A stretch of 64,000 nt of DNA. Source: an uncultured bacterium (GTDB lineage Bacteria > Patescibacteriota > Minisyncoccia > UBA6257 > 2-01-FULL-56-20). Where the stretch lies: contig CAVOJZ010000002.1 of NCBI GenBank assembly GCA_963696395.1, positions 134,433-198,432 of the forward strand, given 5' to 3'. The translations under genes and the position numbers were made by a program. Below, piece by piece: positions 1 through 64,000 of the stretch (its first letter is position 1; every line of letters starts with the position of its first letter). The notes beneath the pieces were generated by a model. It made no database searches, was not told the DNA's origin, and saw nothing but the letters and a program-made list of their open reading frames with translations.

Positions 1-551
1 CCCTCAAAGAGGAGCTTCACGAAGTGCACAAAGAAGACCCGGGAGCCCTCATCATTGAAGAGATGGGCGTCACTCACGGAGCGGCGCGAGTCGATATGGC
101 CGTCGTGAACGGCATGATTCACGGCTATGAATTGAAGAGTGATCTGGACACCCTTCGTCGCTTGCCGGAGCAAATGAAGGCGTACAACTCCGTTTTCGAT
201 CAGGTGACTCTGGTGGTCGGAAAACAGCACATATACGAAGCGATCAACGCCGTACCGGAATGGTGGGGCATCACGATTGCAAAAATCACTTCATCGAACG
301 GCTTCGTTTCATTTTGCACGATACGGGAAGCCGAAGAGAATCCGGACAAGGATAGTGTCGCCATCGCCGGTCTCTTGTGGCGAGACGAAGCACTCCACTT
401 GCTTGATGAAGCGGGCTGTGCGGAAGGAATCCGATCGAAGTCGCGACAGGTTTTATATGAACGGCTTGCCGTCGTTTTCGATCAACCGACGTTGCAGACG
501 AAAGTCCGGGAATGTCTGTCCGCTAGGACAATGTGGAGATTTGCGAAATGA
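1..551 (+). CDS. PD-(D/E)xK nuclease-fold protein, sce7726/MmcB-like; 5' end truncated by window edge
   Basis: ORF is open to position 1 in frame (LKEELHEV precedes the GTG at 24). D...ExK-type motif: RVDMAVV ... GYELKSD. 3' end overlaps the convergent Beta-protein gene by 29 nt. Confidence 0.5.
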   Translation, partial: LKEELHEVHKEDPGALIIEEMGVTHGAARVDMAVVNGMIHGYELKSDLDTLRRLPEQMKAYNSVFDQVTLVVGKQHIYEAINAVPEWWGITIAKITSSNGFVSFCTIREAEENPDKDSVAIAGLLWRDEALHLLDEAGCAEGIRSKSRQVLYERLAVVFDQPTLQTKVRECLSARTMWRFAK

Positions 552-1647
552 CGCAAGCAAGATGATGATTGATGCCTATCACGAGCCATGTCGTGGCGTT
601 ACCCGTTTGTTTTGACGAAAGATCTTTGCCTCTTGATTTGATCTGGGCATCGCCGTAACTGAAATTTTCGCCGAACTTCTTGTATTCCGGAAGTTCCGAT
701 AAAATACGGGCGTTGGCGAGATATTGTTGGGATTTTCCCCGCTGTCCGCGCATGACGATCCATTCGTCGTTAAGCGTGTAACGGATGCTCGCACTCGGCG
801 CAAAGAATTGGGTGGACTCTTTATAGATCGGATGCTGAATCGTGTAATCCGCGAAAGACGGATGGCGTTTCAATTTGGCATTTCGCTGTTGCGACCAATT
901 TTTCCAATCCGATCGGGGAAGCGGATTTTTCTCGCCGACCTTGCATCCGTTCAAATCGACGGGAAACGCACCGCTTGCGAAGATGAACGTTCGCCACGCC
1001 GTAAGATTCGGAATTTGTTGGCACAGGCTGAGGATGACGGGATACTCGTTATTCTCATCCTCTTTGAGGTCAACCAACAGGTCGATTTTGTCGACCGGTA
1101 CGCTGCATGAAGACAAAAATGAATCGAGACGCTTCATCAGATCCGGCATGTCCTTGAAATCCGAGCGAACCAAGCGAAGACATAAACCGTGGCCGTATTT
1201 TTTTGCGAGCGAGCACGAAACTTTTCCGACCTCTTCATCCGAACTCAAATTGACCACCGGAATCAAAGAAGCTCCGAGTGTCTCCCCGACCGTCAAAATC
1301 TGATTCATGCTTTCCGCTCGCAGCTCAGGGGTATAGAGCAAGCTGACGTCGATGAACATGGGATCGGCACCCCACTCTTTCGCGATCTCTTCGGGGATCG
1401 TTTGTAATTTTGTTCGCAAAGATCCCACTACCTCCACAAGTTGTTCTTCCCGTGTTTTCGTCTGACTTGGATTTTTGGGCGTTTTCGGACTTGGCATGAC
1501 AAGCTGGATCAACGGAGAAACAAGTTTCTTCTTTTCTGCGTCCAGACGAGCGACCAGTTCATTCAAAGCCCGCCGCTCGGCGGCTTTCCATTTCAATATC
1601 GGGATATAGTGTTCTTGATTAAACATGTTTTTATTTATTCCACGCAT
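523..1647 (-). CDS. Beta-protein family (sce7725-like) protein
   Basis: 374 aa. N-terminus YIPILKWKAAERRAL resembles Beta_protein/sce7725 family as recalled. Start overlaps stop of upstream gene (1631-1647), or alternatively starts at MFNQEHY at 1626. Confidence 0.5.
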   Translation of the reverse strand: MRGINKNMFNQEHYIPILKWKAAERRALNELVARLDAEKKKLVSPLIQLVMPSPKTPKNPSQTKTREEQLVEVVGSLRTKLQTIPEEIAKEWGADPMFIDVSLLYTPELRAESMNQILTVGETLGASLIPVVNLSSDEEVGKVSCSLAKKYGHGLCLRLVRSDFKDMPDLMKRLDSFLSSCSVPVDKIDLLVDLKEDENNEYPVILSLCQQIPNLTAWRTFIFASGAFPVDLNGCKVGEKNPLPRSDWKNWSQQRNAKLKRHPSFADYTIQHPIYKESTQFFAPSASIRYTLNDEWIVMRGQRGKSQQYLANARILSELPEYKKFGENFSYGDAQIKSRGKDLSSKQTGNATTWLVIGINHHLACVISQISTLS

Positions 1648-2851
1648 GCTCCGAAAAATATTTTCGAACCTTTGACTGCGTCATGATCGAATTCAAATAC
1701 TGGTAATTTCCGCCTTCGTAACGCATTTTCCCCGCCACGATCGCGATGTGGACGCCCAGATCCTTGGCCAAGCTTTCGGCGGCGATCGGCGACGGAATGA
1801 GCCGAGCGGGACTGTTGTCCCATTTCGCCGAAGGGACGAGTGTTTCTCCGGCAAGACGATCCGCATCGCCTTCCCGATGATCGTTCGGATCGGGATTGTC
1901 GAGATCGTCGTAAAACAGATTCGCTCCGTCATCGTAATGCAATGCTATATGGGCAAGTTCGTGCATGAGCGTGAACCAGAAATTATCGAGGCGATCGTGG
2001 CGAAGCGTCAATCCGATCACCGGATGTTTGTCGAACGCGAGCGTCGCGCCGTCGAGATAAGTTCTCGAGAAAGACGGCTCGACGACCAAAACGATCCCGT
2101 GCTTTTTCAGGAAATCAACGGCGCGAAGCGGCCCGTCGCTTTCGGCGCTCAAACGGACAAGCGTCCGCATGAATTCGGAGGTGATTGCCCCCTTTTTGAA
2201 CGGAGAAACATTTTTTACGGTGCGGGCTTTTTTGACGACATATGCCGACCATGCGGCAAGCGCATGCTTGTCCATGGGGCGAACGGAACGATACGTCGAT
2301 TTGCGCAACATGCCGAAGAGAGCCGCGGGCGATCCCACTGGACGGAAGAAATCTTCCATCAAATCGGCGATGTCGACGTTCTTCAACAACCGTTTGCCGA
2401 AATAGCCGCGCTCCCCCATTTCTTTTATCGGAAATTGATTCCAAGCGACGCCCTCTGGATTCCTGAATTCATCCACTTCTTTGACGAGCACCTTCGCGGG
2501 AATGCCGAGATTCGCCTCGAGCGAACGGATCATCGAGAGCGTCAAGGGGCGTTTGCGGGAAAGTATTTCCGAAACTTTGCTGCGGCTGCCGATATACGGA
2601 ATGAGATCGGTCGGTTTCAAATTTTGCTGTTCCATGCGAAAAAGAATCGCATCGACCGGATCCGGCAACGTCTCCGGAAAAGCTTTCGATTCATAATCAC
2701 GGATCAACGTGCCGAGCACGCTCAATTTTTCGCCAGCTTCCGATTCGGGATCGGGATCTTGCGCCATGAGCGACTCGATCATGGCAAGCGCCATCCGGTG
2801 ATCTTCTTCAGTTTTGATGATTTTGATTTTATCCATGTTCATATTCGCCAC
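1631..2851 (-). CDS. higA: HigA-like XRE-HTH antitoxin fused to ImmA/IrrE (peptidase M78) metallopeptidase domain
   Basis: N-terminal HigA-like region plus HTH (LKPTDLIPYIGSRSKVSEILSRKRPLTLSMIRSLEANLGIP). C-terminal HEXXH zinc motif HELAHIALH with downstream E/D residues. Overlaps higB by 13 nt. Confidence 0.75.
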   Translation of the reverse strand: MANMNMDKIKIIKTEEDHRMALAMIESLMAQDPDPESEAGEKLSVLGTLIRDYESKAFPETLPDPVDAILFRMEQQNLKPTDLIPYIGSRSKVSEILSRKRPLTLSMIRSLEANLGIPAKVLVKEVDEFRNPEGVAWNQFPIKEMGERGYFGKRLLKNVDIADLMEDFFRPVGSPAALFGMLRKSTYRSVRPMDKHALAAWSAYVVKKARTVKNVSPFKKGAITSEFMRTLVRLSAESDGPLRAVDFLKKHGIVLVVEPSFSRTYLDGATLAFDKHPVIGLTLRHDRLDNFWFTLMHELAHIALHYDDGANLFYDDLDNPDPNDHREGDADRLAGETLVPSAKWDNSPARLIPSPIAAESLAKDLGVHIAIVAGKMRYEGGNYQYLNSIMTQSKVRKYFSEHAWNK

Positions 2852-3123
2852 TTCATATACTCTTCGTGAGTTCCGGCCTTTTTGACGAGAACCATCTGAT
2901 TCTTGTAACTCACCTGCACGAGCAACCGATACTTGTTGCCCTTGATATTGAAAACGACGTGTCGATCGGCCAAAAAACTTGCGCTCCCATATCTGACCTT
3001 GATATCGGGGGGTTTATCCCACCGAGCGACATCAACCTCGGCGACCCAGGCATCAATTTGCGAACCGGCATCTTGATGCCTGGCTTTGAAATCCGCAATG
3101 ATGTTTTTGCCGAAGATTTGCAT
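2839..3123 (-). CDS. higB: HigB-family type II toxin (RelE/ParE superfamily mRNA interferase)
   Basis: 94 aa. Similarity to E. coli HigB core (DRHVVFNIKGNKYRLLVQV ... THEEY vs DKHYVFNVGGNELRVVAMV ... THKEY). First gene of a 3-gene minus-strand operon. Confidence 0.75.
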   Translation of the reverse strand: MQIFGKNIIADFKARHQDAGSQIDAWVAEVDVARWDKPPDIKVRYGSASFLADRHVVFNIKGNKYRLLVQVSYKNQMVLVKKAGTHEEYMKWRI

Positions 3124-3157
3124 CGTGATGGTTGGGAAGCTTCTACTCTTAAATATG

Positions 3158-3172
3158 TTCCCATATAGGGAA
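3158..3172. promoter_or_regulatory. Perfect 15-bp palindrome TTCCCATATAGGGAA about 35-50 bp upstream of higB start; candidate HigA operator
   Basis: Seen directly. A related half-site CTATATGG (reverse complement of CCATATAG) lies at 3210-3217. Confidence 0.3.
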
Positions 3173-3437
3173 TACTATACCGACCAAATTGGCCTGTCAA
3201 TACCCTCTTCTATATGGCCATTTGGGCTGGACTTTTTAATCAAGCCGCGCCATCATTGATGGTACAACTGAATATCAGATAGAGACCTAACCCCGTCAAG
3301 CTTTTCAAGGCTTTTCGGGCATGGTCGCAAACACGCAACGAGCATAAAGATCCCATCATCAGGATCGCTCGTTGCGTCGCGCGGGGAAACTCGTGCGGGA
3401 GCCTAAAAAACTCCGCCTGGTGGTGGGTTTTTTGTAA

Positions 3438-3467
3438 CTCGCCGCCGGAAAGGTCGGCGAGTTTTTT
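3438..3467 (+). terminator. Intrinsic terminator: hairpin CTCGCCG-CCGGAAAGGT-CGGCGAG followed by TTTTTT
   Basis: 7-bp GC-rich stem plus T6 on the plus strand. No plus-strand CDS upstream of it. Confidence 0.5.
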
Positions 3468-3494
3468 AGCATTGAAAAATAAATTAATGAAAAC

Positions 3495-4307
3495 ATGGAA
3501 ACACCAAAACCACCGCAGAAAAGTTTTGCATCAAAACACCCGATATGGATGATTATCATCATCGGCGTTCCGGTCGTCCTCTTCTTCAACGCGTTGGCCA
3601 ACGACGGATCATCGAACAATGCGACGACAACCCCTCCGTCGCAACAAGTCGCGGCGACGCAAACGGACACGCCGCCCGCGAATCTTCTTGCCCTCAAGAG
3701 CATCAATTATTATCGCAACGCCTTCAATGAACCGTGCGCGAACGGAGAGGTCGCGAACATCAGCGATCAAACGTTGAGTTTCGTGGAAGCGAACATCAAC
3801 TATAACGACAAGAACGGAAACCTCGTCACTCCCGACCAAACCTATCTGAGCGTCGACAATCTTTCACCAGGACAGACGGCGACCTTCGAAGACTGCGCCG
3901 ATTCGGGCACGGGCATCGTGCTTGCGCAAACGACGATATCTTTCACCGGAGAATTCGGCGGTTCGACGGACAACGATACCATTCCTTTTGAAGACGACAC
4001 GAAACAAGCCGCGCCCGTCACCGCTCCCGCTTCCGTAAACACCTCGAATCAATCCTCTCCGGCGGCGGACCCCTCCCCTGCGCCCGCACCGGCGGCAACG
4101 ACCGCGAATACCGGTTGGTCGTCATACGCCGCGACGGGCTTTCAAGCGATCCTCGACGATCCGAACTATTATCTCGGCGACAAAGTACAAGTGACGGGCA
4201 TGGTGTTCGATTTCCTTGGTGCGGGCGGGCGCGGAGGCACCGATAATTATATCGAGATCGAAGATCAAGATTGCTCCGAAAAGATCCATTTACGACGCGC
4301 TCCTTAA
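3495..4307 (+). CDS. Hypothetical membrane-anchored/secreted protein with Pro/Ala/Thr/Ser-rich linker
   Basis: N-terminal hydrophobic helix (HPIWMIIIIGVPVVLFF). Low-complexity TTTPPSQQ...PAPAPAATT segment. No recognisable catalytic motif. Confidence 0.45.
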   Translation: METPKPPQKSFASKHPIWMIIIIGVPVVLFFNALANDGSSNNATTTPPSQQVAATQTDTPPANLLALKSINYYRNAFNEPCANGEVANISDQTLSFVEANINYNDKNGNLVTPDQTYLSVDNLSPGQTATFEDCADSGTGIVLAQTTISFTGEFGGSTDNDTIPFEDDTKQAAPVTAPASVNTSNQSSPAADPSPAPAPAATTANTGWSSYAATGFQAILDDPNYYLGDKVQVTGMVFDFLGAGGRGGTDNYIEIEDQDCSEKIHLRRAP

Positions 4308-4600
4308 TGTTTGGGGGGTTCGGATTTATGCCCGCTCTGCACCATACTCTTAATAAGAACCCCGACAAAAATCACTGCTCCTATAGGATCGAAAACATAA
4401 AAGAAATTGCTAACCGTAGAAAGAATATTCGCGGAGGCATGCGAAAGTATCAAATATTCATAAATCAACTCGCCGACGAAACCTATTGTCCCCACTCCCA
4501 AAAGCCAAAGAATATCTTTGTCCTTATTTTTTTTCCAAAGATAAATATTCCATGCCAGAAATATCGCCCAAAGAATTATGTAGATAATGCGCGAATTCAT
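4304..4600 (-). CDS. Small 3-TM membrane protein, hypothetical
   Basis: 98 aa with three hydrophobic segments. Confidence 0.4.
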   Translation of the reverse strand: MNSRIIYIILWAIFLAWNIYLWKKNKDKDILWLLGVGTIGFVGELIYEYLILSHASANILSTVSNFFYVFDPIGAVIFVGVLIKSMVQSGHKSEPPKH

Positions 4601-4611
4601 TTAATTTAATA

Positions 4612-4933
4612 TTATGGTTTCGTCGAGGGGAATAATTGACTATAACCTTCCCCATACGCATTTACTCCTCCGCTAAAAGTATACTTAGATTGAGCATTTT
4701 GACCAGGCAATAGAACTGGACCACCGCCCCCGCCAAAACTACCTCGGAGGGGTGGGAGGTTGAACGGGAGGATTGACGGAATTCGTTGCCGTAGCAACCG
4801 ATGGTGATACAGATGAGATTGGTTGAGGGATCTGCGCTTGTTGGGCCTTGTAATACCAAAACCCGCCGATCACGACGATCGCCAAAATCACAACGAGAAC
4901 AACTACGAGTGACCCGAATCCTCGGCGGTGCAT
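4612..4933 (-). pseudogene. Possibly frameshifted gene: N-terminal TM anchor plus Pro-rich segment (4739-4933), then Gly-rich C-terminal segment in another frame (4612-4797)
   Basis: Two overlapping minus-strand ORFs in different frames have complementary composition (PPVQPPTPPR then GSFGGGGGPVLLPG). May be a sequencing error or a real frameshift. Confidence 0.25.
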
Positions 4934-5151
4934 TAGCTTAATCTTAGCAAATCGAGGTTGCCCAGTCTGTGGATTCGAGCCGTATCGTGTTGCATCCCAC
5001 GCTCAATATGCCACCTTTTATTCTTGTCTCGCATGCCACCTAATGAATACTGCGGATCATGCCGAGGTCGATGCTGCGGTCCGCTCTCTTTCGTGGGAGA
5101 ACATCCGGTCGATCATGAGGAGAACAATTAAATAACGGGGTTGATTTTGAT

Positions 5152-5340
5152 ATGGAATACACGCCCACTGTGCACGAGGTCCAAGATCTTATCGAGGACT
5201 TCGCACAGGATTTTGGCGTAACCCTACCATTCGAGGACGCTGAGCGTATGCTCATCTTGCATGAGGAACTCTGCCTTCTTTTTGAGAAGTATTCGGAAGG
5301 AGAGCCGATTCCTCCGCATCTCGCCTTGAGCGATAGCTAA
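5152..5340 (+). CDS. Small acidic hypothetical protein (62 aa)
   Basis: ORF only. No motif recognised. Confidence 0.3.
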   Translation: MEYTPTVHEVQDLIEDFAQDFGVTLPFEDAERMLILHEELCLLFEKYSEGEPIPPHLALSDS

Positions 5341-5344
5341 CGCT

Positions 5345-5408
5345 GGGGCATTCGATTTCCCCCTGGAACTACCGTACGAATAGCGCCTTGGTTCGATTCC
5401 CCTTAGGG
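5345..5408 (+). repeat. Two degenerate inverted copies of the tRNA-Glu 3' half (T-arm plus acceptor)
   Basis: 5345-5370 GGGGCATTCGATTTCCCCCTGGAACT and 5386-5408 CCTTGGTTCGATTCCCCTTAGGG. Compare the real tRNA 3' part GGGGGTTCGATTCCCCCTGGAGCTA on the opposite strand. Confidence 0.4.
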
Positions 5409-5450
5409 ATATGCGACGCAAAGGTGTGGTTTTATGCGGACTAAAACGTG

Positions 5451-5522
5451 TAGCTCCAGGGGGAATCGAACCCCCATTTGCGCCGTGAGAGGGCGCCGTC
5501 CTAGCCATTAGACGATGAAGCC
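5451..5522 (-). tRNA. tRNA-Glu (anticodon CUC)
   Basis: Hand-folded cloverleaf. Acceptor GGCTTCA/TGGAGCT (two G-U pairs), D-arm GTCT/GGAC, anticodon stem GCGCC/GGCGC, anticodon loop CTCTCAC, T-arm GGGGG-TTCGATT-CCCCC. 72 nt. Confidence 0.85.
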
Positions 5523-5570
5523 AGTATCGGAAAGATTATAGGAAGAAAGCCGCCGCCCCGCAAGGCAAAA

Positions 5571-6866
5571 TCAGTGCGGCGTCTGATCTCTGATCTCTTC
5601 CACCACCTTATTCAACTCCATCGCATGCGATCCTTTAACAAGCACCACGTCGCCTTTGCGCAAAAAATCCTGTATCGGCTTACGGGCTTCGTCGGCTGTA
5701 TCAAAACTTACGACGCGCTCGCGTTTCATTTTTGTCGCGCGAGCCGTTTCGGCGATAAACTTCGCGCGTGGGCCAACCGTGAATAAGGCATCCGCAGATT
5801 CGGCGGCCAATTTTCCCATACGTTCATGAACTTCAAGCGTGTATTTCCCGACCTCAAGCATATCCCCCAGTACGGCCACCCGACGCTTCGCCGGAAGCTC
5901 GCGGAGCGCATCGAGCGCCGATTGCATGGCGATCGGGCTTGCATTATACGAGTCATCGAGGATCCAAGTGAACTTTATTCCTGGCACGATTTGCATCCTT
6001 GCTTCGGCGGCTTTATACCCTGAAAGTGCTTCGGAGATGGCGACCAGGTTCATGCCAAACATGATGCCTACTGCTGCCGCAGCGGCGGCGGAATACGCAT
6101 GGGCGCGACCAAAGACCCCGTCGATACGCACCGGCACAACGCCGCTTCCATATTCCAATTTAAACGAGATGCCCATCGGCCTCCCCTCGGAGTCGCTCCG
6201 ATTTTCGAACCGCGAAACTCGCACTTCAACATCGCGGTTGAAACCATAGGTCATCACATGCGCCCGCGTACGTGATTGCAGATTACGAACAAGTTCGTCG
6301 TCACCATTCAATATGGCGTATCCTTCTGCCGGAAGATATTCAATGAGCCTCCCTTTTTCACGGGCGACTTCCATAGGACCCGGATAAAATTCCACATGCA
6401 CCGGCACATCGCCTACGGCCGTGATAATGCTCACGTTCGGACGGGCAATGGTTAATAAATATTTAATATCTCCGGGCCGGTCGGCGCCGTATTCAAGGAC
6501 AAGAATTTCCGGATATTCGCCGGACTTGAAAACAATCCTCCAGAGAGATGAGAAAACCACCTTAATCCAGAAACCGGCCTTGGCAAGCCGCGCGGTCCCA
6601 GCCGGCGTTTCCCGGCTGATAAGCTTTAAGTCACCGGCTTTCCAATCACCGAGAATCGCGAGCGGCAACCCGAGATCGTTATTTAAATTTCCCTCCAGCA
6701 CGCGTACCCGACGCCCTTTCTCAAGGACGGCCTTCACTGCAAGCTTGGTAGACGTTTTTCCGGCGCTTCCGGTAATGCCAATCACGCCGGGTCGATAGCG
6801 CCACAAGGTGAGCTGAGCCAATTTGCGCAAGATCGCCCGCAGCATTGAAACGAAAAATTTTTTCAT
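5571..6866 (-). CDS. murF: UDP-N-acetylmuramoyl-tripeptide--D-alanyl-D-alanine ligase
   Basis: Mur ligase P-loop GITGSAGKTSTK. Length 431 aa. Position next to ftsI. Confidence 0.9.
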   Translation of the reverse strand: MKKFFVSMLRAILRKLAQLTLWRYRPGVIGITGSAGKTSTKLAVKAVLEKGRRVRVLEGNLNNDLGLPLAILGDWKAGDLKLISRETPAGTARLAKAGFWIKVVFSSLWRIVFKSGEYPEILVLEYGADRPGDIKYLLTIARPNVSIITAVGDVPVHVEFYPGPMEVAREKGRLIEYLPAEGYAILNGDDELVRNLQSRTRAHVMTYGFNRDVEVRVSRFENRSDSEGRPMGISFKLEYGSGVVPVRIDGVFGRAHAYSAAAAAAVGIMFGMNLVAISEALSGYKAAEARMQIVPGIKFTWILDDSYNASPIAMQSALDALRELPAKRRVAVLGDMLEVGKYTLEVHERMGKLAAESADALFTVGPRAKFIAETARATKMKRERVVSFDTADEARKPIQDFLRKGDVVLVKGSHAMELNKVVEEIRDQTPH

Positions 6867-6872
6867 AAAAAT

Positions 6873-8510
6873 TTAATGGGTTGCGCCAATCCTGTCGGGA
6901 GGAATATTGTAATAATTGATGATGTACTGCGACAATTCTTTAAATGCGGGAACGACGCTTTCTGCCGCGAGCGAGGTGCTGGGAAGCGTGTTCAAACGGA
7001 TAAGCGCGATAAAGCGCGGATTTGAAGCTGGACCAAAGCCAATGTAGGAATCGATCAGGTTATTCGTGTAGCCTCCATGGACAAGATCGGGGATGAATGC
7101 GCTGCCGGTCTTTCCCGCAAGCGAATAGCCCTCGATATTCGCGACCTGGGCTTTATCAACCGCAGACACCATCATCTGCGTCACCTGCGCCGCAGTGCTC
7201 GTCGAGATAACGCGCCGAATCGGCAACGGCGAGAGGTCAGCGTTCAAATACGGCCGCATCAAGGTTCCCCCGTTCGCAATTGCGCTGATGGCTGTTAAAA
7301 GTTCGATCGGCGTCATGGAAATTCCCTGCCCGTATGCCGCGGTGTCAAAATTGATCTGCGGCGCCTTCGGCGTCAGCTCACGCAGATTTCCCGCAACTTC
7401 GCCCGGCAGGTCAATGCCGGTTTTCTCATCAAGCCCGAATTTTTTGAGATACGAATCGAATATGCCGTCTCCGATCTGATTTTCAGCAAAAATGGCACCG
7501 GTATTGATCGAGTGCTCGATGACTTCCGTCATCGTCGTGCCCGGACCGTATGGCCCGTGAGTCGTGTAGTCGTAATTCGTAATGGTAGCCGGGCCGATTT
7601 TCAAAAACCCTTTGTCATCATAGGTGGTATCAGGCGTAATTTTTCCCGCATCAATGCCGGCAGCCATGGTAATAACCTTTAGGATGGATCCGGGTTCGTA
7701 AACCGCTTGCACGTTGGTATTCAAAAAATTGCCGATTGGAGAATCGCCGTAGTTGTTCGGATCAAAACTCGGATCGCCCCCCATCGCAAGAATTTTTCCG
7801 GTTTGCGGGTCGGCGACAATCACGCTCCCTCCCGTCGCACCATTTGCCGTAACCAAGTCGTCGAGCACTTTCTCGGCTTCGATTTGAATATTAGGATCCA
7901 AGGTGAGCTGGAGATCGGATCCTCCGGCAATTGACGGACCGCTTGTGGCGACCCCCTCGAGATAATCATTGTAAAATCCCTCGAGCCCATAGTGCCCGCT
8001 TTCGCCGCTGTTATCGGCGTTGGGGCCGACATAACCCAGTACCTGCGCCGCAACCGTGCTCAACGGATAATAACGATCATCTTCGAGGTCGGAATACACT
8101 CCTTTAATATTCGCTGCTTCGACCTGAGCCGCAATGCTCGGATCTGCTTTTCTCACCAAGAGTTCATATGAATCATCTTTTTTTGCAAATACATTCTCGA
8201 GAGTTGTAACTGGCATATTGAGAATCGGCGCGATGGTATTTGCGGCTTCCTGCACGTCATCGATTGATGACGGTACCGCGTAGATGATGGGGAATGCTTT
8301 TTCGATGGCAGCCGGCAGTTCGTTGCCGCTTTGGTCGGTGAAATAAATCGCTCCCCGTTCTCCGATTGCTCCCTGCGACGCCTCCGCTTCGGAAGCAGCC
8401 CGCGCAAAATAATAATCTCCTTTTACCAATTGAACCTGATAAAGATGGAAAAGCAGCGCTGCGTATCCGATAAAAACAAACCCAATAACTATCGAGAAAC
8501 GATAGGCCAT
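6873..8510 (-). CDS. ftsI: Penicillin-binding protein 2/3 family transpeptidase (FtsI-like)
   Basis: N-terminal TM anchor. SxxK (GSILK), SGN-like and KTGS (AGKTGSA) motifs. dcw cluster context. Confidence 0.85.
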   Translation of the reverse strand: MAYRFSIVIGFVFIGYAALLFHLYQVQLVKGDYYFARAASEAEASQGAIGERGAIYFTDQSGNELPAAIEKAFPIIYAVPSSIDDVQEAANTIAPILNMPVTTLENVFAKKDDSYELLVRKADPSIAAQVEAANIKGVYSDLEDDRYYPLSTVAAQVLGYVGPNADNSGESGHYGLEGFYNDYLEGVATSGPSIAGGSDLQLTLDPNIQIEAEKVLDDLVTANGATGGSVIVADPQTGKILAMGGDPSFDPNNYGDSPIGNFLNTNVQAVYEPGSILKVITMAAGIDAGKITPDTTYDDKGFLKIGPATITNYDYTTHGPYGPGTTMTEVIEHSINTGAIFAENQIGDGIFDSYLKKFGLDEKTGIDLPGEVAGNLRELTPKAPQINFDTAAYGQGISMTPIELLTAISAIANGGTLMRPYLNADLSPLPIRRVISTSTAAQVTQMMVSAVDKAQVANIEGYSLAGKTGSAFIPDLVHGGYTNNLIDSYIGFGPASNPRFIALIRLNTLPSTSLAAESVVPAFKELSQYIINYYNIPPDRIGATH

Positions 8511-8803
8511 TGCGAATTAACTGTATTGTATTGGGGTTTATTTTCCTGTACCAATCCGTCGCTCGCCGCTAGCGTTGCGGCCTGGTCAGCGCTCAATTTT
8601 GCCACAAGCTGGTTGCTTTCCGCAGTATTTGCGGCGCCGATGGCATCGAGTTCCGATTTCATGGCTTCAATATTGTGTCCAATATTTACCGTTTGGTTAT
8701 AAGCCACGACAAGCCAAAAAGTTCCTGCGAGAACAGCGAGGGTCATAAAGACCAACACGATATTAACTAAACTTTTTGGCTTATTGGGCTGTATGAATGT
8801 CAT
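8489..8803 (-). CDS. ftsL: Cell division protein FtsL-like (small bitopic membrane protein)
   Basis: 104 aa with single TM helix then coiled-coil region. Sits between rsmH and ftsI. Confidence 0.5.
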   Translation of the reverse strand: MTFIQPNKPKSLVNIVLVFMTLAVLAGTFWLVVAYNQTVNIGHNIEAMKSELDAIGAANTAESNQLVAKLSADQAATLAASDGLVQENKPQYNTVNSQWPIVSR

Positions 8804-8811
8804 AGATTCTG

Positions 8812-9699
8812 CTAAGTAATTGTTGCCGCCCGGAGTTTTGCCGAACGACTTCGTGGATTATCCGCAATCTCTTCACGCGATGCCACTACCGGCTTTTTGT
8901 TTATCAACGATATGCCTCCTTCTTTTGCCAACTGCTGAAATTTCTTCTTCACGATGCGATCTTCGAGCGAATGGAAGCTCATGATCGCAACCCGGCCGCC
9001 GGGCTTAAGGACTTCATGGAGATTCTCGATTGCCTTCGCCAGATTTTCCAATTCGCCATTCGCATAGATACGCAATGCCTGGAATGTCCGCGTCGCCGGA
9101 TCGATCCTTCCACGCTCATAATTTCCCGGTACAGCGCTTCGGATGATATCGGCAAGTTCTCCGCTTGTCACGATATGTTTTTTCTTTCCGGCAATCTTTA
9201 TCGCTTTTGCGATTGCACGCGAGCGCCGCTCATCGCCGAACTGGTAAATGATATCGGCGAGCGATTCTTCGGTCTCTTCACGGATAATCTCGGCGACCGA
9301 ACGCTGTGACGGATCGTACGTCATAAGAAGCGGCTCTCCCCGAAACTCGTCGCGGAAACTGAATCCCCTGCCTGATTGCTCGAGTTGTTCGGAAGAAAAT
9401 CCAAGATCAAGAAGCAATCCGTCTGCTTTTGGAAGTTGCTCCTGTACTAGGATTTCCGGAAGGTCCGCATAATTTCCCCGGACATATCGCTCCCGATCCT
9501 GGTCCTTACGCTCCGCAATCCTTTTCCGGATCATTGTCTCATCCCAATCAATGCCAAGAAATGAGCCACCGGGCACGATGCGATCCATAATCGCTGCCGC
9601 ATGGCCGCCGCCGTCAACCGTACCGTCGATCATGAAATCGCCCGGATGCGGATCGAGCGCCTGCAAAACCTCATTTAAAAGAACTGGCTTATGGTGCAC
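8812..9699 (-). CDS. rsmH: 16S rRNA (cytosine1402-N4)-methyltransferase RsmH (MraW)
   Basis: N-terminus HKPVLLNEVLQAL...GIYIDGTVGGGGHA-type motif (FMIDGTVDGGGHAAAI). Confidence 0.9.
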   Translation of the reverse strand: MHHKPVLLNEVLQALDPHPGDFMIDGTVDGGGHAAAIMDRIVPGGSFLGIDWDETMIRKRIAERKDQDRERYVRGNYADLPEILVQEQLPKADGLLLDLGFSSEQLEQSGRGFSFRDEFRGEPLLMTYDPSQRSVAEIIREETEESLADIIYQFGDERRSRAIAKAIKIAGKKKHIVTSGELADIIRSAVPGNYERGRIDPATRTFQALRIYANGELENLAKAIENLHEVLKPGGRVAIMSFHSLEDRIVKKKFQQLAKEGGISLINKKPVVASREEIADNPRSRSAKLRAATIT

Positions 9700-10131
9700 T
9701 TAAATGCCAAGCTCGCCTAATTTTTCCGCGATCGCTTCCGACGAATTTTCCGTCTTCGTCTTATAGGCTTCCCAGGATTTTCCATCCCATATTTCAATGC
9801 GGTTATAAAGACCGGCCACAACCACTTCCTTCTTGAGGCCGGCATACTTCCGCAAATAATCCGGGATAAGGATGCGCCCCTGGTGATCGAGTTCGACATC
9901 CGACGCCCCTGCGAGCATGAGTCGCACGAACGCGCGCGAATTCGCCTGAGCGAGCGGCAATGCCATTAATTTTTTCGCAAGCTCTTCCCACTCGGCATTC
10001 GCAAAAATAAAAAGACAATTATCAATTCCGCGCGTTATGATGGCGCCGGCCGACAATTTTTCGCGGAATTTTGCCGGAACTGCCATCCGACCTTTGGTAT
10101 CCAGATTGTGTTGGTATTCGCCAAGTAGCAT
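9700..10131 (-). CDS. mraZ: Division/cell wall cluster transcriptional regulator MraZ
   Basis: MLLGEYQHNLDTKGRMAVPAKFR... duplicated MraZ fold signature. Start chosen at internal Met (the ORF extends to 10197). Confidence 0.85.
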   Translation of the reverse strand: MLLGEYQHNLDTKGRMAVPAKFREKLSAGAIITRGIDNCLFIFANAEWEELAKKLMALPLAQANSRAFVRLMLAGASDVELDHQGRILIPDYLRKYAGLKKEVVVAGLYNRIEIWDGKSWEAYKTKTENSSEAIAEKLGELGI

Positions 10132-10359
10132 TGGTTTTATATGCCTTCCTTGAGGAGTTCTGCACAGAAAGGGGGGGTTATCCCCAGTTTCCTCCACAGC
10201 TCCCCACTTCTCTACAACTATATACCACTACGGCTCCATGTCAAAATCCGTTACTTTTCAATATATTTCCAACAAAAAATGCCCATTTTATGGGTTTTTC
10301 TAAGTTTCAATTCAGTTTTTATGCACAAGCTGATTCCCCACCCGCAAAAAAACCACTTG

Positions 10360-10431
10360 TGGGCGTTGCAGGGATCGGACCTGCGACCTTTCCGATGTGA
10401 ACGGAACGCTCTACCACTGAGCTAAACGCCC
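10360..10431 (-). tRNA. tRNA-Val (anticodon CAC)
   Basis: GGGCGTTTAGCTCAGTGGTAGAGCG...anticodon loop TTCACAT...acceptor AACGCCC plus A. T-loop reads TCCGATC (C at position 55, atypical). Confidence 0.8.
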
Positions 10432-10465
10432 TTCGTGGAGATTGTAGCAAAAAGCCACGAGAATA

Positions 10466-10593
10466 CAAAAAGGCCTGATTGTAAAAATGTTTTGAGGGGC
10501 ATCTCGGAGCCGCGAAGGCGGCGAGAGGTGAGGTGCGCGACGAGCACGTCGCGACACCGTTCCCGAAAAATATTTTTACAATCAGGCCTTTTT
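10466..10593. repeat. tRNA-adjacent structured element, copy A
   Basis: 27-bp perfect outer inverted repeat encloses the identical core CTCGGAGCCGCGAAGGCGGCGAGAG. A second 7-bp hairpin has an AGCA loop (CGCGACG-AGCA-CGTCGCG). Homologous to the copy at 15618-15742. Confidence 0.5.
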
Positions 10594-10599
10594 GATTTT

Positions 10600-10965
10600 C
10601 TATTGAATTTCCACTTCTGCGCCTGCGGCAACGAGTTTGGCTTTGATCTCGTCCGCCTCTTCCTTCTTCACGTTTTCTTTCACGGTCTTCGGTGCGCCAT
10701 CGACGAGGTCTTTGGCTTCCTTGAGGCCGAGGGTCGTCACTTCGCGGACGACCTTGATCACGTTGAGTTTGCTTGCTCCACCGGATTTCAAAACGACATT
10801 GAAGCTTGTCTTTTCTTCCGCGGCAGCCGCTCCGGCTCCGCCGCCCGCAGCCACCGGCGCTGCAGCCGAGATGCCGAACTTCTCTTCAAGCTTGTGGACG
10901 AGCTCCGCGAGCTCAACCACGGTGAGCGATTCAACCTTGGTGATGATGTCTTCTAAATTTGCCAT
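10600..10965 (-). CDS. rplL: 50S ribosomal protein L7/L12
   Basis: Full-length similarity, including Ala-rich hinge and C-terminal [14 protein letters not shown]...[20 protein letters not shown]. Confidence 0.95.
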
Positions 10966-10972
10966 TGTAATT

Positions 10973-11533
10973 TTATAATGCTTGCGTTAGCTCGACCTTT
11001 TTTTCGGGAGTGGATGGAGTCATCTTTGATTTCTGATCAAGAAGATACAGGAACGAACGAATTGGACCGGCGAGCGTGCCCAGGAGCTGAGCGAGCAGGA
11101 TCTCGCGGGGTGGAAGTTGGCCGATGGCAAGCACCTGTTTCGCATCGAGCGCGGTGCTCGAAACGAGATCGTAACCGCCAAGCAGTTTCTTGACCCACAT
11201 ATCTTTTGCCCCGCCTTCCGGAACTTCGAGAGATTTAAAGAAGGTGTACGCCGGGCCGGCGATCGTATCGCTGCCGCCTTCTCCGAAAATCGTTCCGACG
11301 GAAACCTTAAACTGCTTCAAATCGACGTCTACCCCTTTCTCTTTGAGAAGGATATTAAGCAACCGCTTTTTGATGACGAGGAATTTTGCATTCGACTTCG
11401 CGAGTTCGCTGCGAAGTTTTCGAACCTGCTCCGCGGTGATTTTTGTGAAGTCTGCAAAAATTAAAGCCTCGCTCTTATCAAGCAACGCTTTTGCCCTTTT
11501 CAGCTCTTCGCCTTTTTGGATTTTGGTTTTCAT
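10973..11533 (-). CDS. rplJ: 50S ribosomal protein L10
   Basis: 186 aa with L10-like N-terminus. Sits immediately upstream of rplL. Confidence 0.9.
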
Positions 11534-11688
11534 AAAAATTTAATAAAAAAACGGCCTTTCTCCAGAGCCGCAACGCAAAAATAATCTTTTTGATTACCTC
11601 GGCCGGGATTTACGTGCCTTTTTCGGCACAACCCATGCGTCTTTAGAATTGCTAGTAGTATACGCCGGCCCCGAAAAAAGTCAAATCG

Positions 11689-13248
11689 CTACTCCGAGGA
11701 AAGAGCGTTCAGGGCTCTCCGCGTCCTCACACCAACCAATCCCCAGCCGGTGGTATATGGGCTGCCGTAGCAAACGATTGATTTAGCGCACTGGAATTTT
11801 TGAACAGCTTTTTGCGTAAGCGATCCATAATAGCCGGTCCCATAAGCGGCACCGAGATCGCCCTGCCGAATAAGAATCGTCTGAAGATTCTGGACGGCCG
11901 TACCGCGCAAACCGAATGCGAGCGTCGTTGTAAAAACGTACCCGCTTTGCGAAACAGGAGGCGTCGTTGAAGTCGGCGGCGTGTACGGCGGAATATAAGG
12001 AGGCTGCGTCGTTGTTTGCCCCGGATTGGTCGTCGAGGGCGTTGCCACCGGAATTATCGGATTTGTGGCAAGCGTTGTCGCTCCAATAGATTGCTGGGGA
12101 GAAATGTTCCCTGCGGCATCGTACGCCTTTATGGCATAAAGATAGGTGGTGCTGGTTGTAAGGCCCGTATCGGCGTACGTCGTCGACGCAGTTGTTCCAA
12201 TCTGATTACCGTCACGATAAATGTAATATCCTGCTACGCCCACGTTGTCGGTTGATGCGCTCCACGAAAGATCGATCTCTGAAGTTGACGGTGATGCGTA
12301 ACTCAATCCCGAAGGAATTGATGGCGGCGTAACATCCGGCGGAAACGTTGTTGCATCAGCCGGCGTGCTATCGATCGATAGATTGCCGACTTCATCAACT
12401 GAAACGACCCAATATGAATATTGGGTATTTGCCGAAAGACCCGTGTCCTGGTACGTCGTTGACGTACCATTAGCCATCCCTAGATAGGCGCTGTTGCGAT
12501 AGATCTGATATCCGACAACGGCGATGTTATCCGATCCGGGACCCCATGATAAATCGATTTCGCTCGTCGAGGTCGCTTTCGCTTGCAAATTGAAAGGTGG
12601 CGAAGGCGGTGTGACGTCAAAAATCGTTGTGACACTCATTGGATTTGTTTTCGCAATATTGCCGGCAGCATCATAAGCACCAACTTGATATGTATAGGTA
12701 ACCCCGGGCGAAAGGCCGGTGTCGGTATAGCTCGTTCCCGTAATCTGATTTTGTAAGATCATTTTTTGACCATTCCGATAAATATAATAACCAACCACTG
12801 CAACGTTGTCGGTTGATGCGCTCCACGAAAGAACCACCGACGACGATGACGGTACAAGCGTAAAATCCCCCGGGACACTCGGCGGCTGGGTATCTGCGAT
12901 AACCGTAACAAGCCCGGAAGGGGTCGATTGGCCGGAGACGTTTCCTGCGGCATCATAAGCAGAAACGGTATACGTGTGCGTTCCGGCGGGAGCATTGTCG
13001 GTGAAATAAAGAAAGCCTGGCGTGTTTGCCACGAGCTGACCATCACGATACACATAGTATCCAACTACGCCGACGTTATCCGTGGAAGGATTCCAGGTTA
13101 CATAAACTTGGCCGGATTGAGTGACGGTTGCGGAAACTCCGGTTGGAATGGTTGGGGGTGTTTCATCCTGAGCGTGAACGGTATTAACTGCAATGAAAGA
13201 AACCGCCACCATAACCGCGAAAAACAGCCAAGTTCCTTTTTTATTCAT
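11689..13248 (-). CDS. Secreted protein with tandem fibronectin type III-like repeats and C-terminal peptidoglycan-binding (PG_binding_1-like) domain
   Basis: Signal peptide. At least 4 repeats of ...WxxSTDNVGVxGYxIYRxG... C-terminus ...RGTAVQNLQTILIRQGDL...YGSLTQKAVQKFQ. Confidence 0.65.
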   Translation of the reverse strand: MNKKGTWLFFAVMVAVSFIAVNTVHAQDETPPTIPTGVSATVTQSGQVYVTWNPSTDNVGVVGYYVYRDGQLVANTPGFLYFTDNAPAGTHTYTVSAYDAAGNVSGQSTPSGLVTVIADTQPPSVPGDFTLVPSSSSVVLSWSASTDNVAVVGYYIYRNGQKMILQNQITGTSYTDTGLSPGVTYTYQVGAYDAAGNIAKTNPMSVTTIFDVTPPSPPFNLQAKATSTSEIDLSWGPGSDNIAVVGYQIYRNSAYLGMANGTSTTYQDTGLSANTQYSYWVVSVDEVGNLSIDSTPADATTFPPDVTPPSIPSGLSYASPSTSEIDLSWSASTDNVGVAGYYIYRDGNQIGTTASTTYADTGLTTSTTYLYAIKAYDAAGNISPQQSIGATTLATNPIIPVATPSTTNPGQTTTQPPYIPPYTPPTSTTPPVSQSGYVFTTTLAFGLRGTAVQNLQTILIRQGDLGAAYGTGYYGSLTQKAVQKFQCAKSIVCYGSPYTTGWGLVGVRTRRALNALSSE

Positions 13249-13351
13249 ATCCTCAGCTTAGCACGCGCGCAAAGACCCAGCTGTGGATTCGGCTTCTGTG
13301 CGGAGGTTCTTAGAGGATGTTCGGACTTATTTCATCGAAAGCCCTCCTTCT

Positions 13352-13975
13352 TTAAGTAAAAATAACACTTTTTAGCTCCACAGGATTATTGGCGACGTAA
13401 TCCGGATTTCTTGATCTTAATTTTTGCTCACTAGTGAAGCCCCAGGTAACTGCAACACTTCTGATCCCTACTTTCTTGGCCACATCTATCTCATGATTAC
13501 TATCCCCGACAAAAAATGTATTTTGCGGATCTAAATCATTCTCCTTGATTATTCTTTGAACTGCTTCTAATTTATCGTCTGCGTCGGTAACTATTTCATT
13601 AAAGGTATTCTCCAGTCCATACTCTTTTACTTCAGGAAGTAATGTCTCTGGAAAATCGGAGCTTACGACAGCAAGAAAATAGCCACTTTCCTTGCATTTG
13701 TGTATGAGCTCTACCACTTCCGAAAACGGGGCGGCTTTTGGGCAGTCTTTATCTAATTGAATTCCTGAAAAAAATTTAACTCGTTCCTCTTCGCTATAAC
13801 CTTCAGGTAAATATTCTTGATAAAAAAGAGCAGGTGGCTGTTTCCAATTTTCTCTGAATTCCTCTAAGCTTATTTTGCTAACGTTGTATTTTTCAAATAT
13901 TTTGTTAACAATCCAGAGTTGACCTGTGACAGTGTCCCTTATTACACCAGACCAATCAAAGATAATATTTTTCAT
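13352..13975 (-). CDS. HAD-superfamily hydrolase
   Basis: Motif I IIFDWSGVIRDT (DxD-like), later hhhhSS(D) and K...GDSxxD (FFVGDSNHEID). Start set at MKNIIFD. Confidence 0.7.
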   Translation of the reverse strand: MKNIIFDWSGVIRDTVTGQLWIVNKIFEKYNVSKISLEEFRENWKQPPALFYQEYLPEGYSEEERVKFFSGIQLDKDCPKAAPFSEVVELIHKCKESGYFLAVVSSDFPETLLPEVKEYGLENTFNEIVTDADDKLEAVQRIIKENDLDPQNTFFVGDSNHEIDVAKKVGIRSVAVTWGFTSEQKLRSRNPDYVANNPVELKSVIFT

Positions 13976-13976
13976 A

Positions 13977-14573
13977 TCATAGATTATCAAAGTAGCCAGG
14001 CAAGACGGCATCAATCTTTTGCATCTTTTCCCGCACTACTTCCAATTCTTCCTGCCAATGTTCTTTTGAAGGGAGAAAACTCGCAAGGCGCAATTCCTTG
14101 CTGTTCCATACATTTTCCGGCAGATCCTCTCGTCCGGCAACATAGCCCTTCCCTTTTACGAAAGCATCGATTGCCGTTTCCGGAAAGCCATACATTTTGG
14201 CGATCGCCCAATCGCGCTCTTTTCCAATAGGCATATCGGCAGCTTTCAATAATTCATTCTTTGCTTCTTCGTTAGAAGCGATAAAGAATTGCACCGATTC
14301 CATGTCGGTGTCTGCGTCATGTCCGCGCTTCTCATCAAAACTCAAATTCAGATCCGATAAAATTCCCTCCAGCTCTCTGATATTATCCTCAAATTCCTGA
14401 CGTGAATCACTTTTTGTATTTTCTTTGAAAAGCATCTCTGCCTCCGTTGTCGGCTTCAATCCTTGGCTTACGAAAAGAATATTCGCCACGCTCTGCTTAC
14501 TAATCCGATATATGGATTTCAACTTTTCCGCCGCCGCACGAAGATGCTCCAATGATTGTTCTTGATTTTCCAT
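13977..14573 (-). CDS. Hypothetical acidic protein
   Basis: 198 aa ORF directly downstream of tRNA-Trp. No motif recognised. Confidence 0.45.
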   Translation of the reverse strand: MENQEQSLEHLRAAAEKLKSIYRISKQSVANILFVSQGLKPTTEAEMLFKENTKSDSRQEFEDNIRELEGILSDLNLSFDEKRGHDADTDMESVQFFIASNEEAKNELLKAADMPIGKERDWAIAKMYGFPETAIDAFVKGKGYVAGREDLPENVWNSKELRLASFLPSKEHWQEELEVVREKMQKIDAVLPGYFDNL

Positions 14574-14599
14574 ATATCAATTATCCTAAATTTTTCTTG

Positions 14600-14670
14600 C
14601 GGGGGCAGTAGGAATCGAACCTACGTTAGCGGTTTTGGAGACCGCCGTCCTACCTCTGAACGATGCCCCC
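14600..14670 (-). tRNA. tRNA-Trp (anticodon CCA)
   Basis: GGGGGCA acceptor, anticodon loop CTCCAAA, T-arm GTAGG-TTCGATT-CCTAC. 71 nt. Confidence 0.9.
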
Positions 14671-14693
14671 TCTTTTTGCTAGTGTAATATAAA

Positions 14694-14726
14694 TCCTTAA
14701 AAAAATCGCCCCGCAGAGGCGGAGCG
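14694..14726. terminator. Bidirectional intrinsic terminator downstream of rpmG
   Basis: Hairpin CGCCCCGCAGAGGCGGAGCG flanked by A7 on one side and T8 on the other. Confidence 0.55.
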
Positions 14727-14734
14727 TATTTTTT

Positions 14735-14914
14735 TTATTTCCCGGTGATTCGCGCCTCTTTGTGAACCGTTTTCGCGCGGCACCAGTTGCAGAACTTCTT
14801 GTATTCGATCTTACGCTCAACCTGTTTCTTGTTCTTATTTGTATAATAATTCCGCCGCTTGCAGATGGAGCAACGAAGAGTGATCAAACGGTCGGCGCGC
14901 TTTACTTTAGCCAT
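14735..14914 (-). CDS. rpmG: 50S ribosomal protein L33
   Basis: MAKVKRADRLITLRCSICKRRNYYTNKNKK...KKFCNWCRAKTVHKE, 59 aa with zinc-ribbon cysteines. Confidence 0.9.
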   Translation of the reverse strand: MAKVKRADRLITLRCSICKRRNYYTNKNKKQVERKIEYKKFCNWCRAKTVHKEARITGK

Positions 14915-14978
14915 GGGGAAAATAATACTATAGCTCCTGCAATAAATCAACTGCACTCGCCCGCCGCCCCGTTCTCAT

Positions 14979-15052
14979 GAGCCGATGGCCGGAATTGAAC
15001 CGGCGACCTACTCCTTACCATGGAGTTGCTCTACCAGCTGAGCTACATCGGC
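14979..15052 (-). tRNA. tRNA-Thr (anticodon GGU)
   Basis: GCCGATG acceptor, anticodon loop ATGGTAA. T-loop is 8 nt (GTTCAATT), giving 74 nt; this is atypical. Confidence 0.75.
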
Positions 15053-15076
15053 GCTGGTGATAATATAACGCAAAAC

Positions 15077-15487
15077 CTAGGGATTCGCAAAATATTCCTT
15101 GAGAGCCTGAAAGTGAGCGCTTCCGTCATCCAGCCGCCCAAGGTCGTCTCTGCCTGCCCATTCGTATCGCAAATGCTCGTCTGAAAGCCCAATCTCCCCG
15201 TCTCGATAGAGGCATTTGAATCCTACGAGAAAAACTTTTTTGCCTTCAATCGCATGGCCGGCGGGAAGCCTAAAACTCCACGTCGTGAAAGGCGCGCCTA
15301 TTGCGACGGAGAGATTTGTCTCCTCTTTGATCTCCCGCGCTAACGATACAACGAAATCTTCTTCGCCTTCTTGAATTTTTCCTCCGGGGAAATCAATCTT
15401 GCCACGGCTATCGAAAGCAGCGAGGACTTTGTCCCCTTTCGCTACGAAAGCTTTTTGTCCGACGAAAAACAGTTGGTCTTGTTTCAT
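15077..15487 (-). CDS. NUDIX hydrolase
   Basis: Nudix box GGKIQEGEEDFVVSLAREIKEETNL. Confidence 0.8.
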   Translation of the reverse strand: MKQDQLFFVGQKAFVAKGDKVLAAFDSRGKIDFPGGKIQEGEEDFVVSLAREIKEETNLSVAIGAPFTTWSFRLPAGHAIEGKKVFLVGFKCLYRDGEIGLSDEHLRYEWAGRDDLGRLDDGSAHFQALKEYFANP

Positions 15488-15488
15488 G

Positions 15489-15561
15489 AGCCACCTCCCG
15501 GATTCGAACCGGGGACCTTCGCTTTACAAAAGCGTTGCTCTACCAGCTGAGCTAAGGTGGC
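15489..15561 (-). tRNA. tRNA-Thr (anticodon UGU)
   Basis: GCCACCT acceptor, anticodon loop TTTGTAA, T-arm CCCGG-TTCGAAT-CCGGG. 73 nt. Confidence 0.9.
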
Positions 15562-15617
15562 ACTTTACCGCTCCACTATAGTATAAGACGAAAATACTTA
15601 TGTAAATAAGGTTCTAC

Positions 15618-15742
15618 AGAAAAGCCTGTGGCTACATGTTTTCCGAGGGACTCTCGGAGCCGCGAAGGCGGCGAGAGTGAGACGCGTTCCGAGCACGGAA
15701 CGACGTCGTGCCCGAGGAAAACATGTAGCCACAGGCTTTTCT
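15618..15742. repeat. tRNA-adjacent structured element, copy B
   Basis: 27-bp perfect outer inverted repeat (AGAAAAGCCTGTGGCTACATGTTTTCC / GGAAAACATGTAGCCACAGGCTTTTCT). Same CTCGGAGCCGCGAAGGCGGCGAGAG core. Second hairpin CGTTCCG-AGCA-CGGAACG. Confidence 0.5.
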
Positions 15743-15832
15743 GGCATTCCCTTTTTATATTTTTTCAACTATACTCTAATGGAAATTTAATGTTCTGCAT
15801 CCTCGCTTGCGGGGGTTAACACACGAACACCT

Positions 15833-18800
15833 ATGTCTAAATTCACCCATCTTCATACGCATTCCCATTACTCCCTCCTCGACGGACTTTCAAAAATTCC
15901 CGAACTTGTAAAACGGACGAAAGAGCTCGGCATGGACTCTATCGCGCTCACCGATCACGGCGTACTCTACGGTGCCGTCGAATTTTATAAAGCCGCAAAG
16001 AAAACAGGTATCAAACCCATTCTCGGCGTCGAGGCGTACGTCGCACCCCGCGACCGCTTTTCAAAAGAAAACAACGAACGCTATTACCATCTCATCCTGC
16101 TCTGCGAAAACAACACGGGATGGAACAATTTAATCAAACTGGTTTCAAAGGCCCATCTTGAAGGGTTCTATTATCGCCCACGGGTAGACAAAGATCTGCT
16201 CCGCGAACATCATGAAGGACTCATCGCGCTCTCCGCGTGCCTTGGCGGAGAAATCGGGAGCTGTCTCCTCGCGGGCAAATATGAAGAAGCGAAGAAATGC
16301 GCACTTGAGTATCAGGAAATTTTCGGCAAGGGAAATTATTTCCTCGAGGTACAAAAACATCCGCATGTTGCAGATTCGGAAAAAATTGAACCTCTCCTCG
16401 TAAAACTTTCCGAAGAAACGGGCATTCCGCTCGCTGCCACACAGGACAGCCATTACCTGCGATCGGAAGACCGCGACTATCACGACGTGCTCCTTGCCGT
16501 GCAAACCGGCAACAAGCTTTCGGACGATGATCGCATGACCATGCGGGAAGATGATTTTTCGGTTCTCTCGCCGGAGGCAATGGCGGAGAAATTTGCGGCG
16601 ATCCGGGGCGGAATGGCTGCCGTGGAACGGACCGCCGAAATTGCGGCGCGGTGCTCCGTTGAACTTGAACTTGGGAAGACGCTGCTCCCCGACTTCCCGA
16701 AGCCGGAGGGCAAAACGGCGAACGACTACCTCCGCGAACTGACGGAGGAACGATTACCGAAAAAATTCCCACTCGAGAAACAAACCAAAGAGATGCGGGA
16801 ACGGTTGGAGTATGAAATGGGCGTGATCGAAAAAACCGGCTTCGCCGACTACTTCCTTATCGTTCAAGACCTCATCTATTGGGCGAAGATGCACGGTATA
16901 GCCGTCGGCCCCGGCCGCGGATCCGCAGCAGGAAGTCTGGTTTCGTACGTGCTTGATATCACCGATATCGACCCATTGCGATACGGCCTCCTTTTTGAAC
17001 GATTTCTGAACCCGGAGCGTATCCAGATGCCGGACATCGACATTGATTTTGCGGACACGCGGCGCGACGAAGTGCTCGCGTACGCCAGCCAAAAATATGG
17101 CGAAGATCACGTTGCCCGGATCATCACCTTTGGAACCATGGCGGCTCGGGCGGCAATCCGCGATGCCGGAAGGGCGATGGGATACTCGTATGCCTTCTGC
17201 GACCAGATCGCAAAGCTCATCCCCTTCAATCCGACGCAGGGCATGAAGGAAGGCTGGCTCGACGAATGCCTGAAGCGCGTACAGGAATTAAAAACACTCT
17301 ACGACACGAATCCGGAAGCGAAGAAGCTGATTGAAACCGCGCGGCACCTCGAAGGCGTGGCCCGCCATGCGTCGGTGCACGCGTGCGGCACGGTGATCGC
17401 CAAAGAACAGCTCGTGGAACGCGTGCCGCTTCAATTCGCGCCACAGGAAAAAGAGATCATCATCACGCAATTTGAAATGCACGCCATCGAAGATCTTGGT
17501 CTGCTGAAAATCGACTTCCTCGGACTTAAGAACCTCACCATTATTGAAGAGACTATTCGCATCGTCAAAGAACTCCACGGCGGCGAACCGATTAATATTT
17601 CGAAAATTCCGCTCGACGACAAGAAGACGTACGAACTCCTCCAACGTGCCGACACCACCGGCGTATTCCAGTTTGAATCAAGCGGCATGCGACGCTACAT
17701 GAAAGACATCAAACCGACCGAGCTCGAGGATCTCATCGCACTCGTGGCCCTTTTCCGCCCGGGGCCGATGGAACTGATTCCGTCATTCATTAAACGCAAA
17801 AATGGCAAGGAAAAGATCTCCTATCTTCATCCCAAGCTGGTCCCGATTCTCGGCACAACTTACGGCATCGGAGTTTACCAGGAACAAATGATGCAAATCG
17901 CCCGCGACCTTGCAGGCTACACCCTCCCTGAAGCAGACACGCTTCGAAAAGCGATCGGCAAAAAGATTAAATCCCTCCTCGATGAACAAGGCGAAAAACT
18001 GACGAGCGGCATGATCAAAAACGGCATTCCTCCGAAGGTCGCAAAAGAAATCTGGGAACTCTTCCCGCCATTTGCGCGCTACGGATTCAACAAATCCCAT
18101 GCCGCATGCTATGCCATGATCGGTTACCAGACCGCTTACCTCAAAGCCAACTATCCGGAAGAATTCATGGCAGCGCTTCTGAACGCCGAAATGAGCGACA
18201 TCGAACGCATCTCATTTCTCATCCAGGAGGCAAAGCAGGCCGGCCTCACCATTCTGCCCCCGGACGTTAATCGTAGTTATGTAAACTTCGCCCCCGAAGG
18301 CGAAAAAATCCGCTTCGGACTTCTCGCCATCAAGAATGTCGGTTCGGAGATTACCCGCGCGATCATCGAGGAACGCGCCCGCGGCGGGCCATTCCAAAAC
18401 TTCGAGGAATTCCTTATGCGAATCCAGCATAAAGACCTCAATAAGAAATCGCTTGAAAGTTTAACCAAGAGCGGCGCCTTTGATTCGCTTGGGCTCGAGC
18501 GAAAACAAGCACTCGAAAATATGGAAGAAATCCTGAAGTTTGCGAACGCCATGAAACGAGGCGCGGGTGCGGGACAGTCAAATTCCCTTTTCGGCGATGC
18601 CACGCCAAAATTCAACCTCAAACTCAAGCCGAGCGCCCCGGCAACACCAGCGGAAAAACTTTCCTGGGAAAAGGAATTGATCGGATTCTTCATCTCCGAC
18701 CATCCGATGAATGCGCACTCAGCGGCGATTAAACATTATCAGGCACGCCCGATTGCCGAACTCGCGAGCATCACCGATGAGAAAAAAATTGTGCGGACGG

Positions 18801-19039
18801 CGGGGCTCGTTTCGAAGATCCACAAAATATTCACGAAGAGCGGCCAGCCGATGATGTTCGTCACGATCGAAGACACCTCACAACAACCCATCGAGCTCGT
18901 GGTCTTTAACAGCGTCCTCGAAAAGACATCCGCGATCTGGACTGATAATGCCGTGGTTGTGGTTGAAGGAAAAATCTCCCGGCGGGACGGCGAACTTAAG
19001 ATGATCTGCGAAAAAGCGAAGCGATTGGAAGAAGCTTAA
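15833..19039 (+). CDS. dnaE: DNA polymerase III alpha subunit
   Basis: PHP domain HLHTHSHYSLLDG, polymerase core and OB-fold regions. 1068 aa. Confidence 0.95.
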   Translation: MSKFTHLHTHSHYSLLDGLSKIPELVKRTKELGMDSIALTDHGVLYGAVEFYKAAKKTGIKPILGVEAYVAPRDRFSKENNERYYHLILLCENNTGWNNLIKLVSKAHLEGFYYRPRVDKDLLREHHEGLIALSACLGGEIGSCLLAGKYEEAKKCALEYQEIFGKGNYFLEVQKHPHVADSEKIEPLLVKLSEETGIPLAATQDSHYLRSEDRDYHDVLLAVQTGNKLSDDDRMTMREDDFSVLSPEAMAEKFAAIRGGMAAVERTAEIAARCSVELELGKTLLPDFPKPEGKTANDYLRELTEERLPKKFPLEKQTKEMRERLEYEMGVIEKTGFADYFLIVQDLIYWAKMHGIAVGPGRGSAAGSLVSYVLDITDIDPLRYGLLFERFLNPERIQMPDIDIDFADTRRDEVLAYASQKYGEDHVARIITFGTMAARAAIRDAGRAMGYSYAFCDQIAKLIPFNPTQGMKEGWLDECLKRVQELKTLYDTNPEAKKLIETARHLEGVARHASVHACGTVIAKEQLVERVPLQFAPQEKEIIITQFEMHAIEDLGLLKIDFLGLKNLTIIEETIRIVKELHGGEPINISKIPLDDKKTYELLQRADTTGVFQFESSGMRRYMKDIKPTELEDLIALVALFRPGPMELIPSFIKRKNGKEKISYLHPKLVPILGTTYGIGVYQEQMMQIARDLAGYTLPEADTLRKAIGKKIKSLLDEQGEKLTSGMIKNGIPPKVAKEIWELFPPFARYGFNKSHAACYAMIGYQTAYLKANYPEEFMAALLNAEMSDIERISFLIQEAKQAGLTILPPDVNRSYVNFAPEGEKIRFGLLAIKNVGSEITRAIIEERARGGPFQNFEEFLMRIQHKDLNKKSLESLTKSGAFDSLGLERKQALENMEEILKFANAMKRGAGAGQSNSLFGDATPKFNLKLKPSAPATPAEKLSWEKELIGFFISDHPMNAHSAAIKHYQARPIAELASITDEKKIVRTAGLVSKIHKIFTKSGQPMMFVTIEDTSQQPIELVVFNSVLEKTSAIWTDNAVVVVEGKISRRDGELKMICEKAKRLEEA

Positions 19040-19047
19040 CGAATAAA

Positions 19048-19981
19048 GTTCAATAGCTTGTAATCAGTTCGGCGATTTTTTCTTGCGGCGTTTTCATGTC
19101 GAGCCCCATGTGGGGCCGTTCGGTATTGTAGTAGTGGAGATATTCCGGCAGTTCCTTTTTCCACAATGAAAGGTCGCGGGGCACTCGCTTGATATATTCA
19201 TCTTGGATCGTGCGGTTGAACCGCTCAAGGTGGGCATTGTCGTTCGGCGTGCGGATCCGCGAATGGCGATGGGAAAGGCCACGCGCCACGAGCTGCTTGG
19301 TGAACCATTTTGAAAACTCTGATCCGTGATCCGACTGGATCGTTTGAAAGGCAAAGGGTGATGCAATCTGCCCGTATTGCACGAAGGAGAGGCTGCGATG
19401 GGTATTGATCCGCAAGGATGGGATCGCATATGCCCAGCGCGTGCAGACATCGATGAGCGTGTAGAGATACAGCTGGTTGCCCGAGGGACCCACATGCACG
19501 GTGTCGATTTCGACGAGCACACCTGGTTTTTCAGGCAGTGGTCGCGGCGGGTACGTGTGCCACTTCTTCCATTTCGAGGGATACGTGAGATGATAGCGCC
19601 GCAACGTCCGCTTGACCGATGAGAGGGAGACCGCAACGCCATCGCGCGTGAGCATCATATGGAGCACCTCAGCGCATCGATGATATTTTTCACGATATGC
19701 GAGGATGGCATCAACCACATCTTCTGAAAGTTCACGTGGATGATGATGTGGTTTTGATGACCGCGTGGGGATGATCCGCGCCATGCGGTTTGCAGGTGCC
19801 CGCTTCATCCATTGGACGATCGCCCCCTGGGAGAAGCCAAGATGCCGCGCGACCTTTCTCGTCGACCATCCTGACCGCACCAAACGCACTGCCTCCATGC
19901 GGACATGGGGCAACTGCTCGTTATTTGAATATGCCATATCCATAGCTTGAATCACTCAGGGGTGATTACAAGCTATTGAAC
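19048..19981 (-). mobile_element. IS481-family-like insertion sequence (about 934 bp)
   Basis: 19-bp terminal inverted repeats GTTCAATAGCTTGTAATCA (19048-19066) and TGATTACAAGCTATTGAAC (19963-19981) bracket a single DDE transposase ORF. Subterminal near-repeat CCATAGCTTGAATCA at 19940-19956. Confidence 0.8.
19050..19955 (-). CDS. IS481-family DDE transposase (rve integrase core)
   Basis: N-terminal HTH, then D...D...E catalytic region (VEIDTVHV ... TIQSDHGSEF ... NAHLERFNRT) and C-terminal ...YNTERPHMGL. Confidence 0.85.
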   Translation of the reverse strand: MIQAMDMAYSNNEQLPHVRMEAVRLVRSGWSTRKVARHLGFSQGAIVQWMKRAPANRMARIIPTRSSKPHHHPRELSEDVVDAILAYREKYHRCAEVLHMMLTRDGVAVSLSSVKRTLRRYHLTYPSKWKKWHTYPPRPLPEKPGVLVEIDTVHVGPSGNQLYLYTLIDVCTRWAYAIPSLRINTHRSLSFVQYGQIASPFAFQTIQSDHGSEFSKWFTKQLVARGLSHRHSRIRTPNDNAHLERFNRTIQDEYIKRVPRDLSLWKKELPEYLHYYNTERPHMGLDMKTPQEKIAELITSY

Positions 19982-20059
19982 CATTACGCTTAATTGACAT
20001 TCTCTCGATAAGGTGGTATAAATGCCAATAGTGGTTATTTTGAAATTAAGGAGCATGTA

Positions 20060-20389
20060 ATGCGAAAGCCCCCGCCTGTAAACTTCGACAACTTCCCAAC
20101 CAAGGATCCTTCCCCCGAACTGTATTTTCAGATGAACGAAGAAAGAGCGATCTTGGAAGATGTCGTCTCTAAGGTGCTCACCAAGAGAGAACGAATTGTT
20201 TTCTCCCGGAGAAAGGCGCTTTTCAACGAGGGTGTCGACGCCATGAGAGAGATCGCTCGAGATCTCCACATCAGCATCGAAAAAGCTGACGAAATCATGG
20301 ATCACGCAGAAAGAAAGATCGCAAAGCATTTCAAACGGATCAAGAGCCCTCTTGCCGTGCAGTTCCCGCTCAAAACGAAAACCGCCTAG
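20060..20389 (+). CDS. Sigma-70 region 4-like HTH protein (109 aa, stand-alone)
   Basis: LTKRERIVFSRRKALFNEGVDAMREIARDLHISIEKADEIMDHAERKI resembles sigma-70 region 4 / LuxR-type HTH. No sigma region 2 present. Confidence 0.5.
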   Translation: MRKPPPVNFDNFPTKDPSPELYFQMNEERAILEDVVSKVLTKRERIVFSRRKALFNEGVDAMREIARDLHISIEKADEIMDHAERKIAKHFKRIKSPLAVQFPLKTKTA

Positions 20390-20416
20390 GAGCACTTGAG
20401 CTTATCGTTCTCTCCA

Positions 20417-20452
20417 ACCACCCCGCGTGCAAGTCGCGTGGTGGTTTTTTAT
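20417..20452 (+). terminator. Intrinsic terminator (ACCACCCCGCG-TGCAAGT-CGCGTGGTGGT plus T6)
   Basis: 10-bp stem with one mismatch, followed by TTTTTTATTT. Overlaps the lysS stop on the other strand. Confidence 0.6.
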
Positions 20453-21900
20453 TTGCCTTTCGGCCGCATGAGCGGGAAGAACACCGTCTCGCGAACCGGC
20501 TTATCCATCAAGATGGCGAACACGCGCTCCGACATTCCGAAACCGGCGGTCGGCGGCATTCCATATTCCAAGGCTTTCAAAAAATCATCGTCGAGATGCA
20601 TCGCTTCCAAGTCCCCTTTCTCGCGAAGCTTCATTTGCGCTTCGAATCGCTGGCGCTGATCTTGCGGATCGTTCAGCTCGGAATAGCCATTGCCAAGCTC
20701 GCTGCCGCACGCCACAATCTGGAACCGATCGGCAACCTCCGGATTTTCCGGAGATGCCTTGGAAAGCGGTGAAACAATGAGTGGGTGTCCAACCAGGAAG
20801 CATGGCTCGATAAGTTTGGGGCGAACGGTCTTCTTATAGATAAGGTCAATCAAGCGTCCTTTTTGCAATCCCTTCTCGGGAGCAAGTCCCAATTCTTTTG
20901 CTTTCGAAAAAAGCTCTTCGTGGGTAGCAGTGGTTGGATCAAGACCGGCTTCTTTCTTGAATGCCTTCACGTAATCAACCTCCGGCCACGGTTTGTCCCA
21001 GTCAATGTGATAACCGAATGAAGCGGTTTTCAAACCGCCTGTTGTCCGCTCGATTACAAACTTCAGCATTTTCTGCGTGAGCGTCATCATGTCCCGGCAA
21101 TCGTGATATGCCCAATAGCATTCCATGAACGTGAAGTCCTGCAGATGCTCGCGGTCAATCCCCTCATTCCTAAAGACACGGCCGATTTCAAAAATCTTTT
21201 CGAACCCTCCGGTGACCAATTTTTTCAATTGAAGCTCAAGCGAAATGCGGAGGAAAAATTCCGTATCAAGCGCATTGTGATGCGTGCGAAACGGCTCCGC
21301 TTCGGCGCCGCCGGCCATGGATTCGAGCACGCTCGTTTCTACTTCCAGAAATCCCTCGTTCTCCAAGAACTCACGGACGCTCGTCCAGAAAATCGCTTTT
21401 TTTACAAAAAGATCCTTCACTTCAGGATGAGCGATGAGGTCGAGATATCGCTCGCGCAAGCGTGTCTCGATATCTTCCAAACCTTCCCACTTGTCCGGCA
21501 ATGGGGTGAGCGACTTTGAGGCCATCTGCACGTGGTGCGCCTCAATGCTTCGTTCGCCGCGCTTTGTCACAAAAAGCGGCCCGGTGGCGGAAATAAAATC
21601 ACCGATATCAATCACTGAGCGCCAGAACTCCAAATCTTTTAACTCTTCTCCTTTGAATACAACCTGAATTTTTCCCCGACCGTCTTCAAGATCCGCAAAC
21701 ATGATCTTCCCCTGGTCGCGCAGGTTTCGGATTCGCCCCACGAGCGAGATGCTTTCTTTGCTCTTTTCAATCTCGCTGAAATGATCGAGTGCGTGCGAAA
21801 TCGAGAAGCTCCGCTTTACGCGAGCCGGATACGGGTCAAGCTTTGCCTTTCGGATAACCTCAAGCTTTTTACGTCGTTCTGCGAGAAGATCTTCGAGCAT
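20449..21900 (-). CDS. lysS: Lysine--tRNA ligase (class II)
   Basis: N-terminal OB anticodon-binding domain. Class II motifs including FRNEGID (motif 2) and GxGxGxERL-like motif 3. 483 aa. Confidence 0.95.
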   Translation of the reverse strand: MLEDLLAERRKKLEVIRKAKLDPYPARVKRSFSISHALDHFSEIEKSKESISLVGRIRNLRDQGKIMFADLEDGRGKIQVVFKGEELKDLEFWRSVIDIGDFISATGPLFVTKRGERSIEAHHVQMASKSLTPLPDKWEGLEDIETRLRERYLDLIAHPEVKDLFVKKAIFWTSVREFLENEGFLEVETSVLESMAGGAEAEPFRTHHNALDTEFFLRISLELQLKKLVTGGFEKIFEIGRVFRNEGIDREHLQDFTFMECYWAYHDCRDMMTLTQKMLKFVIERTTGGLKTASFGYHIDWDKPWPEVDYVKAFKKEAGLDPTTATHEELFSKAKELGLAPEKGLQKGRLIDLIYKKTVRPKLIEPCFLVGHPLIVSPLSKASPENPEVADRFQIVACGSELGNGYSELNDPQDQRQRFEAQMKLREKGDLEAMHLDDDFLKALEYGMPPTAGFGMSERVFAILMDKPVRETVFFPLMRPKGK

Positions 21901-21904
21901 GGAT

Positions 21905-22657
21905 TTATAAATAATTTACGGGTATGCTTCCGAATTTTGTCTTAGTGATGACGACGTGATCAAGCAAGCCGATACCAAGAATTTCTCCGGCTTTCACAAT
22001 TTGTTCGGTAATTGCGATATCGGCATCGCTCGCTTTAGCGATACCCGATGGATGGTTGTGAGCCAGGATAACCGCTGACGCAGAGTATTCAAGCGCCGGA
22101 CGAAACACTTCGCGTGGGTGAATAATATTTGAAGTCAAACTCCCGATGGAAATCACTTCGTCGTGAATCAACCGATAATGGTTATCAAGATACAATCCTC
22201 GCAGATGCTCTTTTGGAAGATCGCGCATATCTTTTAAGTATTCAAAGACCTGACTCGCGGTGCGAATAGTAATCGGCTTCCGGATGTCAGCGTTCTTGAA
22301 AAAACGCCTTCCAAGTTCAAAACATGCAACAAGCTGACATGACTTTACGAGCGGAATTCCAAGGGCCTGTTGAACTTTTTTTGGATCTTTTTGATGAATA
22401 ATCGCGTTGCTGCCATACTCTTTCAATAACCGTCGCGACATCGTAAGAACTTCCTCCTTTTTTGTTCCGACATTCAGGACAAGCGCGAGTAATTCCTCAA
22501 GGGTAAGAACCTGAGGCCCGTATTTCATAAGCTTCTCGCGAGGTTTTTCGTTTGCGGGTAAATCGCGAAGTTTTAAAACATATTCCTTGTCTTCATCAAG
22601 AATGGCGTCACCGGATTTTTGAAAATATAATTGTTCCATTCGATACTTGGTTATCAT
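21905..22657 (-). CDS. radC: RadC-like JAB/MPN domain protein
   Basis: N-terminal HhH region. C-terminal JAMM-like motif ...ILAHNHPSG... Confidence 0.85.
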   Translation of the reverse strand: MITKYRMEQLYFQKSGDAILDEDKEYVLKLRDLPANEKPREKLMKYGPQVLTLEELLALVLNVGTKKEEVLTMSRRLLKEYGSNAIIHQKDPKKVQQALGIPLVKSCQLVACFELGRRFFKNADIRKPITIRTASQVFEYLKDMRDLPKEHLRGLYLDNHYRLIHDEVISIGSLTSNIIHPREVFRPALEYSASAVILAHNHPSGIAKASDADIAITEQIVKAGEILGIGLLDHVVITKTKFGSIPVNYL

Positions 22658-22659
22658 TT

Positions 22660-24777
22660 TTATAGTATACCAGATGCAACAACATCAGGCTGTATTGAGG
22701 GCAACAGGCGAATCACAAAGGAACTCCCTTCGCCAATAACACTGGTTACGCTGATCGTCCCACCGTGCAATTCAATGATCTCCCGGCAAATATTTAGCCC
22801 AAGCCCGTTCCCTCGAACTCCGCTCCCCGGTATTCGATAAAATCGTTCGAAAAGATGAGGTATGTTTTCTGCTGAGATGCCAGCTCCGGTATCTCGGACA
22901 ATAATTTCCACAAAATCGCCATTTCTTTGCGCTGAAAGCGTTATCTCACCGCCGGCTTTCGTGTGTTTCAGGGCGTTACTCATAAGATTTAGTACAACCT
23001 CTTTTATCTTCCGTTTATCCCCGACAATTGGAGCGACATTAACCGAACACGACACCCTGACCCTCTTCGCTTCAGTAAGCGCGAAGCAATCTTCATAAAC
23101 GTCGCGCACCAATTCTCCCACATCGAACCGCTCTTTCTGAAATTTATTTTTAGAAAAATTTAATCTCGCAGTTTCCAAAAAATTTGAGACCAAATGCGAC
23201 ATGCCATCCAACGTATCCCGCATGACACGCAACGAGCTTCCCATATGCTGCGCCGGACTACTCTCGGCCAGCTCCAAATTCCCTTCAAGGATCGCTATAG
23301 GTGTCTGAAGTTCATGGGAAATATCCACTAAAAATTGCTCCTGAGTGCGATACACTTCCCTTATCTCCTTCGTTCTTGAGGCAACAATATTTTCCAACTC
23401 TTCATTGTTTTTGCGTATCGATTCATATAGTCGGGCGTTATCGATAGCCATCCCCGCTTGATGTGAAAGAATCGACAACAACGCAATATCTTTTGGCCTC
23501 AGAATATCGCCTGACAATTTCTTGCCCAACAATAATGTGCCTATGATCGTTTCTTTTACAAGAAATGGGACAGCTGCAGAGAAGTCGCGCTTTTCGAGCG
23601 CACAGGATAATCGGGAGTCTTCCCGAGATGCGTTCGTTTCTGCGGCCTGGGCGAGAATTATTTTCTTTGACGCAGGAATCCCGGCGTCAACGATTTCTGC
23701 ATAAAAATCGATAATTGGCTTATCATCCCGCAAATCTCGCTGATGAATAAAGAATGTTGGTGCATCTGCATGGTTGATCAGGAAAAATACCTTCGCTGGC
23801 TTAATGGTTTTGATTAAAAAATCGTCAATCGCTACTACGAGTGCATTGAGCTCAATGGTGGAGCTTAGGACGGGACCAAGTGAGCGAACAGCCTCAGCGT
23901 AGTCGTAATCAGCTCGGAAAAAAATCCGATCCGTGACCTTGGTAAAAACATTTTTAAGCCACGCAAACAATATAAAGCCGATCGTCGCCGCAACAATATC
24001 AACGACTTCATCGTTATAATAAAATTTCTCGATAATAAATTCGAAACTAAAGAAAAAAAGCGCTGCGAGAACAATAATGGCAAAATAAACAACGCTCCGC
24101 TTAATAATGACTTCGATGTCCAAAAATTTGTGCTGAACGATTGCGTATGCCGCGCAGACAACAAACGCGATAGACGACAAAGGTCCAATTGTGTTAAAAG
24201 AAAAAACCTTGAAGGCCGGAAACACGACGTCGCAAAGAAGTGCGGTGCAGAAAAATACAACGGCGCCAAACAAAAAATATCTCGCTTGAACACGACGAAT
24301 TCCCTGACTTCGGGCAACTGTTCTACCTAGATAATAAAATCCGGTGAAAACATAACCAATCATCACCATAGCAAATAGTGGAAACCATTGCCCATTTTCT
24401 GGGCGGATGTAACCGTGATTATTGAAATTAATGCTGCTTATAAATACATGGAATGGTGTAAGAACTACGATACCAACCCATGGAAGCAAGAACAAAAGCG
24501 ACCTTGATCGCAGATCGTCATTTGGAAATGTCCGCGCAAATACCGTGAATCCCAAGACAGCCAATTCGCCACACAACAAGGAAATGGTTGCGAAAATAAA
24601 CTTGCTGGTCGCAACAAGAGACATCATTCCGAATATCCATCCGGCGATCCCGATGGCTATAATAAAAAACGCCCGGTGAATGATGCTTCTCGGATTTTTG
24701 TAAAGCACATAACTTCCAATTGCGGCATTGAGTGATCCAACTATCACGTTCAATCCGGCGAGTACAATCATATTCAT
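22660..24777 (-). CDS. Sensor histidine kinase with large polytopic N-terminal membrane domain
   Basis: At least 10 predicted TM helices. H-box DISHELQTP. HATPase_c motifs (N-box NLMSNALKHT, G-boxes DTGAGIS, GLGLNICREIIELHGG). No response regulator adjacent. Confidence 0.85.
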   Translation of the reverse strand: MNMIVLAGLNVIVGSLNAAIGSYVLYKNPRSIIHRAFFIIAIGIAGWIFGMMSLVATSKFIFATISLLCGELAVLGFTVFARTFPNDDLRSRSLLFLLPWVGIVVLTPFHVFISSINFNNHGYIRPENGQWFPLFAMVMIGYVFTGFYYLGRTVARSQGIRRVQARYFLFGAVVFFCTALLCDVVFPAFKVFSFNTIGPLSSIAFVVCAAYAIVQHKFLDIEVIIKRSVVYFAIIVLAALFFFSFEFIIEKFYYNDEVVDIVAATIGFILFAWLKNVFTKVTDRIFFRADYDYAEAVRSLGPVLSSTIELNALVVAIDDFLIKTIKPAKVFFLINHADAPTFFIHQRDLRDDKPIIDFYAEIVDAGIPASKKIILAQAAETNASREDSRLSCALEKRDFSAAVPFLVKETIIGTLLLGKKLSGDILRPKDIALLSILSHQAGMAIDNARLYESIRKNNEELENIVASRTKEIREVYRTQEQFLVDISHELQTPIAILEGNLELAESSPAQHMGSSLRVMRDTLDGMSHLVSNFLETARLNFSKNKFQKERFDVGELVRDVYEDCFALTEAKRVRVSCSVNVAPIVGDKRKIKEVVLNLMSNALKHTKAGGEITLSAQRNGDFVEIIVRDTGAGISAENIPHLFERFYRIPGSGVRGNGLGLNICREIIELHGGTISVTSVIGEGSSFVIRLLPSIQPDVVASGIL

Positions 24778-25163
24778 TTCTTAACTGGTATTACACATTA
24801 ATGATACGGCATGCTTTCCGCGTACAAATCATAGATGATCGCTTGCGAGACTGTTTTTTAACTTTTGTGATAAGGCATTATTTTCACCTCATAAAAACGT
24901 CATTGCTAGCGCCGATCTTTAGCTATCGCACCTTTTCAATTGACAATAATTTTGCTGCCAATTCAATTGGCACACTGTCAAAAACCACACTTGAAATCGA
25001 ATACCCGTGACCCCAGCATGGCATTTGGCCAATTATAAGTGTATAAGACGAAGATTAAAAAATGATTAACTGTGATTTGACGAGGTAGTTTCTTGCGCTA
25101 TCATAATAATCGGACGGGAGATCTGTAGGAACTACGGATTATATTCTCCGCTTGGTACAAAAA

Positions 25164-25191
25164 CAGCCGCCTCGTGCGGCTGTTTTTGTTT
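25164..25191. terminator. Bidirectional intrinsic terminator (CAGCCGC-CTCGT-GCGGCTG with T-runs on both strands)
   Basis: Plus strand: hairpin then TTTTTGTTTT. Minus strand: hairpin then TTTTTGT. Located in the 550-bp gap between mnmA and the histidine kinase gene. Confidence 0.55.
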
Positions 25192-25331
25192 TAATTTTAA
25201 ATAAATTTAATCTGATCAATCTATCATCAGACCGCCTGTGGAAACGGGCCCGTCGTTCATGCAGTAGGATCCCGTCTTTACCAAGCGGAGAAGCGGGTGC
25301 AAGTCCCGCCGGGTCCACAGGCAAGCAAAGA

Positions 25332-26399
25332 TTATAAAATCACTCCCCCTCCCAGCATCTCCCCAGCTTCCGAATACCAGACAGCCGATTGGCCTGGCGC
25401 AACAAATTTTTGTGGAGCGGCGAATTGCAAAGCATAATTGCCATTTTCAAGGCGTGACAGCACCGCCCGGGAAACGGGTTGGCGATAACGAACGCGGGCA
25501 AAAACAATGAGTTCACTTTCGGAGGGCGCAGCATTAATAAAATTCACTCCGGCAAGTTCGACGCTGCTTCGATAGAGCGCTTCGTTTTCATCCCCTTCGG
25601 CAAGCACCACGGTGTTTGTTGCCGCATCTTTTGAGGCGACATACATCGGCTGGCGTTCGCGCGAACCGACTTTCGGAAACCGAAAGTCGGCATTAATATG
25701 CCGCTGGCCAATCGTATAGAACTCGGCACCGAAATGCTCTCCAATGTTTTCACCTGCAGTTGTAAGGAGTGCCCCTCGTTTTTCCGGAATATAATCCTTC
25801 AGAAAATCATCAATCGAAACCTGCCCTAAAAAGCAGATCCCTTGGGAATCCTTCTTTTCTGCCGTCGGCAAATTTGCCGCGCGGGCCATTTCACGCACAA
25901 CGGGCTTCTTGAAATCTCCGATCGGGAACAGGCAATGTGCGAGCTGGCTTTGTGTGAGCGTCCACAAAAAATATGACTGATCCTTGTTTGTGTCATCCGC
26001 CGCAAAAAGCGAATACATTCCATCGTGCGATGCAAGCTTCACATAATGCCCGGTTGCAACATAGTCCGCTCCCGATTCAATCGCCTTTTCGAGAAATAAC
26101 CCGAATTTGATTTCGCGGTTGCACATCACATCTGGATTCGGCGTGATCCCATGGCGATATCCTTCAACCATATATTCAACCACGCGCTTTTTGTAGGCCT
26201 CTTCAAAATCCCAAACATAAAACGGCACGCCGATGTGCTCCGCAACGCGGCGGGCATCCTCGGCGTCCCGTTCGGCGCAACCGTCCACGTTGTAGCAACG
26301 CATAAACACACCCACGACGTCGTAGCCGCGTTCCTTAAGCAATAATGCAGTGACGGAGCTATCAACTCCGCCGGACATGCCGACAAATACTTTCTTCAT
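25332..26399 (-). CDS. mnmA: tRNA-specific 2-thiouridylase MnmA
   Basis: PP-loop VFVGMSGGVDSSV. Catalytic Cys region. Start set at MKKVFVG (the ORF extends to 26468). Confidence 0.9.
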   Translation of the reverse strand: MKKVFVGMSGGVDSSVTALLLKERGYDVVGVFMRCYNVDGCAERDAEDARRVAEHIGVPFYVWDFEEAYKKRVVEYMVEGYRHGITPNPDVMCNREIKFGLFLEKAIESGADYVATGHYVKLASHDGMYSLFAADDTNKDQSYFLWTLTQSQLAHCLFPIGDFKKPVVREMARAANLPTAEKKDSQGICFLGQVSIDDFLKDYIPEKRGALLTTAGENIGEHFGAEFYTIGQRHINADFRFPKVGSRERQPMYVASKDAATNTVVLAEGDENEALYRSSVELAGVNFINAAPSESELIVFARVRYRQPVSRAVLSRLENGNYALQFAAPQKFVAPGQSAVWYSEAGEMLGGGVIL

Positions 26400-26487
26400 C
26401 GAAAATAGTATGCCAGAACCTGCGACTTCTGTCACCTCTGCGGGTCGCGCTTGACAATATATAAGCAAATGCTAATATCTTTATATT

Positions 26488-27105
26488 ATGGATTATTCAA
26501 AACCGGCGGATGCGACGAGGATACAAAAAACGATCGAAGCGCTCAAGACGCATGGTTTTGATGCAGAACTCGCAGAAACACGACAGGATGCGCTCGCACG
26601 GATTAAGGGGCTTATCCCGGAAGGCGCGAGCGTCATGACCGGAAGTTCAACCACGCTGAACGAAATCGGCTTCACGGATTATCTCAAAGCCGGCAAACAC
26701 GGCTGGAATAACCTGAAAGAATCCATAGCTCAAGAAAAGGATCCCGTCCGACAGGGTGCTCTCCGCAAGCAGGCGGTTCTCGCGGAATATTTTCTTGGCA
26801 GTGTTCATGCCGTTACGGAAACCGGCGAACTGGTAACCGCATCCGGTTCCGGCAGTCAACTCCCCTCCTATGCCTATACAAGCCCTAATGTCATCTGGGC
26901 GGTTGGAACACAAAAGATCGTCCCGAATCTCGACGAAGCGATAAAACGAATCCGTGAATATACGTTCCCGCTTGAAGACGCTCGCATGAAAAGCGTTGGC
27001 GCAAAAGGCAGCAATCTTTCAAAAATACTTATTCAAAACAACGAGGCCTCGTTTACGGGCAGAAAGTTGAGATTGATTTTTATCAACGAAAAACTTGGAT
27101 TCTAA
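26488..27105 (+). CDS. LUD-domain (LutC/YkgG-like, DUF162) protein
   Basis: Overall resemblance to lactate-utilization LutC/YkgG family. Motif-level only. Confidence 0.55.
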   Translation: MDYSKPADATRIQKTIEALKTHGFDAELAETRQDALARIKGLIPEGASVMTGSSTTLNEIGFTDYLKAGKHGWNNLKESIAQEKDPVRQGALRKQAVLAEYFLGSVHAVTETGELVTASGSGSQLPSYAYTSPNVIWAVGTQKIVPNLDEAIKRIREYTFPLEDARMKSVGAKGSNLSKILIQNNEASFTGRKLRLIFINEKLGF

Positions 27106-27115
27106 GCCTTGCGCT

Positions 27116-27679
27116 TTATACCCGCTCCACGTAATCGCCGGTCTGCGTATTGATGCGAATGGTTTCGCCTTCGTTCACGAACAACGGGACGTTCACCTTT
27201 GCACCACCTTCGATGGTCACCGACTTGGTTCCGCCTTGTGCGGTGTTGCCCTTCGTTGACGGAGGAGCTTCGATCACTTTGAAATCCATTTTCACCGGGA
27301 TATCAATCTTGATGACTTTGTCATTAAAAACCATGGTCTGCACTTTGGTGTTCGGCTTCAGAAACTGGCCCTGCTCGCCAACAAGTTCCGCACTCAACGA
27401 AAAACGATTCTTGGGATTCCCCTCTTCGTGGAACCAATATTCGCCTTTGCTCGCGTAGATAAACATCGCGCTCTGCTTGCTGATTTCCGCTTCTTCAAAC
27501 GAATCGCTGGCCTGGAAATTGCGGTCTAAAAGTTTACCGGTGATCAAATTCCGGATTCTGGTTTGTACAACAGCTTTGCGCTGTTGCATGCGCAAAAAGT
27601 GCGTTTCGATAACTTCATAGGGCGCGCCGTCCATGATGAATAAAACGCCTTTGGTGAGATCGGTATATGCGAGTGCCAT
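27116..27679 (-). CDS. efp: Elongation factor P
   Basis: MALAYTDLTKGVLFIMDGAPYEV...KAVVQTRIRNLITG; three OB/KOW-like domains, 187 aa. Confidence 0.95.
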   Translation of the reverse strand: MALAYTDLTKGVLFIMDGAPYEVIETHFLRMQQRKAVVQTRIRNLITGKLLDRNFQASDSFEEAEISKQSAMFIYASKGEYWFHEEGNPKNRFSLSAELVGEQGQFLKPNTKVQTMVFNDKVIKIDIPVKMDFKVIEAPPSTKGNTAQGGTKSVTIEGGAKVNVPLFVNEGETIRINTQTGDYVERV

Positions 27680-27773
27680 AACGAATACGATTATAGCATA
27701 TAAAAAAATATCGGCAACCGGATACGGAAAACCAAAAACCGCCCTTATTCAAGGCGGCTTCCGAGAAAACAGA

Positions 27774-28094
27774 TTAGTTTTCGTTGAGTCCGGGATCCCG
27801 ATCCGTCGGGCGTTCGGCGCGAGGAGCGCGCGAGCCGCCTTCCGGCTCTTCGATCTTGAGATTCACGCGGGCGTTATTCTTAACGCCGACGATCCGCAAA
27901 AGCGACCGGATGGATTTTGCAGTCATGCCCTGACGGCCGACCACCTGACCCATATCCATCGGATTCACGTGCAACGAGAGCAACACTCCCATCTCGTCAA
28001 CCTTGCGGTCAACTTTCACATCATCCGGATGGTCCACGAGTGATTTTACCAAATACTCGAGGAATTCCTGATCCGCTGAAGATGAATTCGCCAT
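27774..28094 (-). CDS. KH-domain RNA-binding protein (YlqC/UPF0109-like) with basic C-terminal tail
   Basis: KH GxxG motif VVGRQGMTAKSIRSLLRIVG. Lies immediately downstream of rpsP, as in the canonical rpsP-ylqC-rimM cluster. Confidence 0.75.
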   Translation of the reverse strand: MANSSSADQEFLEYLVKSLVDHPDDVKVDRKVDEMGVLLSLHVNPMDMGQVVGRQGMTAKSIRSLLRIVGVKNNARVNLKIEEPEGGSRAPRAERPTDRDPGLNEN

Positions 28095-28196
28095 AGAATT
28101 TCAGTATTTCTAACGACCTTTCAATCGGTTTATGTGAAGACAGTATAACCCATATTTGACCAACTGTCAAGTCCCCGTTTTAGGGCTCACCTTATA

Positions 28197-28544
28197 CTAC
28201 GCAGCAGGAGTGGTTTCAGTTGCACCCTCAGCCGGAGCGGCTGTTTTTGGTGCTTCCGCCTCTGGAGCCTTTGCTTCTGGCTTATTCATTTTTACAGCAA
28301 CTTTGGTGCCTGCCACCACCTTTTGCTCGACGAGCAGGTTGTGGACGGAAACCGTGGGCTGGGCACCCATCTTGATCCAATAGGAAATACGCTCCTTATT
28401 GAGAGAAGAGGTTTTCGTGAAAGGATTATATGATCCGAGATCCTCCACCGGGGGTCCCGCCATCTTTGAACGCCGTTCGGCAACAACAAACCGATAGCTC
28501 GGCTGATGCTTCTTGCCTACGCGTTGTAACTTGATTGCCAACAT
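28197..28544 (-). CDS. rpsP: 30S ribosomal protein S16 with C-terminal Ala/Pro/Glu-rich extension
   Basis: MLAIKLQRVGKKHQPSYRFVVAERRSKMAGPPVEDLGSYNP... Confidence 0.9.
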   Translation of the reverse strand: MLAIKLQRVGKKHQPSYRFVVAERRSKMAGPPVEDLGSYNPFTKTSSLNKERISYWIKMGAQPTVSVHNLLVEQKVVAGTKVAVKMNKPEAKAPEAEAPKTAAPAEGATETTPAA

Positions 28545-28593
28545 GGGTAATAGTATATGCGAAACGAAGGGATTTCGTCAAATTGCGGGCTGC

Positions 28594-29280
28594 CTAGTCT
28601 GCCTGCCGGATAACGAGCTCCCCGCTCGGAACATCCAGGAGTAAGTTGCCCACAATCTTCCCGGCCACAGAGGCAGGTGTCATATAAGTGCCGATGTCCG
28701 CCGGTTTCTGCTCGTCAAAGAGATCGGTCTGCATCCGTGCCGGATAAACGCCGATAAGGCTGATGGAGCTGCCTTCAATTTCTAATTGCAGTGATTTCGT
28801 GAACCCGGTCGCGGCATATTTGCTGGCGCAATAGGCCGAATCCTGGGCCTTCGCCGCAAGACCGCTCGTTGAAAGAATATTCACAATGATCCCTGTCCCC
28901 TGCTTCTTCATCTGCGCAAGCGCAGCTCGTGAACCATACATAGTCCCGAACACGTTTACCTCCATCACTTGATGCACTCGTTTCATGTCGAGTTCTTCGA
29001 CCGGTTCATGAGGAATCCATATCCCGGCATTGTTCACCCAAATATCAAGTCGGCCAAATTTTTCGATCGTTCTCGAAACCAGCTGATTAATATCTTGCTC
29101 GTTCGTCACGTCGGCAAGGATACCCGTGGCGCCCACCTCGGTCGCGACACTTGCAACCTCTGCTTCATCTTTCCCACTCACAACAACGGTTGCTCCTTCC
29201 TTTATGAAAGCCTCTGCGAGCGCTTTGCCGAGTCCTTTTGTCGAACCTGTGACCACAACGACTTTTCCTTTCACAATCAT
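28594..29280 (-). CDS. SDR-family short-chain dehydrogenase/reductase
   Basis: TGSTKGLGKALAEAF Rossmann motif. NNAG. Catalytic S...YxxxK (YCASKYA). Confidence 0.85.
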   Translation of the reverse strand: MIVKGKVVVVTGSTKGLGKALAEAFIKEGATVVVSGKDEAEVASVATEVGATGILADVTNEQDINQLVSRTIEKFGRLDIWVNNAGIWIPHEPVEELDMKRVHQVMEVNVFGTMYGSRAALAQMKKQGTGIIVNILSTSGLAAKAQDSAYCASKYAATGFTKSLQLEIEGSSISLIGVYPARMQTDLFDEQKPADIGTYMTPASVAGKIVGNLLLDVPSGELVIRQAD

Positions 29281-29377
29281 AAAAAAATCATAACTCCGTT
29301 CCGTTGTTTTAACAATGAAAAATCCGGCGCTTTAGGATGCCGGACTTTTCAAATCGAACTTTAGGCGCGATATGAAA

Positions 29378-30064
29378 CTATCGCGTCTCGGTATGATCGC
29401 GAAGGCGACCAATGAGATGATTCGCGTAATCCTTTCCGCCGAGACCGAAGGCCAATCCACCCGCGAGGGCGAGCATGGCGATGAATCCGGTCACGAGCGT
29501 CTGGATGATCGTTGCCGCAATGTTCAATTGCTGCAAAGCCGCGAGCAATCCAAACACGACAACCGCCCACCACGTGAGTGAGCCAAGGAACTGCGCCGAG
29601 CGCAATTTTGCGCTCAAAACCGATGCAATCACGATGCGGCGCAGGAAGTTCGCGAGCACGAGTGCCGCGAGCATAATGAGCACCGCTGCGATCACGCTCT
29701 GCCACAGGTACGTGACCACGCTCGTCAGGAACAATGAGAACGTATACAACCCGAGCGACTGGGTCACGGCAAGCAGGAACGAAATCACGACAAACCAGTA
29801 CACCAACCGACCGAGAAAATACGAAGCGCGCATGCGCAATCCGGCCCGCTCAAAAAACGGCTTCAATCCAAGTTTTTCGAGGAACTGATCGAGATGAAGG
29901 CCTTCAAATATTTTCTCGACGAGGGCACCGAGCCCTGCGGCCACGATGAGACCGACGATCAATACGATAATCGCGGCGATAAGATTCGGAACGAAATTCG
30001 CAAACCCGAGCCAAAGATTCTGGAGGGATCCAACGATCACATCCGTCCAATTCTGCACAATCAT
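29378..30064 (-). CDS. Polytopic membrane protein with repeated conserved-TM-helix segments (mechanosensitive-channel-like, tentative)
   Basis: 228 aa with at least 5 TM helices and repeated LxxxFxxxVxxxxLxL-type helices. Family assignment uncertain. Confidence 0.4.
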   Translation of the reverse strand: MIVQNWTDVIVGSLQNLWLGFANFVPNLIAAIIVLIVGLIVAAGLGALVEKIFEGLHLDQFLEKLGLKPFFERAGLRMRASYFLGRLVYWFVVISFLLAVTQSLGLYTFSLFLTSVVTYLWQSVIAAVLIMLAALVLANFLRRIVIASVLSAKLRSAQFLGSLTWWAVVVFGLLAALQQLNIAATIIQTLVTGFIAMLALAGGLAFGLGGKDYANHLIGRLRDHTETR

Positions 30065-30144
30065 AAGGTTAACAAGTTATTTGTCTTAAATTCCGACCTT
30101 TGGAAGTCACCTTCTGGACTTTCATTTAGTATACCAAACTGACG

Positions 30145-30268
30145 TGGTGGACTCAGCGAGAATCGGACTCGCGCCTCCGCAATGCGAATGCGGACACAGC
30201 TCTCAATTTCGTTTACCTTATTGTGGACTCAGCGAGAATCGGACTCGCGCCTCCGCAATGCGAATGCG
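30145..30268. repeat. Two identical 47-bp direct repeats separated by a 30-bp unique segment (hairpin-repeat family 2)
   Basis: GTGGACTCAGCGAGAATCGGACTCGCGCCTCCGCAATGCGAATGCGG at 30145-30191 and 30222-30268. Each contains two hairpins (GCGAG-AATCGGA-CTCGC and CCGCA-ATGCGAA-TGCGG). Confidence 0.6.
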
Positions 30269-30532
30269 GCGTAATACCACTTTACTATGAGCCCAGCTTC
30301 TGAGGCTAATAGTAAACGAAATTGAGAGCGTTTTAAACTGCTTATCGCGCGCCTTCGGCGCGACCCACTTTAATATGAGCCCGAGCGAGGAAAGAATATG
30401 CGCGTTGCGCGTATATTCTTTACGAGCGAGGGAGGCATATGGCCGAAGGCCATATGAGCCCGAGCATCAATGGCGCCAGCCATATGAGCCCGAGCGAGTT
30501 TCAGAATAACACCTCTCGCGCGACCTTTCAAA

Positions 30533-32767
30533 TCATTCCGCCGGCACAGCCGGTGCGGCAACCGCTTCAGCCGCTTCGAGCTTCAGCGAGATAATTTTTG
30601 AACTGCCGTCTTCGGCAAGGGTAACGCCGTACAAGATCTCGGCGGCCTCCATGGTGGCTCGGTTGTGCGTCACGACAATAAATTGCGTCCGTTTGGAAAA
30701 ATCCTTCAACATTTCGCCGAACCTGCGCGCATTGCGTTCATCGAGCGGCGCATCAATCTCGTCGAGGACGAGAAACGGCGGCGGGCTCACCGACACCATC
30801 GCAAAGAGCGCCGCGATACCGACCAAACTTCGCTCGCCACCGGAAAGCACATCGAGAGAGGTCGTTTTCTTTCGCGGCAACTTCACCTCAATTTCCACCC
30901 CACCGACACGTTCGGGAAGATTATTCGCTTCCTCTTCTGCTGCGGCTTCCTTTTTTTCGAATTCAGTCAGGTCGGCATTCGCCTCACCATCTTCTTCCTC
31001 TTCGAGGGCTTCCCCTTTTGGCTTCAACACCTTGAGCCGCGCGGTGCCCCCACCGAACATAAGGCTGAAAAATTTATCGAATTCATCGTTGATTTTCGAC
31101 AATGATTTTTCGAATTCCGATTTTATCTTATCCGAGAGATCAACCATAAGAGTCCGCAAATCATTCACGGCTTTCGTAAGATCTTCGGATTCCTTGCGCA
31201 AGAATTCATAGCGGGTTTCTGTGTCGGTCGCCTCCTTCATGAGCGACTCATCAACCTCTCCGATGCTCGCGAGGTCACCGCGCAGGCGGAAAATACGCCG
31301 CTCCATTTCATTAAAATCAACGCCAGGGCCTACCGGCGCGGCATCCCGAAATTCATCGGCGCGACGGCCGGCCTGGTCGATTTGATGCAAAACTTCTTCA
31401 CGCCGCAGATCAATGCGCTCTTTTTGGAGAAGCAATTCGCGATTTCCTTTCTCCCACTCATCAAGACGCCCCTGTGAATTCTGAACGTCGGCGACGGCAC
31501 CTTTAAAATTCTTGTAAAATTCCTCCTGACCATGTTCGAGTGATCTCTCCCGCTCCCGAAGGGCGGTAATCCCGCTTTCGAGGCTCTGTAAATCCTTCGC
31601 GGTTTTTTCGAGGTCGCGGCGAAGAGAATCGGGCACGGCCGCCGGTTTTTCATCCCGCTCTTCAAGGGCGAAACCGATCTCTTCAAGCACGGTTTCAATA
31701 GCCGCCTGCACGCCAAGCGGTTCCTCATTCAAAGCCTCCTCAAGCTCTGATTTTATCTTTTGCAAAACATCAACAAAATGTTCCACCGAGCGATCGCTCC
31801 TTGATACGCCCGATTTTTTTGCCATTTCAATCTGCGCCTCAATACGGCCGAGATCTTTTTGGAGATCGCTCCTTGATTCCGAAAGGGTGCGAATCTCGTC
31901 TTTTATTTTTTGGAGTTCTTTGCGTTCCTCCGGCTGGCTAGCCTCAATGGCCGCCTGTCTCGTTTCCGCCGCCTTTTTCTGCCTATCCAAGTGCTCGAAT
32001 TCCTTTTGATGTTCTTCCATTTTAGCCGCAACGGCTGAGGCCTTTTCGTGCAATTCGCGAAGGTGTGATCCGAAGAAATGTCCTTCGAGTGTCTTGAGTT
32101 CTTCCTGAAGAGCCCCGCGGCGCTCCCAGCGTCCTGTCTGCCGTTTTAACGATCGAAGGTGAGGCAAAATCTCCTCGATAAGCGCAGTGACTTTGTCGAG
32201 GTTTATTTTACTGTTTTTTAACCTTCGCTCAGCGTCGGCATATTTCAGCTGGTATTCCCGAAGTCCAAGAATCTCCTCTATCATCTCCCTCCTTTCGAGC
32301 GGCGTTGAACGGATAAAAAGGTCGCTATCCCCCTGACCAATGATGATAAGACCCCGGCTGCCGAGACGGGCTTTTGCAAAAAAATCTATCAGGTCACGGA
32401 GCAGAATCTCCGATTTGTTTAAAAAATATTTGCTTTGGCCGTCGCGACGAATCTCACGGGAAACCACCACCTCCTCAAAATCCACCGGGAAAAATTTATT
32501 CTTGTTTTCAAAGTGGAGACTGGCGCTTGCCATGCCCACCCGGGGCCGCTTCACGGTTCCCGAAAAAATCAGGTCTTCCACCTTTGCCCCGCGAAGATTT
32601 TTTGCATCGCGCTCACCGAGGAGCCACCGTAAAGCATCCACAATGTTGGACTTTCCCGAACCATTCGGCCCGACGATCGCGACGATGCCGGCAGGAAATT
32701 CCAGAACCGTCTTTCCCGCGAAAGATTTGAATCCATTCACTTCAAGTCGTTTCAGAAAATGTGGCAT
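30533..32767 (-). CDS. smc: SMC-family chromosome segregation ATPase (short, 744 aa; no obvious hinge domain)
   Basis: N-terminal Walker A FKSFAGKTVLEFPAGIVAIVGPNGSGKSNIVDALRWLLGE. Long coiled coil. C-terminal signature LSGGERSLVGIAALFA and Walker B FLVLDEIDAPLD, then QFIVVTHNRATM. Confidence 0.8.
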   Translation of the reverse strand: MPHFLKRLEVNGFKSFAGKTVLEFPAGIVAIVGPNGSGKSNIVDALRWLLGERDAKNLRGAKVEDLIFSGTVKRPRVGMASASLHFENKNKFFPVDFEEVVVSREIRRDGQSKYFLNKSEILLRDLIDFFAKARLGSRGLIIIGQGDSDLFIRSTPLERREMIEEILGLREYQLKYADAERRLKNSKINLDKVTALIEEILPHLRSLKRQTGRWERRGALQEELKTLEGHFFGSHLRELHEKASAVAAKMEEHQKEFEHLDRQKKAAETRQAAIEASQPEERKELQKIKDEIRTLSESRSDLQKDLGRIEAQIEMAKKSGVSRSDRSVEHFVDVLQKIKSELEEALNEEPLGVQAAIETVLEEIGFALEERDEKPAAVPDSLRRDLEKTAKDLQSLESGITALRERERSLEHGQEEFYKNFKGAVADVQNSQGRLDEWEKGNRELLLQKERIDLRREEVLHQIDQAGRRADEFRDAAPVGPGVDFNEMERRIFRLRGDLASIGEVDESLMKEATDTETRYEFLRKESEDLTKAVNDLRTLMVDLSDKIKSEFEKSLSKINDEFDKFFSLMFGGGTARLKVLKPKGEALEEEEDGEANADLTEFEKKEAAAEEEANNLPERVGGVEIEVKLPRKKTTSLDVLSGGERSLVGIAALFAMVSVSPPPFLVLDEIDAPLDERNARRFGEMLKDFSKRTQFIVVTHNRATMEAAEILYGVTLAEDGSSKIISLKLEAAEAVAAPAVPAE

Positions 32768-32775
32768 GGCCGTAT

Positions 32776-33480
32776 TTAATCCTGCTTTTTTAGCGCATTT
32801 TTTGCCGCCTCAAGTTCCGCTTCCTGTTTCGAAGTCCCCTTTCCCTCGGCAATCAGTTTTTCACCAAAATAAACGCCCATCGTAAAAACCCGCTTGTGCG
32901 GCGGCCCCGATTCATCGAGGACTTTGTAGGTGGGCGTCATCTTCATCCGTTCCTGCACAAACTCCTGCAGCTCGCTCTTTGCATCGCGATAACTTTTTGT
33001 TTTCAAAACCTCATCGAGATTATTCATTACAAATTTTGCGACAAACGGTCGCGTAGCCTCGAAACCCTGATCGATGTACATAGCACCAATAAGCGCTTCC
33101 ATGGCATTCGCAAGAATCACCTCGCGGGCTTTCCCGGTATCTTTCTTTTCCCCACGCGACATCAAAATGAATTGCTGGAGGCCTATATGCTCCGCCACTT
33201 TCGCAAGGATCTGATAATTGACCAGCGCCGCACGCAACACCGTAAGCTGGCCTTCAGGATATTCCGGAAATTTTTCAAAAAGCTCTTCCGATACCAAAAG
33301 TTCGAGAACGGCATCACCCAGATATTCAAGGCGCTCGTTATGCGGCAAGCGCCATCTCGGAAATTCATTCAAATACGACCGATGCGTGAGTGCTTCGGTC
33401 AATAAATCTTCGTTCTTAAATGTTATACCTATGGTTTTTGCGAGCGCATCATGCGCTGTCAAAGCAGAATTCCGCGTCAT
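32776..33480 (-). CDS. rnc: Ribonuclease III
   Basis: RNase III signature ERLEYLGDAVLELLVSEELF plus C-terminal dsRBD. Confidence 0.95.
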   Translation of the reverse strand: MTRNSALTAHDALAKTIGITFKNEDLLTEALTHRSYLNEFPRWRLPHNERLEYLGDAVLELLVSEELFEKFPEYPEGQLTVLRAALVNYQILAKVAEHIGLQQFILMSRGEKKDTGKAREVILANAMEALIGAMYIDQGFEATRPFVAKFVMNNLDEVLKTKSYRDAKSELQEFVQERMKMTPTYKVLDESGPPHKRVFTMGVYFGEKLIAEGKGTSKQEAELEAAKNALKKQD

Positions 33481-33482
33481 AG

Positions 33483-33938
33483 TTAGGATTTGCCCGCCGG
33501 CGCCTCACCCGCCAGCTTCTTTTCGTTCACTTCCCGATAGATAGTGCCAAGCACGCCATTGATGAAACGCGCCGCGTTCGGGCCGCCGTAATTTTTTGCG
33601 AGTTCAATGGATTCGTTAATGGCAACCTTCGGTGGCACCTCTTCCGGGTCGGCGTATAACAACTCATAAAGACCAATGCGGAGAATGTTGCGGTCGATGA
33701 TTGCGATTTTATCGAGCGGCCACTCCGGGGCAGCTTTTCGGATGATATTATCAATGTCGCGAAGGTGCTCGGCGACGCCCTGGAGGATTTTCCAGCCAAA
33801 TTCGGGCTCATCCACTCCGGGGGCGAATTCGGCCATGTTCCGTTCAAGAATCTCGGTTATGTCCTTTTTTTGTTTATAAAAATCCCACTCATAGAGTGAT
33901 TGGAGTACTACTGTTCGGATGAGATGCCGGGTGGCCAT
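33483..33938 (-). CDS. nusB: Transcription antitermination factor NusB
   Basis: MATRHLIRTVVLQSLYEWDF... NusB fold. Start set at the internal Met because the longer ORF would overlap rpmF. Confidence 0.8.
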   Translation of the reverse strand: MATRHLIRTVVLQSLYEWDFYKQKKDITEILERNMAEFAPGVDEPEFGWKILQGVAEHLRDIDNIIRKAAPEWPLDKIAIIDRNILRIGLYELLYADPEEVPPKVAINESIELAKNYGGPNAARFINGVLGTIYREVNEKKLAGEAPAGKS

Positions 33939-33978
33939 GGAAAGAGCTATATCTGCAAGGAACAACGAACTGAAACCA

Positions 33979-34131
33979 TTATTTCTTGCCGCATTGTGGA
34001 CAGGCACGATGCGCAAGCTTGGGTGCGCCGCAGTTTTTGCAAACAAACAGGCGCTGTTTCTTCATTGCCAAATGCGATCGACGCCGACCGACTTTTCCTT
34101 TTGTGTGATGTTTAAGTGGTACGCCTCCCAT
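33979..34131 (-). CDS. rpmF: 50S ribosomal protein L32
   Basis: Hand translation: MGGVPLKHHTKGKVGRRRSHLAMKKQRLFVCKNCGAPKLAHRACPQCGKK (50 aa, zinc ribbon CxxC...CxxC). Below the 60-aa cutoff of the ORF track. Confidence 0.7.
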   Translation of the reverse strand: MGGVPLKHHTKGKVGRRRSHLAMKKQRLFVCKNCGAPKLAHRACPQCGKK

Positions 34132-34145
34132 ATGAATTAATACGT

Positions 34146-34754
34146 TTATTGTACTTTTTGGGCCAGAAAAGTCAACCGATGCGCCGCAGTCGGCCCAAAA
34201 CGACGAATCGCCGCTAGGTGTACCTTTGTTCCATACCCCTTATGGATTTCAAACCCGTATTCGGGATATTTTTTGCCAAGCCGGCGCATGAAGTTATCAC
34301 GGGCAACTTTCGCAACAATAGAAGCCACGGCAACCGCACGAATTTTTTCGTCCCCCTTTATAACCGTCTTTGCATTTGAGGGCTGGCTCGCCCGGTTTTT
34401 CAAATAAAGACCGCCATCGAGGAAAATTTTGGTTTTGCCTAATTTCCCGCGTGATAGTGCCTGCTTTCTTGCCAACCTCGAAAACGCCCGATGAGCAGCA
34501 AGATTCGCAGCCTGCGATATATTCAAGATCTCAATCTGGCGCGGGTATACCCGTGCGACAGCATAGGTTATATGTGAATTATTCTTAAAATATGAAAACC
34601 ATGCCTCGCGCTGCTTTGCGCTCAATTTTTTAGAATCTTTTAATTTCCCGAGTTTGGGATTTTTGAAATTTCCCCGCACCATGGCGGCTACTACAACAAC
34701 CGGACCCGCCAGGCATCCCCGGCCAACTTCATCTATTCCGACGATCCGTTCCAT
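34146..34754 (-). CDS. rnhB: Ribonuclease HII
   Basis: MERIVGIDEVGRGCLAGPVVVAA... with DEVGRG catalytic motif. Start set at MERIVG. Confidence 0.9.
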   Translation of the reverse strand: MERIVGIDEVGRGCLAGPVVVVAAMVRGNFKNPKLGKLKDSKKLSAKQREAWFSYFKNNSHITYAVARVYPRQIEILNISQAANLAAHRAFSRLARKQALSRGKLGKTKIFLDGGLYLKNRASQPSNAKTVIKGDEKIRAVAVASIVAKVARDNFMRRLGKKYPEYGFEIHKGYGTKVHLAAIRRFGPTAAHRLTFLAQKVQ

Positions 34755-34755
34755 C

Positions 34756-35184
34756 TTAGAAAATACCCGCCGCCGGAGAAATTCCGGTTCCGTTGAGCGC
34801 GCTATTGATAGTGCCGATGTAGGATTGGACGAATGCAAAGGTGAGCCACAAAGTGATGATCGTCGAAAGGGTCGTCGCGATAATAAGATACATGCCGAGG
34901 CGTTGCGCCTTAGGATCGGGATTCCGGAAATATTTTACTCCGGGCCAATAGCCGAGCGGCGGCAAAAGAATCGCAACAACATAAAGCGTGATCTGCTTAA
35001 AAAGCGAAGTTGAAAGATTTTGATCTTTAAGCGATTTACCGCAATTCGGACAGAATGTGTAATTGGCCGGCACAACAGAACCGCACGAATTGCAGACAGT
35101 GCTTGTCGCAGAAATCTGTTGCGCTACAGCCGTCGGTGTAGCAGGTGGAACTGGAGGCATCGGCGGCAGGTTGGATTCGTCCAT
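34756..35184 (-). CDS. Zinc-ribbon domain membrane protein
   Basis: CNSCGSVVPANYTFCPNCG zinc ribbon, then 2-3 TM helices. Pro-rich N-terminus. Confidence 0.5.
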   Translation of the reverse strand: MDESNLPPMPPVPPATPTAVAQQISATSTVCNSCGSVVPANYTFCPNCGKSLKDQNLSTSLFKQITLYVVAILLPPLGYWPGVKYFRNPDPKAQRLGMYLIIATTLSTIITLWLTFAFVQSYIGTINSALNGTGISPAAGIF

Positions 35185-35269
35185 TTATCCTATTTTAGCA
35201 TGAAACGAAAGAGTCTCCTTGTCGCCGGAAGCGAATTGAAAATGAAAACATAGCTTGGTGTGGGCAGAG

Positions 35270-35342
35270 TGCCCCCACCAGGATTCGAACCTGGGACCGT
35301 CTCCTTAAAAGGGAGCTGCTCTACCAACTGAGCTATAGGGGC
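35270..35342 (-). tRNA. tRNA-Lys (anticodon UUU)
   Basis: GCCCCTA acceptor, anticodon loop CTTTTAA, T-arm CCAGG-TTCGAAT-CCTGG. 73 nt. Flanked by 13-bp inverted repeat GTGTGGGCAGAGT / ACTCTGCCCACAC. Confidence 0.9.
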
Positions 35343-35417
35343 ACTCTGCCCACACTTCTTCAAACTATGCTTTCATTTTCAATGAGCGACCCAGCGGGCG
35401 AAATTCTGATTTCGCCA

Positions 35418-35451
35418 AAGGGAGCTGCTCTACCAACTGAGCTATAGGGGC
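35418..35451 (-). repeat. 34-nt duplicate of the tRNA-Lys 5' portion (acceptor 5' strand through anticodon loop); tRNA fragment
   Basis: AAGGGAGCTGCTCTACCAACTGAGCTATAGGGGC is identical to 35309-35342. Preceded by hairpin GGCGAAA-TTCTGA-TTTCGCC (35397-35416). Confidence 0.6.
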
Positions 35452-35502
35452 AAGGTCTTGCTTAATATAATTAAAAATGCTGAAAATTTCAACTAAAATC
35501 GT

Positions 35503-35736
35503 TTATGCCTTCGTGTGGAGCTTGCCCCACGAAATCCTGTTCCATACTCTTTCGTGAAGATAGTAGGCAACCGTAGTATAGAGATTGCTTATCACAACGA
35601 ACCCGATTGCAACGTCGGTGTTGCGGGTGAAAAGAAAAATGACCGAAAAATCCAAAATGACAATGACGATGCGGTAGCTCACTGCTTTCACAATCGATCG
35701 CCATTGGCTTTCCTCGTGGCTGTGATGTTCGTGCAT
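35503..35736 (-). CDS. Small membrane protein, DUF2061-like
   Basis: His-rich N-terminus, then two TM helices (YRIVIVILDFSVIFLF...). Start set at MHEHH. Confidence 0.45.
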   Translation of the reverse strand: MHEHHSHEESQWRSIVKAVSYRIVIVILDFSVIFLFTRNTDVAIGFVVISNLYTTVAYYLHERVWNRISWGKLHTKA

Positions 35737-35743
35737 ATGGTGA

Positions 35744-36151
35744 TTATACTTTCTTTTTAAAAACCGTGAGTGTTTTGCGTTTGGAGTATCCGCACCGCAC
35801 GGCGAAGGCAAAGTTTTTCGGTTCTGTCTCAAAATAAATTGTGGTTCCCTTCGCAACCGCCGCAAACCTCTTCATCATGGCGAGGCCGACCCTTTGACGC
35901 TGATATTCGGGAACAATAATGAGATCGAGGATCTTCGTTTCAATGGCAAAATCGCTCAATGCACGGCCGATACCTACGAGTTCGCCCGCTTCATTCCTCG
36001 CGGAAACAACGATATCGCAATTCGCAAGCGATTTCTTCATGCGTGCAACGGAATAGTATGCGGGAGTCCCCCAGCCGAGCTCCACGTAGAGGGCGGCGGC
36101 CTCGGCGGGTTTCACGGATTTTTTATCGCTCGAGATCAAAACGTTTCCCAT
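35744..36151 (-). CDS. GNAT-family N-acetyltransferase
   Basis: Acetyl-CoA binding motif LIIVPEYQRQRVGLAMMKRF (Q/RxxGxG/A). Confidence 0.75.
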   Translation of the reverse strand: MGNVLISSDKKSVKPAEAAALYVELGWGTPAYYSVARMKKSLANCDIVVSARNEAGELVGIGRALSDFAIETKILDLIIVPEYQRQRVGLAMMKRFAAVAKGTTIYFETEPKNFAFAVRCGYSKRKTLTVFKKKV

Positions 36152-37353
36152 GTTTCAATGATCTCTTTATATTTCAGCGCACTCGGCCTGATACGCCGCT
36201 CCATCGTTTTATAATCGATTTCAACGAGTCCAAATCGAGGCCAGAAGCCGCTGTCCCATTCAAAGTTATCGATGAGCGACCAGTGAAGATAACCGCGCAC
36301 ATCTGCGCCGTCGCGGATCGCGTTTTTCACTGACCGAAGATGCTCGACGAGAAAATACTCCCGGTGCTTGTCGCGGACGTCCGCAACTCCGTTTTCGGTT
36401 ATGTAAATCGGCAACTGGTAACGCTTCAGGCTCATCAATACATTATAGAGGCTTTGGGGATGGAGCTCCCACGCCATATCCGATATCCGCTCGTTTTTAT
36501 TTTTTCCGTACCAGTGGTCAACCCGAATGTGGAAATAAAAATTAAGGCCGACAAAATCGGACATATTGCGTATGCCTCCAAAGAAATAGAAATTCCACAT
36601 CCGCTCGCCGAACCATGTGAGCGCGTGATTAATCGGACCGCCCGCCGATTCAAAATGAGCCATCTGCATAACACTTCCAACCTGGGCGTCGGGCATATGG
36701 GATTTTATCGCACGGTAAGCCGCGCGATGTGCGCGCATGAGCGCGTGCAGGCTCCTGAACCCGAGTCGAACGCTCCGCTTTTGCGGCGGCCATACGCCTT
36801 CCTGGTATGATTTCGAAGAAAAAACCTCCGGTTCGTTCACAAGAATCCAAAATCGAACGGTATCGCGATATTCCCGCGTAACCCGATCAACGAACTTTTT
36901 GAAATGCTCGGGAAATTCTTTACATAATACTCCCCCTTTTGCCGACAACCACACGGGCATTGTCCAATGGAACAACGTAACGAATGGTTCCATGTCGCGA
37001 TTTCGCAATTCTCTTATAACATCGCGATAATGTTCAATTTCTTTTTCGTTAAACTTCCCTTCTTCAGGTTCGATACGCGACCATTCGAGAGAAAAACGGT
37101 GAGCGTTGTGGCCAAGCGATTTTGCAATATCAAAATCTTCGCGAAAGCGGTTGTAGTGGTCTGCTGCACGGCCGGAAATATAATTTTCCTCCTGGAGCGG
37201 ACTTGGATAAGCGCCCAGCAAATGCTCATCCCATCTTTTCGCTCGCGCCGCCAACGCCAGCCGTTTGGCATTTTCCTTCTCCCACTCGGTCCAATTATTG
37301 TGGTTTCCGCCTTCAACCTGATGCGAACTCGTCGCCGCTCCGAAAAAGATCAT
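36136..37353 (-). CDS. Glycoside hydrolase family 1 (beta-glucosidase-like)
   Basis: N-terminal FFGAATSSHQVEGG. Acid/base NEP (LVNEPEV) and nucleophile ITENG (YITENGVAD). Confidence 0.9.
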   Translation of the reverse strand: MIFFGAATSSHQVEGGNHNNWTEWEKENAKRLALAARAKRWDEHLLGAYPSPLQEENYISGRAADHYNRFREDFDIAKSLGHNAHRFSLEWSRIEPEEGKFNEKEIEHYRDVIRELRNRDMEPFVTLFHWTMPVWLSAKGGVLCKEFPEHFKKFVDRVTREYRDTVRFWILVNEPEVFSSKSYQEGVWPPQKRSVRLGFRSLHALMRAHRAAYRAIKSHMPDAQVGSVMQMAHFESAGGPINHALTWFGERMWNFYFFGGIRNMSDFVGLNFYFHIRVDHWYGKNKNERISDMAWELHPQSLYNVLMSLKRYQLPIYITENGVADVRDKHREYFLVEHLRSVKNAIRDGADVRGYLHWSLIDNFEWDSGFWPRFGLVEIDYKTMERRIRPSALKYKEIIETWETF

Positions 37354-39005
37354 TGGGTGGCCGTAATGTGCTCTACACTATAATTCAGACTGCCCCCCAC
37401 TTTTTTCCCTGGGTTAAAAATGTTCAACGGGTCAAAAATGTTTTTAACTTCTTTAAATAACTCTATAATTTGGCTGCCGTACATTTCCTCGAGATACGGA
37501 GTCCTGATGAGGCCGTCATTATGCTCTGCAGTAATGGAGCCATGGTATTGGAATACCAGTTTATAAACTTTCTCCGAGATTTCGGGGATCAGCGCCCGAA
37601 TCCGGGCATCCTTGAGATTCATAAGCGGAATAATATGAAAATTGCCGTTGCCCGGATGGCCGGCGATTGTGTAGATGAGATCTTTTTTATAAGCATCGAG
37701 GATGGCGTTGAGTTTTGGCATAAACTCCGGCAGGTACTCCGGCTTCACGATGAAGTCGTCGATGAACGGTGCCGTGTCTTTACCGGTGGTGTTGTTGTGG
37801 AGCAGGGCAAAACTCTGCCGGCGGATAGTCCAGTATTTTTCTTCGTCCCGCTCATCGTGAAGCGGATTCACCTGGATGCCAGGATGCGTTTTTCCGAACT
37901 TGCGCACGTCGTCGGCAAGTTGGGTGAGCTTCGCGACAAGTTCCTTTTCGTCGTCGCCCGTAATTTCCACAAGCATAATCATCTTCGGCATACCGCCGCG
38001 GAGGACCATCCACATCTCGGGCAAGAATTGCCAGCCGAGCTTGATGATATTGCCCTTCATTGATCCCAGCACCTGTCGCCACAATTTCACGGCAACCTGC
38101 ATCGTCTTATCGTCATATGATTCGATGCTTTCCGGATGGAACCGCAAAACCTCAACAACAAGATCGGCAACCGGATCGAGCGTCTTCAAAAAGATGACGC
38201 ACAGCCGGGAATGCTTCTTTGCACGCACCAGCCCAAGCGTCGCTTCCGCAAGCAGCGCAAGCGTTCCCTGGGATCCGACCAGTAATTTGGTGAGGTCGAA
38301 TTTCTGCTTGTCCCAAACATTCCATAAATAATATCCGGCTGAATTTTTTGAAATATCGGGTTTCGCTTTTTTTATCGTATCGTAATTTTTTTCAAGCAGG
38401 TCGTACATCTTCCGATAGAGCTCTCCCTCGAAACCCTGCTCGTTCAGCTTCGCGCGCAGCGCTCCGCCTTCGAGAGGTTTGATCGTGTGCTGCTCGCCAT
38501 CGCTCATCACGACACTCAGCTCCCGGACATAATCTTCCGTCTTGCCGTAGGCAAGCGTCTTTTCGCCGCCGGAATTATTATTCACCATGCCGCCCAGCGC
38601 GCACAATTCTTTCGAAGCCGGATAAGCCGGATATAAAAGGCCTTTCGGCGTGAGCTGCTTTTCGAAATCGCGAAAATAAACCCCGGGCTCAACAACCGCA
38701 TGATCGCTAGCGATTTCCTTGACGTGATTAAAATATTTCGTAAACGACACGATAATCCCCTGGCTCAACGGACCGCCCGTCATGTCGGTTCCCGCAGACC
38801 GGCCGGTGAGCGAGATATCCTCGCCGGCCGCTTTTTTTGCGGTGACAAACTTTACAAGATTGCGAAGGTCGTCGATGTCTTTTGGAAAAACCACAATCTT
38901 CGGCCGGACTTTGAACACCGAATAATCCCGGCTGAATTTTTCGAGCGTGGCGTCGTCTACGGCAACATCGCCGTGAAAGAACTGTTTAATCTCATCGGCA
39001 AGCAT
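37350..39005 (-). CDS. FAD-linked oxidase (FAD_binding_4 plus C-terminal oxidase domain; GlcD/D-lactate dehydrogenase-like)
   Basis: PCMH-type FAD-binding region (GRSAGTDMTGG, ...NNSGGEKTLAYG). 551 aa. Confidence 0.8.
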   Translation of the reverse strand: MLADEIKQFFHGDVAVDDATLEKFSRDYSVFKVRPKIVVFPKDIDDLRNLVKFVTAKKAAGEDISLTGRSAGTDMTGGPLSQGIIVSFTKYFNHVKEIASDHAVVEPGVYFRDFEKQLTPKGLLYPAYPASKELCALGGMVNNNSGGEKTLAYGKTEDYVRELSVVMSDGEQHTIKPLEGGALRAKLNEQGFEGELYRKMYDLLEKNYDTIKKAKPDISKNSAGYYLWNVWDKQKFDLTKLLVGSQGTLALLAEATLGLVRAKKHSRLCVIFLKTLDPVADLVVEVLRFHPESIESYDDKTMQVAVKLWRQVLGSMKGNIIKLGWQFLPEMWMVLRGGMPKMIMLVEITGDDEKELVAKLTQLADDVRKFGKTHPGIQVNPLHDERDEEKYWTIRRQSFALLHNNTTGKDTAPFIDDFIVKPEYLPEFMPKLNAILDAYKKDLIYTIAGHPGNGNFHIIPLMNLKDARIRALIPEISEKVYKLVFQYHGSITAEHNDGLIRTPYLEEMYGSQIIELFKEVKNIFDPLNIFNPGKKVGGSLNYSVEHITATQ

Positions 39006-39014
39006 TACTGATTA

Positions 39015-39719
39015 TTATAACAGACGGATGGGAACGGCACCCTTCCGAAGCACTATCGGAGTATCGTTTATTAGCTGTATAAGCGTTGACGGCTTGGACG
39101 CCAGCCGCCCGGCGTCGACATAAAATCGAACATTGTCCTTAAAGTATCCCTTCGCTTCCATGATTGTTCGTGCGGGCGGCTGGCCTTCAAAGTTTGCGCT
39201 CGGAGCGACAAGCGGTCCGGTTTTTTTCAATAACGATCGAAGCCAGAGCGGCTTCGGCAGGCGAAACGCGAGGGTATTTGATTTTCGATGAAGGTAAGCA
39301 AAATTTTTTTGGGCGTTCGGGAGACCGATCGGCATTACAACGCTCACGGCCCCCGGCCAGACGCCGCCCAGTATTTTTTTGACGGCGGGCGTAACGCGAA
39401 CTCCGAATTTTTTTACATCGTTTATCGATCCGATTAAAATGATCATCGGTTTTTTGGCGTTCCGCCTGCGCAAACGATAAATCCTCTGCACAACCTCCTT
39501 ATCGAGGGCGGAACCGACGATGCCATAAATGGTATCGGTTGGCAAAACGCCGACCCCGCCGTCAGCAAGATCCCGTACGATAAGTGAATTAAGGCTCTTA
39601 TGCATCGTGGTATAATTCCCATTATGGACAAAATAAGCAATACAAGCAAAGCGATCATCGTCGCCGTTGTCGTTTGCTTTGTAATTCTCCTTATATTTAT
39701 TTATGGCGGCCGCAACCAA
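39015..39719 (-). CDS. tsaC: L-threonylcarbamoyladenylate synthase (TsaC/YrdC/Sua5 family)
   Basis: YrdC motif PTDTIYGIVG...RIYRLRRR. The true start may be the internal Met at about 39605. Confidence 0.8.
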   Translation of the reverse strand: MVAAAINKYKENYKANDNGDDDRFACIAYFVHNGNYTTMHKSLNSLIVRDLADGGVGVLPTDTIYGIVGSALDKEVVQRIYRLRRRNAKKPMIILIGSINDVKKFGVRVTPAVKKILGGVWPGAVSVVMPIGLPNAQKNFAYLHRKSNTLAFRLPKPLWLRSLLKKTGPLVAPSANFEGQPPARTIMEAKGYFKDNVRFYVDAGRLASKPSTLIQLINDTPIVLRKGAVPIRLL

Positions 39720-40211
39720 AATCCGATTTCGGCAACTTCAAATATAACCGCTTCGTCTAACGTTGAAACGACGACTAACGCCTCGGCAACGATCCCAACG
39801 GCATCGAGCACCCTTTCCGGCGGTGCGCAACCCTCGACTTCCGGTTCCGGCAAGAAGACAAAACAACCATCGGAGCAGGTGCCTCCTCCACCGATCATAA
39901 TCCGCTTTATTACCCCAGTCGTAAATGATGTATGGAAAATAGGCGTAACCAACCCGATCTCCTGGAACAATGCGGCGAATTTTACCGGAGAAATAGACCT
40001 TCTCGATGGAAGCGGAAATTTCCTTGGCGTCATTTTGTCACAGACCGGACCGGATCAAACCTCATACGGATGGGACACCCGCGAATATTCTTTGGCACGA
40101 TATAATCCCCTCAAGAAAGAAATGGTGCCTGGGTCATACCGGATAGAGCTCAAGTTTGACGGCAACAACCTGCCCCCGATAACCGGCCCCGTGATTACCG
40201 TTACGAACTAA
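39624..40211 (+). CDS. Hypothetical membrane-anchored Ser/Thr-rich protein
   Basis: TM helix, then low-complexity S/T/A stretch. No motif recognised. Confidence 0.4.
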   Translation: MDKISNTSKAIIVAVVVCFVILLIFIYGGRNQNPISATSNITASSNVETTTNASATIPTASSTLSGGAQPSTSGSGKKTKQPSEQVPPPPIIIRFITPVVNDVWKIGVTNPISWNNAANFTGEIDLLDGSGNFLGVILSQTGPDQTSYGWDTREYSLARYNPLKKEMVPGSYRIELKFDGNNLPPITGPVITVTN

Positions 40212-41505
40212 GAGACCTCCGCCGCCGGAGTGCCTTATGATAGCCGATCGCAAAACGGTGCGCTTCATTGCGCACTCGAATGAGAGTTTCTTTGGTGACG
40301 CCCTTGGGAATCGCGCCGATAATGTCATTCCGTTTCCGCTCGGATCCCTTAGCGATGCCGAGAATCGGAATGCGCAAACCGGCGTGCATGATAACTTTTT
40401 TTGCAGCATTTGCCTGGCCGATACCGCCATCGATCAAAATGAGATTTGGCAGGGTCCACGCATCGGGAGCAGTTCCACTCCATTCTTTCGGGCGCAAATT
40501 CACGGCATGCCGGTGAAATCTGCGCTCTAAAACTTCCGTGAGCATACCGACGTCATTCGGCTTGAAAATACTGCGGATTTTGAATTTTCGATATTCGTTT
40601 GTGTTCGGTTTTCCATCCTCGAAAACAACCATGGAGCCGACAGCATCGGTTCCGGAAATATTTGAAATGTCATATCCCTCAATGCGATATGGCGCCGAAG
40701 CAGTTCCTGCGCCTGTGCCTGCGCGGCCGGCAAACGAACCACTCCTTTCCTCGGGCATGATGATCTCCGAATCTGCAATAAACGCGGTATCGCGGATGTG
40801 CTTTAACGCAAAGCATTGCCGCCGGAGCTTCTCCGCTTTTTCGAATTCAAGCTTCTTACTGGCTGCCGCCATATCGTTTTCGAACGATTTAATGACGCTT
40901 TTCTTTTTCCCTTCAAGAAATAATTTGAGGCGGTCAATGTTTTTTGTATATTCCTCGCGCGTCACCGCACCGACGCAGGTCCCCGGACACAATCCAACTT
41001 CATAATCAAAGCAGGGTCGGAGAAATTTCCCGATTTTTTCTGGGTCGTGCGTATTCCAGGGAAAAATTTTACGGAGAATACGCAATGCCTGTCGGGCATT
41101 CGAAGCCGAAGTGAAAGGCCCGTAGCGCCTCCCCCGCTCCGCGTCTTTGCCCCGGACAAGCAACACCCTCGGAAATTTTTCCTTTGAAATTTCTACGTAC
41201 AAAAAACTTTTATCGTCTTTTTCGCGGACATTGAACGGGGGCATCCATTGTTTGATAAGTTCGGCCTCGAGGATCAAGGCCTCGAGGGCACTGTCGGTCT
41301 CCCGATGATCGATGGTGCTTATCTTGCCGACCAGGCGCTCAATCCGCACATCGTGAGGACGCTCAAAGTAGCTCGAAACCCGGCGGCGAAGATTGCCCGC
41401 CTTGCCAACATACAGGATGTCGCCATACGTATCCTTCATGATATAGACGCCCGGCGTGTCCGGGAGTTTTTTATAATCTTTTTTTAACATGCTTTTTCCT
41501 GGCAC
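40201..41505 (-). CDS. uvrC: Excinuclease ABC subunit C (short form lacking the C-terminal HhH)
   Basis: GIY-YIG domain GVYIMKDTYGDILYVGKAGNLRRR. UvrB-interacting region. RNase H-like endonuclease domain. 434 aa. Confidence 0.85.
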   Translation of the reverse strand: MPGKSMLKKDYKKLPDTPGVYIMKDTYGDILYVGKAGNLRRRVSSYFERPHDVRIERLVGKISTIDHRETDSALEALILEAELIKQWMPPFNVREKDDKSFLYVEISKEKFPRVLLVRGKDAERGRRYGPFTSASNARQALRILRKIFPWNTHDPEKIGKFLRPCFDYEVGLCPGTCVGAVTREEYTKNIDRLKLFLEGKKKSVIKSFENDMAAASKKLEFEKAEKLRRQCFALKHIRDTAFIADSEIIMPEERSGSFAGRAGTGAGTASAPYRIEGYDISNISGTDAVGSMVVFEDGKPNTNEYRKFKIRSIFKPNDVGMLTEVLERRFHRHAVNLRPKEWSGTAPDAWTLPNLILIDGGIGQANAAKKVIMHAGLRIPILGIAKGSERKRNDIIGAIPKGVTKETLIRVRNEAHRFAIGYHKALRRRRSLSS

Positions 41506-41514
41506 CGACAGACA

Positions 41515-41793
41515 CTAATCCTCCAAAAGAACATGGACTGCGCACTTCACAATGAGCGGATAGGTGCCTTCGATCTCCTCGTTAATTTTTTCTAAAGAGA
41601 TGCTTGCGCTTCCATTTTCGAATTTAAGAGAATTATCCTGGATGTAAGCTTTTTTATGGCCTGCCTCGTCCCGGATATCATTGCCCTCATAATAACCCTG
41701 CTTCATGTTGTCAGCGCTCCGGATGTGATGTCCGTCGATCCAGCCGATCTTTTCCCCGTCGTGATAGATTTTATTGTCGACAATTTTTGGCAT
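41515..41793 (-). CDS. Hypothetical protein (92 aa)
   Basis: ORF between uvrC and uvrA. No motif recognised. Confidence 0.35.
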   Translation of the reverse strand: MPKIVDNKIYHDGEKIGWIDGHHIRSADNMKQGYYEGNDIRDEAGHKKAYIQDNSLKFENGSASISLEKINEEIEGTYPLIVKCAVHVLLED

Positions 41794-41811
41794 ACCCTTA
41801 TGATAGCAAAA

Positions 41812-44331
41812 TTATTTCGTGAGCACTTTTCGCAGATATTGTCCGGTGAAGCTCCCCGCTTTGCGCACAATCTGTTCCGGCGTACCGACGGCGACGACCG
41901 AACCTCCCCGTTCGCCGCCTTCAGGACCAAGATCAATGATCCAATCCGCCGTTTTGATGACATCCAGGTTGTGTTCGATAACCACGATGGTGTTTCCGCG
42001 GTCAACCAGGCGCTGGAGGACTTTAATGAGCTGATCAACGTCCGCGAAGTGCAGACCGGTGGTCGGCTCGTCGAGTAGATACAATGTTCGACGGGTGTCC
42101 CGCTTTCCGAGTTCTGCGGAAAGCTTGATGCGCTGAGCCTCGCCTCCCGAAAGGGTTGTCGCCGACTGGCCAAGCTTGAGATATCCAAGACCAACCTCCT
42201 CGAGGATCACAAATTTTTCCTTAAGCCACGGGATATCGTCGAAAAATCGCGCTCCTTCCTCGATCGTCATTTCAAGAACGTCAAAGATATTTTTACCTTT
42301 GTATTCCACCTCAAGCGTCTCGCGGTCGAAGCGCTTACCTTTGCAAATATCGCACGTTACGTAAACCGTCGGTAAAAAGTGCATCTCGATCGCAATCGTC
42401 CCGTGCCCTTCGCAGTTTTCGCAGCGGCCTCCGGGGACATTGAAACTGAAACGTCCAGGCTTGTAGCCCCGGACGCGGGCATCCTCGGTCGCCGCAAAGA
42501 GATCGCGAATATGCGTCCAGGCGCCGACATACGTCGCCGGATTTGAGCGGGGTGTTCGTCCGATTGCCGCCTGGTCAATGTTGATGATGCGGGTGATATA
42601 CTCAAGCCCAAGGATAGATTTGTATCCGAGGGGCTTCGCATTGGTACGATTAAGTTTGTCGGCGACAGCTTTATAGAGCACGTCATACACAAGGCTCGAT
42701 TTGCCCGAACCGGAAACGCCGGTCACTGCAGTAAAGCGGCGCAACGGGATATCAACGTCAATATTCTTTAAATTGTTCGCATGGGCGCCGCGGATTTTGA
42801 GCAGCTCCTGTTTCGTGCCGACAGAACGCCGTTCGTCGGGAACTTTAATAAATTGCTTGCCGCGCAAATACTGCAAGGTAAGCGAATCCTTTTTAAGATT
42901 TTTTAATATTTCGGGGATAGGCCCTTCGGCAACCACCCGCCCACCGTGGACGCCGGCAGCGGGACCGATATCGACAAGATAATCGGATGCACGAATGGTG
43001 TCTTCGTCATGTTCAACAACGATGATGGTATTGCCGAGATCGCGGAGATCGTGAAGCGTTTTGATAAGCTTGTCGTTATCGCGCTGATGGAGGCCGATCG
43101 TCGGCTCATCGAGAATGTAGAGCGTACCCACAAGCCTTGAACCGATTTGCGACGCAAGCCGGATGCGCTGGGCCTCGCCTCCGGAAAGCGTCCCTGCTTT
43201 GCGATTCAAGGTGAGGTACTCGAGGCCGACGTCCATCATAAACTTCAGCCTGTTTTTTATCTCACGCAAGGGAGCTTCGGCAACTTCGATCATTGACGCG
43301 TTCTTGAATTTCATAGCGTCAAAAAAGGTATAGGCGTGTTCGATCGAGAAGGATACAACGTTATTGATATTTTTCCCGTCAATCAAGACGTTTAAACTTT
43401 CCACCCGCAGGCGTTTGCCCTCGCACGCCGGACAGATTTCCTCAGACCATAAATCTTTTGTGCCCAGGCCATGGCATTCCGGACAGGCGCCATAGGGACT
43501 ATTGAATGAGAACAGTCGGGGTTCAATTTCGGGGAACGAAAAACCGTCATGCGGACAGGTGAATTTCGCCGAGAGCGATACCTCGTTATCAGTGATGACC
43601 GTGACGACATCGTTGCCGTATTTTAGGGCGTGCTCAATCGCTTCGGCGAGCCGCAGACGATTATCTTTTTCCTTAAAGTTCATGCCGGCCGGAATCCGGT
43701 CAACCACAAGGTCTATGTTGTGCGTTTTATACCGGCTGAGTTCTACGCGGTCACGCAGGGAATGGTATTTCCCGTCGATGCGCACTTCGGAAAATCCGGC
43801 ATTCAGGAAATCGTAGAGCATCTGGTAATACTCCCCCTTCCTGCCGCGAACGACAGGGGCGAGAATCACCAGGTTCTTTTTTTCTTTATTCTCTTTTGAA
43901 AAATCGATTGCGACGTCAACGATTTCCTCATTGGTCAGTTTTTTTATCTCGCGACCGCAGGTCGGGCAATACGGTTTCCCGGCGCGGGCAAACAACACGC
44001 GAAGATAATCGTAAATTTCCGTAATGGTTGCCACCGTCGAGCGCGGATTCGAAGAATGGCTTTTCTGGTCAATCGAGATTGCCGGCGAAAGCCCCTCAAT
44101 ATCATCAACATCCGGCTTGTCGAGACGCCCCAAAAACTGCCGTGCGTAGGCGGATAACGATTCGATATACCGGCGCTGACCTTCGGCAAAAATCGTGTCG
44201 AACGCCAGACTCGACTTTCCGGAACCGGAAAGCCCCGTGAATACCACCATCTTGTCCCTCGGAATTTCAAGATTGATGTTCTTCAGGTTGTGCTCCCGCG
44301 CGCCTTTGATGATGATTTTATCGTGTGCCAT
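41812..44331 (-). CDS. uvrA: Excinuclease ABC subunit A
   Basis: Two ABC ATPase modules ([20 protein letters not shown]). Zinc-finger cysteines. LSGGEAQRI signatures twice. Confidence 0.95.
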
Positions 44332-44425
44332 ATGAATTTTCCCCCGGAGCATCGCTCATAGGGGTAGTGTTCGTTATTCTGTTGTAGGCTAATTTTAACC
44401 GAAATTTAATATCTCGGCAAATGAA

Positions 44426-46219
44426 TTACCGCGCGAGCGCAGGGACGCTTTCCAACGCATCTCCGCTTCCACTCTGTTCTTTCCATAGCGCCGAATAAAG
44501 CCCGTCATGCTTTTTGAGTAATTCGTTGTGGGTACCGTGCTCGATAATGGAGCCTTTTTGCAAAACATAAATTTCGTCGGCATGAGCAAGCGTTGAAAGT
44601 CGGTGCGCCACAAGCACCATTATGAGATCGGGGCGCGCTTTTGCAATCTCCCGGATGGTGTCCGTGATAGATCTCTCGGTGATCGAATCCAGGCTCGACG
44701 TTGCCTCGTCGAAAATGATGATTTCCGGTTTGCGCAGGAGCGCCCGGGCGATGGCAAGCCGCTGACGCTCGCCTCCGGAAATTTTTATCCCTCCTTCGCC
44801 AATTTTCGTCTCAAGGCCCTCACCGACGCCGCTTGCGGCACCGCGCTCGGCGATATCGGTGACCGAGGCGCTCCGCAATGCCTCCCAGCAGTCATCGTCT
44901 GTCGCGGAAGGATTTACGAATAGCAGGTTGTCGCGCAATGTCCCGGCAAAAAGCTGGGTCTCTTGCGACACATATCCGATTTTGCGGCGCAAGGCATCGT
45001 AATCAACGATGTTGCCGTCTATGCCGTTCAAGAGAATCGTCCCTTTGGTTGGCTTATACAAACCAACGAGCAGTTTGATCAGAGTCGTCTTTCCTGATCC
45101 GGAGTAACCCGCGAACGCCACCGTCTCCCCTCCTTTGATGTGCAGGCTGATATCTTTCACGGCAAGCGTGTCCCCGGTCCCGTAGCCAAAAGATGCTTTT
45201 TTGAATTCGATTGATTCGAGCGATTCAATTTTCGCGGCGTTTGCCGGTTTTTCCTCCGCGGGAATGGATAAAATCTCTTCGAGCTTTTCCAGACTACCTT
45301 TTGCTTCCTGATATTGTGACGCAACTGTGCCAATGTCGCCGAGCGGTGAAAAAATGTAGAAGGAATAGAACCAAAGCGTCAGGAACTCGCCGAGCGAGAT
45401 CGAACCGAGGAAAATCAGCCAAAGCATGGCGAATAAAATGAGCGAACGCATCGCGTTCACGATAGTCCCCTGCGTAAAACTCAGTTTTCGGATGACCTTC
45501 AGTTTGGAAAGTTCGAGCTCGAGCACTTTATTGTTCACATCGTTCAACCGCTTCGTCTCCTGATCTTCCAAACCCAGACTTTTCACAAGCTCGACGTTGC
45601 GGATGGTTTCAGTGGTTGATCCGGCAAGGTTCGCCGATTCGATTACAATATTTTTCTGGATCGCCTTGATTTTGCGGCCCAGGAAAAACAACGCGCTACC
45701 CATCACGGGAATGATCATGAAATAGAGGAGGCCGATAATCCAATGCACGTAAAATGCATAAAATATTACCAGGATGATGCCCACGAGCGATACGAAAACA
45801 ATATCAACAAAGCTGATGATGAGTTGTTGGCTGTCGAGCCGAGCCTTCTGGAGTTTTTGGAGAAGCGCCCCGGACTGCTGATCTTCAAAAATCGCGTACG
45901 GCAACGAGAACGAATGGGCGACGCTATGAGCATAAAGCTCCGTCCCCACGCGCTGGGTCACCACATTCTCGTAATATTGTTGGAAATTCTTTGCAATGCG
46001 GGAAATCAACGCCGCGCCGATCGAGGCAAGCAAAAGCAATCCAACCCCGCGGAGGAAATCATCGTGCGAGATGGTTCCGATCTTTGAAACATAATTATCA
46101 ATGACCAACCGGAATACCTGCGGGTCAACGAGAGAAAACGCAATATTGATCGTCGCGAGGATGAGCGTGAAAACGAGGTACTTCTTATAATTTTTGAGGT
46201 AGCTATATAAAAGTGGCAT
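44426..46219 (-). CDS. ABC exporter, fused permease/ATP-binding (MsbA-like)
   Basis: 6-TM domain plus Walker A GYSGSGKTTL, signature ISGGERQRLAIARAL, Walker B IIIFDEATS. Confidence 0.9.
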   Translation of the reverse strand: MPLLYSYLKNYKKYLVFTLILATINIAFSLVDPQVFRLVIDNYVSKIGTISHDDFLRGVGLLLLASIGAALISRIAKNFQQYYENVVTQRVGTELYAHSVAHSFSLPYAIFEDQQSGALLQKLQKARLDSQQLIISFVDIVFVSLVGIILVIFYAFYVHWIIGLLYFMIIPVMGSALFFLGRKIKAIQKNIVIESANLAGSTTETIRNVELVKSLGLEDQETKRLNDVNNKVLELELSKLKVIRKLSFTQGTIVNAMRSLILFAMLWLIFLGSISLGEFLTLWFYSFYIFSPLGDIGTVASQYQEAKGSLEKLEEILSIPAEEKPANAAKIESLESIEFKKASFGYGTGDTLAVKDISLHIKGGETVAFAGYSGSGKTTLIKLLVGLYKPTKGTILLNGIDGNIVDYDALRRKIGYVSQETQLFAGTLRDNLLFVNPSATDDDCWEALRSASVTDIAERGAASGVGEGLETKIGEGGIKISGGERQRLAIARALLRKPEIIIFDEATSSLDSITERSITDTIREIAKARPDLIMVLVAHRLSTLAHADEIYVLQKGSIIEHGTHNELLKKHDGLYSALWKEQSGSGDALESVPALAR

Positions 46220-46257
46220 GAATGAACATTATACCAAAGCCGGCAATAAAACGTCAT

Positions 46258-46500
46258 TCAACCAATCGCAAGCTTTAACTTCTTTCCCCGGGTTAAGCGC
46301 TTGATAGCAGCCTCCCGCTTTAATGCCTCGCTCCTCGTTTCGAATCGTTCGCTATAAAGCATTTTCTTTGCGCCATGCGTCCTTGTATATCGCGCGCCAA
46401 TCTTATGTTTGTGCTCGTAAAACCTTCGTTTGAGATCAGTTGTGATACCCGTGTAAATGGTTTTGTCGGCACACTCAAGAAGATAGACGAAATAGGCCAT
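46258..46500 (-). CDS. GIY-YIG nuclease-domain protein (UPF0213-like, 80 aa)
   Basis: YFVYLLECADKTIYTGITTDLKRRFYEHKH. Confidence 0.8.
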   Translation of the reverse strand: MAYFVYLLECADKTIYTGITTDLKRRFYEHKHKIGARYTRTHGAKKMLYSERFETRSEALKREAAIKRLTRGKKLKLAIG

Positions 46501-46512
46501 GTAAGAAATTTC

Positions 46513-48612
46513 CTAAGTCAGAGTCGCGGACTTTTTCGGCTTCGCCCCGGAATCGTCTTTTTCTTTCGTTTTTTCCACGCGCTTATTCAATTCCCGAATC
46601 TCATCGCGAAGTATGCCGGCAAGTTCAAAATTTAAGGCCTTTGCAGCGATGCGCATCTCCCGTTCCTTGTCGGCAATCAGTTTCTGTAGGGCGGTTTTCG
46701 ATTTTGGCACCGGTCCGGTCTCAAGTTTGAGAATCTCGCCGACGTCGGGAAGAATACTCGAGATCTTTCTGATGATGGTTGTCGGCGTTATGCCATGCTC
46801 CTTGTTATAAGCAAGCTGAATATTCCGTCGGCGCTCGGTCTCCTTGACGGCGCGGTCAATGGACCCGGTTATATTGTCGGCATACATCAAGACTTCCCCT
46901 TGAGCGTTTCGGGCGGCCCGGCCGATGGTTTGCACGAGCGACACCTCGCTTCGCAAAAATCCTTCTTTGTCGGCGTCGAGAATTGCCACCAATGAAACCT
47001 CGGGAAGGTCCAGACCTTCGCGCAAAAGATTCACACCGACAAGCACATCCACTTTCCCTTTGCGGAGATCGGTCAGGATCTGGATGCGATCGAGCGTTTT
47101 CACGTCGCTATGCAGATAGTTCACTTTTATCTTTTTTTCCTCGAGGTACGAACTGAGGTCCTCGGCCATTCTTTTGGTGAGCGTGGTGACAAGAACGCGC
47201 TCTTTCTTTGCGACGCGTTCTTCAATCCGAGGAATGAGGTCTTCCACCTGTCCGCGCGCCGGACGAATCGTAATCTTCGGATCGACGAGACCGGTCGGAC
47301 GTATGATCTGCTCAACGATCTGCCCCTGCGGCGGAGCGCTCTCCGTGCGCTCGTATGCGGACGGCGTCGCAGAGGTGAAGATCGTCTGGCCAATCCTTTC
47401 TTTAAACTCCTCAAATCGCAAAGGCCGGTTATCGATTGCCGACGGCAAGCGAAAACCATATTCCACGAGCGTCTTCTTTCGGGCGGCGTCGCCATTGAAC
47501 ATGCCCTGGAGTTGGGGTACGGTCATGTGGGATTCATCAATCACGGTCAGGAAATCGGCCCGGCCGTCATCCGTGTGCGGAAAATAATCAAGAAGCGTTG
47601 CCGGCGGCTCGCCGGGTGCGCGGCCGGAAAGATGGCGTGAATAGTTTTCGATGCCGTGGCAATAGCCGACTTCGCGCATCATGGCGATATCAAACTTGGT
47701 GCGGCGCTCAAGGCGTTCCGCTTCGAGAAACTTTTTCTCTTTTTCAAACGTTGCAAGCTGAACTTTCAACTCCTCCTGGATTTGAATAATGGCCCGCTCG
47801 CGCTCGGGCGCTTCGGTGATGAAATGTTTTGCCGGTGCAAAAATGATATCTGGAATTTTTGGCGTTTTTCCCGGGCGGAAACCGACCACAGGATCAACCT
47901 CGTATATCGTCACGATGGTACCATTCAAGACTTCGATGGTATAGACGATTTCCCGATCCGCGGGCATAATCTCCCAATTTTCACCCCGCAGGCGGTAGGT
48001 TCCTCGCTTTAAGTCGGAATTGGTGCGGCTAAACTGCAATTCCACAAGTTTTCGCGAAAACTCTTTGCGCTCGATTTTGTCGCCAACTTTAAAATGGAAA
48101 ATGTTTTTGGCGTATACCTCAGGCGCACCAAGGCCATAAATGCACGAGACCGAAGCCACGATAATTACATCACGGCGCGTAAGCAGCGAAGTTGTCGCCG
48201 CATGGCGCAGTTTATCTATCTCGTCATTAATCAAAGCCTCCTTATCAATGTAGGTATCGCTCGAAGGGATGTACGCTTCCGGCTGATAGTAATCGTAATA
48301 GGAAACAAAATAATTGACTGAATTTTTCGGGAAAAGCTCGCGGAATTCGTTACACAGCTGTGCGGCGAGTGTCTTGTTGTGCGCGATGACGAGCGTCGGC
48401 TTCTGCGTTTCGGCAATGACATTCGCAATGCTGAACGTTTTCCCCGAGCCCGTGACGCCAAGCAATGTTTGATTTTGATAGCCTCGTTCAATACCTGAAA
48501 CGAGCGATGCAATCGCCTTCGGCTGATCCCCTGCGGGTTTATTGTTAGAAACTATTTCAAAACGGTTCATTGGATTTTGGAAATTACTCAATCCCCCTCG
48601 GGCTCGTGCCAT
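46513..48612 (-). CDS. uvrB: Excinuclease ABC subunit B
   Basis: Helicase motifs (GVTGSGKTF). Beta-hairpin region. C-terminal UVR domain (ILRDEIRELNKR). Confidence 0.95.
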   Translation of the reverse strand: MARARGGLSNFQNPMNRFEIVSNNKPAGDQPKAIASLVSGIERGYQNQTLLGVTGSGKTFSIANVIAETQKPTLVIAHNKTLAAQLCNEFRELFPKNSVNYFVSYYDYYQPEAYIPSSDTYIDKEALINDEIDKLRHAATTSLLTRRDVIIVASVSCIYGLGAPEVYAKNIFHFKVGDKIERKEFSRKLVELQFSRTNSDLKRGTYRLRGENWEIMPADREIVYTIEVLNGTIVTIYEVDPVVGFRPGKTPKIPDIIFAPAKHFITEAPERERAIIQIQEELKVQLATFEKEKKFLEAERLERRTKFDIAMMREVGYCHGIENYSRHLSGRAPGEPPATLLDYFPHTDDGRADFLTVIDESHMTVPQLQGMFNGDAARKKTLVEYGFRLPSAIDNRPLRFEEFKERIGQTIFTSATPSAYERTESAPPQGQIVEQIIRPTGLVDPKITIRPARGQVEDLIPRIEERVAKKERVLVTTLTKRMAEDLSSYLEEKKIKVNYLHSDVKTLDRIQILTDLRKGKVDVLVGVNLLREGLDLPEVSLVAILDADKEGFLRSEVSLVQTIGRAARNAQGEVLMYADNITGSIDRAVKETERRRNIQLAYNKEHGITPTTIIRKISSILPDVGEILKLETGPVPKSKTALQKLIADKEREMRIAAKALNFELAGILRDEIRELNKRVEKTKEKDDSGAKPKKSATLT

Positions 48613-48760
48613 AAGGGGTAAGTAGAACCAGTTTATTGAATCACATCAGTCAAAAAAGATAAAGAAAAACCGCTTTCCGACCTCACCGGAAAACGGCTTT
48701 TCATTAGTAACTACAACATCCAGTATAGCACAGTAGATTAGAACGTTTGTGGATAAAAAG

Positions 48761-49420
48761 TTAACTCCCTAAAACCTTCGTTAATGGGCATAATTCATGC
48801 TTATGCGGCCTTGCTACGCAGTAAGCCCGCCCGTAATCGATGATCCGGTAAGTTGCTGAAAACCAGTCTTTTTCCGGGATAATTGCCATCAAATCCTGCT
48901 CAATTTTTTCGGGAGTTTTTTCTTTGCTCAATCCAAGCACGCGGGAAAGACGCATCACGTGCGTATCCACCGCAATGCCCTCAACCACACCGTAAGCATT
49001 CCCCAAAATTACGTTCGCCGATTTCCTGCCAACGCCCGGAATTTTCACCATCTCTTCCATAGTCCTTGGCAGTTTACCGTGATATTTGTCTTTGATCGCT
49101 TTCGCAGCCGCAAGAATATTTTTTGTTTTTGCCCGATAAAAACCACAGGCATGAATCATGTTCTCAAATTCATGAATCCCCTTTGCAGTCTTTCCCGCCC
49201 GAACGTAATCGTCGATTGTCCGATATTTTTTGAACAACACCGGCGTCACCTGGTTCACTTTCTTGTCCGTGCATTGGGCGGAAAGCTGGACGGCCACGAG
49301 CAGTTCCCAGGCGTTACCAAATGCAAGCGCAATCGTCGCATGCGGAAAAAGTTTGGTAAGCGTTTTTGAAATTTTTTGCCACCGTTTCTTGAGGCGGGGC
49401 AAATCCTTGGAAGCGATCAT
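48761..49420 (-). CDS. nth: Endonuclease III (HhH-GPD DNA glycosylase with 4Fe-4S cluster loop)
   Basis: HhH-GPD GVGRKSANVILGNAYG. Catalytic K/D. C-terminal Cys cluster C...C..C...C. Confidence 0.9.
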   Translation of the reverse strand: MIASKDLPRLKKRWQKISKTLTKLFPHATIALAFGNAWELLVAVQLSAQCTDKKVNQVTPVLFKKYRTIDDYVRAGKTAKGIHEFENMIHACGFYRAKTKNILAAAKAIKDKYHGKLPRTMEEMVKIPGVGRKSANVILGNAYGVVEGIAVDTHVMRLSRVLGLSKEKTPEKIEQDLMAIIPEKDWFSATYRIIDYGRAYCVARPHKHELCPLTKVLGS

Positions 49421-49506
49421 TGCAATATATGATACCTCGATTTGACTGTTAATGAAATATATGATAAAAATGATATCAGAAATTTATAAACCAGATCGGA
49501 GGGACC

Positions 49507-49959
49507 TTGGTGGAAAACCAACGAACTACCATAGCAATGCTATTCCAGGAAGCGAAGGCTCAGTTGGGTCAGGGCGACAGCCTTGAAAATATACTCGATA
49601 GAGTCTTTGGGCAGCACAACCTCGACCACACTACAAGAATATTCCTGACGGCAGAAATCCACTGCCGTATCGAAGGAACCTATCCAGAACCACCGCATAT
49701 TCCGACAAATCAAAGCGAGTTGATGGATGAACTGCATGCATGCGCATCGGTCCTCTTCCACTTTCACGACGAAGACGTGAAAGATGCTGCACCCGATGCA
49801 GCGCGCCGCGCTTGTCGATATTTCCAAGTTCCGCTCTCGAATCGCGGCGTCACGGTGAAGGCACTCTGTTCACGCATGGGAAAAGCTGGCGGACACCAGA
49901 GACCGATCATTGCACGGAAACGCGCCCGAGCAGCAACTGAGATAACGCTTCCGATCTAA
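49507..49959 (+). CDS. Hypothetical protein (150 aa)
   Basis: Long uninterrupted ORF with AT-rich promoter-like upstream region (TTGACT ... TGATAAAAAT) and strong terminator downstream. Confidence 0.4.
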   Translation: MVENQRTTIAMLFQEAKAQLGQGDSLENILDRVFGQHNLDHTTRIFLTAEIHCRIEGTYPEPPHIPTNQSELMDELHACASVLFHFHDEDVKDAAPDAARRACRYFQVPLSNRGVTVKALCSRMGKAGGHQRPIIARKRARAATEITLPI

Positions 49960-49973
49960 CCATTCAGGCATAA

Positions 49974-50007
49974 CCCGCCTAGCAAACCACGCTAGGCGGT
50001 TTTTTTA
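49974..50007 (+). terminator. Intrinsic terminator CCCGCCTAGC-AAACCAC-GCTAGGCGG plus T8
   Basis: Perfect 9-10 bp stem followed by TTTTTTTATT. Confidence 0.6.
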
Positions 50008-50517
50008 TTAACGTCCGTCCGTCTCGTGCTTTAACCAAAATTTTATCCTCCCAGGTGACCACTCGACACCCGTCATATTAACAAAGATAAATTTTAATCC
50101 TCGTCCGTTCGTAGATAAATCACTCTCCCGAAACTCAGCAGTCATCTCCGGCGGAGGGGCAAAGGTTCCCTCATCAACAATCTCAGCTTCAGCTTTCTCT
50201 GCTGTGATATGAAATTTGATCTCAACTTTCTTGCTGCTCTTTTCGGTTTTCTCTGCGGCCAATATGCGGTCAAGGATCTCGTTGTCTTCGGCGTTTTCTT
50301 TAAAAACTTCGAGGTTGCCGTGGACCACGGCGTTCGTCACCGCTTCATACATAGCGGTTCTAAATTTATTAATTTCCTCTTCGGGCCAGCCGTAGATTTG
50401 AAGCTGCTCCTCTGCAATCTGGACGGCGTCTTCGATGGTCTGCCGTTTGCTTTCGAACGAAAACTCCCCCTCGAAAGCTTTTTCTTTGTTTTCAAATGAT
50501 TGGCCTTCGAAAGACAT
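50008..50517 (-). CDS. GHKL ATPase-like protein resembling anti-sigma factor kinase RsbW/SpoIIAB (tentative)
   Basis: N-box-like YEAVTNAVVHGN, then G-rich region. Acidic N-terminus. No STAS or sigma partner nearby. Confidence 0.45.
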   Translation of the reverse strand: MSFEGQSFENKEKAFEGEFSFESKRQTIEDAVQIAEEQLQIYGWPEEEINKFRTAMYEAVTNAVVHGNLEVFKENAEDNEILDRILAAEKTEKSSKKVEIKFHITAEKAEAEIVDEGTFAPPPEMTAEFRESDLSTNGRGLKFIFVNMTGVEWSPGRIKFWLKHETDGR

Positions 50518-50954
50518 TATCGTATTCCGGTATCGCAGTTAATGGTCGTCGTTGCCGTTCCGCCGGCAGAAACTTGCACGAGTGCTTCGGTGCATTGGGG
50601 ATATACGGATCCGCCTTGAGCCTTAAAGCTATACTCGCCCGCCGGGAGGGAGACCGTAAACGCTCCGGACACGTCGCTCGTAATCGTTTGAAGAACTGCG
50701 TTTTGCGGATTTTCAATATCCGAGGAAATTGAAATTGAGGTTGCATACGGCTTTGGAGCGCACGCAGGATCAGGTGGATTTTTTACCACGGGGCAGGTCG
50801 GGCTCAGCAAGACAATCCCCTGCACAAGACCAGACGTCGTTGAGGAAACGCTTCCGGCTCCGGGAACCACCGGTCCTTTTGCGGGATTATAAAAGGCAAG
50901 AATGCCAAGCAAAACAACGATGATTACCGCAAAAACGATCACCAGCGTTTTCAT
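50517..50954 (-). CDS. Secreted protein with carboxypeptidase-regulatory-like / prealbumin-like beta-sandwich domain
   Basis: Signal/TM anchor, then ...SGAFTVSLPAGEYSFKAQ... typical of CarboxypepD_reg folds. Confidence 0.5.
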   Translation of the reverse strand: MKTLVIVFAVIIVVLLGILAFYNPAKGPVVPGAGSVSSTTSGLVQGIVLLSPTCPVVKNPPDPACAPKPYATSISISSDIENPQNAVLQTITSDVSGAFTVSLPAGEYSFKAQGGSVYPQCTEALVQVSAGGTATTTINCDTGIR

Positions 50955-50966
50955 GCACTCATTATA

Positions 50967-51218
50967 TCAAAGAGCGCCTTCTTTCCTCAACATTTCAATT
51001 TTCTTCTTCGTACCGCGGGCATAGCCACCGACCGTCCCATCCGATCGAACCACGCGATGGCACGGCACCTTTTTGGTGTCGGGATTATTGTGCATAATGT
51101 TTCCCACGGCGCGTGCCGCCCGTGGATTGCCGGCGCGCCGGGCGACCTCGCCATACGTCATCGTTTTCCCTCGCGGGATTTTTGCCACAACGGCATACAC
51201 TTTTTCGGTAAACGTCAT
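50967..51218 (-). CDS. MGMT-family methylated-DNA-[protein]-cysteine S-methyltransferase DNA-binding domain protein (stand-alone C-terminal domain)
   Basis: Active-site motif VPCHRVV with upstream HTH-like region. 83 aa. Confidence 0.75.
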   Translation of the reverse strand: MTFTEKVYAVVAKIPRGKTMTYGEVARRAGNPRAARAVGNIMHNNPDTKKVPCHRVVRSDGTVGGYARGTKKKIEMLRKEGAL

Positions 51219-51226
51219 GGGTTTTA

Positions 51227-51961
51227 TTATATCGATTCTTTCACAAAATGCTCGTATCCCATCGCTTGCTTTTGCAGCCGAGTGGAGAGATGAGCATACG
51301 GCCCGGCGGGATTTAAAAATTGTGACTTGTGCACGCTCATCGCTTTCCGTTTGCGTGCCAGATCAATTTTCACCCTAAGATCCCCTTTTCGATGGACCGG
51401 CATGCCTTTATAGGCTCCGAATCTCCGGCGCTTCAGGAAAAATTCCTGACGTTTTTCCGCCACCCGCGGCTGTTCAACAAAAATATCTGCGAGGGTAAAC
51501 GCGGCCATTGGCGTATATGTTTTTTTGGCAATTCCGAGGGCGACCTCACCCACGGTAATGTGATCCCAGTGGGCGCTGATGCCATCAGGGCCAAAACCCA
51601 GGATATAATCCGGTTTAATTTTTCTAATGACTGCGAGTGATTTTTCGAAAAGCTTGCGTTTATGTGCCCGGACGCTTGCGTCGGGAAACCCGAGAAAAAT
51701 CACTTTATCAATTTTTAATATCTTTGCAGCCTTCATCAGCTCGTTTCGACGAATCTTTTTAAGCGCCGAGTCAGTTACCGGCTTTGCAAGGTGCGACTTC
51801 CCTTTTTCGCCGTTCGTTGCGCATATCAAGACTGTTTCCCCGCCCGCTTTGTGATTTTCATACATCGTCCCTGCGGCGAGACCCTCATCGTCCGGATGAG
51901 CGGTGAAAACAACAATCCGCTTGCCGATGAAGGGTGCTTTTTGAGATCGCGAGGTCGCCAT
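51227..51961 (-). CDS. PIG-L/LmbE-family N-acetylglucosaminyl deacetylase
   Basis: VVFTAHPDDEGLAAG metal-binding motif and HxDH (HWDHITVG). Confidence 0.8.
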   Translation of the reverse strand: MATSRSQKAPFIGKRIVVFTAHPDDEGLAAGTMYENHKAGGETVLICATNGEKGKSHLAKPVTDSALKKIRRNELMKAAKILKIDKVIFLGFPDASVRAHKRKLFEKSLAVIRKIKPDYILGFGPDGISAHWDHITVGEVALGIAKKTYTPMAAFTLADIFVEQPRVAEKRQEFFLKRRRFGAYKGMPVHRKGDLRVKIDLARKRKAMSVHKSQFLNPAGPYAHLSTRLQKQAMGYEHFVKESI

Positions 51962-52014
51962 AATGATATATACGAAAATGTTTCTCCATCATAACAAAAA
52001 GAAAGACCAGGATG

Positions 52015-52440
52015 TTAATCCTGGTCCTGAGCGTCGAGAATCTCCTTGGAAACCAATTGCCAGATTCCATCACAATGAATGCCGTACAAATTGATTGTGA
52101 CCAATGGAAATGCCTCCCCAATAACACTCCTCAACGCACGAAGAGTTGCGGCCGAAGACTCGTGATTCTTATCTCGTGTGGCAGGAATCATCACCTCCAG
52201 AACTTTCGCGCCATTCTCGACGGCTTTCCTTATCGAATTGAAAGCCCCTTCCCGTTCGCCTTCTTCCTTGAGAATTCTCCGGGCTCCGCCTGGAACACGA
52301 TAGATATTGACACCATGGCCGCCATCGTAAACATTTTTCAGGAAGAGAAATAACGCACGATTGTATTTGCCGCTGTCGCTACAGATAACCCAAGCTTTCG
52401 TTTTCTTCTCTTCGGAAATTGCAATTCGCACCACCAACTT
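52015..52440 (-). CDS. Hypothetical protein
   Basis: ORF only; start set at MKLVV. No motif recognised. Confidence 0.35.
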   Translation of the reverse strand, partial: KLVVRIAISEEKKTKAWVICSDSGKYNRALFLFLKNVYDGGHGVNIYRVPGGARRILKEEGEREGAFNSIRKAVENGAKVLEVMIPATRDKNHESSAATLRALRSVIGEAFPLVTINLYGIHCDGIWQLVSKEILDAQDQD

Positions 52441-52561
52441 CATAGCGTCTAGCGCTCCTCTTCTGTGTATTTTTATTCTTACCAAACTGCGCACAGTATA
52501 GCACATTTTGATTCTTTTATCAAAAAGACCGGGATTGCTCCCGGCCTATACTGCGAAAACG

Positions 52562-52993
52562 TTATGCTCGATGAGCACCATCAAAGTCAAGAAAATATGA
52601 CTCGACGCTCACTTCTGGGAAAGCCTTCTGGATGATCAAAGTCGCCTTGGCAATCTCATCAGCTTGGACTTTATATTCGGTTGCTTGATCGCCAAGCTCT
52701 TCCGAGCCACCGTATGCACCGCAATCACGATGAGGAAGGAGAATGACACGCCTCGAATGATGGAGTTTTGTTGAAATTCGAATCTGTTTTAGAACGAATG
52801 CGGCTTCCTCCTCGCTGCCATGGGTAATGTCCTTGATAGCGCCGGCGATTTCCACCACGTCCGGGTTCTTCAGTTTAAGCGCCTTGATGAAAGCCTTTCT
52901 TGCGCTATAGAAACGCTTGTCTATGCAAGTAATAACCGTTGCATCGGCCGTGTACTCAGCCTTAGGTGAAATGAACTCAAAAACTTTTTCCAT
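52562..52993 (-). CDS. Small beta-class carbonic anhydrase-like protein (tentative)
   Basis: CxDxR (TCIDKR) and HxxCG (HRDCGAYGG) zinc-ligand motifs at beta-CA-like spacing. 143 aa, short for the family. Confidence 0.45.
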   Translation of the reverse strand: MEKVFEFISPKAEYTADATVITCIDKRFYSARKAFIKALKLKNPDVVEIAGAIKDITHGSEEEAAFVLKQIRISTKLHHSRRVILLPHRDCGAYGGSEELGDQATEYKVQADEIAKATLIIQKAFPEVSVESYFLDFDGAHRA

Positions 52994-53005
52994 GGTTCCT
53001 TACAT

Positions 53006-53254
53006 TTAAACTCTATCCTCCTCGACCAGAAATTTTCCCTCGTTTTCTTTGAATTCTAAAAAGCCGGAGCTGATAGGAATGTAATGCTCTTTGTGATCGT
53101 TGTCAACAATTTTCATGGTTCCCTTTTCCAGGACAGAAATTAATTCTTCGTGATTTGGAAGAATGGTGATCTCCCCCATTTTGGTATTGCAATTCACGGA
53201 GATTGCCTCGCCTTGATAAAGAACTTTTTCGAGTGAATAGACGCCAATTTTCAT
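53006..53254 (-). CDS. atpC: F1 ATP synthase epsilon subunit (beta-sandwich domain only)
   Basis: 82 aa; position after atpD. ...GEITILPNHEELISVLEKGTMKI... Confidence 0.8.
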   Translation of the reverse strand: MKIGVYSLEKVLYQGEAISVNCNTKMGEITILPNHEELISVLEKGTMKIVDNDHKEHYIPISSGFLEFKENEGKFLVEEDRV

Positions 53255-53260
53255 TGGGCT

Positions 53261-54661
<1,401 letters not shown>

Positions 54662-54664
54662 TTA

Positions 54665-55600
54665 TTAACTCAATGCCTGCGCACCGGACGTGACCTCGAT
54701 GATCTGGCTCGTGATCGCGGCCTGGCGCTGTTTATTGTATACGACGTTTAAGGTTCCCGTAAGCTCGCTCGCGTTATCAGAAGCATTCTTCATCGCCACG
54801 CGGCGGGCGGAATGTTCGGAAGCGTTGGCTTCGAGAATCATGTGATGGATGCGGATTTTTAAAAGTTGGGGTGCGAGTTCCGCAAGCACGGCTGCGGGCT
54901 CGGGCTCGATGATAAATTCCCGGTCTTTCCCGTCGAAAAACACTTCCGATTTTGCATATTCCGAATAGCGACCGGCGCGCGGGATAGTTTCCTCGATAGA
55001 TTCTTTAATTTTATCGAAGCTTATCGGCAAAAATTCTCTGGCAACGGCATCCTGGCGAAGCGCTGTCACAAAGGTGGTAAAGAATGCGATCACGCTGTCG
55101 AAATCATGCCGCAAATAGCCTTCAATGAGGAATTCCGCGATTGGCTCCGCTTCGGCCATGCGGGTTACGTCACCGACGCGGACGAAGGACTGAATCACAT
55201 TCATACCGCGTCGCTCAAGATAGGTTTTTGCTTTCTGACCGATCGCAATAAAAGAATATTGCGGGTCGCGAAGATCGATATGGTTCTCGCGGATATAGCT
55301 TTCAAAACGGCGGATGACGGCGCCATTGAACGATCCGGCGAGGCCTTTGTCGGATGTCATAAGAAGAAACGAAGTCTTTTCGATCGGACGTGTCTTTAAA
55401 AGTTCCGGCATAATGACTCCTTCAACGTTCGAGAGCGTGCCGAGCAGTTCAAGCGCCGCATAGGCATACGGGCGGGAATTCAACGCCAGTTCCTGGCTGC
55501 GGCGCATCTTGGTTGCCGCAACGAGTTCCATTGCTTTCGTAATCTGGCCGATATTCTTGACGCTCCGTATGCGCCGTTGGAGGGATTGTCCTGATTCCAT
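54665..55600 (-). CDS. atpG: F1 ATP synthase gamma subunit
   Basis: IRSVKNIGQITKAMELVAATKMRR N-terminus. C-terminal ...ITSQIIEVTSGAQAL. Confidence 0.9.
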   Translation of the reverse strand: MESGQSLQRRIRSVKNIGQITKAMELVAATKMRRSQELALNSRPYAYAALELLGTLSNVEGVIMPELLKTRPIEKTSFLLMTSDKGLAGSFNGAVIRRFESYIRENHIDLRDPQYSFIAIGQKAKTYLERRGMNVIQSFVRVGDVTRMAEAEPIAEFLIEGYLRHDFDSVIAFFTTFVTALRQDAVAREFLPISFDKIKESIEETIPRAGRYSEYAKSEVFFDGKDREFIIEPEPAAVLAELAPQLLKIRIHHMILEANASEHSARRVAMKNASDNASELTGTLNVVYNKQRQAAITSQIIEVTSGAQALS

Positions 55601-55601
55601 G

Positions 55602-57155
55602 TTATTCGTTTGTGCCGTGGCCGGAAGTGCGACCGTTTAGAAAGTTGCCGAGTGCGGCTTTCAATGCATTTTCGACCTCTTCTTTAAATTCCCCTGTTTC
55701 GCGGATGGGTTTCAAAATATCGTTCTCATGAAGCTTGCTCAGATATTCCACAAGCTCACCTTCGGTTTTTTTGATATCAACCACTTCGATATTTTCGAAA
55801 TAGCCATTCAGGACGGCGTAGAAAATACAAACCTGGATCTCCACCGGCACCGGCGCCTGGTCGTCCTGCTTCAAAATCTCGTTGATCTTTTGGCCCTGCG
55901 CAATATTCTTCTTCGTCTTTTCGTCCACGTCAGTCGCAAACTGCACGAATGCCTGGAGTTCACGGAATTGCGCGTGTGCAAGCTTGAGTTTGCCGGCTAC
56001 TTTCTTCATGGCTTTGGTCTGCGCAGCCGAACCTACGCGCGACACGGAAATACCAACGTTCAGCGCCGGGCGCAAACCCTGGTTAAACAGGTCGGTCTCC
56101 AGGAAAATTTGTCCGTCCGTAATTGAGATGATGTTCGTCGGAATATACGCCGTGACGTCACCGAGCTGAGTCTCAACGATCGGCAACGCCGTGAGCGATC
56201 CTCCGCCTTTTTCTTTTGAAAGTTTTGCGGCCCGCTCAAGAAGGCGTGAGTGGAGATAAAAGACATCGCCCGGATATGCTTCGCGGCCCGGCGGGCGCTT
56301 GAGGAGCAATGAGATCTGGCGATATGCCCATGCGTGCTTGGACAAATCGTCGTAGACGATTAGCGCGTCCTGGCCCTTGTCGCGGAAATATTCCCCAATC
56401 GCGGCGCCGGCATAGGGTGCAAGATACCATTGCGCCGCAGGCGACGACGCCGATGCGGCGACGATCACCGTATATTTTAAAGCGTCATATTTCTTGAGAG
56501 TCTCGGCAATCTTCACGATCTTGGATTCCTTCTGGCCGATTGCAACGTAAATACACACCATCGGGCGACGCCCCTTGTCATTCTTTTGGTTTAAAATGGC
56601 GTCGAGCGCAATGGCGGTCTTGCCCGTGCCGCGGTCACCAATAATGAGTTCGCGCTGTCCGCGGCCGATAGGAATCATGGCATCAATCGCTTTGATGCCG
56701 GTGTGAACCGGCGTGTTGACCCCCTCGCGCTCCAAAACGTTGGGCGCTCCGGCCTCGAGATTATTTCTTTGTGTCTTCGCTCCTTTTTTGAAAAGATCCC
56801 CCAAACCGTCAACCGGTTGGCCGAGCGGATCGATCACGCGGCCGATGAGTTCGTCGCCGACTTCGATTGATAACACTTCCCCGGTCCGTTTAACGGTGTT
56901 GCCGACTTCGATTGATAAAAAGTCTCCAAGCACGAGTGCGCCGATTGATTCCTCTTCGAGGTTCAAAGCGAGCGCGGCCCGTTCCCCTTTCGGGCTTTCT
57001 ATTATTAAAATTTCCTGGCTCACGGCATTGCGCAGGCCGAGGATCTTCACAATCCCGTCGCCCACCTCAATCACGCGGCCGGTTTCTGCCCATTCCGGCT
57101 TCTCTTTATATCCTTCAATTTCCCGTTTTAATTTTTCGATGATGTCGTATGCCAC
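55602..57155 (-). CDS. atpA: F1 ATP synthase alpha subunit
   Basis: P-loop GDRGTGKT. 517 aa. Confidence 0.97.
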   Translation of the reverse strand: MAYDIIEKLKREIEGYKEKPEWAETGRVIEVGDGIVKILGLRNAVSQEILIIESPKGERAALALNLEEESIGALVLGDFLSIEVGNTVKRTGEVLSIEVGDELIGRVIDPLGQPVDGLGDLFKKGAKTQRNNLEAGAPNVLEREGVNTPVHTGIKAIDAMIPIGRGQRELIIGDRGTGKTAIALDAILNQKNDKGRRPMVCIYVAIGQKESKIVKIAETLKKYDALKYTVIVAASASSPAAQWYLAPYAGAAIGEYFRDKGQDALIVYDDLSKHAWAYRQISLLLKRPPGREAYPGDVFYLHSRLLERAAKLSKEKGGGSLTALPIVETQLGDVTAYIPTNIISITDGQIFLETDLFNQGLRPALNVGISVSRVGSAAQTKAMKKVAGKLKLAHAQFRELQAFVQFATDVDEKTKKNIAQGQKINEILKQDDQAPVPVEIQVCIFYAVLNGYFENIEVVDIKKTEGELVEYLSKLHENDILKPIRETGEFKEEVENALKAALGNFLNGRTSGHGTNE

Positions 57156-57170
57156 GTAATTAATAGTTCG

Positions 57171-57566
57171 TTAAATATTTCTAAAAACTTTATCCAGCTT
57201 GCCTCGCAACGATCCGTCGAATTGCATCTCGTCGTTAACGATGATGCGAATGCCGGCAATGAGGGCCGGATCGATCGTGCGTTCCACGACATCGCCCGCC
57301 GTCAAAAACGTCTTAACCTCTTTCTCCTGTGCAGCGTTCAATGCCCGCGCTGATTCCACCGATACTTTCCGGATTCCGGCTTTACCTCTCGCGAAGCGTG
57401 CCGCTTCTTCAAGAATTTTGCGGAGGTGGGATTCGTCGCCATTCCGGCGCACCAACTCCAAAAAATTTTTGACGATGGCTGCCGCTTCTTTTTCCGTTGT
57501 CTTCTTTGACGTATCGCCGATCACTTCGGAAAGCGCCTTTGCATAAATATGTGCCGGGTACTTCAT
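57171..57566 (-). CDS. atpH: F1 ATP synthase delta subunit (OSCP), short form
   Basis: Position between atpF and atpA. YAKALSEV N-terminus. Confidence 0.7.
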   Translation of the reverse strand: MKYPAHIYAKALSEVIGDTSKKTTEKEAAAIVKNFLELVRRNGDESHLRKILEEAARFARGKAGIRKVSVESARALNAAQEKEVKTFLTAGDVVERTIDPALIAGIRIIVNDEMQFDGSLRGKLDKVFRNI

Positions 57567-57575
57567 GGATGTCGG

Positions 57576-58091
57576 TTATGCGCGCTTCGGCGCCCCCTCG
57601 GCGATTTCTTTCACCGCCCGCGCGATTAAGGCATCGTCGATTTTTTCGGGTGATAATTCGACCGTCTTCGCAATCGCCATACGAACCATCGCTGCAGCCT
57701 CTTTTTCCATGCCGCGGCGCGATTCCTCTTCTTTTGCGCGGAGCATCGATTCGGTCGCCGCAAGTTCCTCGGCTTCCTTCCGCCGGGCCTCAGCAAGCAT
57801 TTTCGCTTCGAGCTCTTTTGCGTCAATCTCGGTCTTCTTTAATATCCCGAGGGCCTGCGTCTCCCCTTCGTGAATTTTCTGCTTCTTCATGGCATCCGCT
57901 TCATGCAGACGCCGATCCGCTTCGTCCGCTTTCACAAGCCCTTCCTCGATACGGGCACGCCGGTCGTGCAGGATCTTAAGAACCGGCTTATAGGCGAAAA
58001 TGCGGAGCACGATAAGCAGCAACGCAAAATTCACCACCTGCGAAAGAAGCAGGCGCCAATCAAGTCCTAATTGGGAAAAAAGTTGCTGCAT
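57576..58091 (-). CDS. atpF: Fo ATP synthase subunit b
   Basis: N-terminal TM helix, then long charged coiled coil. Operon position. Confidence 0.75.
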   Translation of the reverse strand: MQQLFSQLGLDWRLLLSQVVNFALLLIVLRIFAYKPVLKILHDRRARIEEGLVKADEADRRLHEADAMKKQKIHEGETQALGILKKTEIDAKELEAKMLAEARRKEAEELAATESMLRAKEEESRRGMEKEAAAMVRMAIAKTVELSPEKIDDALIARAVKEIAEGAPKRA

Positions 58092-58111
58092 AGCGGGTAG
58101 CGGTTAAGAAA

Positions 58112-58342
58112 TTACGCGACGAATTTGATGATCAAAGCCATAACGAGCGCGTAAATCGCGATAGCTTCTGCAAATGCGATAGCGAGAATCGCCATCGTCT
58201 GCACTTTTGAAGCGGCTTCGGGATTTCGGCCGATCGCCTCGACTGCCTTCGAACCGATGAGTCCGATCGCGAGAGCCGGAAGGATAGTTCCCATGCCGAT
58301 AGCAGCTGCGGTTGCGATCAAACGAATACTGGTGCTGTCCAT
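58112..58342 (-). CDS. atpE: Fo ATP synthase subunit c
   Basis: Two TM helices with GRNPEA loop and conserved carboxylate (AFAEAIAIY). Confidence 0.85.
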   Translation of the reverse strand: MDSTSIRLIATAAAIGMGTILPALAIGLIGSKAVEAIGRNPEAASKVQTMAILAIAFAEAIAIYALVMALIIKFVA

Positions 58343-58397
58343 GTGTAGATAATTATTTTTTAATGGTTACGACCTTTTGTTGTTTGGTGGAAAAATT

Positions 58398-59156
58398 TCA
58401 TGCGTGGGCTGCGGTTGCTTCGTGCTCCGTATCATGGGGAACGATCGCCATGGCCACGAAGACCAGGGTGAGCATCCCGAAAATGAATGCCTGGATGAAT
58501 CCGACAAACACCTCGAGGAACATGAACGGCAACGGAATAAGATATGGTACTAAAAAGGCCATAATGGCCAAAAGCACTTCACCTGCAAAAACATTGCCGA
58601 AAAGACGGAACGAGAACGAGATTATTTTAGCAAATTCCGACACAAGTTCAAGGATGCCGATAAAAAAATCGATCGGTCCCTTGAAATTGAAAAATACTGA
58701 GAGCCGCCCCTTTATCCCAACTACCGCGGCGCCAATCACGTTCACCAGTGTTACAACAATTAGCGCGAGCGCCAGCGTGAAATTCAGATCGCTTGCGGGA
58801 GACCGCAGAAGTGGCACAGCTGCGTCGCCGTGCCCGACTAGAATCGAACCGACGCCCGGCACAAGGCCAGCCCAGTTTGAAAAGAGTACAAAAAGAAAAA
58901 TGGTGAGTACGAGCGGTAAATATCTTTCCGACGTGCGGCGATCGCCGAGCACGGAATCCATGAGGTCAAGTGCGCCTTCGAGAATAATCTCGAAAATATT
59001 CTGCATCGTGCCGGGAATCATCGAAAGCCGGCGGCGCAGGAAATATGAAACCACAGCCAGCACCACGAGAACGATAGTCGCAAGGAATACCGCGTTTGTC
59101 ACCGGCCAATTGCCAATATGGAAGATATCCTCCGCGCGGAGAGAAATTTGCAACAT
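58398..59156 (-). CDS. atpB: Fo ATP synthase subunit a
   Basis: Conserved Arg motif FRLFGNVFAGE. 5-6 TM helices. Confidence 0.85.
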   Translation of the reverse strand: MLQISLRAEDIFHIGNWPVTNAVFLATIVLVVLAVVSYFLRRRLSMIPGTMQNIFEIILEGALDLMDSVLGDRRTSERYLPLVLTIFLFVLFSNWAGLVPGVGSILVGHGDAAVPLLRSPASDLNFTLALALIVVTLVNVIGAAVVGIKGRLSVFFNFKGPIDFFIGILELVSEFAKIISFSFRLFGNVFAGEVLLAIMAFLVPYLIPLPFMFLEVFVGFIQAFIFGMLTLVFVAMAIVPHDTEHEATAAHA

Positions 59157-59208
59157 ATGGGGAAATTATAGCAAAAAAGCCCTGTTTTTGCTAGTTAAAC
59201 AAAAAGGG

Positions 59209-60108
59209 CTATTGTCCCAAGCAGGTATTGAAAGCCTGCACTTCGGCGTCATATTGAGTCGTTTCGGTTTTCACCTGAGCGGCCAGCGTATTGTATTGCT
59301 GAACAAGCGCATTATAGGTTGCAACGTCGTTATTATAATCCGGGCCGTATTTCGGATTCGCACTGCTGATTGCAGCGTCGTCGTTCGAAAGCTGGACGGC
59401 CATCTGGTTGAGCTGGCCTTCGCCGGCATCCACCGCCGCTTTCACGGTTGCGTCCGGCGCCGGACAATCGGACGCAGGACGCCCGAACACCTGCACGGCA
59501 ATCCAGGTTGATTTATTTTGATATGTCCCCTTTCCCACGGCAACGCCGATCTGGGTGTAGTGGGGATCAAGAATATTTGCCCGATGGCCGGGACTCGCCA
59601 TCCATGCTGTGACGACGCCCTCGTCGCCGGCAAAATTTCCGAGCGCAAGATTCTCCCCAAGCGCAAGATAGCTATAGCCGACAGTACTCGCGACGGTAAT
59701 CGCACTTTCGCCCGTTGGCGACACATGCGCAAAATACTGGTTTGTAAACATGTCTTCCATACGAAGTGTCGCGACATCGTCGAGCAGCTGGCTTTCCGCA
59801 AGCGGCGACAACGTGCTCGACGCCCGTTCCGCGTTTGTATCCGTTATCACGCCTTCAATCGTAAGCCCCGCAAGCGGAGGCGCGCCGCGCTTCACCGATG
59901 TGCTCGTTGAAATAATCGGCGGAGGCGCTAAAAATGTTTTTGCGGCTTCCGTTTCCGCAAACTGCTCCACGAAATTGCCGATGAGCGTCACCTCGCTCAG
60001 TGAAAAATAATTCGAAAAATACCAATACGTTGCGCCGACAACGCATACAACGATGGTGACGACTACAAGACGGTGTTTGGCGCGCTTTTGGAAATGATCC
60101 GCGTTCAT
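59209..60108 (-). CDS. Membrane-anchored CAP/SCP (PR-1-like) domain protein
   Basis: TM anchor. CAP motifs GENLA and HYTQIGVAVG. Lies directly upstream of the atp operon. Confidence 0.65.
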   Translation of the reverse strand: MNADHFQKRAKHRLVVVTIVVCVVGATYWYFSNYFSLSEVTLIGNFVEQFAETEAAKTFLAPPPIISTSTSVKRGAPPLAGLTIEGVITDTNAERASSTLSPLAESQLLDDVATLRMEDMFTNQYFAHVSPTGESAITVASTVGYSYLALGENLALGNFAGDEGVVTAWMASPGHRANILDPHYTQIGVAVGKGTYQNKSTWIAVQVFGRPASDCPAPDATVKAAVDAGEGQLNQMAVQLSNDDAAISSANPKYGPDYNNDVATYNALVQQYNTLAAQVKTETTQYDAEVQAFNTCLGQ

Positions 60109-60132
60109 AAATCGTTATGGCAACCGGCAACG

Positions 60133-61041
60133 CTAATTCCGCAGATACCGCCGGACCGCGATGAAGCTCGAAAGTGCGCCTATTATGACGCCGAACAGAA
60201 GTTCGTAGAGCAACAGCTGCGGAAGGTGCATATAGAAATATTGAAACAGGTTGAGGCCGGGAATAAAGGTGTTCAAATACGGATTCACAAAATAGATCGC
60301 CGGAGCGGCAATGATAAGGCTTATGACCGAAGCAATCCCCCCGCAAATCATACCCTCAACCACATACGGTCCGCGCACCATACTGTTCGAAGCACCAACA
60401 ACGCGCATGACGCCAATTTCATCCCGATTTGAATAGATCGCAATACGAATCGTATTGAAAATGACGAGTCCGGCAATGAGTGTTAAGAATAACGTCACGA
60501 CGAATCCGCCGGTTTCCACATTTCTCACTATAGTCGCAAGGCGATCGATTATATCCTGATTTTGAGTATAGCTTATCGTATCGATGTATGAAGATAAATT
60601 TGGCGAGCTTAGATAATCTGCTATCGCCGCATACTGGCTCGGATCTTTTGCCTTAATATCGAGCGAAGCCTCGAGCGGATTGGTATCGAGCTGGCTGATT
60701 GCCTGCGTGACGGTCGGATCATTCGCATGGTTCGCTTCGAACGAAGCAAGCGCCTGGTCGCGCGAAGTATAATCGACGCTCGCAACCTCGGACAGGCTTT
60801 GAAGCGATTGCTGAATATTTAAAATCTGATCCTCGGAAGTATTCGTGTTGAAGTAGACGCTGATATCGATCTTATCCTGAATTGATGAAGCGGCGGCGCG
60901 CGTCACCACACCAAACATAATGAGCCCGATAAAGACCGAGAGTGCCACCGTCATAATCGCAACGGTTGCCGTTGAAAGCCATCCGTTCCGCCAGAAATTT
61001 TTAAACCCATAATGGAAAATCCTTGAAATGATGGTGAACAT
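60133..61041 (-). CDS. ftsX: Cell division ABC transporter permease FtsX
   Basis: 4 TM helices with large periplasmic loop. N-terminus FHYGFKNFWRNGWLS. Confidence 0.85.
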   Translation of the reverse strand: MFTIISRIFHYGFKNFWRNGWLSTATVAIMTVALSVFIGLIMFGVVTRAAASSIQDKIDISVYFNTNTSEDQILNIQQSLQSLSEVASVDYTSRDQALASFEANHANDPTVTQAISQLDTNPLEASLDIKAKDPSQYAAIADYLSSPNLSSYIDTISYTQNQDIIDRLATIVRNVETGGFVVTLFLTLIAGLVIFNTIRIAIYSNRDEIGVMRVVGASNSMVRGPYVVEGMICGGIASVISLIIAAPAIYFVNPYLNTFIPGLNLFQYFYMHLPQLLLYELLFGVIIGALSSFIAVRRYLRN

Positions 61042-61053
61042 GGTATTGAAAAT

Positions 61054-61737
61054 TTAAACCAGAATATACTTTCCTTTCTTTTCGTCGCGGATCAGGCGGC
61101 CTTTGTCGAGGGTGATCACGCGGCGCTCAAGAGAGTTGATGACTTCGCGGTCATGAGTCGCAAGAACAACCGTCGTCCCAAGCTGATTGATCTTTTCGAG
61201 GAGTTTCACGATTTCAAAGGTGTGGAACGGATCGAGGTTCCCCGTCGGCTCGTCTGCGATCACGACTTCCGGCCTGTGAATCATCGCCCGGGCGATCGCA
61301 ACCCGCTGCTGTTCGCCGCCGGACAATTCCCGGGGAAAATTCTTCATCTTATCGCCGAGCCCGACCATGTCGAGCACCTGCGGAACCAGTTCCATAATTT
61401 CGCGCTGCGGACGGCCGGCCACTTCGAGAGCAAAAGCAACGTTTTCATAGGCATTTTTATTCGGCAGTAACCGGAAATCCTGGAATACAACACCGATGTG
61501 GCGCCTAAATGCCGGCAAATCGTTGTCGCGCAGCTTATTTACCTCATATTGGCCGAAGAATATCCGTCCTTTGCTGGGTTTTTCCTCTCCGATGAGTAAT
61601 TTAATGATGGTGGATTTGCCCGCGCCCGAGCGGCCGGCAAGCGAAACAAAATCCCCAGGATCGATCTGGAAATCGATTTCCTCAAGGGCACTACCATGGC
61701 CCGCATATTTTTTGGATACGCCCTGAAAGACGATCAT
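61054..61737 (-). CDS. ftsE: Cell division ATP-binding protein FtsE
   Basis: Walker A GRSGAGKST, signature LSGGEQQRVAIARA, Walker B VVIADEPTGNLD. Confidence 0.95.
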   Translation of the reverse strand: MIVFQGVSKKYAGHGSALEEIDFQIDPGDFVSLAGRSGAGKSTIIKLLIGEEKPSKGRIFFGQYEVNKLRDNDLPAFRRHIGVVFQDFRLLPNKNAYENVAFALEVAGRPQREIMELVPQVLDMVGLGDKMKNFPRELSGGEQQRVAIARAMIHRPEVVIADEPTGNLDPFHTFEIVKLLEKINQLGTTVVLATHDREVINSLERRVITLDKGRLIRDEKKGKYILV

Positions 61738-61763
61738 ACGTGTTTTTTATTGTACCATTTTTC

Positions 61764-62808
61764 TTATTTCTCCAACATCGCTTCGATAAATAAATCGATT
61801 CCTCCGGCGAGCACCTCTTCTACGCGCGGCGTTTCAACTTCCGTGCGATGGTCCTTTACGAGTTGATAAGGATTTAAAACATAGGACCGAATCTGATTTC
61901 CCCATTCGGGTTTTACTTTCGTACGAAGCGCGCCGACCTCTTCAACTTTTTCTTTCTCCATTAATTGGAACAATTTTGCCTTGAGGAGCTTCATGGCGTG
62001 TTCCCGATTCTGTTGCTGGCTCCGCTCGGCACGCGAACTGACGGCGATGCCTGTCGGTATGTGCACGATACGCACCGCAGTCTCAACTTTATTGACGTTT
62101 TGTCCGCCCGGACCTCCCGCGCGCGAAAGTTCAAGCTTGAGATCGGCGTCGGGAATCTGCAGCTTTGATTCCTCGAGCGGCGGCAAATCGGGAATCACTT
62201 CGACAAGCGCAAACGATGTATGCCGCAATTTCTTTGGGGAAAACGGCGATATGCGCACCAGACGATGGACGCCCGATTCGTTCTTTAGATAGCCATAAGC
62301 ATGGTCCCCTTTTATTTCAATGGTACGTGAGCGGATATTGTCATCAACCACGCGAATCTTCCATCCGCGGGATTTCGCAAAGCCTTCGTACATCAGTCCG
62401 AGCATCCGTGCCCAATCCTCCGCGTCCTCACCGCCGGCACCCGGATAGACGGCGAGCACGGCGGCCTGGCCGTCGTAGCGCCCTATGAATAAAGTTTCGA
62501 GCTCGAGTTCGCGAAATTTTCGTTTCACCTCGTGAAATTTATTTTCGTCGAGGCCGGATCCGTGCGCCGCTGATTCAAGTTCTTTAATCCCCTTTTCGAT
62601 CTCGTTATATTTCGCAAGTTTGTCGTTCAGGACGCCGAGCTCTTTTATTTTTGCGTCGGCAGCCTCCCGATTTTTCCAAAAATCCGGCGACGACATTTCT
62701 GCCGTCAATTCTGCAACGCGATGTTCCTGAGCCGCAACGTCAAAGACGCCCGCCGAGCCGGCGGGCTTCGTCTGCAAGTTCCTGTAGGGATATTTCGCTA
62801 TCTTTCAT
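61764..62808 (-). CDS. prfB: Peptide chain release factor 2, with programmed +1 ribosomal frameshift
   Basis: Hand translation from ATG at 62808: [22 protein letters not shown], then in-frame TGA in CTT TGA C context at about 62740. The +1 frame continues [12 protein letters not shown]... and contains GGQ ([19 protein letters not shown]). Confidence 0.9.
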
Positions 62809-62986
62809 TTTTATATTTTGGCCCCGAATCGGTCATTTTCGGGTCGAGCGGCTGAATGCCGGGCTTAATTCCGCGTTTTTTGTTTGTCGCCTTAATCCTT
62901 TCGATCGTTTCCGCGAGGAGTTCCTCCTCGCTCTTATATGGCTTCACGGGCTGCTCTTCAAAGTTAAATTCTCGTTTCTCCTTCAT
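62798..62986 (-). CDS. Hypothetical small basic/acidic protein (62 aa)
   Basis: ORF only. Overlaps prfB start by 11 nt. Confidence 0.3.
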
Positions 62987-63033
62987 GATTCAATAATACC
63001 AAAAATTACACCTACCCGCTTAATCACTTTCTG

Positions 63034-63106
63034 AGCCACCTCCCGGATTCGAACCGGGGACCTTTGCTTTACGAAAGCACTGCTCTACCAGCTGAGCTAA
63101 GGTGGC
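63034..63106 (-). tRNA. tRNA-Thr (anticodon CGU)
   Basis: GCCACCT acceptor. Near-identical to the tRNA-Thr-UGU backbone, with anticodon loop TTCGTAA. Confidence 0.85.
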
Positions 63107-63110
63107 CTTG

Positions 63111-63165
63111 TGGACCTAGCGAGAATCGGACTCGCGTCTAGCGCATGCCATGCGCTCATTCTGCC
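63111..63165. repeat. Third copy of hairpin-repeat family 2, 4 nt from the tRNA-Thr(CGU) 5' end
   Basis: GTGGACCTAGCGAGAATCGGACTCGCGTCT, then a second hairpin AGCGCA-TGCCA-TGCGCT with different sequence from 30145 but the same two-hairpin architecture. Confidence 0.5.
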
Positions 63166-63398
63166 ATTGAACTATAGGCCCTTCCCGAACAAATCCCTTA
63201 ATATTTCCAACTCATTATATAGGTCTGCCGAAAAATAATCTACCTTAAGCACGCCTTTATAGTCAATCTTTACGGTTGGCTTTCCGATGGTACGTGGATC
63301 AATTCTTGCACCGTAAAATTGTTGGCGTGGAATCTTCGTGGTCTCTGACCAATAAGAAACGGGTCGGAGTTACCGAAACACAAAGAACCCCGATGGTG

Positions 63399-63752
63399 TT
63401 AGGCTCCTTCGCACCAATAGATCATCGCCAACGCAATTTTTGCAATGTTTTTATCCTTCAGGAAATATGGGAGATTCGAAACCCTTTGGCGAATACCCTC
63501 CCGATATTTATCTCTGGCCAACTGTTGCACCTCGATCGATCTCGCCCGTGCAATTTTCAATTTCTCGTCCAACCGAAACGCCAGCTTTTCTTTTTCTTGC
63601 GCAGACATTGAAATATCCGAAAGCCATTCCGACAACGTACTTTGTGGCACCGCGACGCCCAGAATGGCCCGAATATCCGCGTAGCTATTCCCATCGCGAC
63701 GGAGCGCGATCGCCCGTTTTTTATATCCGCTGAATTTTCGCCTGAGCCTCAT
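63399..63752 (-). CDS. HTH (resolvase-type) plus LAGLIDADG-like motif protein; possibly truncated or degenerate homing-endonuclease-like gene
   Basis: N-terminal YKKRAIALRRDGNSYADIRAILGVAVPQSTLSEWL (HTH). C-terminal IAKIALAMIYWCEGA resembles a LAGLIDADG helix. Coding-like sequence continues past the TAA in the same frame. Confidence 0.35.
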   Translation of the reverse strand: MRLRRKFSGYKKRAIALRRDGNSYADIRAILGVAVPQSTLSEWLSDISMSAQEKEKLAFRLDEKLKIARARSIEVQQLARDKYREGIRQRVSNLPYFLKDKNIAKIALAMIYWCEGA

Positions 63753-63866
63753 GCGCGAATTTTATCGCTGAAAAGACCATGAACGCAAAAATAATTTTAG
63801 AAAAATTTAATCATTTCAAACATGTTGCTCCTTTGTTTTTAATCCTCTATAGTAGACCCATAGTTT

Positions 63867-63938
63867 GCCCTCGTAGCTCAACGGATAGAGCTATTCCGTC
63901 CTAAGGAAGAGATGGGGGTTCAATTCCCTCCGGGGGCA
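63867..63938 (+). tRNA. tRNA-Arg (anticodon CCU)
   Basis: GCCCTCG acceptor (one G-U pair), D-arm GCTC/GAGC, anticodon loop GTCCTAA, T-arm GGGGG-TTCAATT-CCCTC. 72 nt. Confidence 0.85.
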
Positions 63939-64000
63939 CTAACAGATTTCCTTTCTCCTTTTCAGGGACGTGTCTCGGCCTGCTGGCCGAGCACTCTCTC

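Follow-up and report, generated by a model that had tools for sequence, protein, structure and literature searches.

The window, a stretch of 64,000 nucleotides from an uncultured bacterium, begins with a compact cluster of four genes. Does this cluster encode an anti-phage module that has no name yet, or a form of a system already described? The first-pass annotation, made from the sequence alone, could match the cluster to no named system and stated that a match to one would overturn this reading. All three PADLOC PD-Lambda-2 models (A, B and C) were found to match over nearly full length, and the reading as an unnamed system is therefore abandoned. As judged by sequence comparison, we are dealing with the named anti-phage system PD-lambda-2 in a four-gene form, the fourth gene being a cII partner gene. 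The closest homologues and a LOOT RNA suggest that the host is a small-genome bacterium, possibly of the Patescibacteria.

Three genes are carried by the minus strand: A (2839-3123, 94 aa), the first gene of the operon, B (1631-2851, 406 aa) and C (523-1647, 374 aa). Gene D (1-551) is on the plus strand, runs off the window edge and has its stop at 551. All four genes are where the first-pass annotation had placed them, and its convergent 29-nt overlap between the 3’ ends of C and the edge-open D was confirmed. The window edge removes only the first 18 codons of D. On contig L001 the gene is complete and encodes a 200-residue protein (P0121). An IS256-family transposase directly follows D on the extended contig. 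The overlaps of 13 and 17 nt that had been reported within the operon depend on the choice of start codons. A and B overlap by 13 nt if B starts at GTG-2851, and by 4 nt (ATGA) if it starts at ATG-2842, the likely start. This second codon is the start of the 403-residue protein P0001 in public data; exact lookup of the 406-residue version returned no identical entry because public gene calls begin B at ATG-2842. Similarly, B and C overlap by 17 nt with ATG-1647 but are separated by a 4-nt gap with ATG-1626. The latter codon, Met8 of the longer frame, is invariant in 52 homologues and is likely the true start of C. Whichever start codons apply, A, B and C are tightly packed on one strand, as first described.

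HMM searches matched the four proteins, well above chance level, to HigB_toxin, Peptidase_M78, Beta_protein and sce7726_fam, respectively, and the family calls of the first-pass annotation hold with one exception, the sce7725-like label for C. Protein A, called HigB-like and predicted to adopt a RelE fold, matches Pfam HigB_toxin (PF09907, 1e-24) and PADLOC PD-Lambda-2_A (PDLC03981, 6.6e-38, residues 1-93 of 94). It also resembles the E. coli HigB structures 5ycl and 5ifg (1.7e-5). Across 53 four-gene loci, R66, G84-T85-H86 and E88-Y89 show at least 95% conservation.

Protein B is a fusion, as had been proposed, of a HigA-like antitoxin/HTH N-terminus and an ImmA/IrrE (M78) metallopeptidase. 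The segment 8-115 is similar to structures of E. coli HigA (4e-12), and the protein matches Pfam Peptidase_M78 (3.7e-10). PADLOC PD-Lambda-2_B (PDLC03982) is matched at 5.2e-146 over positions 1-399 of 402, and identity with E. coli PD-lambda-2B is 41% over the full length. The HEXXH...E site is intact: in the MHELAHIALH motif H297, E298 and H301, together with E327, are invariant in 10 homologues with identities down to 38%.

Protein C belongs to the Pfam family Beta_protein (PF14350, 4.3e-52), in agreement with the initial call. It matches PADLOC PD-Lambda-2_C (PDLC03984) at 3.4e-36 and 123 bits, where proteobacterial C proteins reach 449-464 bits. The PADLOC ‘beta’ model is matched at 2.4e-9 by the C-terminal part only. 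The predicted fold corresponds to a generic TIM barrel and is uninformative on chemistry. PDB sequence-profile searches with C and with D gave nothing usable. The sce7725-like label was dropped: NCBIfam returned no model for C at E <= 0.1, and none for P4 beta and three other beta proteins at E <= 0.01. Thus, of the sce7725/sce7726 pair the sce7726 side is present, as D, while C falls outside the sce7725 family by NCBIfam. No mechanistic literature on sce7725/sce7726 was found.

Protein D had been described as a sce7726-like PD-(D/E)xK protein. The fragment in the window matches NCBIfam sce7726_fam at 4.2e-45, and the full-length protein reaches 164 bits (NF033832, cutoff 70). The PADLOC ‘cll’ model is matched at 2.4e-28. 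D has a restriction-endonuclease-like PD-(D/E)xK fold with the catalytic D...(D/E)xK motif (RVDMAVV...GYELK). The motif residues D49, E61 and K63 do not vary among 50 homologues, and at least 95% of 54 locus-derived sequences retain them. D is a nuclease-fold protein and a putative nuclease. A scan of viral contigs with the D alignment found one partial locus and no more; we therefore make no claim that the D subfamily is phage-borne.

Does D belong with the operon, as had been suspected? We collected 80 species-level loci using B, ranked by similarity to the B protein of the window. The four genes recur together in 50 of them (A-B-C plus D); 6 loci have a full-length C and no D, 14 have A and B alone, and 7 are interrupted by contig ends. 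D is thus present in 50 of the 56 loci where C is full-length and the DNA beyond it can be read, a proportion that applies to this clade and not to the whole family, since sampling followed similarity to the window B. The 3’ ends of C and D overlap in all 54 D-bearing loci, by 26-137 nt and most commonly by 50 nt. The four-gene set is spread over more than 10 phyla and its flanking genes vary from locus to locus. The neighbours include defence genes (AbiV, DUF6119, DpnII, PDDEXK), and relatives are carried by plasmids or lie in integrase-flanked islands.

Vassallo et al. 2022 (PMC9519451) validated PD-lambda-2 experimentally in E. coli (ECOR42). In this system B by itself is toxic and A counteracts the toxicity; C is required for defence but dispensable for neutralisation. 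The phenotype, reported for the ECOR42 system only, is abortive infection (PMC9519451). The window encodes the equivalent A, B and C proteins in identical order on a single strand. Several features set it apart. The archetype has three genes, whereas a fourth one, convergent and conserved, is present in the window. No cII-like gene is seen in the E. coli loci (L088-L090), where the D profile found nothing in any of the three, or in the Pseudomonas and Herminiimonas loci. The C proteins are distant (24% identity over the full length between the window and the E. coli locus). The best sub-model for A is PDLC03981 in the window and PDLC03978 in proteobacterial loci. In the ECOR42 clone, C was followed by no more than 396 bp. 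The E. coli archetype does not need D in order to function, so D may be dispensable or may serve another purpose. With a Herminiimonas operon as query, blastn detected PD-lambda-2 loci of E. coli in at least 8 of 5,426 complete genomes, an undercount that cannot be used as a frequency because the query is distant. Our literature searches brought up no mechanistic study of PD-lambda-2 later than 2022, and the mBio 2025 paper on RelE/ParE does not mention this architecture.

The back half of the locus recalls another named system, gop-beta-cII of satellite phage P4 (PMC9122126; Ghisotti 1990, as cited in Rousset et al. 2022; PADLOC ‘gop_beta_cll’). There, beta neutralises the toxin Gop and the three genes protect against lambda and P1. 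Experimental facts on the E. coli and P4 systems are taken from PMC9519451, PMC9122126 and bioRxiv 10.1101/2023.04.06.535777. In P4 the beta gene is followed by a convergent cII gene, as C is by D in the window. C and P4 beta are both members of Pfam Beta_protein, with weak BLASTP similarity at the C-terminus only (25% over ca 100 aa). D and P4 cII share 32% identity and both belong to sce7726_fam. The front halves differ, HigB and HigA-M78 occupying the place of Gop: the gop model matched none of the four window proteins but detected P4 Gop at 4.8e-70. P4 cII is also longer (264 aa against 200 aa for D), and P4 beta and cII do not overlap but are separated by a 27-nt gap with a terminator.

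Upstream of A, ca 49 nt 5’ of its start, a consensus scan identified a sigma-70-like promoter on the minus strand (TTGACA-17-TAGTAT, 3172-3200; 10/12 positions, a consensus match only). A TTGAC(A/T)...TA(t/a)AAT element is found at the equivalent position in most homologous loci. The palindrome TTCCC-N5-GGGAA (3158-3172) abuts or overlaps the -10 hexamer and is a candidate operator, which the HTH of B would bind. Of 75 homologous loci, 53 have its core TCCC-N5-GGGA in the 130 nt preceding A, against 8 occurrences in the 680 kb of remaining locus sequence. A similar palindrome precedes A in a Pseudomonas locus of the archetype kind (L085). With its strong enrichment upstream of A, the motif appears to be a recognisable candidate operator of the family.

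Taken with the E. coli and P4 data, our analysis suggests that this four-gene member of the PD-lambda-2 family most likely acts by toxin-antitoxin-like abortive infection, a reading that we consider reasonably probable. Its front is of the PD-lambda-2 type, with the HigB-like RNase-fold protein A and the HigA-HTH/M78 peptidase B, and its back has the convergent layout of P4, with the predicted beta TIM barrel C and the cII nuclease-fold protein D encoded by genes whose 3’ ends overlap. The HigA-type HTH of B would bind TTCCC-N5-GGGAA and autorepress A-B-C. Protein A would pair with the HigA-like domain of B in a complex where each neutralises the other. The beta/cII pair would provide a shared core for sensing and effect: beta would restrain its toxic partners until a phage cue is received, and the cII nuclease would serve as a DNA-directed effector or as a signal generator. 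On the phage cue, the M78 domain would cut within the complex, as in ImmA/IrrE/CapP. This cleavage would release the HigB-type RNase and derepress the operon, leading to growth arrest of the infected cell.

The two halves may also be considered separately. Beta and cII genes are found alone, with their 3’ ends convergent and overlapping as here, on a phage-plasmid of E. coli and on one plasmid each from B. cereus and Rhodococcus, and tblastn found no A or B beside these three pairs. Conversely, A and B occur by themselves on plasmids as well as in the 14 genome loci mentioned above. The front is exchangeable: it is gop in P4, and in Agrobacterium the beta/cII pair stands behind DUF6932 and an XRE-M78 protein. 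These observations would be expected if the two genes beta and cII made up a complete defence or exclusion system, with cII as PD-(D/E)xK nuclease effector and beta as its TIM-barrel partner, onto which HigB/HigA-M78, a separable regulatory or addiction module of the toxin-antitoxin type, had docked, so that one operon would hold two systems. We regard this arrangement as rather unlikely, with perhaps the standing of a serious minority view. Deletion of C abolishes defence in E. coli PD-lambda-2 (PMC9519451); therefore A and B do not protect by themselves, and their function is linked to C. The packing of A-B-C as a single operon and the joint occurrence of the four genes in more than 10 phyla also argue against two systems. 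The plasmid evidence comes from PLSDB gene tables, which are incomplete, though ORF and tblastn checks showed no hidden partner.

The M78 domain of B next to an XRE-type HTH, with its HExxH...E site, recalls the ImmR/ImmA, DdrO/IrrE and CapH/CapP switches. The domain gives weak matches to the capP and RmrA models (4e-6 to 1e-2; capP 4.1e-6). Along these lines, the first-pass annotation had seen B as a protease-gated repressor. In this model B would be of the CapH/CapP or ImmR/ImmA type, its sole job would be to derepress beta and the nuclease once the DNA is damaged or the cell infected, and HigB would be an extra toxin. The intact HExxH and the conserved candidate operator at the promoter would suit such a switch. 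Yet HTH and protease are one polypeptide in the window and two proteins in the known switches, and the locus has no separate HTH repressor gene as a substrate for the protease, the only HTH being that of B. Moreover, D is convergent, on the other strand and with its own promoter, so derepression of A-B-C cannot directly switch it on. Finally, a pure repressor role does not predict that in E. coli B is toxic and A neutralises it (PMC9519451). The model fits the E. coli data only loosely and we find it improbable.

The front half also invites comparison with E. coli K-12 HigBA (PDB 5IFG/5YCL). A is HigB-like and the segment 8-115 of B is HigA-like; the toxin-like gene leads in both cases and a palindromic operator, a candidate one in the window, lies at the promoter. 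B differs by ca 280 additional residues bearing the M78 peptidase, and a small stand-alone HigA is missing, the HigA-like part being the N-terminal quarter of the 403-406-residue fusion. Besides, the roles are reversed in E. coli PD-lambda-2, where B is toxic and the HigB-like A rescues (PMC9519451). A plain addiction module of the HigBA type, serving to maintain a mobile element and playing no part in phage defence, with C and D as unrelated passengers, would agree with these structural matches, with the transposase past D and with relatives in integrase-flanked islands and on plasmids, but is the least probable of the readings given that C/D synteny is kept across phyla despite different flanks, that the E. 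coli homologue is a validated defence system needing C (PMC9519451) and that plain HigA has no counterpart of the intact, conserved 280-residue peptidase extension of B.

The locus reveals no new kind of immunity but bears on how known systems are defined. Databases list PD-lambda-2 and gop-beta-cII, both validated, as separate three-gene systems. The beta/cII core is common to both, with conserved convergent-overlap geometry, and PD-lambda-2 definitions omit a nuclease-fold partner that is conserved at least within the sampled clade. These findings argue for revised system definitions in PADLOC and DefenseFinder. Handles on the mechanism are offered by the active sites of the nuclease-fold protein D and of the peptidase B, by the candidate operator and by the exchangeable front module. 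More speculatively, and with somewhat less than even chances in our estimation, beta/cII may be an autonomous and widespread two-gene immune core to which fronts were repeatedly added (Gop; HigB with HigA-M78; DUF6932 with XRE-M78). PD-lambda-2 and gop-beta-cII would then form one superfamily, the E. coli three-gene archetype would derive from it by loss of cII, and the cII nuclease would be the main effector in most members. At 50% identity, ca 2,700 clusters make up the cII family (E <= 1e-10).

The locus is a four-gene PD-lambda-2 that keeps a P4-type cII partner. Genes A (HigB-like; 2839-3123, 94 aa), B (HigA-like HTH fused to an M78 peptidase; 1631-2851, 406 aa) and C (beta protein; 523-1647, 374 aa) lie on the minus strand. 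The convergent gene D (PD-(D/E)xK, sce7726 family) is on the plus strand, open at the window edge and ending at 551. Our ORF list exactly reproduced these coordinates, as well as the 29-nt 3' overlap of C and D, proposed in the first-pass annotation. The tight packing of A, B and C on one strand holds whichever start codons are used, but the proposed overlaps (13 nt for A/B and 17 nt for B/C) vary with that choice. The A/B overlap is 13 nt if B starts at GTG-2851. Public gene calls start B at ATG-2842 (P0001, 403 aa, 100% identical), giving a classic ATGA stop/start overlap of A and B. Met8 of C is invariant in 52 aligned homologues, and the start of this protein therefore points to ATG-1626, 4 nt past the stop codon of B. 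On Logan contig L001, a longer copy of the locus, full-length D has 200 residues, so that the window lacks only its first 18 codons. Just past the left window edge, directly upstream of D and on the same strand, L001 carries an IS256/Mutator-family transposase (5664-6716; PF00872, 2e-84). This suggests that the locus lies where a mobile element joins it.

Apart from one label, the domain assignments of the first-pass annotation hold. A belongs to Pfam HigB_toxin (1e-24) and matches the E. coli HigB structures 5ycl and 5ifg; R66, T85-H86 and E88-Y89 are conserved. B includes a Peptidase_M78 domain (3.7e-10), and its residues 8-115 match E. coli HigA, the cognate of HigB (4e-12). The HExxH...E residues of B (H297, E298, H301 and E327) are invariant in an alignment of homologues down to 38% identity, so the peptidase site is intact. 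C belongs to Beta_protein (4.3e-52). Its AlphaFold model is a TIM barrel (pLDDT 90.6) with generic structural neighbours only. D belongs to NCBIfam sce7726_fam (4.2e-45 for the window fragment; 164 bits for the full-length protein, cutoff 70), and its D49, E61 and K63 are invariant in 50 homologues. The label "sce7725-like" initially given to C was abandoned because no NCBIfam model matches any of the beta proteins tested.

The module had been thought to match no named anti-phage system. However, A, B and C match all three PADLOC-DB models of PD-lambda-2: PD-Lambda-2_A (6.6e-38), PD-Lambda-2_B (5.2e-146, positions 1-399 of 402) and PD-Lambda-2_C (3.4e-36). Thus, the anatomy described in the first-pass annotation stands but its claim of novelty does not, and the locus very probably belongs to the PD-lambda-2 family. 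PD-lambda-2 came from a functional selection in E. coli ECOR42 and has three components: one is HigB-like, the second joins a HigA-like Xre HTH to a peptidase, and the third is related to a P4 antitoxin (PMC9519451). [quoted passage not shown] We found no later literature on the PD-lambda-2 mechanism.

In contrast with the window, the E. coli archetype has no convergent cII-type gene. The ECOR42 operon measures 2,625 bp, as does that of the E. coli locus L088, and the clone reached only 396 bp past C. A blastn search with one D-less operon retrieved E. coli loci whose annotation reads HigB / ImmA-IrrE / beta family protein, located in integrase-flanked islands. Downstream of the E. coli PD-lambda-2 loci, a hypothetical protein, SIR2 or DUF6119 is found. 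The D profile, which detects P4 cII (2e-24), gave nothing on these loci. Hence cII is not needed for the validated system to work.

D itself resembles a component of another named system. Among the PADLOC models, it matches "cll" (2.4e-28), and "beta" is matched weakly by C; both models are parts of P4 gop-beta-cII. P4 cII, named "sce7726 family protein" in RefSeq, is 32% identical to window D (3e-19). On the genome of P4, cII converges on beta, which lies on the same strand as gop. The window thus has the front of PD-lambda-2 and a back of the P4 type, and links two named systems by the beta/cII core that they share; it offers a modest, testable lead for the family mechanism and for database definitions. 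P4 gop-beta-cII guards against lambda and P1 (PMC9122126), with cell killing triggered by a phage accessory gene (bioRxiv 10.1101/2023.04.06.535777). Experiments on these relatives also showed that P4 beta neutralises Gop.

Three B homologues on unrelated contigs with wholly different flanks are each preceded by a HigB gene and followed by a Beta_protein gene, then by a convergent PF26915 (Phage_P4_cII) gene. The B alignment was scanned against one genome per GTDB species, and the best 80 of 553 relatives were scored with tblastn and jackhmmer profiles. A-B-C with convergent D was found in 50 of these 80 loci, a fraction that holds for this clade only as loci were ranked by similarity to window B. 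Six others have a full-length C and no D, three a C fragment only and 14 no C; in seven, the contig stops short of where D would lie. D-bearing loci occur in Patescibacteria lineages, Planctomycetota, Bacteroidota, Armatimonadota, Omnitrophota, Acidobacteriota, Chloroflexota, Desulfobacterota and Proteobacteria. The 3' ends of C and D overlap in all 54 D-bearing loci (the 50 census loci and L001-L004), by 26-137 nt and most commonly 50 nt. Conservation is higher for D, with 42-71% identity to the window protein, than for C, with 24-56%. In this clade, D is probably a working component of the system. The six D-less loci with full-length C come mainly from Proteobacteria (Pseudomonas, Herminiimonas, Thiobacillus); the Pseudomonas and Herminiimonas C proteins tested score 449-464 bits with PD-Lambda-2_C, versus 123 bits for window C. 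Two four-gene homologues, L002 and L004, have other defence-type genes in their flanks (HEPN_AbiV, DUF6119, AAA_15/AAA_21, a Prok-E2/ThiF/JAB cluster, DpnII-MboI, PDDEXK_1). A DUF6119 gene also adjoins one E. coli PD-lambda-2 locus.

The main alternative, which we consider unlikely, is that beta/cII is an autonomous system onto which A-B docked as a TA-type module. Overlapping convergent beta/cII pairs with no toxin-like front do occur, on an E. coli STEC1024 phage-plasmid (L093, 4486-6121), a B. cereus plasmid and a Rhodococcus plasmid (L095, L096); tblastn and ORF inspection found neither A nor B near the pairs on these three plasmids. The A+B pair is found by itself on plasmids of Deefgea, Paraburkholderia and Acinetobacter. 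At L055, L065, L066 and L077, intact A-B pairs are followed by short pieces of Beta_protein (E 1e-14 to 1e-29) that look like decayed C genes, suggesting that longer systems gave rise to some of the A+B-only loci. On Agrobacterium fabrum plasmid pAt2788b (L094, 6115-7846), DUF6932 (162 aa, weak PADLOC PDC-M63A match) and XRE-M78 (matching PD-Lambda-2_B from model position 71 on) precede beta and a convergent sce7726 gene, an arrangement apparently found again on several plasmids of Rhizobiaceae. The front partner is thus swappable while the convergent beta/cII pair is constant. The cII family comprises 4,715 clusters at 50% identity (E <= 1e-3), or 2,729 at E <= 1e-10. The L093 pair lies among phage replication and antitermination genes, and the L094 locus adjoins reverse transcriptase and SIR2 genes.

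For the four-gene PD-lambda-2, our analysis provides family membership, intact HExxH...E (B) and D...ExK (D) motifs, conserved A residues and synteny, and a conserved candidate operator. A tentative chain of events can be proposed. B would repress its own operon, and A would form a complex with the HigA-like domain of B. A phage cue, in the sensing of which beta would take part, would activate the M78 domain; this would break up the A/B complex and release an RNase-type arrest. The putative cII nuclease may add DNA-directed killing or make a signal. This chain as a whole is possible rather than probable.

A sigma-70-like promoter (TTGACA-17-TAGTAT; 3200-3172, minus strand) was identified by sequence match, immediately followed by the palindrome TTCCC-TATAT-GGGAA (3158-3172). 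In 53 of 75 homologous loci, the TCCC-N5-GGGA core lies no more than 130 nt upstream of A, versus 8 occurrences in the 680 kb of remaining locus sequence. A+B-only loci and a Pseudomonas locus have it too. It is most simply read as a candidate operator for B, whose HTH is of the HigA type. The sole other such palindrome in the 64-kb window (20869-20881, TCCCTTCTCGGGA) is probably due to chance. A full-length match to the LOOT RNA (Rfam RF03000; 3284-3414, plus strand; 65.9 bits, gathering score 46.4) falls between genes, 161 nt upstream of A and divergent from it. As an orphan structured RNA of Parcubacteria/OD1, LOOT would fit the 0.91-Mb source contig and the Patescibacteria names borne by the closest homologues. 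Housekeeping genes start about 2.3 kb from the operon (5450-8510, minus strand), with a tRNA-Glu (5450-5522), one of ten tRNA genes in the window, and two ORFs judged from translation only, a MurF-like ligase (5571-6866) and a PBP2/FtsI-like protein (6873-8510).

Follow-up and report, generated by a model that had tools for sequence, protein, structure and literature searches.

The paired structures seen beside two tRNA genes in this DNA are members of a family of dispersed hairpin repeats that nearly always sit directly after the 3′ end of a gene, a tRNA or a 23S rRNA, mostly highly expressed ones, and do so with fixed polarity. We tentatively read the family as a REP/Correia-like transcribed 3′-end or intercistronic hairpin repeat, whose arms would arise by inverted duplication and be kept by arm-to-arm template switching, and we put the probability of this reading at about 45%. 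Its position suggests that the element would be transcribed together with the upstream gene, forming that gene's 3′ trailer or intercistronic spacer. An extremely stable hairpin would then form in that gene's transcript and mark its end, where it may act as a barrier to 3′ exonucleases or as an RNase III-type processing site. A minority of copies, copy A below among them, are flanked by U-tracts and might also serve as bidirectional terminators. Perfect arms would be maintained by template switching from one arm to the other (quasipalindrome correction), which would explain how stems can differ completely between copies and still be paired.

Copies within the analyzed window

The window comprises 64,000 nt of an uncultured Paceibacterota (CPR) bacterium (contig CAVOJZ010000002.1, positions 134,433-198,432). 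It holds exactly two occurrences of the 25-mer CTCGGAGCCGCGAAGGCGGCGAGAG (10503-10527 and 15653-15677), each on the + strand, against an expectation of zero from shuffled sequence. Exact search and folding thus confirm the 25-nt core that the first-pass annotation had described as common to copies A and B and as a hairpin with a GAAG loop. The second hairpin, with an AGCA loop and stems of CGCGACG/CGTCGCG in copy A and CGTTCCG/CGGAACG in copy B, was likewise as described. The following features were delimited:

10466..10594, + (the GAAG-loop strand): copy A, whole; covariance model score 105.9 bits
10466..10493, +: copy A, 5′ outer arm of 28 nt; pairs with 10567-10594
10494..10499, +: copy A, tandem G.A internal loop and basal stem, from the fold
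10500..10530, +: copy A, hairpin 1; contains the invariant 25-mer at 10503-10527
10532..10558, +: copy A, hairpin 2; 8 of 9 pairs show compensatory changes
10567..10594, +: copy A, 3′ outer arm, gene-proximal; next to the rplL stop at 10600-10602
10448..10461, −: possible 3′ half of an older plain terminator; compared with the empty spacer of L093
15617..15743, +: copy B, whole; covariance model score 97.9 bits
15617-15644 and 15716-15743, +: copy B, arms; 28/28 Watson-Crick
~15651-15677, +: copy B, hairpin 1
~15681-15707, +: copy B, hairpin 2
15573..15616, unstranded: copy B, flank; inverted-similar to 15744-15790
15744..15790, unstranded: copy B, opposite flank; decayed inverted partner of 15573-15616
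15606-15578, −: promoter-like site for tRNA-Thr, within the copy B flank 15573..15616
63942..64000, −: copy C, incomplete at the window end; 20.3 bits, hairpin 2 only

Copies A and B share one fold, in which a long outer stem is capped by a three-way junction made of a short GGG/CCC stem, hairpin 1 (GAAG loop) and hairpin 2 (AGCA loop). The minimum free energy is −79.1 kcal/mol for copy A (z-score −11.4) and −93.2 kcal/mol for copy B (z-score −14.1). The outer stem had been reported as 27 bp and perfect; it is indeed long and paired, but it spans 28 positions, all of them Watson-Crick in copy B, with 27 Watson-Crick pairs and one G:T in copy A. The limits of the elements, earlier placed at 10440-10600 and 15618-15742, are corrected to 10466-10594 and 15617-15743. 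Stem ends of AAAAGCCTG...CAGGCTTTT are common to A and B, as had been noted, but the ends are unrelated among the copies of one genome and are no feature of the family.

In copy A, GA at 10494-10495 faces GA at 10565-10566, where other copies have Watson-Crick GA/TC, and GGGG at 10496-10499 pairs with TCCC at 10561-10564. Hairpin 1 consists of a basal stem, a GGA/GA internal loop, a GCCGC/GCGGC stem and the GAAG loop, and hairpin 2 of a GGTG/CACC base, a bulged A, the CGCGACG/CGTCGCG stem and the AGCA loop. Copy A lies 5 nt downstream of the rplL stop (− strand), so the rplL transcript would read it as its reverse complement. The base of its stem carries A5/T5 tracts on both strands. From the comparison with L093 we infer, weakly, that CTCGTGGCTTTTTG may be the remnant of an older plain terminator pushed downstream of copy A.

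Copy B occupies a divergent spacer, with tRNA-Thr(UGU) (−) on one side and dnaE (+) on the other. Its palindrome continues past the perfect stem at ~80% complementarity, and the inverted score of the flanks (15) was reached by 2 of 500 shuffles. Copy C begins 2-3 nt after tRNA-Arg(CCU) (63867-63939, +), is oriented opposite to A and B, and runs from the gene-proximal arm through the basal stem and hairpin 2 into the first part of hairpin 1. Comparable long perfect stems are capped by tRNA-Lys and tRNA-Ala in this window.

A widespread and apparently undescribed family

The two copies first noticed have many homologues. A covariance model scan yielded ~80 matches of at least 45 bits among 24 Paceibacterota/Parcubacteria/Minisyncoccia genomes, and the family thus numbers at least 80 copies, with 5-10 or more per genome and up to 10 or more in a genome of 0.8 Mb. 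Copies are dispersed, intergenic and similar in size (median length 121 nt), with a mean hairpin stability of about −74 to −79 kcal/mol. Each consists of a conserved tip of 60-75 nt on a near-perfect stem of 16-48 bp that is unique to its site; the arms are unrelated between copies, even inside one genome, and conserved termini (CAG...CTG, AAAAGCC) are not general across copies.

In the tip, a short basal stem meets hairpins 1 and 2 at a three-way junction. Hairpin 1 is conserved, with its GGA/GA internal loop and a GNAG loop. Hairpin 2 keeps its structure while its sequence is free, is absent from reduced copies, and holds a nested small palindrome in two loci (L053 and L072). Across the alignment, 96.8% of cells are paired, versus 66% in shuffles and 38-47% when the structure is slid. 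Compensatory changes occur at 30 of 34 pairs, and every helix covaries. This bears out the covariation that had been taken as the hallmark of a selected RNA, but for the outer stem that conclusion is not supported, since a copying mechanism can yield its perfect pairing with no selection on individual pairs. Other tip families share the same architecture, for example AAATGCCACGTAGGAACGTGACC, which follows rplL in L107 and tuf in L063.

As the first-pass annotation had suspected, the structure corresponds to no recognized RNA family: nothing in Rfam 15 reached its gathering threshold at either locus. At E ≤ 10, both loci gave chance matches only; Methylosinus-1, the strongest of those that overlap, scored 13.9 bits versus a threshold of 145, and ribozyme families gave no match even at that cutoff. 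A search of viral contigs returned one match, limited to the 19-nt hairpin-1 core in G+C-rich DNA, which is not an element. Matches of 20-mers outside the CPR (Devosia, Haloarcula, Planctomycetota and others) lack the palindrome and were set aside as chance occurrences within coding DNA. Judged by eye, the tip does not fit a K-turn, loop E, tRNA-like or hammerhead structure. The literature on repeats, hairpins and RNA motifs of Parcubacteria/Patescibacteria offered no description of the element, and the family appears to be undescribed.

Position and polarity relative to genes

Of 78 copies, 28 have an open reading frame of 150 aa or more that terminates at the stem base (from −6 to +22 nt) on the 3′ side of the GAAG strand, and 1 has one on the 5′ side. 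The 3′ ends of tRNAs, at −19 to +2 nt, and of 23S genes adjoin the same side. Upstream genes encode EF-G, LepA, EF-Tu, SecY, S9, S6, S18, GreA, GroEL, a PilB-like ATPase and L7/L12. Given this polarity of 28 versus 1, the element is normally read as the reverse complement of the GAAG strand. Copy C faces the other way from A and B although GC skew is uniform across the window, so polarity tracks the upstream gene rather than the replichore, and replication strand is ruled out as its source.

Two further observations favor co-transcription. The next gene on the same strand may start just 13-28 nt past the element (in L054, tRNA-Val starts at −1 nt), and promoters of the element's own are not enriched, with 9-of-12 matches on the GAAG strand in 4 of 76 copies, no more than in controls. 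From Correia elements it is established that transcribed palindromic repeats can be substrates of RNase III (PMC2649163).

Some copies fit poorly. Copy B lies in a divergent promoter region, where no upstream gene reads into it, and the orthologous element between rplL and tRNA-Val in L054 has the opposite polarity. The latter means that any function of the hairpin would tolerate both orientations, which leaves the 28:1 bias without a cause.

Origin and upkeep of the stem arms

The arms derive from their surroundings. Stems take in the final codons and stop of rplL (L115, where the stem is 40 bp and perfect), tuf, LepA and others, and at the three tuf copies ~35 nt of tuf coding sequence survive, inverted and decayed, in the distal flank. 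Inverted similarity extends beyond the stem, above the 99% control, in 7 of 77 copies. The copy B site is empty in a close relative (OY970126.1), whose spacer measures 99 nt versus 271 nt and whose DnaE N-terminus is 89% identical to that of the copy B contig. The copy B flanks can be aligned to the empty L054 site either directly or in inverted orientation, since the promoter region is rich in A+T and quasi-palindromic in its own right. At the rplL-tRNA-Val spacer of L093, a plain terminator stands in place of the element, and plain terminators also follow rplL in the relatives L099, L101 and L104. Elsewhere, newer palindromes have displaced older elements after tuf (L063) and secY (L043). 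These comparisons show a stem built locally, as an inverted duplication of the flank beside the tip.

Once formed, the arms change together. Most differences between orthologous copies fall on both arms with pairing kept, and indels are mirrored; copies at tuf, fusA, 23S and rpsF are kept across species. Wobble pairs in the variable arms show no strand bias (49 G:U versus 36 A:C, p = 0.19). An unrestricted wobble count (61 G:U versus 31 A:C) had pointed to the GAAG strand, but the bias was gone once the count was limited to the variable arms, and the initial excess reflects inherited tip features and a register shift between subtypes. The lack of wobble bias, the mirrored indels and the coding sequence in some arms argue for a copying mechanism behind the pairing. 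Perfect pairing, mirrored indels and inverted copies of flanking functional sequence are the signs expected of quasipalindrome template switching, a process established in E. coli as perfecting quasipalindromes (PMC7202029). Borders show a slight excess of 4-5-nt direct repeats (8 versus 2.9 and 4 versus 0.6 expected), which involves about 10% of copies and does not amount to a consistent fixed-length target-site duplication.

Alternative explanations

It is possible, though we think it doubtful, that the elements are a selfish or mutational by-product, with the tip spreading by copy-choice, as templates switch between loci, and the stem made by fold-back copying, at no gain to the host, and with copies surviving where they are harmless, that is, downstream of gene ends. 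Much of the evidence on the arms suits this explanation: they are site-specific and contain coding or tRNA sequence (L082 among the examples), they lack a wobble strand bias, their borders show the slight direct-repeat excess, and relatives differ in presence and absence, with turnover that leaves remnants of older elements. The existence of other tip families of the same architecture, such as AAATGCCACGTAGGAACGTGACC, and the palindrome nested in hairpin 2 of L053 and L072 point the same way. However, a symmetric replicative mechanism predicts no 28:1 polarity, and this polarity does not follow the replichore. Moreover, the perfect stem is kept while the adjoining inverted coding copy decays, the tuf, fusA, 23S and rpsF copies persist across species, elements are enriched at the ends of highly expressed operons, and hairpins 1 and 2 evolve compensatorily.

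Less likely still is a functional RNA made from the GAAG strand, protein-binding or trans-acting and perhaps freed from the long stem by a double-strand RNase, much as rRNAs are freed from their processing stems. The unpaired conserved bases of the tip are purines on that strand (GGA/GA, tandem GA, GNAG and AGNA loops), as is typical of structured RNAs. The tip sequence is conserved between species, and this strand gives the more stable fold for 74 of the 78 tips and 68 of the 78 whole elements; tRNA-Lys and tRNA-Ala, moreover, sit at the tips of comparable stems in the window. The purines and the stability in 68 of 78 copies, which would fit a functional RNA on the opposite strand, also count against our own reading; so does the fact that a plain hairpin would do as a stabilizer or processing site, which leaves the conserved three-way-junction tip unaccounted for. 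Still, the difference in stability stems from inherited tip features, so copies are not independent observations. A GAAG-strand RNA would also be antisense to, and convergent with, the adjoining gene in at least 28 copies; promoter matches for that strand are at control level (4 of 76), and the early G:U excess vanishes in the variable arms.

We consider it improbable that the elements are ordinary bidirectional Rho-independent terminators with an elaborate loop. Copy A would suit that role, with A5/T5 tracts on both strands at its stem base and a placement like that of the plain rplL terminators of L093, L099, L101 and L104, and elements lie between convergent tRNAs in four loci (L025, L048, L076 and L086). 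Across the family, however, a run of at least four Ts borders the stem in just 10 of 77 copies on the + strand and 11 of 77 on the − strand. Downstream genes and tRNAs can start −1 to 28 nt on, which leaves no room for a promoter, and a terminator scan of the window called neither copy A nor copy B.

A DNA-level site, in which a cruciform or hairpin would serve a recombinase or transposase (attC-like or REP/RAYT-like) or a replication-related signal, is very improbable. Folds are very stable on both strands, arms carry no RNA-strand bias, and hairpin 2 is conserved in structure rather than sequence, but polarity follows the transcription of the neighboring gene and not replication, terminal sequences are not shared, target duplication is inconsistent, and the neighbors are housekeeping genes rather than cassettes.

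Just as far-fetched is a tRNA leader or processing element, or a self-cleaving or RNase P-type signal that sets the 3′ end of the upstream RNA. Copies A and B do lie 34 nt upstream of tRNA-Val and 55 nt upstream of tRNA-Thr, in agreement with the 35-56 nt that had suggested a link to tRNA 5′ ends, and in several copies the stem begins exactly at a tRNA 3′ end. That link does not hold across the family, in which most copies follow protein genes and an adjacent tRNA is usually upstream of the element; constant placement upstream of a tRNA on its strand is seen in copies A and B only. Furthermore, a promoter-like site belonging to tRNA-Thr lies between copy B and this tRNA, ribozyme families gave no match at E ≤ 10, and no conserved NCCA-like tail follows the stem.

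Implications

Paceibacterota and other CPR bacteria are uncultured, with genomes under 1 Mb, and to our knowledge next to nothing is known of their transcript ends or transcript processing. An element that marks, 5-10 or more times per genome, where their most highly expressed operons end (tuf, fusA, secY, groEL, ribosomal protein genes, tRNAs and 23S rRNA) offers a concrete handle on CPR transcript ends. The family also counsels caution in covariation-based RNA discovery, as the "compensatory" pairing of its long stems seems to be largely copying rather than selection on RNA pairs.

A more speculative account, which we hold as loosely as the by-product explanation, is a transposase-free mobile element: the tip would spread between gene 3′ ends by copy-choice and make its long stem by copying back the end of the host gene, conversion between the arms would preserve perfect pairing, and CPR bacteria would adopt the resulting hairpins for punctuation. 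If so, several tip families would compete and displace one another, and the hairpins would stand in for classical terminators at CPR operon ends. A tip that spreads and seeds palindromes by template switching would represent an unusual propagation route for a repeat family.

Comparison with known systems

Like Rho-independent terminators, the elements are stable G+C-rich stem-loops placed directly after genes, and copy A has the A/T tracts. By contrast, most copies lack a U-tract 3′ of the stem, the stems have 3-5 times the usual length and extend into coding sequence, and the loop is a conserved three-way junction of 60-75 nt.

Integron attC sites are also imperfect palindromes in fixed orientation directly downstream of ORFs, recognized by structure rather than sequence, and can have a variable branched tip. 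Their conserved boxes lie at the stem base and their tip varies, whereas our element reverses this, with a variable base and a conserved tip. Its neighbors are housekeeping genes and stable RNAs (tuf, fusA, secY, rplL, tRNAs and 23S).

Quasipalindrome template-switch mutagenesis accounts for the perfect arms, mirrored indels and inverted flank copies (PMC7202029), and arms copied in this way need no selection on each pair. It is known at single loci, not as the stem-builder of a dispersed repeat family.

The REP/BIME sequences of enterobacteria share the setting, as extragenic palindromes at gene 3′ ends and between cistrons. Their classic role is that of a 3′-exonuclease barrier stabilizing the upstream mRNA, as in the malE-malF case. 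They differ in size and architecture, being imperfect palindromes of 20-40 nt with conserved sequence, moved by RAYT transposases, whereas the element here is ~120 nt long with a branched tip and variable stems.

Among the candidates proposed at the outset, a structured MITE-like repeat comes closest, while the lead candidate, a tRNA leader, is unsupported because most copies follow protein genes. Many dispersed copies are present as in MITEs, but common terminal inverted repeats and a fixed target duplication are not. CREE of Neisseria in particular has arms that are terminal inverted repeats common to all copies, and a TA target duplication, whereas our element has site-unique arms with the tip alone conserved, no consistent target duplication, and a strict polarity to the upstream gene. 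Still, CREE and the enterobacterial ERIC are close parallels: they are palindromic, 100-150 bp long, dispersed, intergenic and present in many copies per genome, and they are co-transcribed with neighboring genes, as the position of our element suggests for it too. Their long hairpins can be cut or bound by RNase III, which affects the fate of the mRNA (PMC2649163).

Family size and distribution

The 25-nt core that the first-pass annotation had reported in two elements of the window, CTCGGAGCCGCGAAGGCGGCGAGAG, occurs there exactly twice, at 10503 and 15653 on the + strand, where chance would be expected to yield no occurrence. A covariance model trained on 63 copies matched a third element.

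Elements of the window
10466-10594, + strand: copy A, 5 nt after rplL
15617-15743, + strand: copy B, in the divergent spacer between tRNA-Thr and dnaE
63942 to the window end, which cuts it, opposite orientation to A and B: copy C, 2-3 nt after tRNA-Arg

When one genome per species was scanned for the 20-mer GGAGCCGCGAAGGCGGCGAG, there were 92 matching loci, about two-thirds of which have the full palindromic architecture, all from Paceibacterota, Parcubacteria, Minisyncoccia or "Patescibacteria" MAGs. The remaining matches, from other phyla, are chance occurrences in G+C-rich coding DNA. Across the collected loci and the window, the covariance model gave 83 matches below E = 1e-10, some lacking the exact 20-mer. 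Searching with the core and scanning relatives, as had been proposed for the two original copies, recovered many homologues in 24 species-level genomes. One ~0.8 Mb genome has at least 10 copies, a minimum given that sampling was confined to 8-kb pieces. Because those pieces were chosen around exact 20-mer matches, the sample is skewed toward one hairpin-1 subtype.

In agreement with the initial impression that this is no known RNA family, Rfam 15 had no match above chance level at the copy A and B loci, even at E <= 10, and we found no description of the element in the searchable literature or Rfam. Elsewhere in the window, 3284-3414 (+) matches LOOT RNA (Rfam RF03000; 65.9 bits against a gathering score of 46.4) and is followed by two terminator-like hairpins (~3407-3470); its sequence is unrelated to the element.

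Structure and covariation

Copies A and B fold as first described. In the predicted layout, a 28-position outer stem leads through a GA/GA internal loop and a short GGG/CCC stem to a three-way junction, from which hairpin 1 (loop GAAG) and hairpin 2 (loop AGCA) branch, with minimum free energies of -79.1 kcal/mol (z -11.4) for copy A and -93.2 kcal/mol (z -14.1) for copy B; the reverse strands are also very stable (-65.5 and -87.9 kcal/mol). Across the family, the element spans 94-155 nt (median 121) and its outer stem 16-48 bp (median 27.5).

The compensatory changes noted between the two copies extend to the family. In an alignment of 83 copies fitted to the structure itself, on which these values rest, standard pairs fill 96.8% of cells, compared with 66% after column shuffles and 38-47% when the structure is slid by 1-3 columns, and 30 of the 34 pairs show two-sided changes. 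An independent MAFFT/RNAalifold run gave two-sided changes in 27 of 34. Hairpin 1 covaries as well in copies without the exact 20-mer, where GCCGC/GCGGC becomes GGCAC/GTGCC, GGCGC/GCGCC or GCAAC/GTTGC, and its loop is GNAG across copies. The conserved unpaired bases are a GGA/GA internal loop in hairpin 1, a bulged A and AGNA loop in hairpin 2, and a few junction purines; the tandem GA beneath the basal stem becomes Watson-Crick GA/TC in other copies. Hairpin 2 is missing from reduced copies (L073 and the second copy of L015), and two genomes have it interrupted by an internal palindrome of ~25 nt, whose sequence is CCGCGACTCTTAGGAGTCCCGCGG or closely similar (L072 3758-3888, L053 6372-6500).

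Hairpin 1 also contains an invariant GGAG in all copies (e.g., window 10506-10510; GGAGG in some subtypes), which is Shine-Dalgarno-like on the strand first described (the GAAG strand). The other strand, which would be transcribed together with the upstream gene, has CUCC/CCUCC at this point and is anti-Shine-Dalgarno-like.

Genomic context and polarity

The placement 5' of tRNA genes, proposed from copies A and B, did not generalize. In 28 of 78 copies, an ORF of >= 150 aa ends at the element on its 3' side, as read on the GAAG strand, against one copy on the 5' side, under the same criterion for both sides (end from 6 nt before to 22 nt inside the stem) and with gene calls by simple ORF heuristics, except for ten checked with Pfam. 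On the same 3' side, tRNA 3' ends (Glu, Ile, Tyr, Arg) lie at -19 to +2 nt, and the 23S rRNA 3' end, approximated from a motif, adjoins six copies. The upstream proteins identified with Pfam are EF-G, LepA, EF-Tu, SecY, S9, S6, S18, GreA, GroEL and a PilB-like ATPase; L7/L12 precedes the element in the window, L115 and L054, and further proteins resemble DnaB, FtsH and Hsp20 by eye from sequence. The usual place of the element is therefore the end of a highly expressed gene or operon; copy B is an exception. Relative to these genes, it would be read as the reverse complement of the strand first described, the CUUC-loop strand. GC skew is negative throughout the window, yet copy C is inverted, so polarity tracks the neighbouring gene rather than the replichore.

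Downstream of the 23S rRNA 3' end, copies may be paired in opposite orientation ~45 nt apart, at 680-785 and 830-952 in L018 and at 6769-6866 and 6909-7016 in L015, where one lacks hairpin 2. In L007, the fusA frame (~800-1210) seems to cross the whole element with no in-frame stop, which a lost stop, frameshift or assembly error could explain.

Origin and turnover of stems

Arm sequences are site-specific, and several observations indicate that the stems derive from local inverted duplication. The final codons and the stop of the upstream gene lie within some stems: the L115 palindrome is a perfect 40 bp beginning in the last two rplL codons, and stems also reach into coding sequence at tuf, LepA and others. 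In L082, the tRNA-Tyr 3' end recurs, inverted and decayed, as the distal arm. After tuf in three species, the distal flank retains a decayed (~70% identical) inverted copy of ~35 nt of tuf coding sequence, while the adjacent stem remains nearly perfect, so something maintains the stem; continuing conversion, selection or a combination of the two could be responsible. Inverted similarity outside the stem exceeded the 99% level of permuted controls in 7 of 77 copies, three of them accounted for by convergent tRNAs.

Between orthologous copies (tuf, fusA, 23S, rpsF, pilB), most differences affect both arms, so that pairing is preserved and a length change in one arm is matched in the other. In the variable arms, G:U is not in significant excess over A:C (49 vs. 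36, p = 0.19). Taken with the empty sites and turnover described below, these lines fit arm-to-arm template-switch copying better than selection on individual RNA base pairs; template switching that perfects quasipalindromes is documented in E. coli (PMC7202029).

Presence of the element also varies between relatives. The window organism is related to MAG MFD05512.bin.c.3 (OY970126.1; RplJ 79% and DnaE N-terminus 89% identical, same gene order), whose tRNA-Thr/dnaE spacer is 99 nt rather than 271 nt; missing from it are the element with its 28-bp arms and one of the two inverted flank copies. The L093 rplL-tRNA-Val spacer holds a plain terminator in place of the element, and a sequence resembling the 3' half of a terminator of this kind lies just downstream of copy A. 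At two gene ends (L063 after tuf, L043 after secY; OY970358.1), a newer palindrome with a different tip adjoins the gene, and behind it an old element survives as its distal half, made up of the distal arm, the basal stem and the 3' half of hairpin 1, which is evidence of serial replacement at the same site. One such tip, AAATGCCACGTAGGAACGTGACC, with inner stem CTTC(C)TTTTTGACG, is present after rplL in L107 (~3370-3440) and after tuf in L063 (~5596 downwards). Its recurrence at two genes in two organisms argues that other tip families share this architecture, and it is probably a second hairpin-tip family. In L107, in L063 and, downstream of rplL, in L094, L095 and L097, long palindromes with different tips start in the last rplL or tuf codons; L097 has a complex tip of ~130 nt.

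Three tRNA genes of the window have related surroundings.

tRNA genes of the window beside inverted repeats
35235-35383: tRNA-Lys (35269-35342, - strand) at the tip of a long extended stem (-87.8 kcal/mol, z = -11.7); a perfect 18-bp helix extends the acceptor stem, with no unpaired discriminator or CCA, followed by a 23-bp helix in which both non-Watson-Crick pairs are G:U on the tRNA strand; same architecture as the element, with a tRNA in place of the tip
30160-30329: tRNA-Ala(CGC) (30223-30294, - strand) between perfect 18-bp inverted repeats (30199-30216, 30312-30329); a direct partial duplicate of its anticodon-to-T-arm region just downstream of the distal arm (~30160-30198)
5450-5522, - strand: tRNA-Glu with two decayed inverted copies of its 3' end downstream (5390-5411, 5357-5372), an inverted duplication of a gene 3' end without the conserved tip

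Transcription and possible function

The next same-strand gene can begin 13-28 nt beyond the element, and at -1 nt for tRNA-Val in L054. Such gaps leave no room for a promoter, and judging from this spacing transcription must pass through at least these copies, making them intercistronic spacers. Sigma-70-like promoters directed into the element were not enriched.

The best-supported reading, still tentative with a probability of about 0.45, is a REP/Correia-like transcribed palindromic repeat. Its stem would be made by inverted duplication and kept by conversion, and its transcript would form a 3'-end or intercistronic hairpin on highly expressed RNAs. This hairpin would block exonucleases, serve as an RNase III-type processing site, or do both, and would occasionally terminate transcription. 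The comparisons establish the family, its structure, polarity and context, the duplicative origin of its arms and its presence or absence between relatives, whereas transcription, processing and any host benefit are inferred. A credible if improbable alternative is that the element is selfish or mutational and serves the host in no way.

We consider a functional GAAG-strand RNA unlikely. Evidence on the strand points both ways. From gene context and the intercistronic cases, the CUUC-loop strand would be the one normally present in RNA. By contrast, the GAAG strand folds better in 68 of 78 elements, the conserved unpaired tip bases are purines on that strand, and the tandem G.A and GGA/GA loops are stabilizing only there, so that the tip looks "designed" for it. 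These features are inherited with the tip, and copies are therefore not independent observations. The L054 rplL-tRNA-Val element is orthologous to copy A with opposite polarity, so both orientations are viable at the same site.

A plain terminator is less likely still: flanking T-runs occur in only 10-11 of 77 copies on either strand, so most are not canonical intrinsic terminators, although copy A could be, given its A5/T5 tracts. Two further readings seem very improbable: a DNA-level recombination or replication site, and a tRNA-leader, ribozyme or RNase P signal.

Comparison with known systems

Correia, ERIC and REP repeats (PMC2649163) are closest to the element in how the preferred reading, a transcribed palindromic repeat, would work, but their defining feature is conserved arms common to copies, which the element lacks. 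Integron attC sites follow the reverse logic, with a conserved base and variable tip, and intrinsic terminators have a U-tract that most copies are without. Palindromic intergenic repeats are a known kind; what is unusual here is a conserved branched tip combined with self-copied stems specific to each site and with a strict polarity behind gene ends.
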